A DNA stretch of 64,000 nt from an uncultured Bacilli bacterium (GTDB taxonomy: Bacteria; Bacillota_I; Bacilli_A; RF39; UBA660). The notes beneath the pieces were generated by a model. It ran no database searches. It was not told where the DNA came from and saw only the letters and a program-made list of their open reading frames with translations. The translations under genes were made by a program, and so were the position numbers. The DNA lies in the NCBI GenBank assembly GCA_934157235.1, contig CAKPHH010000004.1, forward strand, positions 4,585 to 68,584. The letters run 5' to 3'. Shown one piece after another: positions 1-64,000 of this stretch. How positions within the stretch are numbered: the first letter of the stretch is position 1; every line of letters starts with the position of its first letter.

Positions 1-8838: not shown

Positions 8839-10422
8839 ATGATACAAGTAAATAATGTTAGTTTAAAATTTGGAAAAAGAGTCTTATTTGAAGATGTTAA
8901 TATAAAATTTACTAATGGTAATTGTTATGGTTTGATTGGAGCGAATGGTTCTGGTAAATCAACTTTTTTAAAGATATTATCAGGTGAGATTGAGACAACT
9001 ACTGGAGAAGTTGTTATTTCTAAGAATGAAAGACTTTCTATTTTGAAGCAGGATCATTATCAGTTTGATGATAAGAGAGTTATTGATGTAGTTATTATGG
9101 GAAATAGTAAACTATATGAAATAATGGAAGAGAAAAATAAGATGTATGAGCAGACTGAGTTTAGTGAAGAAGATGGTATGAAACTTGCTAATTTAGAGGC
9201 TGAATTCATGGATTTAGATGGCTGGAATGCAGAGTCTGATGCTAGTACACTTTTAAATAATTTAGGTGTTAAGGAAGAGTATCATTATGTTTTAATGGGA
9301 GAATTACCAGTAAAACTTAGAGTTAAGGTTTTACTTGCTCAAGCCTTATTTGGAAATCCAGATATCTTACTTTTAGATGAACCTACTAATAGTTTGGATA
9401 TCGAGGCTATTAAATGGTTAGAAGAGTTTTTAATTAATTTTAATAATACAGTTATTATTGTTTCACATGATAGACATTTTTTAAATAAAGTTTGTACACA
9501 TATTGCGGATATTGATTATGGTAAGATTAAACTTTATGTTGGTAACTATGATTTCTGGTATGAGTCTAGTGAATTATTACAAAAACAAATGAGAGATTCT
9601 AATAAGAAAAAAGAGGAAAAGATTAAAGAATTACAAGCCTTTATTGCGAGATTCTCAGCAAATGCTTCTAAGTCAAAACAAGCAACTTCGAGAAAGAAAA
9701 TGTTAGATAAGATTCAATTAGATGAGATTGTTCCTTCTTCTAGAAAATATCCTTATATTGATTTTAAGATTGAAAAACCAGCCGGTAAAGAAATATTAAA
9801 AGTAGAAAACTTAACTAAAGTAGTTGATGGCAAAAAGATTTTAGATAAGGTATCATTTACAATACTTAAAGGTGATAAAATTGCGATAATTGCCGATAAT
9901 GATATGGTTAAGACAACTTTATTTAATATTTTGATGGGTAAAGATAAATATGATAAAGGTAGTATTGAATGGGGTAAAACTATTGTACCTGGTTATTTAC
10001 CTCAAGATAATACAGAATACTTTGATGTTGATAAGAATATTATGGAGTGGATTGGACAATATTATGATATAAAAGATGAAACAATACTTAGAGGTTTCTT
10101 GGGTAGAATGTTATTTTCTGGGGATGATGTATTTAAGAAAGTAAATGTATTATCTGGTGGGGAAAAGATGCGTTGTATGTTATCTAAGATGATGTTAGAA
10201 GGACCTAATTTCTTAATATTAGATGAACCTACTAACCATTTAGACTTAGAAAGTATTACATCTTTAAATAAGGGATTAATTAATTTCCAAGGTGAAGTTA
10301 TATTTACTTCAAGGGATTATGAACTTAATAGTACAGTTGCAAATAGAATAATTGAAATATTAGATGATGGAACTATTATAGATAGATGTGTTCCATATGA
10401 AGAATATATTGAGAAAAAATAA
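8839..10422 (+). CDS. ABC-F family ATPase (two tandem ABC domains, no TM; EttA/YbiT/Uup-like)
   Basis: GANGSGKST and LLLDEPTNSLD in domain 1; LSGGEKMRC...LILDEPTNHLD in domain 2; RBS GGTGGTGAAG. Confidence 0.9.
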   Translation: MIQVNNVSLKFGKRVLFEDVNIKFTNGNCYGLIGANGSGKSTFLKILSGEIETTTGEVVISKNERLSILKQDHYQFDDKRVIDVVIMGNSKLYEIMEEKNKMYEQTEFSEEDGMKLANLEAEFMDLDGWNAESDASTLLNNLGVKEEYHYVLMGELPVKLRVKVLLAQALFGNPDILLLDEPTNSLDIEAIKWLEEFLINFNNTVIIVSHDRHFLNKVCTHIADIDYGKIKLYVGNYDFWYESSELLQKQMRDSNKKKEEKIKELQAFIARFSANASKSKQATSRKKMLDKIQLDEIVPSSRKYPYIDFKIEKPAGKEILKVENLTKVVDGKKILDKVSFTILKGDKIAIIADNDMVKTTLFNILMGKDKYDKGSIEWGKTIVPGYLPQDNTEYFDVDKNIMEWIGQYYDIKDETILRGFLGRMLFSGDDVFKKVNVLSGGEKMRCMLSKMMLEGPNFLILDEPTNHLDLESITSLNKGLINFQGEVIFTSRDYELNSTVANRIIEILDDGTIIDRCVPYEEYIEKK

Positions 10423-10454
10423 AGATAAATAGTTTAGCTATTTATCTTTTTTTC
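10423..10454. terminator. bidirectional intrinsic terminator between convergent genes
   Basis: AGATAAATAG / CTATTTATCT 10-bp stem flanked by A-run upstream and T-run downstream. Confidence 0.6.
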
Positions 10455-10455
10455 T

Positions 10456-11403
10456 TTATACTTTTATTTTGCCTTTTTCACAACGATTTCCCCAAGAGTC
10501 AATTAAATGACTATTCTTTTCAATACGAATTATTTCACAGTTATTAGGACAACTTCCACAGTTTGTACTAGTTGTTTTAAAATTATCTGTTATAATGTCA
10601 AAAGAAAAGTTAATTTCAGGGGTTTCTTTAGAAAGAATGGCAACACCTAAAGCTCCCATTAGATGACCAAATTCATCAGTAATTATTTGGGTGTTTAGGA
10701 TGTCTTCAAAGGCTTTCTTGACAGCGATATTTTTAGAGACACCGCCTTGGAAGATGATTGGATCTTCTATTTTTTTGCCTTTGGCAACATTATTTAGATA
10801 GTTTAGAGCAATACTTCTACAAAGACCAGCTACAATATCTTTCTTTTCATAACCTAGTTGAGCTTTATGGACTAAATCACTTTCAGCAAAAACAGTACAT
10901 CTAGCAGCAATAGAAGCAGGATTTTTACTGGTTAAGGCAATTTTTCCAAAGTCTTCGATAGGAATTTCTAAGCGTTTGGCTTGACTAGTTAAGAAAGCTC
11001 CAGTACCAGCAGCACATAAAGTATTCATTGCGTAATCAGTGACAATACCATCTTTAATTAAAATTATTTTAGAGTCCTGACCACCAATTTCAATAATTGT
11101 TCTTATATTGGGATATTTTGAAAGAGTTCCAATAGCGTGAGCGGTTATTTCGTTTTTTATGATACTGGCATTTAAAATAGTACCGATTAGTTTTCTAGCA
11201 GAACCAGTGGTACCGACAGAGACTATTTTTATATTTTTATCTTTTATTTGCTTTTTTAATTCTGTTAAAACTTCTTTAACGGCGTTTATTGGGTTTCCTT
11301 TTGTCCATAAATAAGCTTTAGCTAGTATTTTATTATTCTTATCGATAATTACACCTTTTGTAGATATAGATCCTATATCTATACCTAAATATCCTTTTAT
11401 CAT
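10456..11403 (-). CDS. BadF/BadG/BcrA/BcrD-type ATPase (2-hydroxyacyl-CoA dehydratase activator HgdC-like) with C-terminal Cys cluster
   Basis: MIKGYLGIDIGSISTKGVII...GTTGSARKLIG actin-fold ATPase motifs; C-terminal CGSCPNNC...C; RBS AAGGAG. Confidence 0.8.
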   Translation of the reverse strand: MIKGYLGIDIGSISTKGVIIDKNNKILAKAYLWTKGNPINAVKEVLTELKKQIKDKNIKIVSVGTTGSARKLIGTILNASIIKNEITAHAIGTLSKYPNIRTIIEIGGQDSKIILIKDGIVTDYAMNTLCAAGTGAFLTSQAKRLEIPIEDFGKIALTSKNPASIAARCTVFAESDLVHKAQLGYEKKDIVAGLCRSIALNYLNNVAKGKKIEDPIIFQGGVSKNIAVKKAFEDILNTQIITDEFGHLMGALGVAILSKETPEINFSFDIITDNFKTTSTNCGSCPNNCEIIRIEKNSHLIDSWGNRCEKGKIKV

Positions 11404-12467
11404 TTTTTATTTCTCCTTATCTTGATTAAGTCTTCAAATGCTTCTAGTCTTGTTTTTATGCCTTCATCTGATGTTTCGACATCGTAAGAAAAGAAGAGAA
11501 TAGGCATTTCATTTTCTTGACAGATTTTTTGAATAATAGGAATGGCTCCAATTTCAGGAGTACAACCAAATGGTTTAGTATGAATTATTCCATCATAAGA
11601 TTTATTGATTAGTTTAATAGTACGATAGACATTATCTAGTCCATCGGCTCCTAGAGAATATTTACAATATTTTTTAGTTACTCTTAGCATGTGTTTTTCT
11701 AGAAACTTTTTTTGCCATAGAAGATAACTAAGATTAGTATAACGTTTTATTTCGACATGCATTTTGGCAAGATTTTTCTCGAGAAAGTAAGTAGAGAAAG
11801 GCTCCATAGCAGTATAGAGTTCACCAATGATACCTACTTTTAAACAGTCTTTTGGTTTTTGATATGGGATCTTTTTAATTTTATGTTTATATTTATAGTA
11901 ATAATAGATTTGTTTAGTAATTGATTTAGTACTTTTAAAGGCTTCAAACATTTTACTTTTTTCTTTTAAATAAGAATTTTCTTTTACTTCAAATCCAATA
12001 CGTTTTCTGATGATTTTATCGATTTTATCCATATTCCAAATAAAGATTAAGGTATATAGTAATTGGTGAATAAAGAAGAAAAAACTTAGGGAAGGGTTTA
12101 ATTTCTTAAATTCTTTATAGACTTTTGTTATTTTTAGTTTTCCATCTGTGATTAAATTAAAAAATTCAAATTCGTAATTTAGGTCTTTTAGAATAGTTTC
12201 AGTTACTTCAGCATAATAACGATATCTACAACCACCTCCGGCTGTAAAAAGAATGTTGGCTCCTTTTTCTAGGGCTTCTATAAAGTTTCCTAAGTTATAT
12301 TTGAAAGGAAGACAAACTGAATCTGGTGAATATTTAGCACCTAGTTCAATAGTTTTTTTAGTAATTGGTGGAGAAGGCATAACTTTTAATTTGGTTGTTC
12401 TTTTTAGGAATGTTGAAATAGGGATGTAGTAGTCTCCTAAATGGGGAAAACTAATTATTTTTGGCAT
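11400..12467 (-). CDS. acyl-CoA dehydratase activase-associated protein (HgdB/DUF2229-like)
   Basis: RBS AAGGAG; motifs PHLGDYY...PDSVCLPFKY...GGGCRY; start overlaps upstream gene stop, stop overlaps downstream start (ATGA). Confidence 0.55.
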   Translation of the reverse strand: MPKIISFPHLGDYYIPISTFLKRTTKLKVMPSPPITKKTIELGAKYSPDSVCLPFKYNLGNFIEALEKGANILFTAGGGCRYRYYAEVTETILKDLNYEFEFFNLITDGKLKITKVYKEFKKLNPSLSFFFFIHQLLYTLIFIWNMDKIDKIIRKRIGFEVKENSYLKEKSKMFEAFKSTKSITKQIYYYYKYKHKIKKIPYQKPKDCLKVGIIGELYTAMEPFSTYFLEKNLAKMHVEIKRYTNLSYLLWQKKFLEKHMLRVTKKYCKYSLGADGLDNVYRTIKLINKSYDGIIHTKPFGCTPEIGAIPIIQKICQENEMPILFFSYDVETSDEGIKTRLEAFEDLIKIRRNKK

Positions 12468-13370
12468 AGATTTCTCCTTTCTAAGATGTCAATAAAACTT
12501 TCTAAACGAGTAATTATTCCAGCCTCACTATTTAGATCTTCAAATATTAAAGTGATGATAGGAATATTTTTAATTTTTCTTGTTACTAATTCATTACTTA
12601 GAGAATCTGGACCACAGGGGAAAGAAGAAATGATAATTATACCATCGACTTTATCTTGATAATAGTTGATACTAGCAACGACTTCTTTACTGTGAGTCCA
12701 ATGAATATCAGTTGATAGTTTATGGCATTCCTGGTCTATGATGGTATGATCTATTCGATCACTATAAAAAATAGAAATATTATTTTGAGAGAGAAAATCA
12801 CTAATGGTTTTACCGATTAACTCATCATATAAATTATATGGATGACCAGCTAGAAGTATTTTTAAATTGTTGCTTTCTAGGAGTTTTCGTTGATTTTCTT
12901 CCTTTTTTGTGCGTTCTTCTAAAGCAACTTTTTCAGCTTCCTTAAAGGCTTTATAACTTTGAATGTATGATATACCTAGAGTTTCACCTAGCTCTAGAAA
13001 AGCAATTAATTTACTTATTCGTTTAGTTAAGTCAATATTGTAGTTTAGAATATTAAGATCAAATAAATTGTTTACTAAATCATATAAACAATTAAAGTTA
13101 GTACAGACTTGTTCATTTTTCTTGATAGAATACATTCTTGGAACTAAGATGTAGTCACATTTATCTTTTAAATCTATAATATGACCTAAATACATTTTTA
13201 AGGCAAGACAAGCTTCATCATTGGAAATATTAATACCATCTTTTAGAATTTTTTTATTACTTTTGGAACTTAGGATAGTGTTAAAGCCTAGTTCTTTAAA
13301 AAAAGTAGTCCAAAATATATCATCGTAGTAATATAGTAACGCTCTAGGAATTCCAATAGTTTTTTTAATA
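12455..13370 (-). CDS. DUF2229-type CoA-enzyme-activase-associated protein; apparent non-canonical ATT initiation codon
   Basis: ORF-track ATG 13195 is internal: the frame continues upstream without stops as (ATT)KKTIGIPRALLYYYDDIFWTTFFKELGFNTILSS..., the conserved family N-terminus, preceded by GAGGA RBS 9 nt upstream of ATT at 13370-13368; no ATG/GTG/TTG in frame. Confidence 0.5.
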
Positions 13371-13520
13371 GTATCACGTCCTCAATTAAGAATATGAATA
13401 TTTGATAATCTCTATTAATTTTTTAAACGACATTTAAGAACAATTTATGGCTTTATTTTTTAGTTAGTTGTGTTATAATTATTGTAGTAAATATCTATAT
13501 TTATTTGGGAGGTATTAATT

Positions 13521-13973
13521 ATGGGCATAGTTTATGAAAAGGCTTTGAAGTTTAAAAGAGAACATCCTTCTACGATTGGCTGGAGATTAAAGAAAAATTC
13601 ATCTATCGTTGAAAAACATTTAAATCCTGGAGAGAAAGTTTTATATGTGTTTGTAGCACAGAAGAATGATAATCCTTTAGATATTTTGGGTACGGCAGTT
13701 GTTGCTCTTACGGATAAGAGAATACTTATTGGTCGTAAGAGAGTTGTTTTTGGATATTTTTTAGATTCTGTTACTCCAGATTTATTTAATGATTTAAAAG
13801 TAAAAGGTGGACTTATTTGGGGGAAAGTTTATATTGATACAGTTAAAGAATTTATTACACTTTCAAATATAGGAGTAGAGGCACTTCCAGAAATTGAAAC
13901 GAAAATTAGTAGTTACATGATGGATATGAAGCAAAAATATTATTCTCGTAAAGATGATAATAATGATGATTAA
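13521..13973 (+). CDS. bacterial PH-domain (YdbS/YdbT-like) protein
   Basis: RBS GGGAGG; extended -10 TGTGTTATAAT upstream; sequence pattern of bPH_2 domain. Confidence 0.5.
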   Translation: MGIVYEKALKFKREHPSTIGWRLKKNSSIVEKHLNPGEKVLYVFVAQKNDNPLDILGTAVVALTDKRILIGRKRVVFGYFLDSVTPDLFNDLKVKGGLIWGKVYIDTVKEFITLSNIGVEALPEIETKISSYMMDMKQKYYSRKDDNNDD

Positions 13974-13999
13974 AGGTCTTTATTTGGACCTTTTTTTTT
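13973..13999 (+). terminator. intrinsic terminator
   Basis: AGGTC-tttatttg-GACCT then T9. Confidence 0.65.
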
Positions 14000-14022
14000 G
14001 TTATAATTAGGATGGTGGTAGT

Positions 14023-15285
14023 ATGAAAAAGTTACTTACGATTTTGTGTTTTTTAGGAGTTATTGCGTTGGCATTTCAGTTAATTGTACAGTTTTTTATT
14101 GTACATCAAGATATTAAGTATTCTATTGCGACTAAAGATAATGCATATTTAATAGATGAAAAGTTAGATATTGATGGAAAGAAGAATTTGTATTCTTTTA
14201 AAGTTGTAGATAAAAATGAAAAGACTTATTATTTTAGTTTTCTGAATGATTATAATAGACGTGAGAGAGTAATTGAAGATATTAAGTTTTTTGATGAGGG
14301 AGACTTACAATGTATTTATCCAATCTATAGAAATAAGAAGACTTCGGATGTTTATTGTAATTACGAAGGTACTCAAGTTAGTTATAGTTATTTGAAGCAG
14401 TTAGGTGACTCTTCTATAAATAAAATTGTTAAGACGTTGAAAAGTAAGAAGTATGATGCAGTATCTTGGAAGAAGGAAACTGTTCCTAAAGAGATTTCAA
14501 CTAGTTATAAATTTTATTTGAAAAATGTTCCAAAAGACACATTCTTTACAGTTTGGTTTTACAAAGGATTTTATATTTTAAAGAATGGTAAACTTGCTAA
14601 AAAGGAATTTTTAAATGGAGATCAATATGAAAATAATTTGAGTTTATTAACAGGAAATTATTATGTATCAATTAATACGGATATGAATTCTGGTAGTGAT
14701 TATACAGCCTTTTATTTATATGATGTTGTTAATGGAGGAAAGGGTCGCTTAGATTTAGATGAACATATTTCTTCTAATATGTATATCAATGGGGAATATG
14801 ATGGTAAATTTTATTATACTGATTTGAGTAGTAAGAAGCAGTTTATGATAAATCCAGATCAAGAAAGTGTTACAGAAGTTGGTAATGTAAAAGATGGATT
14901 TAAGACTGTTCAGGCTAATAAGTTAGTAGAAGTTTCGGCTAAAGATTATTTGAAACATAAAAATATTTGGACAAATGATGTTTCTAATAATGTTTTAAAG
15001 AAGATGTATGGAGCAAAAGAAGTTAAGAGGGATAAGGACAGGTATTATTTCTTAACAGATGAAGGGGCACTATATAAAGTTTTTAGAAATGATATAGAAC
15101 ATCCAATATTGTTATGTACTTTTGATGAGGTATCAGAGTGGAAGGTAAAGGACTCAAATGTCATGGTTGTATCTGGGGATACGATGTATTATTACAATGA
15201 TGTTGTAGGACTTTTACCAATTGTTGTTAGTGGGGAACTTAAGTATAATTACAAAAATATTTGTGATTTTGTAGTGAAGCAATAG
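14023..15285 (+). CDS. signal-anchored hypothetical extracellular protein
   Basis: 420 aa, N-terminal hydrophobic helix, RBS GGATGGTGG; terminator hairpin GAAGCAATA/ATTGCTTC at 15276-15304. Confidence 0.5.
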   Translation: MKKLLTILCFLGVIALAFQLIVQFFIVHQDIKYSIATKDNAYLIDEKLDIDGKKNLYSFKVVDKNEKTYYFSFLNDYNRRERVIEDIKFFDEGDLQCIYPIYRNKKTSDVYCNYEGTQVSYSYLKQLGDSSINKIVKTLKSKKYDAVSWKKETVPKEISTSYKFYLKNVPKDTFFTVWFYKGFYILKNGKLAKKEFLNGDQYENNLSLLTGNYYVSINTDMNSGSDYTAFYLYDVVNGGKGRLDLDEHISSNMYINGEYDGKFYYTDLSSKKQFMINPDQESVTEVGNVKDGFKTVQANKLVEVSAKDYLKHKNIWTNDVSNNVLKKMYGAKEVKRDKDRYYFLTDEGALYKVFRNDIEHPILLCTFDEVSEWKVKDSNVMVVSGDTMYYYNDVVGLLPIVVSGELKYNYKNICDFVVKQ

Positions 15286-15334
15286 TAATATTGCTTCTTT
15301 TTTGGCATAAAATTATAAAAATGGAATAAATTTA

Positions 15335-15363
15335 TTGAAATTTGTAAAATCATTTGATATAAT
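15335..15363 (+). promoter_or_regulatory. promoter of tRNA-Cys/tRNA-Gly operon (TTGAAA-17-TATAAT)
   Basis: TTGAAA 15335-15340, 17-nt spacer, TATAAT 15358-15363. Confidence 0.6.
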
Positions 15364-15375
15364 CGTAAGTGCAAT

Positions 15376-15449
15376 GGGGTTTTAGCCAAGTGGTAAGGCG
15401 TGGGTCTGCAACACCCTGATCACCGGTTCAAATCCGGTAGGCCCCTCCA
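15376..15449 (+). tRNA. tRNA-Cys (GCA)
   Basis: Cloverleaf: acceptor GGGGTTT/AGGCCCC, T-arm ACCGG-TTCAAAT-CCGGT, anticodon loop CTGCAAC, 3' CCA encoded. Confidence 0.85.
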
Positions 15450-15452
15450 GTT

Positions 15453-15527
15453 GCGAATGTGGTTTAATGGTTAGAATACGGCCTTGCCAAGGCTGTGATG
15501 GGGGTTCGATTCCCCTCGTTCGCTCCA
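15453..15527 (+). tRNA. tRNA-Gly (GCC)
   Basis: Acceptor GCGAATG/CGTTCGC, anticodon loop TTGCCAA, T-loop TTCGATT, CCA encoded. Confidence 0.85.
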
Positions 15528-15570
15528 TTGAGGAATCTGTTCGAACTATTTAGTTTGAACTTGATATATA

Positions 15571-15596
15571 AATCAATCGAAAGATTGATTTTTTTG
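15571..15596 (+). terminator. intrinsic terminator after tRNA pair
   Basis: AATCAATC-gaaa-GATTGATT then TTTTTT. Confidence 0.7.
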
Positions 15597-15733
15597 TGTC
15601 TTACAATGAAATCATCCCAAAGAAAAAGATGATTACAATATTGAAATTTAATATTTAAATAATATAAATGATACTAAAAAATAGAAAATCCACACTATAT
15701 ATGGTATAATATTATATAGATGGAGGTTTTATT

Positions 15734-16312
15734 ATGATTAAAGAAACTGTTAAGTATCCTGAATTTTCTGAAATTGATTTTATAAGATTATATTGTGCAA
15801 TGAATTTTAAAAATGGTTGTTCTCCAATCATAAAACATAATGAATTAGAAAAAAAGTTATATAGATTTTATTCATTACCTGAATTTAGAGATTTATTTCA
15901 AGATATATGTCCTAAAAAAGATTATACAAATCCAGAAAACAGTTATTTGAATTTGGGAACTGCCTTGAATACAGCTCAATTAGTTGGACTACTAATACCT
16001 ATACAAAGCACTGGAGAAACTAGTTCGATTATTTCTTGCAATGATAAAATAGCACAAGAAATAATATCAAGTACTGATACGGAAATGGTTAATAAAATGT
16101 CTAAATTATTTAATTTAATGCTTGACTTTGATAGCAGTTCAAAAGAAAATCATTTTTATCAAACATCTGATGCTGGATTAGTATCAGATAAACAATTTAT
16201 TGATGAGCAAGTAGAAAGTTATACTAAGGCATTAAATTCTCCTGTTATGCCAGAAATTCAAGAATCAGGACCGGTATTAATTAAAAAAAGGAATGAAGAC
16301 ACCAAGAAATAA
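15734..16312 (+). CDS. hypothetical cytoplasmic protein (tRNA-adjacent accessory segment)
   Basis: RBS GGAGG; 192 aa, no recognisable motifs. Confidence 0.45.
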   Translation: MIKETVKYPEFSEIDFIRLYCAMNFKNGCSPIIKHNELEKKLYRFYSLPEFRDLFQDICPKKDYTNPENSYLNLGTALNTAQLVGLLIPIQSTGETSSIISCNDKIAQEIISSTDTEMVNKMSKLFNLMLDFDSSSKENHFYQTSDAGLVSDKQFIDEQVESYTKALNSPVMPEIQESGPVLIKKRNEDTKK

Positions 16313-16459
16313 TTGCCACTTTTTTCATTTTTTTGATAAACTATATTTAGTGATTGATATTTATGTATCAATTTCGTGTATTGGAAAAAGTTGTAGATAT
16401 CTATGACCTTGGCTCCATATCAATAAGAAGCTCGGTTACGTGAGTTTAAATGATAGATG

Positions 16460-16484
16460 CTAACTAGGAATAGTTAGTTTTTTT
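16460..16484 (+). terminator. intrinsic terminator
   Basis: CTAACTA-ggaa-TAGTTAG then T7. Confidence 0.6.
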
Positions 16485-16529
16485 GTGATGTAAAGTACTT
16501 TTTTGAAATAACAATAATACTGTAAAAAA

Positions 16530-16562
16530 GAAAAAAAGATGATTTTAAAATCATCTTTTCAA
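16530..16562. terminator. bidirectional terminator (palindrome AAGATGATTTT/AAAATCATCTT)
   Basis: Perfect palindrome flanked by A-run and T-run, directly 3' of minus-strand gene 16563-16844. Confidence 0.6.
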
Positions 16563-16844
16563 TTACTTATGTGTTGTGCCTGTTTTTTCTTCTTGATGTT
16601 GTTTAACAACTTCGCAAGTGAAGTATTTATCATCATGGCTATTGTAAAAATAGCTATCTCTTCCTTTTACATATGCTCTTAAACTAGCTGCTACTGTTGG
16701 GTTATTTTCTTTTGCTATTAGAGATTCTATTTCAATTGGTGAAAGCGGCAATATAACAACATCTTGTGGGTATGAATCATTTTCACCCTCGGTATACATG
16801 TTTCTTAATTCTTTCACATTATAATACATAATTATAATTCTCAC
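16563..16844 (-). CDS. small hypothetical protein (93 aa)
   Basis: ORF with terminator directly downstream; no family call. Confidence 0.4.
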   Translation of the reverse strand: MRIIIMYYNVKELRNMYTEGENDSYPQDVVILPLSPIEIESLIAKENNPTVAASLRAYVKGRDSYFYNSHDDKYFTCEVVKQHQEEKTGTTHK

Positions 16845-16987
16845 TTTTTATGCTGCATGTTATAGCACATTTTAATTGAAAAGTAAAGAAAAGTTCTGCT
16901 TATTATTATTTTAACGGTAAATTTAATATAGTTGACAATCTAAACTCTATAGTATAGAATATGCCTCTAGTAAGTGAGGGGATTTAG

Positions 16988-17695
16988 TTGAAAAATTTAG
17001 ATAACGTAAGAAATCTTATAAGAGTAGATTTATATGGTGATGGTATTGTTGGTAATGAATATAATGGTGCTTTTGTTATTGATAGACATAAGAATGGGGA
17101 GTTTTTTCTTCTAGTAGTATCTAATGGAGTGGGCTGGGATCATGTAAGTGTGACACTGCATAGAAAAAATGGTGCTGATATTAAAAGATGTCCTTCATTT
17201 GAAGAAATGCAAATGATTAAAGAAAAAATATTTGCGGATGATGAGGTTGTATTTCAACTTCATCCTAGAGTAGAAGATTATATTAATACGCATCCTTTTT
17301 GTCTTCATTTATGGAGACCTAATAATTGTAGTATGAATATTCCACCATTACATTCGGTTGATGAAGCTAAATTAAGAGAAGATTGTGAGTTTGAACATGA
17401 TGGCATTATAGTAAAAATTAAAAAGGGTAATATTGATGGATGGCAAGTAGCAAGGGTCAATTGTTTTACGAGAGATGGAAGAGTAGTTAAAAGTAGTCCT
17501 AATTGGAATGTGATGTGTAAAGCTAAGGAAATTGTGTTTGGTGAAGAAGAAGCGGCATTTCAGTTTATGGCAGCAGGATCTGATAATAGTCACACTGGAT
17601 TAGATATATGGCATCCAACTAGTTTAGATTTGAGTCCACCATTACCTAAAGCTATTTTAGTAGGAGTTGATAAAAAGTTTGTCAAGACAAAGTAA
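16988..17695 (+). CDS. Cys/His-rich hypothetical protein (235 aa)
   Basis: TTG start after GTGAGGGGA RBS; TTGACA-17-TAGAAT promoter at 16933-16961; several conserved-looking Cys/His (WDHVSV, HPFCLHLW, NNCSMN, CEFEHDG); GC higher than flanks. Confidence 0.45.
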   Translation: MKNLDNVRNLIRVDLYGDGIVGNEYNGAFVIDRHKNGEFFLLVVSNGVGWDHVSVTLHRKNGADIKRCPSFEEMQMIKEKIFADDEVVFQLHPRVEDYINTHPFCLHLWRPNNCSMNIPPLHSVDEAKLREDCEFEHDGIIVKIKKGNIDGWQVARVNCFTRDGRVVKSSPNWNVMCKAKEIVFGEEEAAFQFMAAGSDNSHTGLDIWHPTSLDLSPPLPKAILVGVDKKFVKTK

Positions 17696-17727
17696 TATGT
17701 TTATATTTAATATTTTCAAGTAACTAA

Positions 17728-17766
17728 AAAGACTTCTAACAATTTTATTGTTTGGAAGTCTTTTGT
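17728..17766. terminator. bidirectional terminator between convergent genes
   Basis: AAAGACTTC...GAAGTCTTT stem with flanking A/T runs. Confidence 0.55.
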
Positions 17767-17775
17767 TTATATGCG

Positions 17776-18561
17776 TTATTTTTTTAATTCTTTTGGATTT
17801 ATATCACTGGTTTTTTGATATAAAATTCTTCTGTCGGCACCATAACCATCGCGTACTGTAACTTTTTCTTTGGTAACAATCATACTAGTTTTCCATGAAT
17901 AATCAAAAGGGTCTACATCGATTAATTTTCCAGCTTTGGCTAGAATGTAGCATGGTCCATAATCTACATCTACAGTACAATTTCCATAAGTTTCAACTTT
18001 TTCATAAACATATTCGGCTAAACTTTCTTTAAATATTTTTAATTCTGCTTCAGTGTATTCTCTTTTTGAACCGGCTATAGCCATGGCAAATATTGATGTT
18101 AATTCATCGCCATTATTAAAGTCCCTTGTTTGAAGTGAGTTTGCCCAATATTCAGCAGCAACTTTGGCGTATTCTGGATAATCTTCACCAGAGGCAGTAT
18201 TTATTTTTTTTGGCAATACAGCACCAAAAAAGTCATTACCTAGTTTTCGATATTCATCAGCAAAATCTCCATCGGCGATTGCATCAACACATTGAGAAAG
18301 CGCTGTTATTGCTACTTCTGCACGCCAAGGATTTTTTATAAAAAATTCAGGAAATGTTTTTCCTTTATAATTGTTTTTGCCTTTTTTTATAGCATTTTCA
18401 ATATCAGATACAGTTAGGATAAGTCTTGCTGGTATTAATGTATCTTTGATGATGGTTGCTAAATAATCAGTCATAGTATATAGTTCTTCTTCCATACCTG
18501 GGCAAAGTTCTCTTGCTTTAGCAAATTTTTCTTTAGCATTTTTTAATTCTACTTTTTTCAT
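17776..18561 (-). CDS. hypothetical protein (261 aa)
   Basis: RBS AAGGAG; no recognisable catalytic motif. Confidence 0.5.
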   Translation of the reverse strand: MKKVELKNAKEKFAKARELCPGMEEELYTMTDYLATIIKDTLIPARLILTVSDIENAIKKGKNNYKGKTFPEFFIKNPWRAEVAITALSQCVDAIADGDFADEYRKLGNDFFGAVLPKKINTASGEDYPEYAKVAAEYWANSLQTRDFNNGDELTSIFAMAIAGSKREYTEAELKIFKESLAEYVYEKVETYGNCTVDVDYGPCYILAKAGKLIDVDPFDYSWKTSMIVTKEKVTVRDGYGADRRILYQKTSDINPKELKK

Positions 18562-18694
18562 TAATATCTACTCCTTGACTTTCTAGTGTACAGTAACTAT
18601 TAAAAAAATGCAAACTTTTTCCTGTTTACATTTCGTTTTATATGAGTGTTTCTTTAGCAATATTTTGATATGGTGTAGCCATTTAATCATTATA

Positions 18695-19363
18695 TCATTG
18701 ATTATTTAACTTTGAATATGGAATTGTTACATTGAATTCTCCTTGACTGTAAGGTGCTACTTGATATTGAGTAAAAAAGAAGATTAGGCCATATTTGGAA
18801 TAGACAAAGTTTGAGAAATTTTCTTGAGTTGGTTTGGTTCCTTCATATAACATGGATAGGTTGGTTATACGACTATTTGTTTTTAATTCGTCTCTACTTA
18901 TAGTTGATATAGTGTTAAGAAAGTTTTTATTTTTCTTTATTAAGTTATCTATATTTTCTAATTCGTTTGTTTCTTTATTGTAAACAATTGTTTTTATACG
19001 ATGATTAGGATGAGCTCCACCGGTAAAATCCTCAATACGGAAAATAAAAGAAAGGTAGTTAGAGTATTCATATTTTTCATATAGAATAATCAAATGATAA
19101 TATTGATTTACAGGTATTGTTGAGTTTTTTACATTAGTTTTAAATTCTTTTAGGTAATTAGTTATGTCAGTGTTGATTTGATTATTTAACTTTTTATATT
19201 CAGTTATGGGATAGTAGATTTGGATTTTATAATTTTCTTTTGTTTCAGTAATTTTATCTTCGCTATTGTTGGTTTTTATTTTTGTAGCACTGGCATTTAA
19301 TATATGAGTAAAAAAGATAAGATTAGAAAGTATTAAAATTATTGTTATGAATTTAGTTTTCAT
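18695..19363 (-). CDS. secreted DUF3298/DUF4163 (RsiV-like) domain protein
   Basis: Signal peptide; FTGGAHPNH motif characteristic of DUF3298. Confidence 0.55.
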   Translation of the reverse strand: MKTKFITIILILSNLIFFTHILNASATKIKTNNSEDKITETKENYKIQIYYPITEYKKLNNQINTDITNYLKEFKTNVKNSTIPVNQYYHLIILYEKYEYSNYLSFIFRIEDFTGGAHPNHRIKTIVYNKETNELENIDNLIKKNKNFLNTISTISRDELKTNSRITNLSMLYEGTKPTQENFSNFVYSKYGLIFFFTQYQVAPYSQGEFNVTIPYSKLNNQ

Positions 19364-19446
19364 AATATCACCATTACTATATTATTCGAAGAGTTTATAT
19401 TTATTTATTTTTTGTTGTATGGTATCATTTTTATGAGGATGATTTT

Positions 19447-19935
19447 ATGAAGAAAAAATATCAATTTATGATAATTATATTAGGGGTAATTTTAGTTATA
19501 ATTCTTTCTTTAGCGATTATTATTCCAAATAATGATTCTTTAAAATATAAAGATGATAATTATGGATTTAATTATAGTTCTAATTTTAGTGTTTCTTTAG
19601 AAGATGGGAGTTATATTGTTAGAGAAAAAGAAGGTAATGCTGAAATTATTATAAGAGTTTTAAATAATGATTATAAAAAGAGTGTTAGCAATGAAGATAG
19701 GGCAAATTTAATTTCTAAAGATATGGTTACTGAAGACTATGAAAAGGTTTCGGCTAATTGTTTAGATACTTTTTGTATGAATGTTTATGAAAATGATGAA
19801 AAACATATAACTATTACAACACGTTTTATGAATAAAGATATATATGTTTATAGATTGATCTGTGATAAAGATAAGTCAGAATTATATAATGAGGATTTTG
19901 ATTTAATTATTAATTCCTTTGTAAAAATAAAATAA
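19447..19935 (+). CDS. signal-anchored hypothetical protein (162 aa)
   Basis: RBS GAGGATGA; N-terminal hydrophobic helix. Confidence 0.45.
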   Translation: MKKKYQFMIIILGVILVIILSLAIIIPNNDSLKYKDDNYGFNYSSNFSVSLEDGSYIVREKEGNAEIIIRVLNNDYKKSVSNEDRANLISKDMVTEDYEKVSANCLDTFCMNVYENDEKHITITTRFMNKDIYVYRLICDKDKSELYNEDFDLIINSFVKIK

Positions 19936-19989
19936 TTTTATATTTATTTCTTTTATGATATAATCTTATTAAGATATGGAGATGTTTTT

Positions 19990-20970
19990 ATGAAGTGTCC
20001 TAAATGTAATTTTGAAAATGAAGTTGGAAGTGCTTTTTGTTCTAGTTGTGGAAATAAGCTTGCAGCTATTTCTACTAGTAATGATGATGCAGAAGTTTTA
20101 GATATAAATGAAAAAGTAGAAACCTTAGATAATACTCAAGTAATTGAGAGTAATAATCAAAATATTATTAATCAGACTATTCAGAATAATGAACAAGTAA
20201 CTTCTAATAATGTTTTGAGTAGTACACCAGTTACTTCAAGTAATGATCATGTTGCCACAGATAATAATTTTGTTAAAACTAATGAGGTAATTAATATGGC
20301 AACTAATATGAACAGCGAAGTTAGTGTTAATTCAAGTATGTCTAGTGATGTTACTTCTATTAATGAATTAAATAGATCTAGTAATTTTATTGTGATTGGA
20401 TTAGTTATTTTAATTGCTATTATAACTATTGTTTCATGTTATCTTATGACTACAAATAAAAGAGACAATGAAAAGAAAGATGATGTTGTAACTTATAATA
20501 ATAAAGTAACAATCAATGGTAGAACTGGAAGTGTTCCTGATGGCTGGAATTTTGTATCGGGAGTAGAAATTGGACAAAACGATTATGAATCTGTTTTTAT
20601 GAATGCGTCTTATGATTCTTTTGCTTATGTTTTATCTTCAAAAACTTCTAATTTATCAGAGATAAAGGCTAATATGTATACGCTTAAAGCAAAGTTAGAG
20701 AGTAAGGGATTTTCTGACATTGATGTTAAAAAGAGTAAAGAAAATAGTTCTGAGTATGTTTTATTTGATGGATTATATAATGGAAAAAATTATCACCTTT
20801 TATATTTAGCAGATACAGCTGGTGTTTATGGTAGTGAAGGAGTTTATGCTTCTAAAGATGATTTAGCTACAATTGTTTCTTTTATGACAAAGTTAAAGAG
20901 AAACGCTGCTATAAAAATTCCTGATGATAGTGAACAAGTTAATTTTTTTGAGACTATTTTAGAAAAATAG
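19990..20970 (+). CDS. zinc-ribbon (CPKC...CSSC) single-pass membrane protein
   Basis: N-terminal CxxC-x12-CxxC, central TM helix, extracellular C-domain; terminator 20991-21017. Confidence 0.5.
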   Translation: MKCPKCNFENEVGSAFCSSCGNKLAAISTSNDDAEVLDINEKVETLDNTQVIESNNQNIINQTIQNNEQVTSNNVLSSTPVTSSNDHVATDNNFVKTNEVINMATNMNSEVSVNSSMSSDVTSINELNRSSNFIVIGLVILIAIITIVSCYLMTTNKRDNEKKDDVVTYNNKVTINGRTGSVPDGWNFVSGVEIGQNDYESVFMNASYDSFAYVLSSKTSNLSEIKANMYTLKAKLESKGFSDIDVKKSKENSSEYVLFDGLYNGKNYHLLYLADTAGVYGSEGVYASKDDLATIVSFMTKLKRNAAIKIPDDSEQVNFFETILEK

Positions 20971-21133
20971 CTGATTTGTGTTATGAAGGAGAGTGTTAAC
21001 TTAACACTTTTTTTTGATTTTTATATTTTTCTATGCTATAATATGGGAACCTTTAGGACTTTTATTTGGTACTAAAGGGCTAAAGATTAACATATAATTT
21101 GATTATGAATTTTAAATAAAAGGAGATATTAAG

Positions 21134-21745
21134 ATGAAAAAAGGAATTTATGATAGAAAAAGTTTACTTACTTTTAAAGAAATAGCAGAAAGAGGGAAGC
21201 AATACACTTTATTTTCTTATGGCGATGGTCCTATTTGGGATGTTTATACAGAAGCATTTTTATTTAGACATAATGCAGATGTTTCGGTTGATATAATCGA
21301 AACTTTTGGAGATGTTATTGAAAAGTTAAATAATAATGGTAGAGTGATTGAAGATATTACTTTAGGATTAGACTTTAGTATTTTTGTTGATACAAATTCT
21401 TTAGATGACAATGGATACTTGGTTGGGGAACCTAGTGTTTATGCTGATAAAGTTTCTGTTAGAATAGATAGTATATCTGGTCATTATAGTGATGGTAGAG
21501 ATGATACTAATAGCAAATCTTTCTCAATTATAGCTGGGGAAAAAGGCTCTGAATTACTAGATGGTCATTCATGTATTACTAATTTTAGTGATTTTGTTAT
21601 TGGATTAAACAAAATTGGTTTTGAACTAGAAGAAATTGCTAGCTTTGATGATGTTAAGACTCGAGTTTTAAATGGAGAAAAAGCCCAAGGTAGTGTTTCT
21701 TTGGCAACTACTAAAGATAGAGTTTATAAAAAAAGTGATAAATAA
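21134..21745 (+). CDS. hypothetical cytoplasmic protein (203 aa)
   Basis: RBS AAAAGGAG; terminator hairpin AGTGAT/ATCACT + T9 overlapping stop. Confidence 0.45.
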   Translation: MKKGIYDRKSLLTFKEIAERGKQYTLFSYGDGPIWDVYTEAFLFRHNADVSVDIIETFGDVIEKLNNNGRVIEDITLGLDFSIFVDTNSLDDNGYLVGEPSVYADKVSVRIDSISGHYSDGRDDTNSKSFSIIAGEKGSELLDGHSCITNFSDFVIGLNKIGFELEEIASFDDVKTRVLNGEKAQGSVSLATTKDRVYKKSDK

Positions 21746-21839
21746 TCACTTTTTTTTTACAGTATTTTACTATTAAGTCTATGTTTTTTTTAGTTTAGAG
21801 TGCTATTTATGGTATAATTTTAATATGGGTGATAAGTGC

Positions 21840-22559
21840 ATGAAAATTAAGATAAACAATATAAATGTTAATTACATACAATATGGTGAAGGTAGTGATG
21901 TTTTACTATTACATGGATGGGGGCAAAACATTCAAATGATGAAGCCATTGGGAGATAATTTGTGTAGTAATCATAGAATTACAATTATTGATTTTCCGGG
22001 CTTTGGTGAAAGTGGTGAACCTTTAGAACCATGGACTGTAAAAGATTATGCGTTATTAGTTGAGGAATTAGTTAAAAAATTAAATATAAAGAAACCAACC
22101 ATTATAGGGCATTCATTTGGAGGAAGAGTAGCAATATATTATTCAGCGAATAATCCAATTGAAAAATTAGTATTATTTGGTAGTCCTTGTATGAAAGAAA
22201 AAAAAGACTTAACCTTATCAGTAAAAATTTTAAAAGCCATAAAAAGACTTCCTGGAATGAATAAGTTGGGAGAATTTATGAAAAAATATATTGGATCACC
22301 AGATTATAGAATGGCTAGTCTAATAATGAGACAAACATTAGTAAATGTAGTTAATGAAGATTTAGCTAGCTATGCAAGAAAAATAGAAGAACCAACATTA
22401 TTAATTTGGGGAGAACATGATGAGGCTGTTCCTGTTAAAGAAGCACAAGAACTTGAAAAAATAATGATAGATGCTGCACTTATAGTTTTACCTGGTACAC
22501 ATTATGCTTATTTAGAAAACTTAGGACAAGTTGTTAATATTTTAAATAGTTTTATTTAG
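21840..22559 (+). CDS. alpha/beta-fold hydrolase
   Basis: GHSFGG nucleophile elbow (GxSxG); ATG 21840 after GGGTGATAAG (ORF-track 21825 rejected). Confidence 0.7.
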   Translation: MKIKINNINVNYIQYGEGSDVLLLHGWGQNIQMMKPLGDNLCSNHRITIIDFPGFGESGEPLEPWTVKDYALLVEELVKKLNIKKPTIIGHSFGGRVAIYYSANNPIEKLVLFGSPCMKEKKDLTLSVKILKAIKRLPGMNKLGEFMKKYIGSPDYRMASLIMRQTLVNVVNEDLASYARKIEEPTLLIWGEHDEAVPVKEAQELEKIMIDAALIVLPGTHYAYLENLGQVVNILNSFI

Positions 22560-22569
22560 GAGGTAGACC

Positions 22570-24183
22570 ATGACATTAAAAGTCTTGTTGATTATAGCGA
22601 TTGTTTTTCTATTATTTTTTAAGACAAAAAGAAATTTACATATGTTACAACAAAACCTTTATAATGAAAATAAGCGTTATATTAAATGGTTAGTTAAAAA
22701 TAGAGAACAATTTATGGATATAGAACTGATAATTATTGGAGTTTTATTAATTGAAAGTTTAGTTCTTTATGATATTAAATATTTTACAATTATTGTTAAT
22801 ATTTTATTAATAGTTTTAAATGTTATAGTAGGATTTAGTTGGAAAAAGAAAATAGATACTGATCAAAATAAAAAGCCTTTGGTTGTGACTAAAAGAATTA
22901 AAAGATTAATTTTTACGACTAGTGTTTTATATGCAATACCATTTTATTTTATAATTGTTAATATAAATGATAGTCATACTATGTGGAAATTGCTCTTACT
23001 TGAAGGAGTAATGGTTTACTTAAATGCATTCATTATATTTATGGCGAATGTTATTAATAAACCAATAGAAAAACTGGTGTATTTATATTATAAGAGTAAA
23101 GCTAAAAATAAACTTAGAAGTATGAATAATTTAAAAGTAATAGGTGTTACTGGTAGTTATGGTAAGACTAGTTGTAAGAATGTTTTAAGTGATATTTTAA
23201 ATATTAAATATAATGCTTTAGCGACTCCTAAGAATTTAAATACTGATTATGGGTTGATGATGACTATTAATAATAATTTGGATAGATTTACAGATGTTTT
23301 TATAGCTGAGATGGGGGCTTATGTTAGGGGAGATATAAAGAAACTTTGTGATTTTGTTAAACCTAAATATGGAATTCTTACTACTATTGGGACAGCGCAT
23401 TTAGAGTCGTTTGGTAGTGAAGAAAATATTATTAAAGCTAAATTTGAATTAATTGAATCATTACCAAGTGATGGATTTGCGGTACTTAATGGAGATGATC
23501 CAAAGCAAATTAATTATAAATTAAAGAATAAGGTTAAAACTATTTGGATTGGTATTAATAATCATGATGTTGATGTTAGAGCTCTTAATATAGAGTCTTC
23601 TCATAAAGGAACAAGTTTTGATGTAGTATTTAGAAATGATAAAAATAAATATCATTTTGAAACTAAGTTATTGGGAGAACATAATGTTTATAATATTTTA
23701 GCAGCAATAGCTTGTGGCAGGGAATTTGGTATTTCATATGATGAGTTAAGTAGTGCTGTATCAATGGTTAGACCGATAGAACATAGATTGGAACTTAAAA
23801 AGATAGGCAATTTTTATCAAATAGATGATGCTTATAATTCTAATCCAGTAGGAGCTAAAAATGCTTGTTTAGTACTTGGAATGATGAAGGGTATAAAGAT
23901 TGTTGTTACTCCGGGTATGGTAGAGTTAGGAGAAAAAGAAGAATACTATAATAGACAATTTGGTGAGGAAATTGCAGGCGTTGCTGATTATGCTGTACTT
24001 ATTGGAGAGAAGAAGACTAAACCAATCTATGAAGGTTTATTAAGACAAGGATTTGACAAAGATAAAATAATAGTATTTAATGATGTTAGAGAAGCGTATG
24101 CTTTTATTAACAGTATATATAATGGCAAAGAAGATATATATGCTTTATTTGAAAACGATTTGCCAGATACATATAATGAGTAG
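22570..24183 (+). CDS. murF: UDP-N-acetylmuramoyl-tripeptide--D-alanyl-D-alanine ligase (MurF) with N-terminal ~165-aa five-helix membrane domain
   Basis: Mur ligase P-loop IGVTGSYGKTS at ~aa 195 and Mur-ligase middle/C-terminal domains; N-terminus replaced by 5 predicted TM helices; RBS AGGAGG. Confidence 0.7.
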   Translation: MTLKVLLIIAIVFLLFFKTKRNLHMLQQNLYNENKRYIKWLVKNREQFMDIELIIIGVLLIESLVLYDIKYFTIIVNILLIVLNVIVGFSWKKKIDTDQNKKPLVVTKRIKRLIFTTSVLYAIPFYFIIVNINDSHTMWKLLLLEGVMVYLNAFIIFMANVINKPIEKLVYLYYKSKAKNKLRSMNNLKVIGVTGSYGKTSCKNVLSDILNIKYNALATPKNLNTDYGLMMTINNNLDRFTDVFIAEMGAYVRGDIKKLCDFVKPKYGILTTIGTAHLESFGSEENIIKAKFELIESLPSDGFAVLNGDDPKQINYKLKNKVKTIWIGINNHDVDVRALNIESSHKGTSFDVVFRNDKNKYHFETKLLGEHNVYNILAAIACGREFGISYDELSSAVSMVRPIEHRLELKKIGNFYQIDDAYNSNPVGAKNACLVLGMMKGIKIVVTPGMVELGEKEEYYNRQFGEEIAGVADYAVLIGEKKTKPIYEGLLRQGFDKDKIIVFNDVREAYAFINSIYNGKEDIYALFENDLPDTYNE

Positions 24184-24197
24184 GAGGATTTTTGATT

Positions 24198-25418
24198 ATG
24201 AAAATTAAAGTTGGTGTTATTTTTGGTGGAGAAACAGTTGAACATGAGGTAAGTATTATTTCTGCTATTCAAGCTATGAATAAAATGGATCAAGAAAAAT
24301 ATGAAGTTATTCCAATTTATATTACAAAAGATAGAGAATGGTATACTGGTGATATGTTAAAAGATATCGACGTATATCAAGATTTATCTTTGATAAAGAA
24401 ATATGCTAAGAACGTAGTTTTATATTATAAAAATGGTTCTTATGTATTACAAAAAAAGAAATTTCCTAGAACTGTTGTTAAGGAAATTGATATAGCATTC
24501 CCAGTAGTACATGGTACAAATGTAGAGGATGGGGTATTACAAGGTTATTTACAAACTATAGGTATTCCATTTGTTGGTCCTAATGTATATGCTGCAGTTG
24601 TGGGACAAGATAAAGCTTTTATGAAAGATGTTTGGGCTAGTGCAGGACTTCCAATGACTGATTATGTTTGGTTTTATGATATTGATTATAAAAGAGATAA
24701 GGATGCGGTTATTAAGAAAATTTCTAAACTTAAATATCCAGTGATTGTAAAGCCAGCTACAACTGGTTCATCTGTTGGTATTAGTGTTTGCGAAGATGAA
24801 GAAAGTTTAATTGAAGGTTTAGATGAAGCTCTTCAATATGATTCAAAGATTGTTGTTGAAGAAGTTGTTAAAAACTTAGTTGAAGTTAATATTGCCGTTA
24901 TGGGTAATTATGAACATCAAAAAGTTAGTGAAATTGAAGAAGTTTTATCTGGTAATAAATTCTTAACTTTTACAGATAAATATATTGGTGGAGGCAAGAA
25001 TGGTAAGCTTAAGGGAAAAGGTCCTGTAAAGACTTCTAAAGGTATGGCTTCTACTAATAGAAAATTGCCTGCTGATATTAGTGATAAGATGAGAAAAGAA
25101 GTTGAAGAAGTAGCTGTTAAGGCTTTTAAAGCTTTAGGTTCTGCTGGAAACTCTCGAATTGACTTTTTAATTGATGATAAGTCTAAAAAGGTATATATCA
25201 ATGAAATAAATTCTATTCCAGGAAGTTTAGCTTTCTATTTATGGGAGGCTAAAGGAATTGACTTTACTAGTATGTTAGATGAAATGATTAATATTGGAAT
25301 TAAAGAGTATAAGAAGAGAATTAGTAAGACTCATTCATTTGATTCTAATATTTTACAAGGATTTGCTGCTAACGGAGGAGTAAAAGGAATGAAAGGAGCT
25401 AAAGGAAAGTTAAGATAA
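24198..25418 (+). CDS. ddl: D-alanine--D-alanine ligase with Lys/Gly-rich C-terminal extension
   Basis: KIKVGVIFGGETVEHEVSIISA N-terminus, ATP-grasp motifs; RBS AGGAGG; ~45 extra C-terminal residues (GGVKGMKGAKGKLR). Confidence 0.85.
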   Translation: MKIKVGVIFGGETVEHEVSIISAIQAMNKMDQEKYEVIPIYITKDREWYTGDMLKDIDVYQDLSLIKKYAKNVVLYYKNGSYVLQKKKFPRTVVKEIDIAFPVVHGTNVEDGVLQGYLQTIGIPFVGPNVYAAVVGQDKAFMKDVWASAGLPMTDYVWFYDIDYKRDKDAVIKKISKLKYPVIVKPATTGSSVGISVCEDEESLIEGLDEALQYDSKIVVEEVVKNLVEVNIAVMGNYEHQKVSEIEEVLSGNKFLTFTDKYIGGGKNGKLKGKGPVKTSKGMASTNRKLPADISDKMRKEVEEVAVKAFKALGSAGNSRIDFLIDDKSKKVYINEINSIPGSLAFYLWEAKGIDFTSMLDEMINIGIKEYKKRISKTHSFDSNILQGFAANGGVKGMKGAKGKLR

Positions 25419-25437
25419 TAACTTTTCTTTTTTCTTT

Positions 25438-26022
25438 ATGATAGGTGTTTTAATTAGAAGGGAAAATACTTCTTTAGCAAACAAGTATTATGTTGCTGCT
25501 ATAGAGAAATTTGGTGGAGAAGTTATTTTAATTAATGATAATGATACAAAAGATGTAGTAGATGATAAGTTAAAGCAGATAGATGGTATTTTACTTACTG
25601 GAGGAGATGAGGTAGGACCTATTGATTATTATTTAATTTCTTATGCTTTGAAAAATAAATTAAAATTACTTGGTATTTGTCAAGGAATGCAATCAATGTG
25701 TTTATATGGTAGTTCTCTTAAGTTAATTTCTATTGGAAATGATAGTCATAAAAAAGAAGAAGGATATGTACATGGAGTTACTTTGGATGAAGGATTACTA
25801 AGAGAGTTATTTGGTACTTCTAAGATTATGGTTAATTCACATCATTTACAGACTATTAGTAAGAGTGTCTTATTTAGAGTGGTAGGTTATAGTGATGATA
25901 ATTTAATTGAAGCAGTAGAAGGAGATAATGAGGTATTTCAAGTTGGAGTACAATGGCATCCGGAGAGAATGCTTGAATATGATGAGGGAAGTTGTAGGTT
26001 GCTAGAGAGATTTGTTAAGTGA
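25438..26022 (+). CDS. class-I glutamine amidotransferase / peptidase C26 (gamma-glutamyl hydrolase family)
   Basis: GICQGMQ (Cys nucleophile) and GVQWHPE (His) motifs; weak RBS. Confidence 0.7.
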   Translation: MIGVLIRRENTSLANKYYVAAIEKFGGEVILINDNDTKDVVDDKLKQIDGILLTGGDEVGPIDYYLISYALKNKLKLLGICQGMQSMCLYGSSLKLISIGNDSHKKEEGYVHGVTLDEGLLRELFGTSKIMVNSHHLQTISKSVLFRVVGYSDDNLIEAVEGDNEVFQVGVQWHPERMLEYDEGSCRLLERFVK

Positions 26023-26036
26023 AAATAATAAAAGAA

Positions 26037-26068
26037 TAGTAACGATTATTAGTCGTTACTATCTTTTT
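26037..26068. terminator. bidirectional terminator AGTAACGA/TCGTTACT
   Basis: 8-bp inverted repeat with T-run downstream and A-run upstream. Confidence 0.6.
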
Positions 26069-26662
26069 TGTAGGTTTCATTGGCATGGGTAAAGTTTAAT
26101 AAAGGCAAAAGATTATCAAGATATCTTGCTCGTTCATGCTCATAGTTTATGTAGTAGGTGTGTTCCCAGAGATCAATTGCTAGAATATTGGTGTAGCCAT
26201 AGAGATAAGGTGATTCTTGATTTTTAGTATTGAATATTTCTAAAGTGTTATTGTTTCCAATGATTAGGAATGTATAGCCAGAACCTTTTACTTTAAGAGC
26301 ATTTTCTTTTAGGAGACTTAAAAGATTTTCATAGGTTGTGTATTGCTTTTCGATTTGTCTTTTTAAATTACCTGTTGGTTTTTGATGAATAGTAGGATGA
26401 ATACTTTTCCAGTAGAGATTAGATTAATAATATCGCCAAGATTAAAGTGGATATTTTCTTGATCTGTTTTAGGAAAAACATTAATATGGTTTATCAGTTC
26501 TTCTTCAGTATAATTGTAAGAATAGTTGTTTTTTTGTAGTAGTTTATTTAGATTATTTAAATAAGTCTGTTGATGTTTATGATAATGAAGTCCCATGGTA
26601 TGAGTATCGATATATGATTCAAAGTCTTGGAAGGCATATGGTAATATTGGTAATTGATATAT
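26049..26662 (-). pseudogene. sodA: Fe/Mn superoxide dismutase pseudogene (frameshift, internal TAA, ATG start lost)
   Basis: Minus-strand frames give YQLPILPYAF...HYHKHQQTYLNNLN (N-terminus), then after a frame change near 26425-26435 ...YWKSIHP...KPTGNL...GSGYTFLIIGNN...ILAIDLWEHTYYINYEHERARYL (C-terminus); AAAGGAG RBS followed by ATA not ATG. Confidence 0.75.
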
Positions 26663-26787
26663 AAATTCTCCTTTTTTTAGTGTATGCGAAAAGCAGAGGA
26701 AAAAGACTGGGATAATTCTTTGGTGGTGTGATTGCTATAATATAATTTTTTTTAATGTGATATAATATTGTTAGGAGTTGTTGAAGT

Positions 26788-27513
26788 ATGAAGAAAATAA
26801 GGTTTGTAGTAATTATTTTTATGATTTTATTATGTGTTTATGGATGCGGTAAGAAGAGTACTAACAATGATGTAACCAATAAAAAAAATAGTGATGGGGT
26901 ACAAGAAATAACAGATAATACTAGTAAAAATGATGATGAAAAAGTACAAGATGAAACCAATCAAAATGAAAATAAACCTCAAGAGGCTAGTACAGGCCCA
27001 AATAATAGCCAGATAGAAAACAATCAGAGCCAAAATAATAATCAAAATCAAGATAGTAATCAAGGACAAAATAACAACCAAGGCCAAAATAATAATCAAA
27101 GTGGACAAAATGAGGATAATGTCAATCAGCAACAAGAAAATACAAATAATAAAAAACTAGTTGTTTGTTCAATGACGGAAACTAGTAATAAATATGATGG
27201 TTTTATTAGGAGTACTACGACATTTGAAAATGGTTCAATAGTATATCATACATTATATGTTGAAAAGAAATTTAAAAATAATTATAAAGCGGAGAATGAT
27301 GATTGGACAATTTCTAATAAAGAGGCTATAGAAAATTCTAATACAAAAGGAATTAGTGGTGTAGTAGAAATAAAAAATAATATTACGTATCTTACAGCAA
27401 ATTATAATGTTAAAGAAAATGAAAAATTACTAGAAATGATAACTTCACATACTGAGTATAATGATTTTTTAAATAATATGAAAAATAATGGTTATACGTG
27501 TACTGAGAGATAA
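26788..27513 (+). CDS. lipoprotein with Q/N-rich low-complexity region
   Basis: Signal peptide + lipobox (LLCVYGCG); RBS AGGAG. Confidence 0.55.
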   Translation: MKKIRFVVIIFMILLCVYGCGKKSTNNDVTNKKNSDGVQEITDNTSKNDDEKVQDETNQNENKPQEASTGPNNSQIENNQSQNNNQNQDSNQGQNNNQGQNNNQSGQNEDNVNQQQENTNNKKLVVCSMTETSNKYDGFIRSTTTFENGSIVYHTLYVEKKFKNNYKAENDDWTISNKEAIENSNTKGISGVVEIKNNITYLTANYNVKENEKLLEMITSHTEYNDFLNNMKNNGYTCTER

Positions 27514-27684
27514 ATAAAAAAAGGTGCCGAAAAGGTGCCACTTTTTTTTACTTAGTGTAATTTTAGCTGTATAATTTAATTTTTTTGATTTAGGATAGTA
27601 ATAGTCAATATTAATAATATATGTCTAAGATGTTGTTGTAGCAATAAAAAACCTAACAAATAAGTTTGTTAGGTTTGTGTAATC

Positions 27685-27759
27685 AATATAAATGGTGGGC
27701 TGTTAGGGATTCGAACCCTAGACCCACTGATTAAGAGTCAGTTGCTCTACCAACTGAGC
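27685..27759 (-). tRNA. tRNA-Lys (CTT)
   Basis: Reverse complement GGGCTGTTAGCTCAGTTGGTAGAGCAACTGACTCTTAATCAGTGGGTCTAGGGTTCGAATCCCTAACAGCCCACCA; anticodon loop CTCTTAA; terminator hairpin AACCTAACAAA/TTTGTTAGGTT at 27648-27680. Confidence 0.85.
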
Positions 27760-27918
27760 TAACAGCCCATTTCTTGATTGCATATTTATTTTATACTAAA
27801 AATCGACAATTGACAAGACTTTTTTATAAAAATGCTAAATAATTGTCGTTTTGATAAAGAGTGTCGATGGACTAATTTTCTTATTTATGATATATTTTAG
27901 ATAGTGTTGGTGATGTAG

Positions 27919-30234
27919 ATGAAAAATATAGAAAGATATACTCCAGATATAAAATGTGGATTAACTAATTATGAAGTCGATAAAAGAATAAAAGATAATT
28001 TAGTTAATATATATACTGAAGTGGGTACAAAGACTGTTTCAGAAATAGTAAAAGAAAATGTATTAACATTATTTAATATTATTAATGTAGTTTTAGCTAT
28101 TGCCGTTATATGTGTTGGATCATTTAAGAATTTGACATTTATAATAATTATTACAATTAATACTTTAATTAGTATTATTCAAGAACTTAGAAGTAAAAAA
28201 ACTTTGGATAAGTTAAAAGTAGTAGCGGCTTCTAAAGTGCATGTTATTAGAGATTCTATTGAAAAAGAAATTGGAATTAATGAGATTGTTTTGGATGATA
28301 TTATTAAAGTAGAAATAGGTAATCAGATCGTAGTTGATTCAATTATTAAAGATGGAGAAGTTGAAGTTGATGAGTCTTTTATTACAGGAGAAGCTGATAC
28401 TGTTTTTAAAAGAAAGGGTGATATGTTATTATCCGGTAGTTTTATAGTATCTGGTAAGGCAATATGTCAAGTAGAACATATTGGATATGATAATTATACA
28501 GCTAAGATTTCTAGTGATACTAAGTATATTAAAGCAGTTTCTTCAGAGATTATGCGAAGTTTAAATAAGATTATTTCGACAATATCATTTTTAATAGTTC
28601 CGGTAGGTATACTTTTATTTAGTAGACAGATGTATATAGAAGGAAATACAGTTTCACAAGCTGTTGTTTCGACTGTAGCGGCTTTAATTGGAATGATTCC
28701 CGAAGGACTAGTTTTACTTACAAGTACAGTTTTAGCAGTTAGTGTAATTAGACTTTCACAAAGAAAAGTATTAGTTCAAGATTTATATTGTATTGAGACT
28801 TTAGCTAGAGTTGATACTTTATGTTTAGATAAGACTGGTACTATAACTGAAGGTAAAATGGAAGTTATGGCGGAAGTTTTTGTTGAAGATATTAATATCA
28901 GTGAAATAATTGGAAATATTAATTATAATTTAGGAGATAATAATCCAACGGCAATCGCGTTACTTGATAAGTATGGAAAAAGTGATACTTTTGAAATTGT
29001 TGATAAGATGCCATTTTCTTCAGCTAAAAAATATTCGGGTATTGCTTTAAAAGATAAAGCTTATGTTGTAGGAGCAGCAGAGTTTATTTTGAAAAAGGAT
29101 GATAAATTCTTAAAGAAAGTAGAGGAGTATACTAATGAATATCGTGTTATTCTTTTAGCGGAAGCTTTAAATAAGCAACTTGATAATGTTAGACCCTTAG
29201 CACTACTTTTATTACAAGATAAAATTAGAAGTGATGCGAATGAAACATTACAATATTTTAGAGAGCAGGGTGTTGCATTAAAGATTATATCTGGGGACAA
29301 TCCTCATACAGTATATGGAATAGCTTGTAGGGCTGGTTTTAAGGAAAATGCTAAAATAGTTGATGCAACAACACTTGTTACTGATCAGGATATATTAGAT
29401 GCAGCTTGGGAATATGACATTTTTGGTAGAGTTACACCAGAACAAAAGAAAAAACTAGTTTTAGCTTTACAACATTTAGGACATACTGTAGCAATGACAG
29501 GTGATGGAGTTAATGATGTTTTAGCTTTGAAAAAAGCGGATTGTTCAATTGCAATGGCATCTGGTTCTGATTCAACTAAAAATGTTAGTCAACTAGTTTT
29601 ATTAGATTCGAATTTTTCATCTATGCCATATGTAGTAGCAGAGGGGAGAAGAACAATTAATAATATTGAAAAGAGTTCATCATTATTTTTAGTTAAAACA
29701 ATTTATGCGACATTGTTGGCTATAATCTTTATATTTATAGATATGCCATATCCATTTATACCAATTCAGTTGTCTTTAGCAAGTGCTGTTACGGTTGGAA
29801 TACCTTCCTTTATATTAGCACTTCAAGATAATTATGATTTGGTACAGAAGCATTTCTTAAAAAGAGTATTAAAAAGAGCAGTACCTCCAGCTTTTACAAT
29901 TATAATAAATATATTAGTAGTGTTTATTGCTAGTAAATTATTTAATTTTACGTATGAACAAACATCTACTTTATCAGCTGTGATTACAGGGTACGTAGCA
30001 TTTATGTTATTGTTTAAAACTTGTTTACCATTTAATAAGTTAAGAATAGCTTTATTTTCAACTATGGTACTACTATATATTACAGGGTTCTTTGGCTTTA
30101 GAAGTTTATTTTCATTTTCAGTATTGAACTTTAGAATGATAGTAATTATCTTGTTATGTATAGGATTTGCACACTTTATGTACTATTCATTTGAAAAAAT
30201 AATTAATTATTTAGAATCAAAAGTAAGAAAATAG
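27919..30234 (+). CDS. cation-transporting P-type ATPase
   Basis: DKTGTITEG phosphorylation motif, PEGL, TGDGVNDVLAL hinge motif; 771 aa. Confidence 0.9.
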   Translation: MKNIERYTPDIKCGLTNYEVDKRIKDNLVNIYTEVGTKTVSEIVKENVLTLFNIINVVLAIAVICVGSFKNLTFIIIITINTLISIIQELRSKKTLDKLKVVAASKVHVIRDSIEKEIGINEIVLDDIIKVEIGNQIVVDSIIKDGEVEVDESFITGEADTVFKRKGDMLLSGSFIVSGKAICQVEHIGYDNYTAKISSDTKYIKAVSSEIMRSLNKIISTISFLIVPVGILLFSRQMYIEGNTVSQAVVSTVAALIGMIPEGLVLLTSTVLAVSVIRLSQRKVLVQDLYCIETLARVDTLCLDKTGTITEGKMEVMAEVFVEDINISEIIGNINYNLGDNNPTAIALLDKYGKSDTFEIVDKMPFSSAKKYSGIALKDKAYVVGAAEFILKKDDKFLKKVEEYTNEYRVILLAEALNKQLDNVRPLALLLLQDKIRSDANETLQYFREQGVALKIISGDNPHTVYGIACRAGFKENAKIVDATTLVTDQDILDAAWEYDIFGRVTPEQKKKLVLALQHLGHTVAMTGDGVNDVLALKKADCSIAMASGSDSTKNVSQLVLLDSNFSSMPYVVAEGRRTINNIEKSSSLFLVKTIYATLLAIIFIFIDMPYPFIPIQLSLASAVTVGIPSFILALQDNYDLVQKHFLKRVLKRAVPPAFTIIINILVVFIASKLFNFTYEQTSTLSAVITGYVAFMLLFKTCLPFNKLRIALFSTMVLLYITGFFGFRSLFSFSVLNFRMIVIILLCIGFAHFMYYSFEKIINYLESKVRK

Positions 30235-30256
30235 TAAAAACACTTGGTTTTCTTAC

Positions 30257-30480
30257 TTTTTTTATTTATAAGGAATTTTTTCAAAGTAATAATGGTTTTT
30301 AATAAAATGTATGATTTTGTATTGACAAATATTTTCTTGTTTGATATTATGAAATCCGAGAAGCAGTTATTCTGGCTGAAAACTACAATAGATTGAAGTA
30401 AAACAATAGCAAAGTGAGTACGGAAGCGACTATCGAAATTTAAGCTTATGGAAAATAGAAGATACTTTACTTGTGAGAAA
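30257..30480 (+). mobile_element. tnpB-less miniature derivative of the IS200/IS605-family element (left-end segment with promoter fused to right-end/omega-RNA-like segment)
   Basis: 30257-30330 resembles the left end of the full element at 39550-39625 (shared TTTTTTTATTTATAAGGAATTTT, AATAAAAT...TATTGACAAA); 30408-30475 is ~86% identical to 40820-40886 immediately 3' of tnpB. Confidence 0.5.
30322..30350 (+). promoter_or_regulatory. consensus promoter TTGACA-17-TATTAT inside the miniature element
   Basis: Same architecture as tnpB promoter at 39615-39643. Confidence 0.6.
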
Positions 30481-30506
30481 TATATTTAAAAAAAATTAAT
30501 TTTCTC

Positions 30507-30535
30507 TTGCAAAAGTTTAAAAAATATTGTAAACT
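30507..30535 (+). promoter_or_regulatory. promoter of tRNA-Ile/Asn/Glu operon (TTGCAA-17-TAAACT)
   Basis: Hexamers at 30507-30512 and 30530-30535. Confidence 0.45.
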
Positions 30536-30555
30536 TAAGAAGTCAGTTAATTAAT

Positions 30556-30632
<77 letters not shown>

Positions 30633-30639
30633 TTAATTT

Positions 30640-30716
30640 GCCTCAATAGCTCAGTCGGTTAGAGCACTTGACTGTTAATCAAGGGGTCCTAGGTTCAAGT
30701 CCTAGTTGGGGCGCCA
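30640..30716 (+). tRNA. tRNA-Asn (GTT)
   Basis: GCCTCAATAGCTCAGTCGGTTAGAGC..., anticodon loop CTGTTAA, CCA encoded. Confidence 0.85.
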
Positions 30717-30719
30717 TAT

Positions 30720-30796
30720 GGCGAGTTGGTGAAGCGGCTTAACACACTGCCCTTTCACGGCAGCATTCACGGATTCGAATTCCGTACTCGTCACCA
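30720..30796 (+). tRNA. tRNA-Glu (TTC)
   Basis: Anticodon stem-loop CTGCC-CTTTCAC-GGCAG, T-loop TTCGAAT, CCA encoded. Confidence 0.8.
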
Positions 30797-30806
30797 TTTT
30801 AAAAGT

Positions 30807-30857
30807 AATTCCAGTTATACTGGATTTTTATTTGACCATTTTATTGGTCTTTTTTTG
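30807..30857 (+). terminator. two tandem intrinsic terminators between tRNA-Glu and tRNA-Ser
   Basis: TCCAG-ttata-CTGGA + T5, then GACCA-tttta-TGGTC + T7. Confidence 0.6.
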
Positions 30858-30886
30858 TTGACAACGTGACTAAATTAATGTAATAT
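30858..30886 (+). promoter_or_regulatory. separate promoter for tRNA-Ser (TTGACA-17-TAATAT)
   Basis: Hexamers 30858-30863 and 30881-30886. Confidence 0.55.
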
Positions 30887-30912
30887 TATATATGCGGACG
30901 CACAAGAGGAAT

Positions 30913-31003
30913 GGAGTAGTACTCAAGAGGCTGAAGAGGCGCCCCTGCTAAGGGTGTAGGTCGGGCAACTGGCGCGAGAGTTCAAATCTCTCCTACTCCG
31001 CCA
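30913..31003 (+). tRNA. tRNA-Ser (GCT)
   Basis: Long variable arm, anticodon loop CTGCTAA, acceptor GGAGTAG/CTACTCC, CCA encoded; terminator AACCTTG/CAAGGTT + T7 at 31013-31038. Confidence 0.85.
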
Positions 31004-31113
31004 TAGATAATTAAACCTTGTTTATCAAGGTTTTTTTGTTTGTTTTTGAAGGTCAATTTCATATTCTTTTTAGGAACTTTTATGGTATAATTTTTAATAG
31101 GAGAGTTGATGCT

Positions 31114-34100
31114 ATGAATGATATGTATTTTGGGTTCTTAAAGAGATTTAATAAAATAAATAAATATTATAATTATTTAATTAAACAAACAAGAAAAAGC
31201 TTTTACGTGGGAATTACAAATGAATGGATAATTGATAATTTTTATTTATTAGCAGAACTTAAAACGGATATTGTTCGTGATAGAGTAGAAATATGTAAAA
31301 GTATAAAAGATACTAAGAATCTTTATTATACCCTTAGGCAGGTAGCAATTTCTAATAATTACAATATTCCTTTTAAAGTATTAGTGGCAGAATTGAAAAA
31401 GTATCAGAAAGATAATAAGATAAATCTTTCATATAGTAAAATTTCAGCTATTAAATATTTATTAGAATTTATTTATATAGAAAAATTATATTTACTTGCT
31501 TTAGATGAAGAAGAAAAACTACTTGTAAAAGAAAAAATTAGTAAAACAATAGATACTTGCAATTTGGATGAAGTAAAATTAAGTACTTTTACTGATAATA
31601 ATTTTGATGTTTATAATAATAAATATTATATTTATGAACTTAGTCAACAAATAAAAAGATTAGGAAATAAAAGTAATTATGTTTTTAAAGAGATAAATGA
31701 ATTGTTAGAGAGTAAAAATATTGGATTAAAGGAAATTATTAATGATTTTCATCAAGAAAAGATTTCTACTAATATTTTAATTTCTAATGTATTTGGAGAT
31801 TTAAAAAGATTATTAGAGCTTAGTGACGAAGAGTTATTTAAAAATGTTTCTTTTACAGAAAAACTATTATTGATGGATAAAGTTTATAAGAGTATGACTA
31901 TTGAATCTAAGGTGCTTTATCGAAGACAAATTACGAAGTTAGCTAAGAGAAAAAGATGTAGTGAATATGAGTTATTAGAAAAGCTTTATGGTATAAGTTT
32001 AAAAGAAGAGAGGCATATTGGTTTTTATTTATTTAAAGAGAAGAATAATATACTTAAAACTTATATATATTTGTTTGTCATTTTAATATTAACTTTAAGT
32101 ATTAGTTTATTTTTATCTAACTATTTTATAGATCTTAGATGGTTGGGATTTTTAATATTACTTATTCCAGTTAATCAATTAGTAATAAGAATTATTAATA
32201 CTATTTTAGTTAGAATAGTACCTATTAATGTATTACCTAAGATGGATTATTCATTAGGATTACCAACTGAAGCAACAACGATGGTTGTAATACCAACTAT
32301 TATTAGTAGTACAGATAAAATTAAAGAGATGTTTGATACTTTAGAGACATTTTATTTGATTAATAAATCTAGTAATTTATACTTTACTTTATTAGGAGAT
32401 GTTAAGGAGTCTTCTAAAGGTGTTGAGGATTATGATAGTAAGTTTTCTTTATATGGAGAAAGTTATGCAGCTAATTTAAATAAAAAATATGGGAAAGATT
32501 TATTTTACTTTGTTTATCGTAAGATATTTTTTAATGATAAAGAGAATAAGTATTTAGGATATGAGAGAAAAAGAGGAGCGTTAATTCAATTTAATAAAAT
32601 ATTATTAGGAAAAGTAACACCTTCTTTTAGTAAAAAGAATTTCTTTGTTAATACTTTGGAAAATAAAAAGCTAAATATTAAATATGTTATTACATTAGAT
32701 ACAGATACGAGATTAGTATTAAGTTCGGCTCTTAATTTAGTAGGAGCTATGGCTCATCCTTTAAATAAACCGATTTTAAATAAAGAAGGTACTAAAGTTA
32801 TTTCTGGATATGGATTAATGCAACCAAGAGTAGATGTAGATATAGAATCTACTAATAAGAGTTTATATAGTCAAATATTTGCAGGAGTAGGAGGCTTTGA
32901 TACTTATTCAGCTTTTGTACCTGATCTTTATCAAGATTTATTTAGAGAAGGTAGTTTTATTGGAAAAGGTATTTATGATTTAGAGGTTTTTGATAAGTTG
33001 TTAGCAGAAACATTTCCAGATAATCTTATTTTGTCGCATGATTTAATAGAAGGTAATTATTTAAGAGTAGGGTATTTAGCTGATATTTCTTTAATAGATA
33101 ATTTTCCATCTTCCTTTTTAACAGATGTTAGAAGACATCATAGATGGGCTCGAGGAGATGTACAAATTATTGGATGGCTTTTAAATAAAGTTTTAAATAA
33201 AAAGAAAGAGAAAGTTAAAAATCCAATAAATGTATTAGGTAAATTTAAAATACTTGATAATATTGTAAGAATGTTTCTATTTCCAACTTTACTTTTAATT
33301 TTACTTTTAGCAACTAATATGAAGTTTAGCAAATCATTATTATGGATTGGGTTTGTAATATTAGAAGTAGCAATTTCAATTATATTTTTCTTTGGAGAAA
33401 AACTAACACAGAAAAATGAAACTAAAAAAGTTACAGTCTATTATAAAAACTTGTTATTGGGAGGAAGAAGTTTGTTATATAGAGCTTATATTACTTTTAT
33501 TACGCTTCCTTTTTATACAGTACTTTATATGGATGCTTTCTTTAGAACTTTATATAGACTTTTTAAGACTCATAAAAATTTACTTAATTGGGTTAGTTCG
33601 GAAGAAGTTTCTAAAAATACAGATAATAGTTTAAAAAGTTATTTAAGACTATTTATTCCAAATTATGTAGTCATAATTCTTCTTATTATTGTTGGTTTGA
33701 TAAGTAATAATTTTATAACTTATATTATGGCTTTTATGTTTTTGACAGCACCATTTATTTTATATTTAGTTAGTTTAGATAAGACTTCTAATAATAAAGT
33801 TAGTGATAATGATTTAGAACAATTAGAAGTATTAGCTTTAGATACTTGGAAATATTTTTATGATAATATAAAGGAAGAATATCATTATTTAATACCGGAT
33901 AATTATCAGGAAAATAGAGAGAAAAAGTTAGATTTAAGAACATCTCCAACAGCGATAGGGTATTCTTTAACTAGTGTTATTTCAGCGTATGAAATGAATT
34001 TTATTGAGTTAGATGAAGCTTTTAATTTACTTGGAGATATTTTGAAGAGTGTTGATTCTTTAGAAAAGTGGAATGGACATTTATATAATTGGTATAATAT

Positions 34101-37100
34101 AGAAAATTGTCAGGTCCTTAATCCTAGATTTGTTTCAACTGTTGATTCAGGTAACTTTATAGCGAGTGTTGTGATAGCAAGAGAGTTTTTAAATAAGTAT
34201 GAAAACTTAGAATTAGTTAAACTTTGTGATAAGTTGATTAATAATGCTAATTTTAAGAAATTATATACGAAGAGATCTGTATTTAGTATTGGGTATGATG
34301 ATAATGAAGGAAAACTTTCAATTTATAATTATAATAATTTTGCGAGTGAAGCTCGTTTAACTAGTTATTTAGCTATTTGTAAGGGTGATGTTTCAGTTAA
34401 ACATTGGTTTTCTTTGGATAAGTCTTTAACAATGTATAAAGGACATAAGGGACTTATTTCCTGGTCTGGTACTTCATTTGAGTATTATATGCCATTTCTT
34501 TTTATGAAGAATTATCCAAATACTTTGTTGGATGAAGCTTATCAGTTTGCTTATTTCTGTCAAAAAAGTTATATAGAAAAGATATCTAAAAAACTGCCTT
34601 GGGGAATTAGTGAATCAGCTTATAATGAACTTGATGATGCCTTAAATTATAAGTATAAGGCGTTTTCGACTCCTTACTTAAAAATGAAAGAAGATAAGGA
34701 TAAGAGAATAGTTATTTCTCCATATGCATCAATTATGGCTTTAGAGTTATTTCCTAAAGAAGTAATTTCTAATATTTCGAAATATAAAGAAATGAATATG
34801 TTTGATAAATATGGTTTGTATGAGTCATATGACTGTGATAATGAGACTTGCGTTAAGGCATATTTTGCTCATCACCAAGGAATGATTTTAATGGGATTAG
34901 TTAATTATTTGAAAGAGGATTCTCTTAAGAATTATTTTCATCAAAATACGTTAATTAAGACTTTTGAAATTTTACTTAAAGAAAAAGTACAATTAAGGAC
35001 AGATATTGATATGAAGATATCAGATTATAAAAAATATAATTATCAAAAAGAAGAAATATCTAATGATATTAGGACCTTTAATTATATTTCGGATATGCCA
35101 GAATTTTCAGTTTTATCTAATAAAAAATATTGTTTACTTATTAATGATAAGGGTAATGGTTTTTCAAGATATAGAACTTTACAATTAAATAGATATCGTA
35201 AAGCTAGTGAACAAGATCATGGAATTTATATGTATATTAGAGATTTAGATACTAATTATGTATGGTCTAATACTTACGCTCCTATTAATAAAAAGAGTGA
35301 TAATTATGAAGTGGTGTTTGCTTCTGATAAGATTAAATATTTAAGAACTGATGGGAAGATTATGACAACTACAGAGATTGTTGTTACTCCTTATCATAAT
35401 GCTGAAATTAGAAAAGTTACTTTTAAGAATAATAGTGATGTTTCTCGGACTTTGGAACTTACAACTTATATGGAAGTGATATTATCAGAAAATATGGATG
35501 ATGTTTCGCATAGGGCTTTTAATAATATGTTTGTTTCTAGTGAATGGGATAGTAAGAGTAATTCTTTGATTATGATGAGAAAAGGTAAGGGAGATTCTCT
35601 TGTTAATAACTATATGGTTAGTAGACTAATTGTTTTAGATCCTATGGATAAATATAGTTATGAAACAGAAAGAAGTAATTTTATTGGTAGAGGTCAAAGG
35701 CTTAATAATCCAATAAGTATTTCTAAAAAACTTAGTAATTATGTAGGAGATAATTTAGACCCTATTAGTAGTATTAGAAATAAAATAGAAATAGCTGCTA
35801 ATGAGAGTAGAGAAGTATACTTTATAGTTGGGTTTGGTAGAAGTAGAGAGCAAATAAGAGAGATTATTAATTCTTATAATACACCTAGAGATATTAATAA
35901 TACCTTTAAATTAGCTTCTTTAAATAATGTTATTAATACTAAGAGTTTAAATATTAAGGGAGAAGAATTAAGACTATATAATATAATGCTTAACTATTTA
36001 TATCAGACAACTAAAATAGCACTTACAGAAGAGAGATTAGATTTATTAAGAAAAAATAGTTTAGCACAACCAGGATTATGGAAATTTGGAATTAGTGGAG
36101 ATAGACCAATTATATTAGTAGATATTAGTGATATAAGTGATTTACCATTTGTTTTTAGTATACTTAAAGCATTTGAATACTATAAAAACAATTCAATATT
36201 TGTGGATGTAGTTATTATTAATAATGAAGGTGAATATAGAGAAGTTATTAATAAAGAGATAGATGATGAGATATATAGAATTTATTCAGTTAATAGTTTT
36301 TATCATACGCCTGGTATTATTAAAGTTATTGATGGAGGAAGTTTATCAAGAGAAGAAATTAGTTTATTTGGAATTGTTCCTAGACTTAGATTTATTATAA
36401 AAGATCATATTACTTTAGAAGAAGCTGTTTTAGAGTTACAAAAGAAGAATAAAATTAGTGATTATGAAGAGAAGTTGTATGAGAAAAATAGCGAAACTTC
36501 TAATTTAGATAAGTTAGAGTTTGATAATGGCTATGGAGGCTTTAAAAATAAGGGAAGGGAGTATGTTATTTATAATAATAAAACTCCAAAGCCTTGGAGT
36601 AATGTTATAGCGAATGAAGAGTTTGGTACTATTATTACTAATAATGGAGCTGGATTTACTTATTTTGATAATTCTTCAGAATTTAAAATAACTTCTTGGA
36701 CTAATGATTTAGTTGTTGATGATTGTTCAGAAGGGTTTAAATTTAATGATTTAATCTTTAAACCAGATTCATGTGTTCATGGAATGGGATATAGTATTTT
36801 AAAGAGTGAGTCAAATGATTTGAAAAAGGAAATTATAGAATTTGTTTCAGTAAATGAACCAGTTAAATTATATTTAGTAAAATTAACTAATAAGACTAAA
36901 TGGAAGAAGAATATTAAAGTTAATTTTTGGATTAATCCAACACTTGGTAATTTTGATGAGAAAACAGCTAGACATATTTTATCGGAGTTTATGGAAGAGG
37001 ATAATTTCTTGAGACTTCGTAATGCTTATAGTATTAATTATAGTGATGTTTATGTTTATATGTCTTCTAGTGAAAAAATTACAAAGGCTTCTTATGATAA

Positions 37101-38763
37101 GATTTTAATTAAGAGTATTGAGAATGATATTGTACTTAATGGAGAAGAAGAGAAGACTTTAATATTTACATTGGGCGCTAATAGAAGTGAATGTATTGGA
37201 GAAGGTTTAGTTAGAAAATATAGTGATATTGAGTATGCTTTAAAGGCTTATGAGAAGGTATGTGAGTATTGGAATGATACTTTAGAAAGAGTTAAGGTTA
37301 AGAGTCCAGATAAGAGTTTTGATTATATGATTAATGGTTGGTACTTATATCAAACTATATCTTCTAGAATTATGGCTAAAGCAGGTTTTTATCAAGTATC
37401 TGGAGCATTTGGTTATAGAGATCAATTACAGGATGCGATGAATATTGTTTTAGTTAGACCAGATATGACTAGAAAACAAATTCTTATAAATGCAGAACAT
37501 CAATTTATAGAGGGGGATGTTTTACATTGGTGGCATGAGGAGAGTAAATTTGGACTTAGAAGTCGCTATATGGATGATTTCTTATGGCTAGTCTATGCAA
37601 CTATTAATTATATTGAAGTAACAGGAGATAGTGATATATTAGAAGTTAAGGTTCCTTATGTTACATGTGATTTACTTGGTACTTATGAATATGAAAAGAC
37701 TATTTATTATAATTATTCTAATAATAGTGATACACTTCTTAAGCATTGTTTTAAATCTTTAAGTTTATCAATGTCTAATTTAGGGAGTCATGGTTTACCA
37801 TTAATGAATGGTGGAGACTGGAATGATGGAATGAATAGAGTTGGTATTAAAGGTAAGGGAGAAAGTGTTTGGTTAGGATTCTTCTTATACAATATTATTG
37901 ATAAATTTATAGAGATGATTAAGGATAATAAACTTAATGTCGATACTTTACTGTATGAAAGGTTTAATGAAAAATTAAGAGATAATTTAAATAAATATGG
38001 TTGGGATAAGGACTATTATTTAAGAGCTTATTTTGATAATGGAGATAAACTTGGTAGTCGTGATAATAGTGAATGTAAGATTGATTTAATATCACAGAGT
38101 TTTTCGATTATATCTTCTGTTGCATCAAAAGAAAGAGGTTTAAAAGTAATTGAGGAAGTTGAGAAGAATTTAGTTGATAGTGATAATGGAATTATAAAAT
38201 TATTAAATCCGGCTTTTAAAAAGTCTTTAAATAATCCTGGATATATTATGAATTATCATGAAGGTATTAGAGAAAATGGGGGACAATATACTCATGCGGT
38301 TAGTTGGTATATCATGGCTTTAATAAAAATGGGATATAGGGAGAAGGCTTATCAATATTATCAAATGATTAATCCGATTAATAGAACTTTAGATAAAGAA
38401 TTAGTTTCTAAATATAATGGAGAGCCTTATGTTATTGCGGCTGATATTTATGCTAATAAGAGTTTTTTAGGACAGGCTGGTTGGACTTGGTATACAGGTT
38501 CTGCAGGATGGTTTTATAATGTGGCTCTTAGAGATATTTTAGGTATTAAGAAATTTGGTAAGAAATTAAAAATAGAACCTAGTTTTCCAGATGGTTGGAA
38601 AGAGTTTAAAATTACTTATATATTTATGGATACTGTTTATAAAATAGAAGTTCATAAAGATGGTAAGGATGAAACTATTGTTGATGGATGTATTCAAAAG
38701 CGTCATAGTATTGAGTTGATTAACGATAAAAAAACTCATGATATTAACATTTATCGAAAATAA
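31114..38763 (+). CDS. cyclic beta-1,2-glucan synthase-like giant protein (membrane glycosyltransferase + GH94 glycoside phosphorylase domains)
   Basis: 2549 aa from ATG 31114 (RBS AGGAGAG; extended -10 TGGTATAAT at 31083-31091); TM segments, glycosyltransferase DxD (TLDTDTRL) and RRHHRWARGD (Q/RxxRW) motifs, C-terminal GH94 signature GGDWNDGMN. Confidence 0.8.
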   Translation: MNDMYFGFLKRFNKINKYYNYLIKQTRKSFYVGITNEWIIDNFYLLAELKTDIVRDRVEICKSIKDTKNLYYTLRQVAISNNYNIPFKVLVAELKKYQKDNKINLSYSKISAIKYLLEFIYIEKLYLLALDEEEKLLVKEKISKTIDTCNLDEVKLSTFTDNNFDVYNNKYYIYELSQQIKRLGNKSNYVFKEINELLESKNIGLKEIINDFHQEKISTNILISNVFGDLKRLLELSDEELFKNVSFTEKLLLMDKVYKSMTIESKVLYRRQITKLAKRKRCSEYELLEKLYGISLKEERHIGFYLFKEKNNILKTYIYLFVILILTLSISLFLSNYFIDLRWLGFLILLIPVNQLVIRIINTILVRIVPINVLPKMDYSLGLPTEATTMVVIPTIISSTDKIKEMFDTLETFYLINKSSNLYFTLLGDVKESSKGVEDYDSKFSLYGESYAANLNKKYGKDLFYFVYRKIFFNDKENKYLGYERKRGALIQFNKILLGKVTPSFSKKNFFVNTLENKKLNIKYVITLDTDTRLVLSSALNLVGAMAHPLNKPILNKEGTKVISGYGLMQPRVDVDIESTNKSLYSQIFAGVGGFDTYSAFVPDLYQDLFREGSFIGKGIYDLEVFDKLLAETFPDNLILSHDLIEGNYLRVGYLADISLIDNFPSSFLTDVRRHHRWARGDVQIIGWLLNKVLNKKKEKVKNPINVLGKFKILDNIVRMFLFPTLLLILLLATNMKFSKSLLWIGFVILEVAISIIFFFGEKLTQKNETKKVTVYYKNLLLGGRSLLYRAYITFITLPFYTVLYMDAFFRTLYRLFKTHKNLLNWVSSEEVSKNTDNSLKSYLRLFIPNYVVIILLIIVGLISNNFITYIMAFMFLTAPFILYLVSLDKTSNNKVSDNDLEQLEVLALDTWKYFYDNIKEEYHYLIPDNYQENREKKLDLRTSPTAIGYSLTSVISAYEMNFIELDEAFNLLGDILKSVDSLEKWNGHLYNWYNIENCQVLNPRFVSTVDSGNFIASVVIAREFLNKYENLELVKLCDKLINNANFKKLYTKRSVFSIGYDDNEGKLSIYNYNNFASEARLTSYLAICKGDVSVKHWFSLDKSLTMYKGHKGLISWSGTSFEYYMPFLFMKNYPNTLLDEAYQFAYFCQKSYIEKISKKLPWGISESAYNELDDALNYKYKAFSTPYLKMKEDKDKRIVISPYASIMALELFPKEVISNISKYKEMNMFDKYGLYESYDCDNETCVKAYFAHHQGMILMGLVNYLKEDSLKNYFHQNTLIKTFEILLKEKVQLRTDIDMKISDYKKYNYQKEEISNDIRTFNYISDMPEFSVLSNKKYCLLINDKGNGFSRYRTLQLNRYRKASEQDHGIYMYIRDLDTNYVWSNTYAPINKKSDNYEVVFASDKIKYLRTDGKIMTTTEIVVTPYHNAEIRKVTFKNNSDVSRTLELTTYMEVILSENMDDVSHRAFNNMFVSSEWDSKSNSLIMMRKGKGDSLVNNYMVSRLIVLDPMDKYSYETERSNFIGRGQRLNNPISISKKLSNYVGDNLDPISSIRNKIEIAANESREVYFIVGFGRSREQIREIINSYNTPRDINNTFKLASLNNVINTKSLNIKGEELRLYNIMLNYLYQTTKIALTEERLDLLRKNSLAQPGLWKFGISGDRPIILVDISDISDLPFVFSILKAFEYYKNNSIFVDVVIINNEGEYREVINKEIDDEIYRIYSVNSFYHTPGIIKVIDGGSLSREEISLFGIVPRLRFIIKDHITLEEAVLELQKKNKISDYEEKLYEKNSETSNLDKLEFDNGYGGFKNKGREYVIYNNKTPKPWSNVIANEEFGTIITNNGAGFTYFDNSSEFKITSWTNDLVVDDCSEGFKFNDLIFKPDSCVHGMGYSILKSESNDLKKEIIEFVSVNEPVKLYLVKLTNKTKWKKNIKVNFWINPTLGNFDEKTARHILSEFMEEDNFLRLRNAYSINYSDVYVYMSSSEKITKASYDKILIKSIENDIVLNGEEEKTLIFTLGANRSECIGEGLVRKYSDIEYALKAYEKVCEYWNDTLERVKVKSPDKSFDYMINGWYLYQTISSRIMAKAGFYQVSGAFGYRDQLQDAMNIVLVRPDMTRKQILINAEHQFIEGDVLHWWHEESKFGLRSRYMDDFLWLVYATINYIEVTGDSDILEVKVPYVTCDLLGTYEYEKTIYYNYSNNSDTLLKHCFKSLSLSMSNLGSHGLPLMNGGDWNDGMNRVGIKGKGESVWLGFFLYNIIDKFIEMIKDNKLNVDTLLYERFNEKLRDNLNKYGWDKDYYLRAYFDNGDKLGSRDNSECKIDLISQSFSIISSVASKERGLKVIEEVEKNLVDSDNGIIKLLNPAFKKSLNNPGYIMNYHEGIRENGGQYTHAVSWYIMALIKMGYREKAYQYYQMINPINRTLDKELVSKYNGEPYVIAADIYANKSFLGQAGWTWYTGSAGWFYNVALRDILGIKKFGKKLKIEPSFPDGWKEFKITYIFMDTVYKIEVHKDGKDETIVDGCIQKRHSIELINDKKTHDINIYRK

Positions 38764-38812
38764 GCTCCTTTTATTTAGACTCGTGTTATAATGAGTTTTG
38801 GAGATGATTAAA

Positions 38813-39511
38813 ATGAAATTTATAGTTTCAGAAGAATTTTTTGAGAAGGTTCCAAATGCGTATTTTGGAATAGTTTATTTTAATAATTTTGATAACAAAA
38901 CTAAATTAGACTTTACAGATAAAATGTTAGAAGAAGCTATTGAGAGTGCTAGAGAAAGACTTGGTGAAGGTCGTGTAAAAGAAAATACTTTAATCATTCC
39001 TTATCGTGAGGCATTTAAGAATTTAGGAATTAATCCTAATAAATTCATGTGTTCAATAGAAGCTTTAATGACTAGAATTTCTAAGGGAGGGGAAATACCT
39101 CATATTAATCCAATTGTTGATATATGTAATGCTTTATCTATTAAATATATTTTACCTGTAGGTGTACATGATGTAGCTAACTTTAAGGGTGATTTAGAGA
39201 TAAGAGGTGCAGTAGCAGAAGATACATTTGTTTCTTTTGGAAGTGAAGAAGTTGAACATCCAGATGTAGGAGAAGTTGTGTATGTTTCTGGTAATGAAGT
39301 AAAGACAAGGAGATGGACTTGGAGACAAGGTGAAAAAAGTAAAGTTACAGAAGAAACTAGTCATATCTTTGTACCAATAGATGGATTTACTGATGTTAAT
39401 AAAGAAGAAGTAATTGCTTTACAAAAAGAATTAGTAGAAATACTTAAATCTTTAGGAATAGAAGCAGTTGTTGATTATGTTGATAAAGATAAAAGAAGTT
39501 TTGAAGTATAA
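38813..39511 (+). CDS. B3/B4 tRNA-binding-domain protein
   Basis: Sequence pattern of PheT B3/B4-like standalone domain; RBS GGAG; extended -10 TGTTATAAT at 38784-38792; terminator AGCAAAC/GTTTGCT + T8 at 39526-39558. Confidence 0.55.
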   Translation: MKFIVSEEFFEKVPNAYFGIVYFNNFDNKTKLDFTDKMLEEAIESARERLGEGRVKENTLIIPYREAFKNLGINPNKFMCSIEALMTRISKGGEIPHINPIVDICNALSIKYILPVGVHDVANFKGDLEIRGAVAEDTFVSFGSEEVEHPDVGEVVYVSGNEVKTRRWTWRQGEKSKVTEETSHIFVPIDGFTDVNKEEVIALQKELVEILKSLGIEAVVDYVDKDKRSFEV

Positions 39512-39614
39512 AATTATTAAAATAGAAGCAAACGTAGTGATATGTTTGCTTTTTTTTATTTATAAGGAATTTTCTCTTCGAATGTGTAATTAGAATAAAA
39601 TATGCTATTGCATA

Positions 39615-39643
39615 TTGACAAACGTTTGTTTGTATATTATTAT
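39615..39643 (+). promoter_or_regulatory. tnpB promoter TTGACA-17-TATTAT within IS left end
   Basis: Perfect -35, 17-nt spacer, TATTAT. Confidence 0.6.
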
Positions 39644-39672
39644 AGTAAGTCAAGATGATGGAGGTGTATTAC

Positions 39673-40803
39673 ATGTATAAAGCCTATAAGTTTAGATTGT
39701 ATCCTAATAGTTATCAAAAACAACTGCTAAGTAAAACTTTTGGTTGTGTTAGACTTATTTATAATTATTTTTTGGATAAGTGTATGAAAAGTGGTTTTAT
39801 AAGGGCTTTTGACATGTGTATAGAAATAAAAGAATTGTATGCTGAGTATCCATTTTTGAAAGAAGTAGATTCTTGCAGTTTAAGATGTGCAGTTTTTAAT
39901 TTAGAGGATGCTTTTAAGAATTACTTTTCTAAACGTAGTAATTATCCTAGGTTTAAGAGTAAATATAATAAACAAAGTTATAGAACTACATGTATTAGGA
40001 GTACATATAAAAATAGAGAATATAGTAATATAGAATTAGATTTAGTAAATAAAAAAGTTAAATTACCCAAACTGGGATTAGTTGATATAAGAGGTTATAG
40101 AACTTTAAAAGAGATAAAGGGAAAAATTATAAATGCAACTATTGAAAAAGAAACAACTAATAAATACTATGTAAGCATTGTAGTTGAAGAAAAAGAGTTT
40201 GGACTCAGTAAAGTTACTCCACAAAGTATAGTTGGGATAGACTTAGGCATAAAAGATTTAGTAGTAACTAGTGATGGAGAAAAATATAATAATCCAAAAG
40301 AGTTATTAAAAAGAGAAAAGAGATTAAAAAGACTACAACGGAAGCTAGCGAGACAAATAAAGGGTAGTAATAACTATTACAAGACTAAAGAAAGAATCGC
40401 TAGAATTTATAGTAAAATTAAAAATAGTAGAAAACATAATATAAATAATATTGTAAATAAACTTGTAAAAGAACATGATATAGTAGTTAGTGAAAAACTA
40501 AAAGTACAAGAAATGACACATAATCACAATTTAGCCAAAAATATTTTAGATGCCAGTTTCGATAAAATATGTCAAATGCTCAAATGGAAATGCAGTGTAT
40601 TAGGAAAATATTATTATCAAGTAGATACATATTTTCCAAGTAGTAAGAAATGTAGTCATTGTGACAATACAACAAGTAAAACGAATGATTTGAATGTTAG
40701 AAACTGGATATGTGATAAGTGTGGATGTGAAAATGATCGAGATATAAATGCAAGTATAAATATTATGTTTGAAGGATTAAAAATGTATTATCAAAGTAAT
40801 TAA
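39673..40803 (+). CDS. tnpB: TnpB (IS605 OrfB) RNA-guided nuclease-like protein
   Basis: N-terminal KAYKFRLYPNSYQKQLLSKTFGCVRLIYN, RuvC-like core, C-terminal zinc finger CSHCDNT...CDKCGCENDRDINASINI; RBS GGAGGTG. Confidence 0.85.
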   Translation: MYKAYKFRLYPNSYQKQLLSKTFGCVRLIYNYFLDKCMKSGFIRAFDMCIEIKELYAEYPFLKEVDSCSLRCAVFNLEDAFKNYFSKRSNYPRFKSKYNKQSYRTTCIRSTYKNREYSNIELDLVNKKVKLPKLGLVDIRGYRTLKEIKGKIINATIEKETTNKYYVSIVVEEKEFGLSKVTPQSIVGIDLGIKDLVVTSDGEKYNNPKELLKREKRLKRLQRKLARQIKGSNNYYKTKERIARIYSKIKNSRKHNINNIVNKLVKEHDIVVSEKLKVQEMTHNHNLAKNILDASFDKICQMLKWKCSVLGKYYYQVDTYFPSSKKCSHCDNTTSKTNDLNVRNWICDKCGCENDRDINASINIMFEGLKMYYQSN

Positions 40804-40804
40804 A

Positions 40805-40915
40805 TAAATATGAATAAATAAAGTGAGTACGGTAGCGACTATCGGAATTTAAGCCTATGGAGAATAGAGGATACTCTATCTATGAAGTAGGAATTTTGAT
40901 CGGTGACGACCAAAG
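40805..40915 (+). ncRNA. IS right end / candidate omega-RNA (reRNA) scaffold plus adjacent guide region
   Basis: Conserved block AAAGTGAGTACGGTAGCGACTATCGGAATTTAAGCCTATGGAGAATAGAGGATACTC directly 3' of tnpB, repeated at 30408-30475; followed by terminator GACAAAT-ttta-ATTTGTC + T4 (40917-40940). Confidence 0.35.
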
Positions 40916-40987
40916 CGACAAATTTTAATTTGTCTTTTGTTCGGAAATGTGGTATAATTTAGAACGTTTGAGGGGGATAAGGATATT

Positions 40988-41464
40988 ATGATAGAAAGTA
41001 GTCGTTATGAAATAATTGATTCAATAGGAAGAAATTGTATAGCAGTACCTATTTATGCAGATGAAGGTAGATTAGAGGATCGAACTTTACATGAAAAAGA
41101 TTTTGATGAATGTATGAAAACAAGTATTATAACAGCAATTCGTTATGATTTAGAACTTGTAGGAGTACAAATTATTGCTTCAGAAAATGGTAGAAAAAGA
41201 ACAACTGATTATTATATTGGAGATGTTGCGGCAGTTGATGCTGAAGGTAGACCAAGTAGAGTTAGAGTTGGACAATTCAGTTATGGGGCTGGAGACTTTA
41301 GATCTTATGCTGATGTTGGCTCTAGAAAACATAGTATAGAAATTTGTCCTGGAAGAGTTTCTTTAGCGAAAAAATGTGCTCAAATATTAGAATTGCCATA
41401 TATTTTTCCACTTGAAGAAGTAACTAAAAGAGAAGTACCAAAGGAGAAAGTATTGAAACGTTAA
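40988..41464 (+). CDS. hypothetical protein (158 aa), GC-richer than surroundings
   Basis: RBS GAGGGGGA; extended -10 TGTGGTATAAT upstream; terminator TAGCC-gaaa-GGCTA + T7 at 41469-41491. Confidence 0.5.
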   Translation: MIESSRYEIIDSIGRNCIAVPIYADEGRLEDRTLHEKDFDECMKTSIITAIRYDLELVGVQIIASENGRKRTTDYYIGDVAAVDAEGRPSRVRVGQFSYGAGDFRSYADVGSRKHSIEICPGRVSLAKKCAQILELPYIFPLEEVTKREVPKEKVLKR

Positions 41465-41518
41465 ATTAATAGCCGAAAGGCTATTTTTTTGTTATAATGT
41501 TTTTATAGAGGTGACGTG

Positions 41519-42694
41519 ATGATTAAGTTTGATTTAGCTTTATTAGATAACGAGTTATATAGAAATAACTTATTAAGAAAAGAAGAGATATTTAATAAGT
41601 TTAATAATAGTAGTATGATTGGTTGGATGAGAGAGGCTTCTCAAGAAGAAGTTTCAACGATTTTAAAACTAAGTGATGAGATAAAGAAGAATGCTGATTG
41701 TTTAGTTGTGATAGGAATTGGAGGTTCTTACTTAGGAAGTTTTTCTTTGAATAAGATCTTTAAAAAAGATGATAGTTTTGAAGTTGTTTATTTAGGGAAT
41801 AATTTATCTAGTGAAGAGATAAGTAAAAAATTAGATTATTTAGCTAAGAAGAATTTTTATGTAAATGTTGTTAGTAAGAGTGGGACAACTATGGAGATTA
41901 AGATTAGTTATGATTTAATAAAAGACTTAATGAAAAAGAAATATAATGATGAGGAAATTAAAAAGAGAATAATTATTACGACGGATAAAGAAAAAGGTAA
42001 ATTGAGAGAGGAGTGTCGGAATTATGGATATAGATCATTAGTAATAGATAATGATATTGGAGGAAGGTATTCTTTAATAACAGCAGGTCATTTATTACCA
42101 TTAGATTTTAATATTGATATTGAAGAATTAATAAGAGGATATTATAAAGGAATTTATGAACTAAAAGAAGAAGCTTATAAGTATGCTTGTCTTAGAAAAA
42201 GTTTATTTGAAATGGGAAAATATATAGAAAATTATTCGGTTTATGAAGGAAAGTTTAGTTATTATTTAGAGTGGATTAAACAATTATTTGGAGAGACTGA
42301 AGGTAAAGATAAAAAGGGTATATTTCCAGTTTCAACTATTGGGACAAGAGATTTACATTCATTAGGACAATTTATACAAGAAGGAAATCCAATTATATTT
42401 GAAACTTTTATAAAGATATTAGAGATAAGTGATTTTAAATATATGGGTAGAAAATTAGATGATATTAATAATTTAGTTTTAGATTCAGTAGTTGAAGCTC
42501 ATACTAAAAATAATGTAATTTGTAATGTGATAACTCTTGATAAGATTACGGAAAATAATATGGGTGCTTTATGCGCATTCTTTATGTTAAGTGCAGCTTA
42601 TTCAGGATATTTATTTGAGGTTTTTCCTTTTGATCAACCAGGAGTTGAAGTTTATAAAGAGTGTGTGCGAAAAAGATTAGAGGGAGAAATATAA
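41519..42694 (+). CDS. pgi: glucose-6-phosphate isomerase
   Basis: Phosphoglucose isomerase signatures GGRYSLITAGHLLP and VIGIGGSYLG; RBS GAGGTGA. Confidence 0.8.
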   Translation: MIKFDLALLDNELYRNNLLRKEEIFNKFNNSSMIGWMREASQEEVSTILKLSDEIKKNADCLVVIGIGGSYLGSFSLNKIFKKDDSFEVVYLGNNLSSEEISKKLDYLAKKNFYVNVVSKSGTTMEIKISYDLIKDLMKKKYNDEEIKKRIIITTDKEKGKLREECRNYGYRSLVIDNDIGGRYSLITAGHLLPLDFNIDIEELIRGYYKGIYELKEEAYKYACLRKSLFEMGKYIENYSVYEGKFSYYLEWIKQLFGETEGKDKKGIFPVSTIGTRDLHSLGQFIQEGNPIIFETFIKILEISDFKYMGRKLDDINNLVLDSVVEAHTKNNVICNVITLDKITENNMGALCAFFMLSAAYSGYLFEVFPFDQPGVEVYKECVRKRLEGEI

Positions 42695-43302
42695 TGAAAA
42701 AGAAATATTTAGTTTTGATAAGTATCCTTTTAGTAATATTTCTTAGTATGCTAGGGATAGTTTTATTTGATAAGAATCTTACTTTTGATATGAGTATTTA
42801 TAATTTTATTATAAGTTTTAGATGTGATTTTCTAGATACATTGTTTAAGGCAATTACAGCATGTGGTAATCCTTTAACGATAGTTGCTTTAGTAGTAATA
42901 TTTATTGTGGCTTTAAGAAATAAAGATGCTTTATTACTTTCTATATCGGCACTTGATTCAATTATTTTAAATACAATAATTAAACATATTGTTAGAAGAG
43001 ATAGACCGAATGTAGTTAGATTAGTTACTGAGAAGGGCTATTCATTTCCATCAGGACATGCGATGATAGCCGTTTGTGTATATGGATTTTTATTTTATTT
43101 AGCTTTTAAGAAAATAAAAAATAAATATTTAAGAAATATAATTTGTATTGTATTAGGAATTTTAACATTAGGTATTGGTATTAGTAGAATATATGTAGGA
43201 GTACATTATGCTTCAGATATAATAGCAGGATATGCTTTAGCATTTATTGAAGTAATTTTATTAATGCAATGTGAAGATTTAATTAAATTCAGAGGGGAAT
43301 AG
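42694..43302 (+). CDS. PAP2-family membrane phosphatase (undecaprenyl-diphosphatase/PgpB-like)
   Basis: KHIVRRDRP, PSGH, SRIYVGVHYASD motifs; start overlaps pgi stop (TAATG). Confidence 0.75.
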   Translation: MKKKYLVLISILLVIFLSMLGIVLFDKNLTFDMSIYNFIISFRCDFLDTLFKAITACGNPLTIVALVVIFIVALRNKDALLLSISALDSIILNTIIKHIVRRDRPNVVRLVTEKGYSFPSGHAMIAVCVYGFLFYLAFKKIKNKYLRNIICIVLGILTLGIGISRIYVGVHYASDIIAGYALAFIEVILLMQCEDLIKFRGE

Positions 43303-43305
43303 GAT

Positions 43306-44034
43306 ATGTATAAATTATTAGTAAGTGATTTTGATGGGACATTAGTAGGAGAAGAATTAGCTATAGATTATTCAACAATGGTAGCAATAGATAAAATTAG
43401 AAGAGAAAAAGTATTATTTGCGATCGCGACTAGTAGATGTTTAGGAGATATATTGTATTACAATAGAGACTTTTCTTTTTTAGATTATGTAGTAGCTTCT
43501 AATGGCGCTGTTGTTTATGATGTTAATAGAGAAAAAATCTTATTTAAGAAAAGTATTAGTGTAGTTAGTGTTAGGAAGATTTATAAAGAATTTAAGGATT
43601 ATCAGATATATGCTTGTCGAAAAGATAGGAAATTTATATTAGTTAATTTAGAAGATATTAAAGATATATATAAATTAGAAATTATTTGTAATGATTTAAA
43701 TGATGCAGAGAAAGTAATACTTATACTTGATGATTTAGGATTAAATATTAATTGTACTAAGCAATATATTAATGGTACGTATGCAGTTTCTATTGTTAGT
43801 GCAGGTATTAATAAATTTAAGGGAATAGAAGTTATTTGTAATAAGATAAAAATAAAGATAGATGATGTTGTAGCGATAGGTTCTTCTTATAATGATATAG
43901 AAATGGTTAGAGATGTTGGATATGGTGTTGCGATGGGAGATGCTTTAGAAGACGTTAAGAGTGTGGCAGAAGAAGTTACTACTGATAATTTACATAAAGG
44001 AGTAGAGAAATTTATTGAAGAGAAATTTAGATAA
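43306..44034 (+). CDS. HAD-superfamily Cof-type phosphatase
   Basis: DFDGTL motif I, GDxxxD-type motif IV (AMGDALEDV); RBS AGAGGGGAA. Confidence 0.75.
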   Translation: MYKLLVSDFDGTLVGEELAIDYSTMVAIDKIRREKVLFAIATSRCLGDILYYNRDFSFLDYVVASNGAVVYDVNREKILFKKSISVVSVRKIYKEFKDYQIYACRKDRKFILVNLEDIKDIYKLEIICNDLNDAEKVILILDDLGLNINCTKQYINGTYAVSIVSAGINKFKGIEVICNKIKIKIDDVVAIGSSYNDIEMVRDVGYGVAMGDALEDVKSVAEEVTTDNLHKGVEKFIEEKFR

Positions 44035-44094
44035 ATTTTTCTTTCTTAAAGATAATAGTTGTATTATAATATTTGGTATGAAAGAGGCGGCAAT

Positions 44095-44943
44095 ATGAAA
44101 TTAAAGGTTAATAAGAATGGGGAACTTTTAGATTATTTGTATAATAATTTATATATGCCTAAGAAAAAAATTAAACAATATTTAACACATGGAGCTATTT
44201 TTGTTAATAATGTTAAGATTAGACAATATAATTATCCAATTATTAATGGAATGGAAATAGTTATTAATACAGATAGTAAAAATAAAAAAGTATTACCATT
44301 TGAAGTTTTATTTGAAGATGATAATATAATTGTTGTTAATAAACCGGCGGGACTTCTAACAATCGCAACTGCTAAAGAAAAAGAAAAGACATTATATCAT
44401 ATTGTTTCAGATTACTTAAAGAGTAAAGATAGAAATGCTAGAGTATTTATAGTACATAGATTAGATAAAGAAACATCTGGAGTTTTAGTACTTGCTAAAA
44501 ATGAAAAGATTAAAAAACAGTTACAAGAAAATTGGAATGAATATGTTAGTTTAAGAGAATATGTGGCAGTTGTACATGGACATTTGAAAGAACAAGAAAA
44601 GAAGATTATTCAAAATCTTAAAGAGACTAAGACTAATTTGGTATATGTTACAAAGCATAATGATGGAAAAGAAGCTATTACTAATTATAAAGTAATTAAA
44701 GAAAGTAGTAAGTATTCATTAGTTAGTATAAATATTGAAACAGGTAGAAAGAATCAAATAAGGGTAGCTTTTTCTAGTTTAGGTAATCCAATAGTTGGAG
44801 ATAATAAATACGGAATTAGAGATAAAGAAAATAGATTATATTTACACGCTAATAGATTAAAGATGTATTATCCAGTTATAAAAAAAGATATTTTATTTGA
44901 GACAAGTAATCCAGTGGAATTTAGAAAAATTATGGATAAATAG
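44095..44943 (+). CDS. RluA-family pseudouridine synthase with S4 domain
   Basis: HRLDKETSGVLVLAKN catalytic motif; RBS AAAGAGG. Confidence 0.8.
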   Translation: MKLKVNKNGELLDYLYNNLYMPKKKIKQYLTHGAIFVNNVKIRQYNYPIINGMEIVINTDSKNKKVLPFEVLFEDDNIIVVNKPAGLLTIATAKEKEKTLYHIVSDYLKSKDRNARVFIVHRLDKETSGVLVLAKNEKIKKQLQENWNEYVSLREYVAVVHGHLKEQEKKIIQNLKETKTNLVYVTKHNDGKEAITNYKVIKESSKYSLVSINIETGRKNQIRVAFSSLGNPIVGDNKYGIRDKENRLYLHANRLKMYYPVIKKDILFETSNPVEFRKIMDK

Positions 44944-44952
44944 GAGATATTT

Positions 44953-46104
44953 ATGAAAAAAATCTTAATAGTTGTAATTAGTGCTTTAGTAGTAGGTGTT
45001 GGAGTATTTATTGGAAAAGATGAATTATTTAAAAAAGAGGTAAACAAGAAGTCTGATGATTATAAGAAAGAAACAGTAGTTAGTAATGATTTATTTGGTA
45101 AGTATTATGATGAAGCTAACAAAAAGATGAAAAACATGTCTCTTGAAGAGAAAGTAGGGCAATTGTTTTTAGTTAGGTATGATGGTAATTTAGCTAGTAA
45201 TTGGATTAAGAAGTATTATCCTGGTGGCTATATTATGTTTGCAAAAGATTTTAATAATCAAACTAAAGAGTCAATTAAAAAAGAAATAGATGATTTACAA
45301 AGCATTAGTAAGGTACCTTTGGTAATTGCGGTTGATGAAGAAGGGGGATATGTTACTAGAGTTAGCAGATATCCTAGTTTTAGAGAAAGTAAATTCTTAG
45401 CTCCTAGAAGTTATTATGAGTCAGGAGGAGAAAAGTTACTGGAACAAACAGAAAAAGAAAAAGCAAAATTATTATTAAGTATAGGAGTTAATTTAAATTT
45501 AGCTCCAGTTGCAGATGTGTCTATTGATAGTAATGATTTTATTAATATTAGAACGTTTAATAGAAATGCTAAAGAGACAGCAGTTTTAATTGGAAAGATG
45601 GTTAATTACGCTAACGAAGAGGGAATTTCTTCCTCACTTAAACATTTTCCGGGATATGGTAATAATGGTGATACGCATACTGGTATTGCGATAGATGAGA
45701 GAAGTTATGAGAACTTTGTAGAGAATGATTATTTACCATTTGAAGAGGGTATTAAAAATAAAGTTCCTACAGTACTTGTTTCACATAATATTGTTAAGTG
45801 TATGGATAGTGAATATCCAGCGACGTTAAGTAAAAAAGTAATTAGTGAATTAAGAGAAAAACTTAACTTTACAGGTGTTGTTATTACTGATGATTTATCG
45901 ATGAGTGCTGTTAATAGTTATGTAGAAAATGGTAGTGCAGCAGTACTTGCTGTTAATGCTGGAGAGGATTTGATTATTACATCGGACTTTGTTAAGATGT
46001 ATAATTCAGTGTATGAAGCTGTTAAAAATAAAGAAATTGATATGGAAACTATCGATAAAGCTGTAAGAAGAAATATAGCTTGGAAGATAGCTTATGATAT
46101 GTAA
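44953..46104 (+). CDS. nagZ: membrane-anchored beta-N-acetylhexosaminidase (GH3, NagZ-like)
   Basis: KHFPGYGNNGDTHTG GH3 motif; N-terminal TM anchor. Confidence 0.75.
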   Translation: MKKILIVVISALVVGVGVFIGKDELFKKEVNKKSDDYKKETVVSNDLFGKYYDEANKKMKNMSLEEKVGQLFLVRYDGNLASNWIKKYYPGGYIMFAKDFNNQTKESIKKEIDDLQSISKVPLVIAVDEEGGYVTRVSRYPSFRESKFLAPRSYYESGGEKLLEQTEKEKAKLLLSIGVNLNLAPVADVSIDSNDFINIRTFNRNAKETAVLIGKMVNYANEEGISSSLKHFPGYGNNGDTHTGIAIDERSYENFVENDYLPFEEGIKNKVPTVLVSHNIVKCMDSEYPATLSKKVISELREKLNFTGVVITDDLSMSAVNSYVENGSAAVLAVNAGEDLIITSDFVKMYNSVYEAVKNKEIDMETIDKAVRRNIAWKIAYDM

Positions 46105-46114
46105 GGAGGATATT

Positions 46115-47494
46115 ATGGCAATTGATGTTAAAAAATTATACGAAAAATTAGATGATTATATGGGAAGTGAAGTTGTACTTCAAGGATGGATTCGTAATCA
46201 TCGTAAACAAAAAGAATTTGGATTTATTGATTTTAATGATGGAACATTCTTTAAGAGTGTACAAGTAGTATATGATAATAAGTTAGAATCTTTTGATGAG
46301 ATACAATCTTTACATGTAGGTTGTGCAATAGAAGTTGTAGGAGAAGTTATAGAATCACCTGCAAAGGGACAAGCATTTGAAGTACAAACTAAGTCTATTA
46401 AATTACTTGGAGATTGTGGTGAGGATTATCCTATTCAACCTAAGAGACATACAAGAGAGTTTTTAAGAGAACAAGCATATCTTAGACCTAGAACTAATTT
46501 ATTTAATGCTGTATTTAGAGTTAGAAGTGTAGCAGCTTATGCAATACATAAATATTTCCAAGAAAATGGATATGTATATTTCCACGCTCCAATAATTACG
46601 GCAAGTGACTGTGAGGGTGCTGGAGAAATGTTCCAAGTAACAACACTTGATTTAGATAGAGTAGCTAAACTTGGAAAAGTTGATTATAGTAAAGACTTCT
46701 TTGGTAAACAAGCAGCACTTACAGTATCTGGACAATTACAAGCTGAAACATTTGCTTTATCTTATAAAAAAACATATACATTTGGACCAACATTTAGAGC
46801 AGAAAATTCTAATACAAAGACACATGCTAATGAATTTTGGATGATTGAACCAGAAATTGCTTTCTGTGACTTAGAAGGTGATATGGATGTTATGGAAGAA
46901 ATGTTAAAGTATGTTGTTAAATATGTACTTGATAATTGTAAGGAAGAAATGGAATTCTTTGATAGTTTTGTTGAAAAAGGATTACTTGAAAAACTTAATA
47001 AATTAATAACTAGTGAATTTGTTAGAATTAGTCATGAAGAAGTTATTTCAATATTAAAGAAAGCTGATGTTAAGTGGGAATTTGAACCTGAATATGGGGA
47101 AGATATTGCCAAAGAACATGAGAAATATATTACAGAATACTTTAATGGACCAGTATTTATTAAAGATTGGCCTAAAGATATTAAAGCTTTCTATATGAAA
47201 CAAAATCCAGATGGTAAGACTGTTGCGGCAGTTGATTTGGAAGTACCAAGTGCTGGAGAATTAATGGGTGGATCACAAAGAGAAGAAGATTATGAGAAAC
47301 TTGTTAAGAGAATGGATGAGTTAAAAATGGATAAGGCTGGACTTGAATGGTACTTAAATTTACGTAGATTTGGTGGTTGCTACCATTCAGGATTTGGTAT
47401 GGGATTTGAACGTTTATTAATATATTTAACAGGAGTTGAAAATATTAGAGATGTTATACCATTCCCTAGAACTCCAGGTAACTGTGAATTTTAA
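46115..47494 (+). CDS. asnS: asparaginyl-tRNA synthetase
   Basis: Class II motifs FRAENSNTKTHANEFWMIEPE and GFGMGFERLLIY; RBS AGGAGG; terminator 47494-47528. Confidence 0.9.
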   Translation: MAIDVKKLYEKLDDYMGSEVVLQGWIRNHRKQKEFGFIDFNDGTFFKSVQVVYDNKLESFDEIQSLHVGCAIEVVGEVIESPAKGQAFEVQTKSIKLLGDCGEDYPIQPKRHTREFLREQAYLRPRTNLFNAVFRVRSVAAYAIHKYFQENGYVYFHAPIITASDCEGAGEMFQVTTLDLDRVAKLGKVDYSKDFFGKQAALTVSGQLQAETFALSYKKTYTFGPTFRAENSNTKTHANEFWMIEPEIAFCDLEGDMDVMEEMLKYVVKYVLDNCKEEMEFFDSFVEKGLLEKLNKLITSEFVRISHEEVISILKKADVKWEFEPEYGEDIAKEHEKYITEYFNGPVFIKDWPKDIKAFYMKQNPDGKTVAAVDLEVPSAGELMGGSQREEDYEKLVKRMDELKMDKAGLEWYLNLRRFGGCYHSGFGMGFERLLIYLTGVENIRDVIPFPRTPGNCEF

Positions 47495-47574
47495 AATTAC
47501 AAGATTACATATTTTGTAATTTTTTTTGTATAAAATAAACAAATTCTTCCATCTTATTAATGGGAGGAAATACT

Positions 47575-48138
47575 ATGAAGAAAATATTATTAGGATTATC
47601 TTTTATATTACTTTTGGTAGCAGGATGTGCAAATACAATGAATACACCAACAAAAAAAGTAGAAGAATTATTAGGTAAATATCAAAAGATGGATACAGCA
47701 GTTTTAACACAACTTGATAATGTTATTGCGGAAGATACAACAATGACAGATGAACAGAAAAAAGAGTATCGTAGTTTGATGGAAAAACAGTATCAAAACT
47801 TATCTTATAAAATTAAAGGAGAAGAAATTACTGGAGATGATGCAACCGTTGAAGTGGAAATTGAAGTTTTAGATTATGCAACATCTATTAATGAATCTAA
47901 GAAGTATTATAGTGAACATAGAGATGAATTTAAGGATGAGGAAATAGATAAGACTGATACAATGGTTGATGAAGATAGTAAGTATATTGATTATAAAATT
48001 AAAATGTTAAAGAATGTTACTGATAGAAAGAAATATGATATTACTTTTAATTTAAGAAAAGATAAAGATGATAATTGGAAGTTAGAAGATATTAGTGATA
48101 TAGATCGACAAAAGATTCATGGTTTATATGAAGGATAA
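47575..48138 (+). CDS. lipoprotein of unknown function
   Basis: Lipobox LLVAGC; RBS GGGAGG; terminator AGTTCC/GGGACT + T6 at 48140-48165. Confidence 0.55.
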   Translation: MKKILLGLSFILLLVAGCANTMNTPTKKVEELLGKYQKMDTAVLTQLDNVIAEDTTMTDEQKKEYRSLMEKQYQNLSYKIKGEEITGDDATVEVEIEVLDYATSINESKKYYSEHRDEFKDEEIDKTDTMVDEDSKYIDYKIKMLKNVTDRKKYDITFNLRKDKDDNWKLEDISDIDRQKIHGLYEG

Positions 48139-48240
48139 GAGTTCCTGATGAAGGGACTTTTTTCTATATTATTTAATTTGGTCTTTTAATTATTGTTTTT
48201 TTTTGTTATACTCTATATAAGATAAAAGAGGGTGTTTTTA

Positions 48241-50079
48241 GTGATAGGTTCAATTTTAGAAATTATTGATAACCGCGTTTTAGTTAAATTAAACATTGAT
48301 ATCAATAAGCAGCCTAACTTACTTGGGTTACATGTTGTCTTTGAAGATGGTAATAAAAGAATCGTTGCGGAAATAGTTAACATTTCACAAACAGAGATGA
48401 ATGCTGTTATTGTAGGTGAATTAGTTGAAAAGTCTTTTATTCCAGGTGCAACTAAGAGACCTTCTTTTAAGTCATCAATTAGACTTGTTAGAATGGATGA
48501 ACTTGAATTAATTCTTGGTAGTCAGAATATTGTAGCTGGACAAACTAATTTTGGTACTAGTAATATTTATGATGGATATAGAATCAATGTTGATTTAAAT
48601 GACTTTTTCAGTAACCATTTTTCAGTACTTGGTAACTCTGGTTCTGGTAAGAGTTGTACAGTAGCATCTATTTTACAAAAATTAATGATTGGTAATGGAA
48701 AAGTTCCTAAAAGTGCTAATTTCTTTTTCTTTGATGCCTTTGGTGAATATAATGCGGCTTTTTCAGGACTACATCAACTTAATCAAGAGTTTAATTATAA
48801 ATACTATACAACTAATACAAGATCAGCAACAGATGAAGTATTACGTATACCAGTATGGTTATTAGATGTTGACGATATAGCGTTATTACTTGATGCGGAT
48901 ACTCCTTCACAATTGCCTATTATTGAAAAGACTTTAAACTTAGTTCCTATTTTAACAGGACAAAGTGATGCAGTTATTAGAAAGAAAAATGATATTATAG
49001 CGAGAGCTTTACAAGATATATTATTATCAGGAGATGAATCAACTAAGATTAGAGACCAAGTAACGGCAGTACTTACTAAATTTAATACAGCAGAGTTAAA
49101 CTTGGAGAGTCAAATTATTCAACCCGGTTATGTTAGAACTTTTAAACAATGTTTATTTGTTGATAAAACTGGTAAGATGCAAGAGATGGAACTTGTTGTA
49201 GAGTTTGTTAGAGGTTATATAATAGAAGCTGGAGAAGATGAAGTTGATGTTACTGATAGAAATCCTTTTTATTCATTAGCAGATCTAGAAATGGCAATGG
49301 ACTTTGCTCTTATTAATGAAGGTATTTTAAAGAGTGGAAAAGTATTTGATTATGCTAATATTTTAAGTGTTAGATTACATAGTTTAGTTAATGGAGAATA
49401 TAAAGAGTTTTTCTCTTATCCCAAATATATTACTAAAGAACAGTATATTGATAGTTTATTATTAAGTAATAATGGGTCTAAATGTCAGATAGTTAACTTT
49501 AACATTAACTATGTAGATGATAGAATGGCTAAAGTAATTACAAAGATTATTTCAAAGATGTTATTTGATTTAGCTAGTAATATTACACCTAGAGGTAGTA
49601 AAGCTTTTCATATTATTATTGAAGAAGCTCATAGATATGTTATTAAAGATAAAGATATTGATTTACTTGGATATAATATATTTGAACGTATTACTAAAGA
49701 GGGTCGTAAGTATGGTATATTCTTAGGATTAATCACACAAAGACCTAGTGAACTTTCAGATACTTGTATTTCACAGTGTACAAACTTTGTTATTTTGAGA
49801 ACATTACATCCAAAGGATTTGGAATATATAAAGAATATGGTACCTAATATTTCGATTGAAATAGTTCAGCAATTAAAGAATTTGAAACCAGGTAACTGTA
49901 TAGCGTTTGGTAATGCTTTTAAAGTACCAGTATCTATGTATATTGATTTACCTAATCCTAGACCAATGAGTAATAATGTTGACATTAATACAGTTTGGTA
50001 TAAGGAAAGTACTTCTTTAACTAATAGTGTTGGAGGAGTAGCAGAAGTTAATTCTATTCCAAATAATGTTACAATTTAG
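48241..50079 (+). CDS. HerA/DUF87-like P-loop ATPase with N-terminal beta-barrel domain
   Basis: GTG start after AGAGGG RBS; Walker A GNSGSGKSCT, Walker B HIIIEEAHRY; N-terminal HAS-barrel-like segment. Confidence 0.6.
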   Translation: MIGSILEIIDNRVLVKLNIDINKQPNLLGLHVVFEDGNKRIVAEIVNISQTEMNAVIVGELVEKSFIPGATKRPSFKSSIRLVRMDELELILGSQNIVAGQTNFGTSNIYDGYRINVDLNDFFSNHFSVLGNSGSGKSCTVASILQKLMIGNGKVPKSANFFFFDAFGEYNAAFSGLHQLNQEFNYKYYTTNTRSATDEVLRIPVWLLDVDDIALLLDADTPSQLPIIEKTLNLVPILTGQSDAVIRKKNDIIARALQDILLSGDESTKIRDQVTAVLTKFNTAELNLESQIIQPGYVRTFKQCLFVDKTGKMQEMELVVEFVRGYIIEAGEDEVDVTDRNPFYSLADLEMAMDFALINEGILKSGKVFDYANILSVRLHSLVNGEYKEFFSYPKYITKEQYIDSLLLSNNGSKCQIVNFNINYVDDRMAKVITKIISKMLFDLASNITPRGSKAFHIIIEEAHRYVIKDKDIDLLGYNIFERITKEGRKYGIFLGLITQRPSELSDTCISQCTNFVILRTLHPKDLEYIKNMVPNISIEIVQQLKNLKPGNCIAFGNAFKVPVSMYIDLPNPRPMSNNVDINTVWYKESTSLTNSVGGVAEVNSIPNNVTI

Positions 50080-50159
50080 TTATTTAATACTTTAAATTGT
50101 TATAAATATGTGATAAAATTATTTATAGTAATTAATTTAGATAATATGGAGGATATGGT

Positions 50160-50609
50160 ATGGCATTTAATAAGTTTATTGATAAATTAGTTGGTGGAGA
50201 GTCAGAAGAAGCCGTAGAAGATACAACTGAAGAAAGTTTTTATAAAACATCTAGAGAAGCATATCATGTAGAAAATGGTATGGCTGGTAGTAAGATGATG
50301 TTACTAGAACCTAGAGCATACTCTGAAAGTCAACAAATAGCAGATTATTTAAAGAATAGAAGCGCTGTTGTTGTTAATTTGAAGAGAGTTACGCCAGATC
50401 AAGCAAAGCGTATAGTTGATTTTTTATCAGGTACAATTTATGCAATAGGTGGAGATTTACAAAAGCTAGGTGGGGGAATATTTTTATGTACACCTAATAA
50501 TGTAAATGTAGAAGGTAAAATTAGTGATGAAGTTAGTAGTAAGAGTACTAGCAGTAAAAGTAGTAAAAAAGAAGAAAAGTCAGAAAATGATGAGGATGAT
50601 TTTTTCTAA
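50160..50609 (+). CDS. sepF: cell division protein SepF
   Basis: [32 protein letters not shown]...[25 protein letters not shown] matches SepF/DUF552 core; RBS TGGAGGA. Confidence 0.8.
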
Positions 50610-50628
50610 GAGTTTGATTTAATATAGG

Positions 50629-51075
50629 GTGATCATTTTGGAAAAGTTTAGTTATGCGACAAATGGTTATAATTGTGAAGAAGTAAATCAATTTATTAGT
50701 GATGTTATAGTTCAAACTGAGAATATTGTTGCGAGGTGTAAGGAACAAAGAAGAGAGATTGAAGAGTTGAAAAAAGAATTAGAACATTATAAAGAATTGG
50801 AAAATACTTTGAAGATGGCAATATTAAGAGCTGAGGAGACTGGCGATAATATTAAAAGAATGGCTAGAAATGAAGCTGAAATGATCATTAATGATGCAAA
50901 GGGTAATGCAAGTAGAATAGTTAATGAATCATTACTTAGAGCAGAAAAAATAGAAAATAGAGCAGATCTTTTAGAAAGAAATATGAAAATATTTAAACGT
51001 AAGTTAAAAGTTATTATGGAACAGCAAATGGCTGTTGTTGAAGAAATAGAAGTGTTAGAACTAGATCCAAAGTAG
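50629..51075 (+). CDS. DivIVA-domain protein
   Basis: N-terminal FSYATNGYNCEEVNQFISDV DivIVA motif and coiled-coil; start codon uncertain (GTG 50629 or TTG 50638). Confidence 0.6.
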   Translation: MIILEKFSYATNGYNCEEVNQFISDVIVQTENIVARCKEQRREIEELKKELEHYKELENTLKMAILRAEETGDNIKRMARNEAEMIINDAKGNASRIVNESLLRAEKIENRADLLERNMKIFKRKLKVIMEQQMAVVEEIEVLELDPK

Positions 51076-51173
51076 GATTTAGTTTTTTTATGTTATTGGT
51101 AGAGTTGTTATAATTAATTGTTTTTTCTTGGCCTTTGTGTTATAATATGAAAGCACATTGAGGGGGAAAGGTT

Positions 51174-52037
51174 ATGAATAAAAGAGTTATTACTGGAGAG
51201 TTAATAAAAAAATCAATGGTTTTATCGGATAAAGGAATTTCTGCTGTATATAGATTAAGAGATGGAAGTATTTTAAAGGTATTTTCTCCAGAATATTTAC
51301 ATGCTATGAAATTAATTGGAGTTGACTTTGAAAAAAAGATTTTAGATGCGAAGAGAATTCCTAATGCGAAAGAAATTTTAATTCCAACAGCTGCTGCTTA
51401 TATGAAAGATCATTTTTTAGGATATACAATGCCTCAAGCAAAGGGAATTAATTATAATAAGTTTGATGATAGATTGAGTTTAGAAGAGAGAATGGACTTA
51501 GAAGGGTATGCAAAGAGACATCATAGTATTGAGAGTGTCTTAGTGAGAGCAAAAGATGTTGTATTTCCGGATTTAGGTACTTGTGATAATATCTTTTTTG
51601 ACGAAAAATTAAATCCACAATTTATTGATTACGATGGATTACAAGTAGGTAAATATCAGTCTCATGTAATGTCTTTAGCTTTAGGAAGACAAGAACAATA
51701 TTATACGCCTAAGTATTGGGATGGAACTTTATTTAATAAGAATTTAGATAAGAGAAGTTCAATATTTTTATATTTTGTGTCAGCTTTTAATGTTAATTTA
51801 GCAACTGTAGGTAGAGTTAATCCTTATACAGGGGAAAAAGTTACTGTTGATACTATTTTTGAGGCAATTAATTTAGATGATCAAGATGTTTGTCATAAAG
51901 TTTGGAAATTATTTCAAGAAAATGAAGAAAATGAATTCTTAAGAGATGATGTTTTTAGAATTGCTGAAAAGTATGATATGAGAGTAGTTGCGAGAAGAAG
52001 CGATGGACTTTGCGTAAAGAAACTTATCAAAAAATAG
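51174..52037 (+). CDS. hypothetical protein, possible kinase-like fold
   Basis: RBS GAGGGGGAA; DLGTCDNIFFDE resembles a catalytic loop of APH/choline-kinase-like phosphotransferases (weak). Confidence 0.4.
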   Translation: MNKRVITGELIKKSMVLSDKGISAVYRLRDGSILKVFSPEYLHAMKLIGVDFEKKILDAKRIPNAKEILIPTAAAYMKDHFLGYTMPQAKGINYNKFDDRLSLEERMDLEGYAKRHHSIESVLVRAKDVVFPDLGTCDNIFFDEKLNPQFIDYDGLQVGKYQSHVMSLALGRQEQYYTPKYWDGTLFNKNLDKRSSIFLYFVSAFNVNLATVGRVNPYTGEKVTVDTIFEAINLDDQDVCHKVWKLFQENEENEFLRDDVFRIAEKYDMRVVARRSDGLCVKKLIKK

Positions 52038-52074
52038 GTCTTGTAAAAAGTTAAAGATTATGCTATATTAGGTT

Positions 52075-52300
52075 GGAAAGCAAGTGCGAAAGACGTAATA
52101 TTAATGGATATTTAGAGAGCTCATGGTTAGGTGGAAATGAGTTTGAAGTTAATATTAAGATCACTTTCAAGTTGTGATTTATGGATAAGATAAATACGGT
52201 GACGCGTTATAGTAGATAAGATAAGTTTTTTTATTTTAAACTTATAAATTAAGGTGGTACCACGACTAATTCGTCCTTATGGATGAGTTGGTCGTTTTTA
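52075..52300 (+). promoter_or_regulatory. T-box riboswitch leader (Ile specifier) with intrinsic terminator
   Basis: T-box sequence AATTAAGGTGGTACCACG at 52247-52264; terminator ACGACTAATTCGTCC/GGATGAGTTGGTCGT + T-run; AUC-containing candidate specifier loop; promoter TTGTAA-18-TATATT ~52041-52070. Confidence 0.7.
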
Positions 52301-52325
52301 TTTATTTTGAAGGGATGTGGTTTAG

Positions 52326-52867
52326 ATAATTATTAATATTATTTTATTAGTGTTTGGATTTGTAATACTAATAAAAGGTGCCGATATATTTGTAGATGGT
52401 GTTAGTAATGTAGCCAGAAACTTTAAAGTATCTAAGATGTTAATTGGACTTACAATAGTAGCATTTGAACAAGTGCACTAGAATTTACCGTGCTTGGTTT
52501 AGTTATGATTATAATAGGAAGTAACTTTGTAGTTGATTCAGCAAGTTCCTTAGCAAAAGAAATTGGGATAAGTTTACCAGAGTTAGTTACTTCAGTTATG
52601 GCTACTAAGAAAGGTGAATATGATATAGCAATAGGCAATGTAGTAGGTAGTAATATATTTAATATAGGAATAGTTATAGGATTACCTGTTGCGATACTTG
52701 GAGAAATTAGTAAGATTGCATTTAGTTATATTGATTTAATAGTAATGATTGGTACGGCTTTATTACTATTTATATTTTCAAGAAATGATTATAAGATTAA
52801 GAAAAGAGAAGGAATAGCATTTTTAATAATATTTGTAATTTATTATAGTTATGTTATTTTAGGATAG
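52326..52867 (+). pseudogene. remnant of CaCA-family (YrbG-like) Na+/Ca2+ antiporter: N-terminal half only, frameshifted, no canonical start
   Basis: Frame 52326-52480 gives IIINIILLVFGFVILIKGADIFVDGVSNVARNFKVSKMLIGLTIVAF then stop; restoring one G near 52466 reads through to ORF 52490-52867 with GISLPELVTSVMATKKGEYDIAIGNVVGSNIFNI (alpha-1 repeat); ends ~185 aa vs ~320 expected. Confidence 0.55.
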
Positions 52868-52878
52868 GAGGAATATTT

Positions 52879-55800
52879 ATGAAGTTTAAAAAGTTAGAAC
52901 AAGGATCTATCAATTCTATTGAGACTAAAATCTCAGAAGAATGGGAAAAGATGGATATATTAGAAAAAACTATTAAAAATCGTAAGGGTCATGAAAACTT
53001 TGTTTTCTATGATGGACCAGCCACAGCTAATGGTATGCCTGGAATTCATCATATGATGGCTAAATTATTAAAAGATACAATTTGTAAATATAAGACAATG
53101 CAAGGATATCGTGTTGTTAGAAAAGTAGGTTGGGATACTCATGGATTACCAGTAGAAGTTCAAGTAGAAAAAGAATTAGGATTCCATGATAAGAGTGATA
53201 TTGAAAAATATGGTATCAAAGAATTTAACCAAAAATGTAGAGAGAGTGTTTGGACTAATGAAAAGGCTTTTTCTAAATTCACTAGAGAAATGGGACAATT
53301 CATTGATTTAAAACATCCTTATGTTACATATGATAATAATTATATTGAGACTGAGTGGTGGATTTTAAAGAAGATATTTGATGAAGGTTATATCTATGAT
53401 GGATTAAAGATTGTGCCTTGGTGTCCTAGATGTGGAACTGGACTTGCGACACATGAAGTTGCACAAGGATATAAAGAAATTACAGTTAATTCAGTATATG
53501 TACCTTTTAAAGTAAAGAGTCAAGAGAATACTTATTTCTTAGTTTGGACTACAACACCTTGGACTTTAATGGCTAATGTTGCTTTATGTGTTAATCCTAA
53601 TGAGACTTATGTTAAATGTTTATCTAAAGGATATAATTTTATTCTTGCTAAACCTTTAGCAGATAAAGTATTAGGAGAAGGATATGAAGTAGTTGAAGAA
53701 TATAAAGGTAGTGATTTAGAGTATTTAGAGTATGAACAATTATTACCATTCTTAAAAGTAGATAAAAAAGCTTTCTTTGTTACATGTGATACTTATGTAA
53801 CTATGGAAGATGGTACTGGTATTGTACATATAGCTCCAGCATTTGGACAAGATGACTACGAAATAGGATTAAGATATGAATTACCATTATTAAATCCAGT
53901 AGGAGAAGATGGTTGTTATACAGAAGGACCTTGGAAGGGTAGATTAGTTGTTGATTCAGAACTAGAACTTGAAATTATTAAGTATCTAGCAAGTGAAGAT
54001 AAATTATTCAAAAAACAAAAGATGTTACATAATTATCCACATTGTTGGAGATGTAAAACTCCTTTAGTTTATTATTCAAAACCATCATTATATATTAAGA
54101 CAACAGCTAAGAAACAAGAAATTATTGCTGAAAATAAAAAAGTTCATTGGCATCCAGAATTTGTTGGTGAAAAGAGATTTGGTAACTGGCTAGAAGATAT
54201 GAACGATTGGGCTATTTCTCGTAATAGATATTGGGGTACACCAATTCCTTTATGGAGATGTAGTTGTGGTCATGATATTATGATTGGTTCTAGAAAAGAA
54301 CTAAGAGAAAAAGCAATTGAAGAAGTAGGAGAAGATATAGAATTACATAGACCATATGTAGATGATATTCATATTAAATGTCCTAAGTGTGGAAAGACTA
54401 TGAATCGTGTTAAAGATGTTATCGATTGTTGGTTTGATTCAGGAGCAATGCCTTTTGCACAATATCATTATCCATTTGAAAATAAAAAGTTATGGGGAGA
54501 ACAATTCCCAGCAGACTTCATTAGTGAAGGAATTGATCAGACTAGAGGGTGGTTCTATTCATTACTAGTAGTTTCAGTATTTGTTAAGGGAGTTACTCCT
54601 TATAAAAATGTATTAGTAAACGATTTATTATTAGATAAATATGGACAAAAGATGCATAAGTCTAAAGGTAATGCAATTAGTCCATTTGAAACTATGGAGA
54701 AAAATGGCGCAGATACAGTTAGATTTTATATGTTATATGCTTCTCCAGTATGGACACCATTAAAGTTTGATGAAGATGGTTTAAAAGAAGTTTATTCAAA
54801 ATATATTTCCACATTAAAAAATGCATACTCATTCTTTGAAATGTATGCTAATGCAGATAATATTGATCCAAGAGAGTATGATATTCCAGTTAAAGATAGA
54901 GAGCTAATGGATAAATGGTTACTTTCTAAACTTAATAATTTAATTAAGAAAGTAAATGAAGCATATCAAGAATATGACTTAAATAAAGCTGCTAAAGCAA
55001 TTGTTCCATTCTTAAATGATGATTTATCTAACTGGTATATTAGAGGAAATCGTAGACGTTTCTGGGATAGTGAGTTGACAGAGTCTAAGAAGAGTGTATA
55101 TTTAACTACATATGAAGTATTACTTGCATTATGTAAATTATGTGCACCAATGACTCCATTCATTACAGAAGAAATTTATCAAAAATTAACTGGTAAAAAG
55201 TCAGTACATTTAGAGGATTTCCCAGTAGAAAATACAGATTTAATTAATAGTACACTTGAAGAGAGAATGGACTTAGTAAGAGATATTTGTTCATTAGGTA
55301 GATTTGCTAGAGAAGAAGTTAATATAAAAGTACGTCAACCAATTAAGAGTTTGATCTTACCAAAGAGTGATCAAATGATTATAGGAGATTTATTACCAGT
55401 AATTCAAGAAGAGTTAAATGTAAAAGAAGTAGTATTTAAAGAAGATATGACTGATTACTTAGAGTATATAGTTAAACCTAACTTTAAAGTACTTGGTAAA
55501 ACATTAGGACCAAAAGTAAAAGAATTACAAGAAATACTTGGTAAACTTACAAGTAAAGAAATTTCTGAAATTAATGAAAATGGTCTTACTGTTAAATTAG
55601 ACGGAGAAGACTTTAATATTACTAGTGATATGGTATTAATTTCATTAAAACAAAAAGAAGGATATACTTCTAGTAGTAATAGTCGTACATGTATTGTACT
55701 TGATACTGAACTTACTAAAGAATTAATCTTAGAAGGACTTGCTCGTGAATTTGTACGTAAAGTACAAAGTTTAAGAAAAGAAGCAGATTTTGTAATTACA

Positions 55801-55974
55801 GATCATATTAAAGTATATTATAATGGTACAGAAGCTGTTGATGAGATGCTTAATATGTATAAAGACTATGTAATGGGTGAAGTACTAGGAGATGACTTAA
55901 TCAAAGATGTTAGTTTAACTGAAATGGTTGAATTAAATGATGAGAAGGTTGCAATAAAGGTAGAAAGAGTTTAA
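52879..55974 (+). CDS. ileS: isoleucyl-tRNA synthetase, type 2 (eukaryote-like, 1031 aa)
   Basis: HIGH-region PGIHHMMAK, KMSKS-region KMHKSKGN, zinc-binding CPRCGT/CWRC; RBS AGGAGG; terminator AGAGTTTAA/TTAAACTCT at 55966-55992. Confidence 0.95.
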   Translation: MKFKKLEQGSINSIETKISEEWEKMDILEKTIKNRKGHENFVFYDGPATANGMPGIHHMMAKLLKDTICKYKTMQGYRVVRKVGWDTHGLPVEVQVEKELGFHDKSDIEKYGIKEFNQKCRESVWTNEKAFSKFTREMGQFIDLKHPYVTYDNNYIETEWWILKKIFDEGYIYDGLKIVPWCPRCGTGLATHEVAQGYKEITVNSVYVPFKVKSQENTYFLVWTTTPWTLMANVALCVNPNETYVKCLSKGYNFILAKPLADKVLGEGYEVVEEYKGSDLEYLEYEQLLPFLKVDKKAFFVTCDTYVTMEDGTGIVHIAPAFGQDDYEIGLRYELPLLNPVGEDGCYTEGPWKGRLVVDSELELEIIKYLASEDKLFKKQKMLHNYPHCWRCKTPLVYYSKPSLYIKTTAKKQEIIAENKKVHWHPEFVGEKRFGNWLEDMNDWAISRNRYWGTPIPLWRCSCGHDIMIGSRKELREKAIEEVGEDIELHRPYVDDIHIKCPKCGKTMNRVKDVIDCWFDSGAMPFAQYHYPFENKKLWGEQFPADFISEGIDQTRGWFYSLLVVSVFVKGVTPYKNVLVNDLLLDKYGQKMHKSKGNAISPFETMEKNGADTVRFYMLYASPVWTPLKFDEDGLKEVYSKYISTLKNAYSFFEMYANADNIDPREYDIPVKDRELMDKWLLSKLNNLIKKVNEAYQEYDLNKAAKAIVPFLNDDLSNWYIRGNRRRFWDSELTESKKSVYLTTYEVLLALCKLCAPMTPFITEEIYQKLTGKKSVHLEDFPVENTDLINSTLEERMDLVRDICSLGRFAREEVNIKVRQPIKSLILPKSDQMIIGDLLPVIQEELNVKEVVFKEDMTDYLEYIVKPNFKVLGKTLGPKVKELQEILGKLTSKEISEINENGLTVKLDGEDFNITSDMVLISLKQKEGYTSSSNSRTCIVLDTELTKELILEGLAREFVRKVQSLRKEADFVITDHIKVYYNGTEAVDEMLNMYKDYVMGEVLGDDLIKDVSLTEMVELNDEKVAIKVERV

Positions 55975-56043
55975 CATTAAACTCTTTTTCCTTGTCTCTT
56001 AATTTTAATTATAGTAAAATTAGTATGAGAAAGGGTGTTGTTT

Positions 56044-56466
56044 ATGAAGAATGAAGAGTTTATAGAATTACGTAATAAGTTTTTATTAGGAGTTTTAGTA
56101 GCTTTAATTGTAACAGTTCCTTTTTTGTTATTTTTTGTAAATAGATATGTGGCAAATAAGTCTAAGGTTATTGATGCTTATAATGCGAAGAAAACTTTTA
56201 CAGTTTTAGTTTATAAGTCTAGTGATTGTAGTAAGTGTAGTATGATTAGAGAGAAGCTAGATGATGAAGATATTTATTATTTGGAGTATGATTTAGATAA
56301 AGAAAATACTAAAGATACAGCGTATAGTAGGTTTGGTTTTAGTGAAAGTAAGTTAAAAGTACCGGCACTTATATATGTAAAAGATGGGGTATCGGTTGTT
56401 AGTTCTTTAGATATTAAAGATAGTAAAGCAGTTGAAGAGTTTATTAAATATAGTAAGGCTTTCTAG
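56044..56466 (+). CDS. membrane-anchored thioredoxin-like protein
   Basis: TM helix then CSKC (CxxC) motif in thioredoxin-fold-like context; RBS GAGAAAGGGTG. Confidence 0.45.
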   Translation: MKNEEFIELRNKFLLGVLVALIVTVPFLLFFVNRYVANKSKVIDAYNAKKTFTVLVYKSSDCSKCSMIREKLDDEDIYYLEYDLDKENTKDTAYSRFGFSESKLKVPALIYVKDGVSVVSSLDIKDSKAVEEFIKYSKAF

Positions 56467-56478
56467 GAGTGTGGTAAG

Positions 56479-57222
56479 ATGAGTAAAGGTGTAGCTTTAG
56501 TTACTGGTAGTAATAGAGGAATTGGAAGAAGTACGATAGAAGAGTTTGCGAAAGCAGGACTAGATGTTATTATTAATTATTGTCATCATGAAGATGAGGC
56601 CAGGGAATTAGCGAAGTATATTAAAGATAATTATGATGTGGAAGTAATGGTTATTAAATGTGATGTATCAAAGGAAGAAGAAGTAGAAGAAATGGTTAAT
56701 AGTGTAGTTGACCATTTTGGTAGAATTGATGTTTTAGTTAATAATGCAAGTGTATGTAGAGATAGTTTACTTTTAGATAAATCAGTTAGGGAGTTTAAAA
56801 GAATATTAGATGTTAATTTGATTGGAACTTATTTATGTAGTAAGTATGTAGGTAGAGTTATGCTTGATAATAAGAAAGGGAAGATTATTAATATTTCATC
56901 TACTAATGCGATAGATACATATTATCCAGAAAGTTGTGATTATGATGCTTCTAAAGCAGGAGTTATTTCTTTGACACATAATCTAGCAAGAGAATTTGCA
57001 CCTTTTATTAATGTTAATTGTGTTTGTCCAGGATGGGTAAAGACAGATATGAATAAAGATTTATCATTTGAACAAGTTAGTGAAGAGAAGAAGAAAATAT
57101 TATTAGGAAGATTTGCGGAAGCAGAAGAGATTGCGAAAGTAGTTTTATTTTTAGCTAGTTCAAGGGCTAATTATATAAATGATTCTATAATTAGAGTAGA
57201 TGGGGGAAAATATAATAATTAG
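56479..57222 (+). CDS. SDR-family oxidoreductase (FabG-like)
   Basis: TGSNRGIGRS cofactor motif, NNAS, YDASKAG catalytic motif. Confidence 0.8.
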   Translation: MSKGVALVTGSNRGIGRSTIEEFAKAGLDVIINYCHHEDEARELAKYIKDNYDVEVMVIKCDVSKEEEVEEMVNSVVDHFGRIDVLVNNASVCRDSLLLDKSVREFKRILDVNLIGTYLCSKYVGRVMLDNKKGKIINISSTNAIDTYYPESCDYDASKAGVISLTHNLAREFAPFINVNCVCPGWVKTDMNKDLSFEQVSEEKKKILLGRFAEAEEIAKVVLFLASSRANYINDSIIRVDGGKYNN

Positions 57223-57231
57223 GAGGACTTT

Positions 57232-58482
57232 ATGTATAGTGAGTTAGGTATTTCGGAAGAAGTTTTAAAGTTAGTTAATAAGTGTGAAGAGGATTGTTTA
57301 AAAGAGTTTAAGAAGATTGATGATATTTGTACTTATAATAGTGTAAAAGTACTTAATGCTTTTCATAAAAGAGGGATTAGTGAAGGACATTTTAATGGAA
57401 CAACTGGGTATGGTTATAATGATTTTGGAAGAGATATTATAGAAGAAGTATTTAGTGATGTTTTAGGATGTGAAGATGCTTTAGTTAGAGGGCAATTTAT
57501 ATCTGGTACGCATGCTTTAACAGTATGTTTCTTTGGACTTTTAAGACCTAATGATTTATTGTTAAGTGTATCTGGTAAACCTTATGATACTTTGGATGAA
57601 GTTATTGGAATTAGAGATAATCCTAGTTCATTGAAGAGCTTTGGAGTTAGATACGAACAGATAGATTTAGTTGATAATGATTTTGATTATGAGAAGATTG
57701 AGGAGTTTATTAAGAATAATAAAGTTAAAGTAGTTGAGATACAAAGAAGTAAGGGTTATTCAACAAGAAAGAGTTTATCTTTAGAAAAAGTAGAGAAGGT
57801 TATTAAGTTAATTAAGGAAATTGATAATGATGTTATTGTGATGGTTGATAATTGTTACTGTGAATTTGTTAGTGAGAAGGAACCAGCTAGTGTGGGTGCG
57901 GATATATTTGTAGGATCTTTGATCAAGAATTTAGGAGGAGGAATTGCTTCTAATGGAGCTTATATTGCTGGTAGAAGAGACTTAGTTAATTTATGTGCTG
58001 AGAGATTAACAGTACCTGGATGTGGTAAAGAAGTTGGTCCTAGTATGAATATGAATAAGCAGTTTTTACAAGGGCTATATATGGCACCTAGTGTAGTGGC
58101 TTCGGCTTTAAAAACGGCAATTCTTACGAGTAGAGTGTTAAGTGAATTAGGCTATGATGTTGATCCTATGTATGATGAGGAAAGAGCGGATATTGTTCAA
58201 AATATTATTTTTAGAAATCCAGATAAGTTAATAGAGTTTACAAGGGGTATTCAAGAAGCTTCAGCAATTGATTCTAATGCAATAGTTGAACCTAGTGATA
58301 TGCCTGGGTATGATAGTCAAATTATTATGGCATCTGGTTCATTTACGCAAGGGTCTTCAATTGAACTTTCTTGTGATGGTCCAGTTAGAGAGCCTTATAT
58401 TGCTTATATGCAAGGTGGACTTACTTATCAGTATGGTAAGATAGGGGTTATGAAGGCTGTTAGTAAGATTATAGAGGAATAG
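57232..58482 (+). CDS. YnbB/aluminium-resistance-family PLP-dependent enzyme (Cys/Met-metabolism lyase-like)
   Basis: Overall similarity pattern to YnbB family; RBS AGGAGG. Confidence 0.55.
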   Translation: MYSELGISEEVLKLVNKCEEDCLKEFKKIDDICTYNSVKVLNAFHKRGISEGHFNGTTGYGYNDFGRDIIEEVFSDVLGCEDALVRGQFISGTHALTVCFFGLLRPNDLLLSVSGKPYDTLDEVIGIRDNPSSLKSFGVRYEQIDLVDNDFDYEKIEEFIKNNKVKVVEIQRSKGYSTRKSLSLEKVEKVIKLIKEIDNDVIVMVDNCYCEFVSEKEPASVGADIFVGSLIKNLGGGIASNGAYIAGRRDLVNLCAERLTVPGCGKEVGPSMNMNKQFLQGLYMAPSVVASALKTAILTSRVLSELGYDVDPMYDEERADIVQNIIFRNPDKLIEFTRGIQEASAIDSNAIVEPSDMPGYDSQIIMASGSFTQGSSIELSCDGPVREPYIAYMQGGLTYQYGKIGVMKAVSKIIEE

Positions 58483-58495
58483 GAAAAGGAGTATA

Positions 58496-59041
58496 ATGAG
58501 TAGAGAATTTGTATTTATTTTTGATTTTGTATTAGTTTTTTCTATTGTTGGTATGTGGAAGACTTTTAAGAAAGCTGGTAGGTCTGGTTGGGAAGCACTT
58601 GTTCCATTTTATGGTATAGTTATTCAATGTGAGATTTCTGGTATTAATCCATATTGGTTAATAGTTGTAGTTGTTACTTCAATGTTTTCATTCCTTCTTC
58701 CCTTTATTGGCTTATTACTAGCAATTTTCTTTGCGATTTATTTTGTAGTTATACTTTCTATTAGTACTGCTAGAAGTTTTGGCAAGGAAGATATTTTTGG
58801 AATAGGACTTTTATTCCTTGGAGCAGTATTTTGGCCATTGTTAGGTTTTTCAGATGCAGAATATAAAGGTCCAACGCCAGTTAATGATGAGATATGGGCG
58901 TTATTGGCAGAAACATTTGGTAAGAAGAAAAATAATAATAATACAAGTAATCAACAAAGTATGAAGTCTTGTCGTACTTGTGGAACGATGGTTAAAATGG
59001 ATGCTAGATTTTGTCCGAATTGTGGAAATAGAGTTGATTAG
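58496..59041 (+). CDS. membrane protein with C-terminal zinc ribbon
   Basis: Three hydrophobic helices; CRTCGT...CPNCGN at C-terminus; RBS AAAGGAG. Confidence 0.5.
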   Translation: MSREFVFIFDFVLVFSIVGMWKTFKKAGRSGWEALVPFYGIVIQCEISGINPYWLIVVVVTSMFSFLLPFIGLLLAIFFAIYFVVILSISTARSFGKEDIFGIGLLFLGAVFWPLLGFSDAEYKGPTPVNDEIWALLAETFGKKKNNNNTSNQQSMKSCRTCGTMVKMDARFCPNCGNRVD

Positions 59042-59136
59042 GATATGGGTGTAACCCTTTTAATATTTACTCTAGAAAAAAGTTGTGAAACTTGTTGTAC
59101 TATTTGTAGGATAAGATACGATTAGTTGGTGGTTGT

Positions 59137-59769
59137 ATGATTAAATTAGATGGAGTAAAGTCTATTTTTAAACAGAAAAATACTAAGAAGCTAATAGCTT
59201 ATATTGGTTTTTTTTAATTATTAATTATCGGTTTAAGAAATTCTTTTGCGACACTTACTCCTGTTTCTAGTGTAGTAGTACAATCAACAACTTTAGATTA
59301 TAGTAAAAAAGAAGAAGGCTCTTGGCAATATACAAAATCAGCTAAATGGGTTTCTAAAGGTAAGGCAAGAATTAATATAAAACTTGAAACAATAGAAAAA
59401 AACAGAAGTGATTATACGGATATTATTTTAGTATTAGATACATCAGGTAGTATGGTTAAAGATAAACTTACACAAATGCAAAAAGATGTTAATGAACTTA
59501 TTAATTATATTATACCAAAAGGTAATAAAATTGCTTTAATTACTTTTAGTGAGGAAGCTTCTGTTGTAACGGATTTTACAGATGATACTACATTGTTACA
59601 AAATAGTATTAATAACTTAGTAACAAGTGGAGAAACTAATTATTATCAAGCCTTGGTAAAAGTTGATGATGTATTAAAAAATTATAATAAAGAAACTAAT
59701 CGAGAGTGTGTAGTCTTATTTTTAACAGATGGATTGCCTACAATTGAAACTCCTAATGAGGTTGAATAA
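59137..59769 (+). pseudogene. von Willebrand factor A (VWA) domain membrane protein interrupted by in-frame TAA and C-terminally truncated
   Basis: ATG 59137 (RBS GGTGG) MIKLDGVKSIFKQKNTKKLIAYIGFF-TAA(59215-59217)-LLIIGLRNSF... continues in the same frame into MIDAS motif ILVLDTSGSM, ...LTDGLPT; stop falls inside a predicted TM helix next to a T8 run. Confidence 0.55.
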
Positions 59770-59856
59770 GACTAGTTACTTTAAAAGAATAGTGAAATTC
59801 TTCATATTCTTTTTTTTTGTACATATATTTTACTAAAGTAAGGAGGAATTCATGTT

Positions 59857-60357
59857 ATGAGTAAACAGAATTTATGGTTTTTAACATTATTTAGTTTGAT
59901 ACTAGTACTTAGTGTATATTATATTACAATGCCTAATGATTTATTGGTTACTAATAAAAATACAGATAAGAAGACAGTTGAAAAGACTAATAATACGAAG
60001 ATAGAAAAGACATCTTCTTTAGTAGCGATGAGAGTTAGTTTAGAAGAGGAAAGACAGAATGAGATGGATGTTTTACAAGAATTATTAACTAATGATAAGA
60101 GTACTTCAGAAGAGAAGAATAATGCTTATGAGCAACTTAAGTATTTAAATGAATTACAAGGAAAAGAAGAAGCAATAGAAAAAGAAATTAAGAAGACATA
60201 TGGGACTAATTGTTTTGTTAAGATCGATAATAGTAATGCTAATGTAGTTTGTATTGCTTCTAAACATGATAGTACTTTAGCGAATGATATTATGAGACTA
60301 GTACAAAAGTCTTATAAGAATAAAATGTTTACAACAGTTAAATTTCAAAAGAGTTAA
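59857..60357 (+). CDS. hypothetical single-pass membrane protein
   Basis: RBS AAGGAGG; N-terminal TM; charged coiled-coil-like remainder. Confidence 0.45.
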   Translation: MSKQNLWFLTLFSLILVLSVYYITMPNDLLVTNKNTDKKTVEKTNNTKIEKTSSLVAMRVSLEEERQNEMDVLQELLTNDKSTSEEKNNAYEQLKYLNELQGKEEAIEKEIKKTYGTNCFVKIDNSNANVVCIASKHDSTLANDIMRLVQKSYKNKMFTTVKFQKS

Positions 60358-60417
60358 ATAGGTAAATACATACAACAATTGAGAGTTTTTTCATACAATA
60401 CTTTAGGTGAAGTGAAA

Positions 60418-60624
60418 ATGGCTAGTACAATATTAACGGCTAGAGAAAAGTTAGTCTTTGAGCTTTTAATAATGAATAAGAGTACTAAAGAAATTGCTAG
60501 TGAACTTGGTATAAGTGAAAAAACAGTTAGAAATCATATTTCTAATGTAATGCAAAAGTTAGGTGTTAATGGTAGAGCTGGTGCTGTTGTTGAATTATTA
60601 AAACTTAAAGAATTATCATTATAA
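60418..60624 (+). CDS. LuxR/GerE-type HTH transcriptional regulator (small)
   Basis: LTAREKLVFELLIMNKSTKEIASELGISEKTVRNHISNVMQKLGV; RBS AGGTGAAGTG; terminator AACGTGCT/AGCACGTT at 60624-60649. Confidence 0.7.
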   Translation: MASTILTAREKLVFELLIMNKSTKEIASELGISEKTVRNHISNVMQKLGVNGRAGAVVELLKLKELSL

Positions 60625-60673
60625 ACGTGCTAAAATAGCACGTTTTTTCATATATTTATTTAGGTGATTATTT

Positions 60674-61618
60674 GTGCTTAGGACTAAAGCTTTAAAAAAG
60701 ATCTTTTTAACAACTTTAAGTTTATTTATTTTACTTACAGTATTTACAATTACTAATTATAAGAATGATAATGTTATAAGGACTAATTTAGAAATAGAAG
60801 AAGTTGTAGGACTTAAAACAAATAATATTTATTTACTTAATGATAAAGGGTTATTGATACAGACTAAGGTATTATTAGATGGAGCAACACAAGAAGAAAA
60901 AATAAAAAAATTAATTATTAATTTGACAGAGGGTGGAAGTAATAGTTTTTCTGATGGATTAGAAAAAGTTATACCGAGAGGGACTAGTGTTAATAATGTA
61001 ATAATTGGGAATAAGTATGTTACTATTGATTTTTCTAAAGAAATACTTAAAGTAAGTGAAGAAAAAGAGAAAGCTATGATTACTTCGATCGTTTATAGTG
61101 TGATGGATTTAGGTGATTATTTAGGAGTTAGTATTTTGGTAGAGGGGAAGAGTTTAGAGGAATATCCTAATTCTAAAGAGAGGATTAATAAGATTTTGGA
61201 TAAGAGTATAGGTATTAATAAAAGTTTTAATATTACGTCACTTAATGATATTAATAAAGTAGTTATATATTATTTAGAAAATATTAATGATAATTTGTAT
61301 TATGTTCCAGTTACTAAGTATGTTAATGATGATAGGGAAAAAGTTAATATTATAGTTGAGGAGTTAGCAACTAGTTATATATATGAGAGTAATTTGATGA
61401 GTTTTTTAAATAGTAATGTTTCATTACTTGGGTATGAAGAGAAGAATGATATTATGTTTTTAAACTTTAATGATTATTTATTTGATGGAAATGATAAAGT
61501 ATTAGAAGAAGTTTTATATAGTATAGCGTATTCTGTATTTGATAATTATGATGTTTCGATGGTTAGTTTTTTAGTTAATGGAGAAATTATTAGTCATATT
61601 GATAAAAATAACAAGTAA
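60674..61618 (+). CDS. signal-anchored hypothetical protein, possibly GerMN-domain
   Basis: GTG start after AGGTGA; N-terminal TM; weak resemblance to GerM-like proteins. Confidence 0.4.
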   Translation: MLRTKALKKIFLTTLSLFILLTVFTITNYKNDNVIRTNLEIEEVVGLKTNNIYLLNDKGLLIQTKVLLDGATQEEKIKKLIINLTEGGSNSFSDGLEKVIPRGTSVNNVIIGNKYVTIDFSKEILKVSEEKEKAMITSIVYSVMDLGDYLGVSILVEGKSLEEYPNSKERINKILDKSIGINKSFNITSLNDINKVVIYYLENINDNLYYVPVTKYVNDDREKVNIIVEELATSYIYESNLMSFLNSNVSLLGYEEKNDIMFLNFNDYLFDGNDKVLEEVLYSIAYSVFDNYDVSMVSFLVNGEIISHIDKNNK

Positions 61619-61671
61619 TAGTTGGTTTAATGATGACTTTAAGGTATAATAAGTAATTACTGGAGGTCTAT

Positions 61672-62661
61672 ATGGAGAAGGTATTTGATAAGAATGATAA
61701 ATTTGGAACGATTAATAGTATTAGACAACTTCTAATTGAAGAGTTAAAGGATTATGAAGGAGAACCAATAAAACTTAATTTGAATGGGATTTCAGGAATA
61801 GATGGTTTAGAGAGTTTGATATTTAAAGATTATGTTGATAGTAATAAGAAGACAGTTAAGATTATTGCTTTTTCTTATGATGTTTTAAGAAAGCTTGATT
61901 TATCTAATGTATCATTTGATGGAGTAGCAATTGATAATTATGATTTTACTGGATTAACAGGAGTTAAGATTAATCCAGAGAAAGTTCAAGGAAAAGATTT
62001 AGTAAATTGTATATTTAATGGAGTAGAGTTTATTGGAGAATTTAAGGGATGTAGAATTTCTAGATGTGATTTTACAGGTAGTAAGGGAGCAGTTATTGAT
62101 CCTTATATGAGGGTGATGAGTGATTGTAAGTTTGATGGAGTTACATTCTTAGATAATTGGGTTGGTACTGATGTTTCTAGATGTGATTTTACAGGTAGTA
62201 CTACTTTAATGACAGCTCCTAGGGATATTGATATGACTTGTACTAAGTTACAAGATGTTAAATTTGCTTGGAAGATACAAAATTGTAGAATTGATAAATG
62301 TGATTTTAGAGGTAGTGAAGGAGCTGTTATTTTTCCAGAAGAATGGAAGGAAAAGTCAGCATTTGGAACTAATTTTGAAGGAGTTACATTTAGAAATGGT
62401 TGGTTTGATGGTTGGGATATAAGAAGTGCTAGTTTTAAAAATAGTGTGGGAGCTTTAATTGATTTAGATATGATCGAAGATAAAGATGTAAGTAATACAG
62501 ATTTAACAGATGCTTATTTTGGACCAGTTGGAGAAGATATAAAAATTAATAATACAGTTTGTAATGGAATGAGTTTAAAAGATTATCTTGTAAGTAAGGA
62601 TGCTAAAGAAAGTGCTTATGTTAAAGTAAAGAGTGTTTTAGAACAAGCTAAAAATAAATAG
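61672..62661 (+). CDS. pentapeptide-repeat protein (paralogue 1)
   Basis: Recurrent (A/C/S)(D/N)(F/L)xx units e.g. NVSFDGVAIDNYDFTGLTGV, CDFTGSKGAVI; RBS TGGAGG; promoter block GACTTTAAGGTATAATAA upstream. Confidence 0.6.
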   Translation: MEKVFDKNDKFGTINSIRQLLIEELKDYEGEPIKLNLNGISGIDGLESLIFKDYVDSNKKTVKIIAFSYDVLRKLDLSNVSFDGVAIDNYDFTGLTGVKINPEKVQGKDLVNCIFNGVEFIGEFKGCRISRCDFTGSKGAVIDPYMRVMSDCKFDGVTFLDNWVGTDVSRCDFTGSTTLMTAPRDIDMTCTKLQDVKFAWKIQNCRIDKCDFRGSEGAVIFPEEWKEKSAFGTNFEGVTFRNGWFDGWDIRSASFKNSVGALIDLDMIEDKDVSNTDLTDAYFGPVGEDIKINNTVCNGMSLKDYLVSKDAKESAYVKVKSVLEQAKNK

Positions 62662-62832
62662 AGAGACGTGTTATAAGCACGTTTTTTTGTTATTTCTTAT
62701 TATTTTCTTTGATTTGAAGAGACTTTAAGGTATAATAAATAATTACTAGGGAGTAGAGTTTTTATAAGAGACTTGTTATTCTCATAAAAAAGGTAAAAGG
62801 CGTTGTTGATTATAATAGAATGGAGTGATAAG

Positions 62833-64000
62833 ATGGAGTTTTTGAACAAGGAAACAGTAAAAAAAGAGAGAATTAAAAGAATAAGAGAATATTTAACATC
62901 TAAGTTAGAAAAGTATGAAGGAGAACCAATAAAGTTAGATGTTGATAATTTAGAAAAAGTTTTATTTTGTGAGTCTACTAATGGAAAAAGATTTGCAATA
63001 GATAGAAAAATTGCTAGAAAGATCGATATGTCAGATGTATGCTTTGATGGTATGAATGTGTGTGGTTTTAATTTTACAGGATTTAAGGGAGTTAAAATTA
63101 ATCCTAATAGAGTGTATGAAAGAAAATTTTCAGATACTAATCTTGCAGGAGTAGAATTTACAGAAGAGTTTAATAATTGTTCGCTAAATGATGTTTCATT
63201 TGCTGGTAGTAAAGGAGCACTTATAAATCCTAGTAAAAATACTATTCTTAGAAGCAACGTTTTTACTGATGTTAGGTTTATGGGAGCAATAACTTCTGCA
63301 GATATTACATATTGTAATTTTGCTGGTAGTAAGAATGCGGTTATAAGTTTAAATGTACCTGGGGTTCAACAACCAATAAATGTTCTTTATGGAGCAACAT
63401 TAACAGATGCTACTATAGTGGGATCTTTTGATGGTTGTTCTATTAGGGGAGTAAACTTTAAAGGGGCAAAAAATGAAAATGGAGAGAATATTAGAATTAA
63501 TCTTAATAAATTAGCTTCAAGTGATTTATCTAATTGTGTTTTTGATGGAGTTGAGTTTACAGAGCCATCTAAACGTTTTACAATTATGACAGGAGCAGAT
63601 TTTACGGGAAGTAAAGGATTTGATATAAGAACACATTTATTAACTGAAGGTAGTTTAAATCATGCTAAATTGAGTGGAGTTACTTTTGATTGTGCAGCTA
63701 TAGGAGGCATTCGTTTAGAAAAAATAGTTGGAGCAGATTTTACAGGTAGTAAGGGTGCTTGCATTTGGTCAGTATTTAATGAAAAAGATCCTGTGTTAGA
63801 CATAAAAAGAACAGAACTTGTAAATTGTAATTTAACAGATGCTTATTTTCCTGAGAGTTATTCTTTAAACTATATTTTGAGATCTTTTAGAAGTCTTGAT
63901 ACTTGTACTTATAAGGGTATTGGTTTTGATGAGGCTGTAAAGACTTGTCGAAATGAAGAACGCGAGTTGTTAGGAAAAGTTTATACTAAGATTGATAATG
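62833..64000 (+). CDS. pentapeptide-repeat protein (paralogue 2), 3' end beyond window
   Basis: ATG 62833 after GGAGTGA; shares EGEPIKL N-terminal motif and ADFTGSKGA repeats with 61672-62661; same promoter block duplicated at 62725-62745; not in ORF track because open at window end. Confidence 0.6.
   Translation, partial: MEFLNKETVKKERIKRIREYLTSKLEKYEGEPIKLDVDNLEKVLFCESTNGKRFAIDRKIARKIDMSDVCFDGMNVCGFNFTGFKGVKINPNRVYERKFSDTNLAGVEFTEEFNNCSLNDVSFAGSKGALINPSKNTILRSNVFTDVRFMGAITSADITYCNFAGSKNAVISLNVPGVQQPINVLYGATLTDATIVGSFDGCSIRGVNFKGAKNENGENIRINLNKLASSDLSNCVFDGVEFTEPSKRFTIMTGADFTGSKGFDIRTHLLTEGSLNHAKLSGVTFDCAAIGGIRLEKIVGADFTGSKGACIWSVFNEKDPVLDIKRTELVNCNLTDAYFPESYSLNYILRSFRSLDTCTYKGIGFDEAVKTCRNEERELLGKVYTKIDN

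Follow-up and report, generated by a model that had tools for sequence, protein, structure and literature searches.

What is the unit of roughly 210 bp, upstream of a tRNA operon, that joins a near-consensus promoter to sequence resembling the RNA-coding end of a tnpB element? A sequence-only reading of the window (the whole stretch of 64,000 nucleotides analyzed here) had described it as a miniature, left end plus right end, of the IS200/IS605-type element that stands 9 kb away and had suggested that it could serve either as a mobile non-autonomous derivative or as a domesticated guide RNA. Having compared the unit with full copies of the element and with orthologous loci, we conclude that the unit is most probably a fossil that can no longer move, rather than a functioning mini-transposon or stand-alone guide RNA. 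The locus comprises the following features.

30219–30265, plus strand: intrinsic terminator of the host P-type ATPase gene, plus AT (stem 30219–30260, T-run 30257–30263)
30266–30351, plus strand: left-end (LE) remnant, complete from the LE junction to the −10 box and colinear with the LE of full copies
30352–30387, plus strand: 36-nt segment without detectable element homology, either internal-deletion junction or filler, at which tnpB (~1.15 kb) is gone
30388–30476, plus strand: truncated right-end (RE)/omega-RNA-scaffold remnant, equivalent to 40797–40885 and confident from 30405
30477–30555, plus strand: intergenic host DNA that includes the native promoter of the tRNA operon, near-identical in empty sites
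30556–30796, plus strand: tRNA-Ile(GAT), tRNA-Asn(GTT), tRNA-Glu(TTC) operon (ARAGORN)

The terminator, whose stem folds at −13.3 kcal/mol (RNAfold), is the insertion target together with the AT and lies outside the element. Of the scaffold stems, the RE remnant keeps A with one broken pair, only the 5′ strand of B, and C in degraded form. Beyond it, the tRNA operon's own promoter consists of TTGCAA (30507–30512), a 17-nt spacer and TAAACT (30530–30535); this host interval is near-identical in the empty-site loci L019–L021, L027 and L030 and recognizable in L024. The ~210 bp between the unit's junctions hold no protein gene, the sole overlap being a spurious 50-aa TTG ORF (30244–30396) that starts in host DNA upstream of the LE junction.

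The full copy in the same window, which served as the reference, has three parts.

39560–40942, plus strand: full tnpB-only IS200/IS605-type element, with ends set by comparing independent insertions
39673–40803, plus strand: tnpB, 376 aa from an ATG behind GGAGG (the 382-aa ORF begins at 39655)
40814–40942, plus strand: complete RE and presumed omega-RNA scaffold (stems A–D, terminal hairpin, CTTTTGTTC), from RNAalifold on 10 full REs

Element ends were defined from the independent insertions L002/L004, L005, L006, L007, L008 and L009, and the copies other than the window's, at unrelated sites, were obtained through a 21-nt pattern and through TnpB relatives (L002/L004, L005, L006, L007 (= L001), L008 and L009–L018). 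The tnpB product matches the Pfam families OrfB_IS605, Cas12f1-like TNB and HTH_OrfB_IS605 (6e-28, 5e-17 and 5e-16) and can be aligned end to end with ISDra2 TnpB (8bf8/8exa, E = 1e-61), the RuvC motifs GxDxG, E and DRD falling in register; judged by its sequence, 39655/39673–40803 is a bona fide TnpB with an intact RuvC triad. Because TnpB relatives at 71–94% identity are mostly 375–376 aa long, we take the ATG at 39673, behind GGAGG, as the real start of the gene.

In full copies, LE homology starts after a T-run of 6–8 nt and R-Y, and continues with TTATAAGGAA; the reference element itself follows a host terminator, T-run and AT (39524–39559; terminator scan). The LE is common to six independent sites, L007 lacking it because its contig ends there, and the RE, with a covarying terminal hairpin and CTTTTGTTC, is common to seven. 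This RE is a 129-nt block found in all copies and starting ~10 nt past the stop codon (40814–40942 in the window). Across 10 full RE sequences 73 columns are invariant, and RNAalifold predicts 26 pairs, five of them with compensatory changes. Stem A is CGGTAG/CTATCG, stem B (CCTAT/GTAGG) encloses stem C (AGA-TAGAG/CTCTA-TCT), and stem D is variable. The stem of the terminal hairpin varies among copies (GACAAAT/ATTTGTC, AGATT/AATCT, AATAAAAT.../...ATTTTAT), and CTTTTGTTC forms the RE terminus in every full copy. Such a right end is as expected for a TnpB omega-RNA scaffold that reaches the transposon boundary, and the predicted guide would run from 40943.

Some observations concern the full copies themselves. 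A possible hybrid promoter lies at 40930–40958 of the window (plus strand), where a −35-like TTGTCT contributed by the RE terminal hairpin is followed, at a spacing of exactly 17 nt, by a TG-extended TATAAT of host origin; it would serve the gene at 40988–41464, which belongs to no Pfam family. L004 and L002 carry copies at one shared site in related strains, and CTATCGG at L004 3675–3683 is CTAACGT at L002 13153–13161, breaking one pair of the otherwise invariant stem A; some full-length copies may thus be losing scaffold integrity. The 71%-identical TnpB copy of L009–L018 (gene 2501–3628) stands at one identical site in each of the ten contigs shown, flanked by an AA_kinase/DcuC fusion gene and an ABC transporter. 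These contigs derive from gut metagenomes, human and bovine, and the copy looks fixed and stable, not like an element on the move.

We then asked how far the small unit matches this reference. Both blocks of similarity lie where the sequence-only reading had placed them, and both exceed chance in blastn, nhmmer and shuffle comparisons. In pairwise alignment of the RE block, 30411–30469 and 40820–40878 are identical at 53 of 59 positions (51/56 in blastn within the window, E = 1.9e-16), and nhmmer with a profile built from seven full elements finds 30388–30476 at E = 1.6e-14. The stretch 30405–30476 aligns to RE model positions 1–68, the first ~65 nt of the 129-nt RE, and the match is weak from 30388. 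On the left, an exact 23-mer (30257–30279 = 39551–39573; blastn E = 1.9e-6) extends into an alignment with the full copy that stays colinear through AATAAAAT, TATTGACAAA and TATTAT. With the T-run excluded, the LE local score is 46, against 18.2 ± 2.9 for dinucleotide shuffles (maximum 36; 0/2000 reach 46); in nhmmer the LE alone is weak (E = 0.03–0.07 after bias correction). The seven-element profile covers 30259–30350 (LE) and 30388–30476 (RE) and nothing else. The TTGACA-17-TATTAT promoter, said to be identical at the two loci, was indeed located by scan at both 30322–30350 (11/12 matches, with TG) and 39615–39643.

As proposed, the unit derives from the same IS family and has no tnpB between its two blocks: an LE with its intact promoter precedes RE-derived sequence, both in one orientation. 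The segment 30352–30387, outside nhmmer coverage, scores 15 against the tnpB 3′ end, and its shuffles score 16.0 ± 2.7. An internal deletion through microhomology (ATATTATG) with the tnpB 3′ end, a route that would make 30352–30410 coding-derived, was set aside as unproven, the middle segment having no significant similarity. Rfam searches of both loci, at the gathering threshold and at E ≤ 10, returned no family at the small unit or the full copy.

Orthologous loci, gathered via the adjacent P-type ATPase, reveal in which lineages the unit is present and where its borders lie. Sorted by ATPase identity, they read as follows.

At least 98%: window, L003, L028, L029; remnant present
96%: L030; site empty
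95%: L027; site empty
88%: L019–L021; site empty
74%: L024–L026; site empty

The remnant is thus confined to lineages whose ATPase is at least 98% identical, and the empty sites in related lineages identify the small unit as an insertion after the T-run of the ATPase terminator. The hairpin and TTTTTTTAT of that terminator are also present in the empty sites L019, L024, L027 and L030. Empty sites share one order, with lineage-variable intervening bases: terminator stem, TTTTTTTAT, agtattct(a/t)(t/a)tattgc..., then the host promoter, TTGCAA-17-TA(A/G)(A/G)(C/A)T across them, and tRNA-Ile. Ahead of the promoter, L019–L021 and L030 read ...attgcagttggg, aaat(a/g)tatttaaaaa. Comparison of filled (TTTTTTTAT|TTATAAGG) with empty (TTTTTTTAT|AGTATTCT) sites makes the left junction precise. 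It also divides the reported left-end match: element homology holds from 30266, but the first 9 nt of the 23-mer (TTTTTTTAT) are the tail of the host terminator and, since empty sites have them too, reflect target-site choice rather than the element. Insertion after the host TTGCA, followed by slippage deletion in the T-run, was judged less parsimonious than insertion after T-run+AT, where all the other copies sit.

The right side of the unit is of a different kind. Element-derived sequence stops at CTTGTGA (30476), the equivalent of 40885, and host sequence picks up again at GAAATATATTT (30477), with ~18 nt of host DNA (agtattctattattgcag) gone relative to the empty sites. Lost with it are the last ~56 nt of the RE, which all ten full REs keep, comprising the 3′ strand of stem B, stem D, the terminal hairpin and the invariant CTTTTGTTC end. 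Thus the right-end block that had been reported is real, but the full RE ends at 40942, not 40886, and the unit matches its 5′ half only; the claim of a complete LE+RE miniature fails here, with the RE cut at the equivalent of 40885 and the subterminal hairpin and CTTTTGTTC terminus absent. A covariance model of the RE scores the remnant at 53 bits and the full copy at 162, and fits well only at model positions 1–68; the remainder of the forced alignment falls on host DNA. A hairpin at 30474–30509 (GAGAAA...TTTCTC + TTGC) was considered as a diverged RE terminal hairpin and rejected, the same sequence being present in empty-site lineages, and the model's forced global alignment over this interval is an artefact.

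The comparison of insertion sites also bears on how this TnpB element family chooses its targets. In six of seven independent insertions the element directly follows a stem-loop and T-run, the shape of an intrinsic terminator, then R-Y (AT, GT, AC); hairpin, T-run and AT belong to the host, as the empty site makes plain. The terminator-edge sites are listed below.

Window, 39524–39559
Window, 30219–30265
L005, ~2352–2389
L006, ~2337–2370
L008, ~2350–2389
L009, ~2387–2422

This pattern suggests a T-rich TAM or target of the form T-run+R+Y, with a preference for the 3′ edge of terminators. In L022 (4838–4950) and L023 (2569–2659), both on the minus strand, the same ATPase terminator contains the right end of a copy of the element in reverse orientation, following TTTTTTAC on the other strand. 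These contigs, which both end inside the element, come from a related species whose ATPase is 82% identical, and this second independent insertion makes the ATPase terminator a repeated target. The terminator-targeting observation may serve TnpB biology more than the remnant itself.

Divergence between the window and L028 separates the two ends of the unit. The middle and RE-derived part carries 12 substitutions in 125 positions, and the LE/promoter part one in 88 and one 2-nt indel (Fisher p = 0.017, LE vs RE part). In the adjacent ATPase gene, divergence is 12.6% at third positions of amino-acid-identical codons and 17.7% at 4-fold sites; the LE falls below the 12.6% rate (binomial P ~1e-4), and the host tRNA-promoter region 30477–30555 has no substitution at all (0/79). 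This contrast rests on small counts from two diverged host lineages and one near-identical one. The RE-derived part has diverged about as much as third codon positions, less than 4-fold sites, and appears to drift neutrally. Of 45 positions within the aligned part of the scaffold that are invariant in full copies down to 71% TnpB identity, the remnant has altered five in L003, six in the window and nine in L028. Stem A pair 20–28 is broken in all three remnant lineages, and pair 56–61 is also broken in the window. Pair 49–67, by contrast, has changed in a compensatory manner from G-C to A-U on both sides, which was probably inherited from a functional parent copy but could hint at some retained structure. 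Folded as a single sequence, the predicted transcript 30357–30555 is no stabler than its shuffles (z = +0.51).

Taken together, these data make it probable that 30266–30476 is a single-copy, internally deleted, 3′-truncated fossil of the IS200/IS605-type tnpB element that is intact at 39560–40942. In a recent ancestor of the species, a copy would have landed directly behind the ATPase terminator's T-run+AT, with tRNA-Ile-Asn-Glu downstream of it. An internal deletion with its breakpoint just past the −10 box would then have removed tnpB, and one deletion, on the simplest view, would have taken both the 3′-terminal ~56 nt of the RE and ~18 nt of the host DNA next to it; we infer the order of these deletions by parsimony. 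Excision by a Y1 transposase, as the IS200/IS605 mechanism is established, requires the RE hairpin and the cleavage end. Loss of the RE subterminal hairpin and cleavage end would have put Y1 TnpA excision out of reach, and loss of the guide-proximal half of the scaffold would have ended any service as a TnpB guide RNA. The LE promoter would still transcribe through the remnant into the tRNA genes, leaving the remnant as a ~200-nt 5′ leader that RNase P is expected to remove.

This last step raises the reading that survives best beside simple decay, namely that the LE has been co-opted. The LE with its near-consensus promoter is the sole element-derived part that looks maintained. No terminator is predicted between the LE promoter (which ends at 30350) and the tRNA genes, the only terminator-like sites lying at 30810–30849 and 31013, and LE transcripts, if made, would run into tRNA-Ile-Asn-Glu; from the arrangement of signals, the LE promoter may now read into that operon. 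On the co-option reading the promoter, perhaps the whole 86-nt LE, would be under purifying selection as an additional promoter of the tRNA operon, and the half-scaffold would be a disposable leader. We regard this as possible but doubtful. In a more remote version of the idea, RNA of the 5′ half-scaffold would titrate or modulate the resident TnpB.

Other features of the tRNA locus were seen in passing. In L019 (4051–5016) and L020 (3394–4359), from the 88% lineage, the locus has received a further mobile element, an rve-family (DDE) transposase gene that separates tRNA-Glu from tRNA-Ser in the same cluster. Directly past the cluster, the window encodes a 2581-aa ORF (31018–38763, plus strand) with orthologues in L024 and L028; these carry Glycoamylase, GH94 beta-supersandwich and Glyco_hydro_94 matches and resemble a giant glucan phosphorylase or synthase.

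Far less probable than co-option is a domesticated stand-alone omega-RNA, in which the LE promoter makes a ~130-nt RNA whose 3′ flank guides the TnpB 9 kb away. In its favor are an intact, conserved, near-consensus promoter, 90% identity to the full copy over the first ~65 nt of the scaffold, and a TnpB in the window with its RuvC triad; gene-less PATE-like derivatives have also been described, often encoding omega-RNAs which TnpB proteins of other elements would have to use in trans (PMC10055086). The guide-proximal half of the scaffold is absent, however, and in ISDra2 the scaffold nucleotides −5 to −3, beside the guide, pair with the 5′ region into a pseudoknot that the WED and RuvC domains of TnpB clamp and recognize (PMC10097598); we infer the need for this end from ISDra2, the closest solved homologue (PMC10097598). 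The supposed guide (ATATTTAAAAAAAATTAA...) is ancestral host sequence, unchanged in lineages without the insertion. What remains of the scaffold has lost invariant positions and pairs, diverges near the third-codon-position rate and folds no better than shuffles, which speaks against the proposed domestication. In sum, the remnant offers RE-derived sequence and lacks a complete scaffold, a guide segment and signs of purifying selection; with a scaffold that has no 3′ half and runs into ancestral host DNA, TnpB guidance is very unlikely.

Slightly more improbable again is that the unit is an intact non-autonomous MITE/PATE-type derivative, LE and RE without a gene, that a TnpA encoded elsewhere could mobilize. 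Its interior is gene-free, its LE is complete from a precise junction, its RE-derived sequence is correctly oriented, and PATE-like elements are known in the IS200/IS605 family (PMC10055086). The site is moreover a hot spot, given the opposite-orientation full copy in the same terminator of the related species (L022/L023). Against mobility, the RE terminal hairpin and CTTTTGTTC end are missing along with the ~18 nt of host DNA; with no intact right end the unit is not mobilizable, and the missing RE end therefore leaves a remnant that is neither excisable like a PATE nor able to present a guide. No further copies turned up in the material searched: the 64-kb window holds one remnant copy, none appears in the other loci among the 20 sources scanned with the RE model, and pattern scans of genomes and metagenomes gave only the orthologous locus L003 and full elements. 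Scans of viral contigs (DNA pattern and TnpB protein) and BLAST against plasmids and phages returned nothing, and none of the ten small ORFs scanned in the window matched Y1_Tnp.

Chance or generic promoter–terminator similarity in AT-rich DNA, which would have some footing in the 9 of 23 identical left-end bases that are host terminator tail and in the weak LE-only nhmmer result (E = 0.03–0.07), has a negligible probability and is contradicted by the RE block (E = 1.6e-14 to 1.9e-16), the LE shuffles (0/2000) and the colinear blocks of like orientation, and already refuted by the empty sites, which show the whole unit to be an insertion; the resemblance is not limited to promoter or terminator sequence, the outcome that would have undone the original proposal.

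Read as a fossil, the unit documents how a tnpB-only element decays, by internal deletion and loss of one end, and how a tRNA operon can end up downstream of a leftover IS promoter that reads towards it. It also counsels caution, in that a promoter beside omega-RNA-like sequence marks a guide-RNA gene only if the scaffold reaches the transposon boundary, and comparison with empty sites of close relatives settles such cases fast. PATE-like derivatives being already described, even the most favorable outcome of the sequence-only reading would not have been new.

Elsewhere in the window, a full-length OLE (ornate large extremophilic) RNA occupies 7523–8129 (plus strand; Rfam, 383 bits). The window is from an AT-rich gut bacterium, and public records assign its proteins, the P-type ATPase among them, to Tenericutes/Mycoplasmatota. 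SpoIIIAH-, SepF- and DivIVA-family proteins are also encoded in the window.

Several known systems frame the fossil. Solo IS-end remnants can leave an outward or residual promoter beside host genes. Like them, the unit sets an IS-derived near-consensus promoter upstream of a tRNA operon and conserves it while the rest decays; here, though, the tRNA operon keeps its ancestral TTGCAA-17-TAAACT promoter, and the activity of the LE promoter is a prediction. TldR-type domesticated TnpB–guide systems (PMC10705468) are likewise IS200/IS605-derived RNA-guide components fixed at a host locus, but keep a complete scaffold with its guide and a nearby gene for the partner protein, none of which the remnant has. 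Closer in origin are the PATE-like derivatives of Geobacillus stearothermophilus (Meers et al. 2023, PMC10055086), which also arose from a tnpB-carrying IS and are gene-less; as in them, LE and RE/omega-RNA-derived sequence keep their native order. PATEs retain both ends and often a complete omega-RNA, whereas the remnant was found as a single copy, with an RE ~56 nt short, adjoining host DNA deleted and its RNA-like part decaying.

The full copy invites comparison with ISDra2 TnpB and its omega-RNA (8bf8/8exa/8h1j; PMC10097598, PMC8612924), to which its TnpB aligns full-length. Its conserved, structured RE of ~129 nt after tnpB is comparable to the 116-nt ISDra2 scaffold; of this RE the remnant preserves just the 5′ ~65 nt. 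In ISDra2 the scaffold and the tnpB 3′ end overlap, but here nearly all of the conserved RE block follows the stop codon. Upstream of the LE the flank differs as well: it is TTGAT in ISDra2 and T-run+R+Y in the present family, at seven insertion sites and, as deduced from the RE flank of L022, at an eighth.

Follow-up and report, generated by a model that had tools for sequence, protein, structure and literature searches.

The window analysed here, a 64,000-nt stretch of DNA from an uncultured gut Bacilli lineage, carries a tnpB gene between the terminator of one host gene and the promoter of the next, which raises the question of what element this gene belongs to, where that element begins and ends, and why it lies directly behind a terminator. 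A preliminary description had proposed a tnpB-only element of the IS200/IS605 family, and Pfam and NCBIfam membership together with the alignment to ISDra2 TnpB agree with it. The segment ~39558-40942 (+ strand) is very probably a ~1.385-kb non-autonomous insertion sequence of this family with the tnpB-only 'IS1341' organisation, and this high probability applies to the explanation as a whole, i.e., the element, its scaffold and its placement plus the TnpB/omega-RNA mechanism inferred for it. The element looks intact and has an ordinary layout, flanked upstream by the T-run of an intrinsic terminator and downstream by the extended -10 promoter of the next gene. The features are collected in Table 1.

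Table 1. Features of the tnpB element and of the related mini copy in the window.
Feature	Position	Strand	Basis or remark
Host terminator-like hairpin and T7 after P-type ATPase gene	30226-30263	+	left junction of the mini copy; T7 at 30257-30263
Decayed tnpB-less mini derivative	30264-30476	+	nhmmer LE E=7e-9, RE E=2e-14
Host intrinsic terminator of upstream B3_4-domain gene	39524-39557	+	terminator scan; hairpin 39524-39549, T8 39550-39557
Left end (LE)	39558-39672	+	homology start among independent insertions; nhmmer E=8e-20
Sigma-70-type promoter TTGACA-17-TATTAT for tnpB	39615-39643	+	11/12 consensus match
RBS GGAGG of tnpB	39660-39664	+	8 nt before ATG 39673
tnpB, RNA-guided endonuclease, 376 aa	39673-40803	+	Pfam, NCBIfam, ISDra2 TnpB alignment, public gene calls
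Right end (RE), omega-RNA scaffold core	40820-40942	+	invariant GAGTACGGTAGCGACTATCGGAATTTAAGCC, three covarying stems, terminal hairpin, TTTTGTTC terminus
Subterminal RE hairpin GACAAAT-TTTA-ATTTGTC	40917-40934	+	within the region common to all independent copies
Predicted guide segment of omega-RNA, host flank GGAAATGTGGTATAATTTAG	40943-40962	+	TnpB rule; boundary from insertion/empty-site comparison

The ends were placed with three independent full-length insertions, namely the window copy and paralogues ~92% identical that occupy two other genomic sites (L006 and L007/L008), and with one empty site (L065). The sequence shared by the three insertions opens at the T-run, TTTTTT(A/G)TTTATAAGG, and remains homologous through the right-end hairpin, diverging only after ...GTCTTTTGTTC at 40942 (last common sequence ...GACAAATTTTAATTTGTCTTTTGTTC), so that the right terminus of the element is ...TTTTGTTC. 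In addition, all 51 distinct right flanks diverge directly past the GTTC of this terminus. At the other side, the first non-T base of the LE is A39558, and the left boundary is certain only within 1-2 T. Within the LE are a conserved motif at the terminus, ATTTATAAGGAA, a stretch rich in A and, by DNA folding, a pair of small hairpins (39599-39616 and 39618-39633), the second having arms GACAAA/TTTGT that resemble those of the right-end hairpin; co-variation of LE and RE hairpins between subfamilies was considered by eye and not established. In the window, nhmmer matched the LE at 39558-39681 and 30264-30385 and nowhere else, while the RE was matched in the element (E=5e-36) and in the mini copy.

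The empty site belongs to another organism, being found in a contig that lacks the element and whose copy of the downstream gene is an orthologue with 82% identity. It reads GTTTGC-T7-GGGAATTT...TATAAT, and the occupied site in the window reads GTTTGC-T8-[element]-GGAAATG...TATAAT; more fully, the empty site is ...GGCAAACATGGTGTTAGTGTTTGC-TTTTTTT-GGGAATTTATGATATAAT... and the occupied one ...AGCAAACGTAGTGATATGTTTGC-TTTTTTTT-[ATTTATAAGG...CTTTTGTTC]-GGAAATGTGGTATAAT... The comparison of both showed no duplication of the target at the element, and the original unoccupied allele at the window site would read GTTTGC-T7/8-GGAAATGTGG. Since the unoccupied locus already has hairpin and T-run, both are host sequence, which bears out the earlier proposal that the element inserted directly behind the T-run of a host terminator. 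An empty allele, which the preliminary description had asked for in related strains, was not found within the same species, where every contig carries the element or breaks inside it; the one that places the ends comes from a related species. A second candidate, in which the right flank of L041 was matched in L012, was left out because the locus has been rearranged, the difference being a toxin-antitoxin module. In sample ERZ27287290 the flanks appear to be swapped, possibly by recombination.

The hairpin of the host terminator folds as DNA at -8.8 kcal/mol (z=-6.0), and with the T8 run that follows it forms the insertion target and the presumed transposon-adjacent motif (TAM). Of the 51 flanks, 44 have T directly behind GTTC (position +1); this T may reflect a preference at the target, with insertion within the T-tract instead of after it, or it may belong to the element as its final base.

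The association with terminators was studied at 25 distinct left junctions, taken from subfamilies with TnpB proteins that share 56-100% identity with that of the window. A T-run of at least 5 nt (median 6-7, range 3-8 over the junctions) precedes 23 of the 25 junctions, and the 3' arm of a hairpin abuts the T-run at 21 of these 25 independent sites. The junction hairpins all differ in sequence and are therefore host sequence. Both left ends in the window had already been described as beginning at a hairpin and T-run, and they do (T8 39550-39557 and T7 30257-30263). Two causes had been suggested for this, a shared target preference or an element end that mimics a T-run; the empty site speaks for the former, and the latter is not needed.

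Compared with all T6+ runs in the window, the junctions have a median fold energy of -6.8 vs. -1.8 kcal/mol (p=1e-4). The excess of hairpins over ordinary intergenic T-runs is modest, with an abutting hairpin at 84% of the junctions and at 54% of the intergenic T6+ runs of the window (binomial p=0.002, Mann-Whitney p=0.04). An economical reading is that the target is a T-run and that insertions survive only between genes, where most T-runs belong to terminators; on this reading, most surviving insertions would lie at terminators because terminators are the intergenic T-runs. IS200/IS605 transposases use a short target motif, and the canonical target choice of IS608 needs only 4-5 nt.

The alternative that survives best is compatible with this explanation and adds a new target rule to it: the unseen transposase would recognise a hairpin with a T-rich tail, the geometry that the RE of the element itself has, so that terminators would serve as pseudo-right-ends and not just as T-runs. 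Such structure-directed targeting would account for the excess of abutting hairpins given above (p=0.002) and for junction T-runs of about the length of the 8-nt RE tail TTTTGTTC, and it has a parallel in group IIC introns, whose insertion sites lie directly behind the stem-loops of Rho-independent terminators (PMC7923331), although these are unrelated ribozymes/retroelements and are alike in target choice only. It is nevertheless unlikely, since the excess over intergenic T-runs is modest by the Mann-Whitney test, selection against insertions elsewhere could yield it, a convincing hairpin is missing at least at three junctions (L012, L006/L069 and L070), and a motif of a few nucleotides suffices for IS608. 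If it were true, TnpB would use a poly-T TAM, every host terminator would be a potential landing pad and every excision scar would be a TnpB target. Literature searches found no description of terminator targeting by IS200/IS605 elements or of a poly-T TAM.

Regarding the protein, the open reading frame (39655-40803, + strand) has 382 aa counted from its first ATG, which is the length given in the preliminary description. The frame exists, but the likelier product is the 376-aa protein that starts at ATG 39673, 8 nt past the GGAGG. An exact-sequence look-up of the 382-aa form gave no match, while the 376-aa form is on record with its exact sequence in 14 human-gut metagenome contigs. The promoter of tnpB is kept in all aligned copies, including the mini copy.

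The profile check that had been suggested for the protein gave matches to OrfB_IS605 and to a zinc-ribbon-type domain. In Pfam, HTH_OrfB_IS605 (5e-16), OrfB_IS605 (6e-28) and Cas12f1-like_TNB (5e-17) were all above their gathering cutoffs. Among NCBIfam models, guided_TnpB scored 293 bits against a cutoff of 100, and the narrower IS200_TnpB model scored 373 bits, under its cutoff of 425. The IS607 family was rejected as an assignment, as the IS607_TnpB model gave 169 bits (cutoff 350), well under the IS200-type score, and there is no adjacent recombinase gene.

Residues 3-369 align with ISDra2 TnpB from Deinococcus radiodurans (8bf8, E=1e-61; other structures 8exa and 8h1j), which is thus homologous over its full length and of the same size class, although the alignment is distant; the closest annotated relative is an Enterococcus plasmid tnpB product, 42% identical. 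In this alignment, D190, E274 and D357 stand opposite the RuvC triad D191/E278/D361 of ISDra2, and the zinc-finger cysteines C327, C330, C347 and C350 are present, so both CxxC pairs are kept. The RuvC-like core and C-terminal CxxC...CxxC read earlier from the translation are thereby confirmed, and the nuclease looks intact from its sequence.

The gene is the only one between both ends, at 115 nt from the left boundary to its start and 139 nt from its stop to the right boundary, and the same arrangement occurs in all related full-length copies, in most of which the gap from the LE to tnpB is ~100-115 nt, reaching ~190 nt in a few subfamilies. The absence of terminal inverted repeats and of a target-site duplication, and the insertion 3' of a short motif, are those of the IS1341 group, so that the assignment to this group of the IS200/IS605 family fits every feature that could be tested. 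The elements of this group likewise have a single tnpB between LE and RE in a total of 1.25-1.4 kb, with neither inverted repeats nor target duplication, and they have subterminal hairpins (PMC9956272), of which that of the RE is clear in the window element. The window family differs in being confined to assembled genomes of uncultured gut Bacilli ('Tenericutes', Candidatus Onthousia-like) and in that its insertions consistently adjoin terminators.

No tnpA was found in any copy examined or in the window, in agreement with the preliminary description. The gaps around tnpB within the element are the short ones given above, and tblastn with IS608 and IS200 Y1 TnpA, a weak test, gave no credible match in the window and ~84 loci (~0.5 Mb). 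In this respect the element differs from ISDra2, which has a tnpA partner. About 75% of tnpB genes have no tnpA in their vicinity and presumably depend on a transposase supplied in trans (PMC10055086); autonomous movement of tnpB-only IS1341-type elements is still debated (PMC9956272).

A pattern scan of species-representative genomes and metagenomes added 65 more loci, from assembled genomes of uncultured Bacilli, 'Tenericutes' and Candidatus Onthousia. One genome, CAKPJN01, contains six protein-less mini copies of 352 bp, 94-98% identical, at six different terminator-flanked sites, each keeping the LE, the last ~115 nt of tnpB and a complete RE. These six copies at different sites indicate that the family moved recently. 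At the window locus, the insertion is present in every readable contig of the species, i.e., it is fixed, and current activity at this locus is therefore unproven.

The mechanism inferred from the established mode of action of TnpB would be as follows. A transcript crossing the RE into the flank would give an omega-RNA with a ~16-20-nt guide from 40943 onward. TnpB with this RNA would recognise the scarless excision joint, in which a T-rich TAM precedes a match to the guide, and would cut it, forcing recombinational repair from a sister copy, so that the element stays in place. For moves to new sites, a Y1 TnpA supplied in trans would act on the single-stranded top strand and direct insertion 3' of a T-run. 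The top strand of the element is the G-rich strand (G 0.19 and C 0.092 on the + strand) and is taken to be the lagging-strand template, toward which the IS200/IS605 family has a known bias.

It is very unlikely that the window copy is instead an immobile tnpB that the host has kept, for instance as a TldR-like guide-RNA-directed repressor, or a fossil that has not yet decayed. Such a state would be consistent with the fixed insertion, with a protein 100% identical in many samples, with the lack of a tnpA and with a -35-like TTGTCT that the element end contributes to the promoter of the next gene. However, the many independent insertions and the recent bursts of mini copies in the family speak against it, and in other strains the copy at this very site has a frameshifted or truncated tnpB (329-aa calls, L055/L056), as expected of a selfish element and not of a host gene. 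TldRs are recognised by missing catalytic residues in RuvC or by a shortened C-terminus, and since the triad and the zinc finger are intact here, a TldR was rejected.

The non-autonomous insertion sequence ends in a region with its own structure. The tnpB stop is followed by an AT-rich spacer and then by the invariant core GAGTACGGTAGCGACTATCGGAATTTAAGCC, and 40820-40885 is 86% identical to 30411-30476. A single-sequence fold of the right end is uninformative (z=-1.3), and the structural argument rests on covariation instead. RNAalifold on 36 related copies gave 26 pairs, 8 of them with compensatory changes, with covarying columns at 236/245 (AU:22 GC:12), 237/244 (AU:20 GC:15) and 268/282 (GC:14 UA:14 AU:7). 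In other copies, the stem ATAGAG/CTCTAT becomes ATAAGG/CCTTAT or ATAAAA/TTTTAT and the stem TTTTGAT...CCAAAG becomes CCTTGG...CAAGG or CTTAGG...CTGAG, while the closing helix CCTA/TAGG becomes CCTG/CAGG in L032. As far as aligned sequences can tell, the last ~120 nt of the element are thus shown to be a structured RNA scaffold that covaries among copies, and the block 3' of tnpB had been rightly named as such. The scaffold probably begins further upstream, within the 3' end of tnpB; several independent internal-deletion copies keep the last 35-50 codons, which fits an omega-RNA starting inside the gene. No Rfam family matched it at gathering thresholds over the whole window or at E<=10 over 39400-41100, where chance snoRNA matches only were obtained.

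The terminal hairpin was missed by RNAalifold, as its length varies in the MAFFT alignment, and was shown by folding each terminus separately. All 34 distinct terminal sequences form a hairpin at this position with differing stem sequences, the variants by subfamily being GACAAAT.., GAAATAAAAT.., GAATTAAAAC.., AAAGCAC.. and GCAAAAT.. In the window, the hairpin is GACAAATTTTAATTTGTC, followed by the 8-nt terminus TTTTGTTC at 40935-40942; the end is always GTTC and usually T-rich. Of the subterminal hairpins typical of the family, that of the RE is therefore clear, variable in sequence and fixed in place, and the two small ones of the LE within 39599-39633 are candidates.

The guide of TnpB is the sequence immediately 3' of the RE (PMC8612924, PMC10055086). 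Since the RE ends at 40942, the predicted guide is host flank from 40943, where it coincides in part with the extended -10 of the next gene's promoter. The preliminary description had a different architecture, with the scaffold at 40805-40915, a 16-30-nt guide before the hairpin and a terminator hairpin at 40917-40940 as the RNA end, which is hardly credible: a hairpin with TTTTGTT behind it is indeed present at 40917-40941, but it went unflagged in the terminator scan, it lies inside the element because the three insertions and the 51 right flanks diverge only after 40942, and the supposed guide, common like the hairpin to independent insertions with different flanks, is at 40886-40916 a conserved stem that covaries between subfamilies, so neither is a guide or a guide-delimiting terminator. 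Together with its U-rich tail, the hairpin looks like a terminator of low strength and might keep some transcripts from reaching the guide that is predicted downstream. ISDra2 also has a structured RNA at the tnpB 3' end and RE, with the guide expected from the 3' flank (PMC8612924), whereas its TAM is TTGAT instead of the presumed T-run, and the scaffold of the window element is unrelated to it at the DNA level.

TnpB-only insertion sequences are among the commonest bacterial genes. The family described here is a further example with a textbook layout, and by itself the element is of little consequence. Its value is that of a cleanly delimited case: an empty site, many independent junctions and a covarying scaffold are available for it, in a gut Bacilli lineage that has not been cultured. 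The predicted T-rich (poly-T) TAM would suit a compact genome editor well, and with insertions that so regularly follow terminators, the family can be used to test how transposons that move as single strands reach sites where they do no harm.

The second locus in the window lies between the terminator of the ATPase gene and a downstream tRNA Ile-Asn-Glu-Ser cluster. Its LE (30264-30385) still has the promoter TTGACA-17-TATTAT, and of the scaffold just the 5' half remains (30411-30476, model positions 4-69 of 128); the distal stem, the hairpin at the terminus and the final GTTC have either gone or changed beyond recognition. Judged from these remains, it is a decayed internal-deletion derivative of the same element family, and it can probably neither move nor serve as a guide RNA. 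Protein-less palindrome-associated transposable elements, or PATE elements, such as those of Geobacillus stearothermophilus, are multicopy derivatives that keep LE and RE and often carry omega-RNAs (PMC10055086), as the 352-bp copies of CAKPJN01 do in keeping both ends, whereas the mini copy in the window has lost the distal half of the RE; an intact PATE/MITE-like derivative was rejected as its description for this reason. The same mini copy is found in the same context in metagenome contig L077.

Sequence reading across the right junction of the tnpB element revealed a hybrid promoter that draws on both the element and the host. The -35-like hexamer lies in the 3' arm of the hairpin that closes the element; the TG-extended TATAAT is host sequence and belongs to the 158-aa gene directly downstream. 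In the empty site, a related-species contig without the element, the -35 position overlaps the host terminator and its T-run; the element therefore separated a terminator and a promoter that had formed a compact pair. A TATAAT starting exactly 11 nt past the right end was found in 4 of the 51 distinct flanks that follow element copies. The product of the 158-aa gene had no Pfam domain, and a search of 5.8 billion proteins returned just four homologues, all of them close relatives; the gene is a lineage-restricted orphan.

Features at the right junction and elsewhere in the window
Feature	Positions	Strand	Details
Hybrid promoter over the element's right junction	40930-40958	+	-35-like TTGTCT, 17-nt spacer, TG-extended TATAAT
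158-aa gene directly 3' of the element	40988-41464	+	
Full-length OLE (ornate large extremophilic) RNA	7523-8129	+	Rfam RF01071
Single 2581-aa ORF	31018-38763	+	Glycoamylase and GH94 domains

Several related copies showed exchanged or compound arrangements. Two loci from a single sample, ERZ27287290, have swapped flanks: L005 carries the left flank of the window and an identical tnpB, but its right-end hairpin is a variant and its right flank differs, and in L060 a diverged tnpB 3' end joins the right flank of the window. Either two copies were rearranged by recombination or the assembly jumped between repeats. In L011, the right flank of the copy (from about 1462 onward) consists of the 3' part of a second tnpB and matches sequence that is internal to L012, L038 and others. 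This arrangement is nested or tandem, and its junction is not a T-run. In oriented L012, a two-gene cassette, likely a toxin-antitoxin pair, lies at about 1886-2470 with a copy of the element on one side and a T-run site on the other; in L041, the orthologous locus, a mini copy occupies that T-run site. The difference in layout between L012 and L041 suggests a deletion or rearrangement mediated by the element.

At the window's own site, some strains in other samples (L055 and L056) have a tnpB called at only 329 aa, without the N-terminal HTH, which suggests that decay of the fixed copy is under way in a fraction of the population.

The two element copies of the window are separated by the glycoamylase/GH94 ORF, which is 2549 aa long in public gene calls. 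The OLE RNA scored 383 bits with its Rfam model, for which the gathering score is 50, and covered model positions 1-616 of 616.
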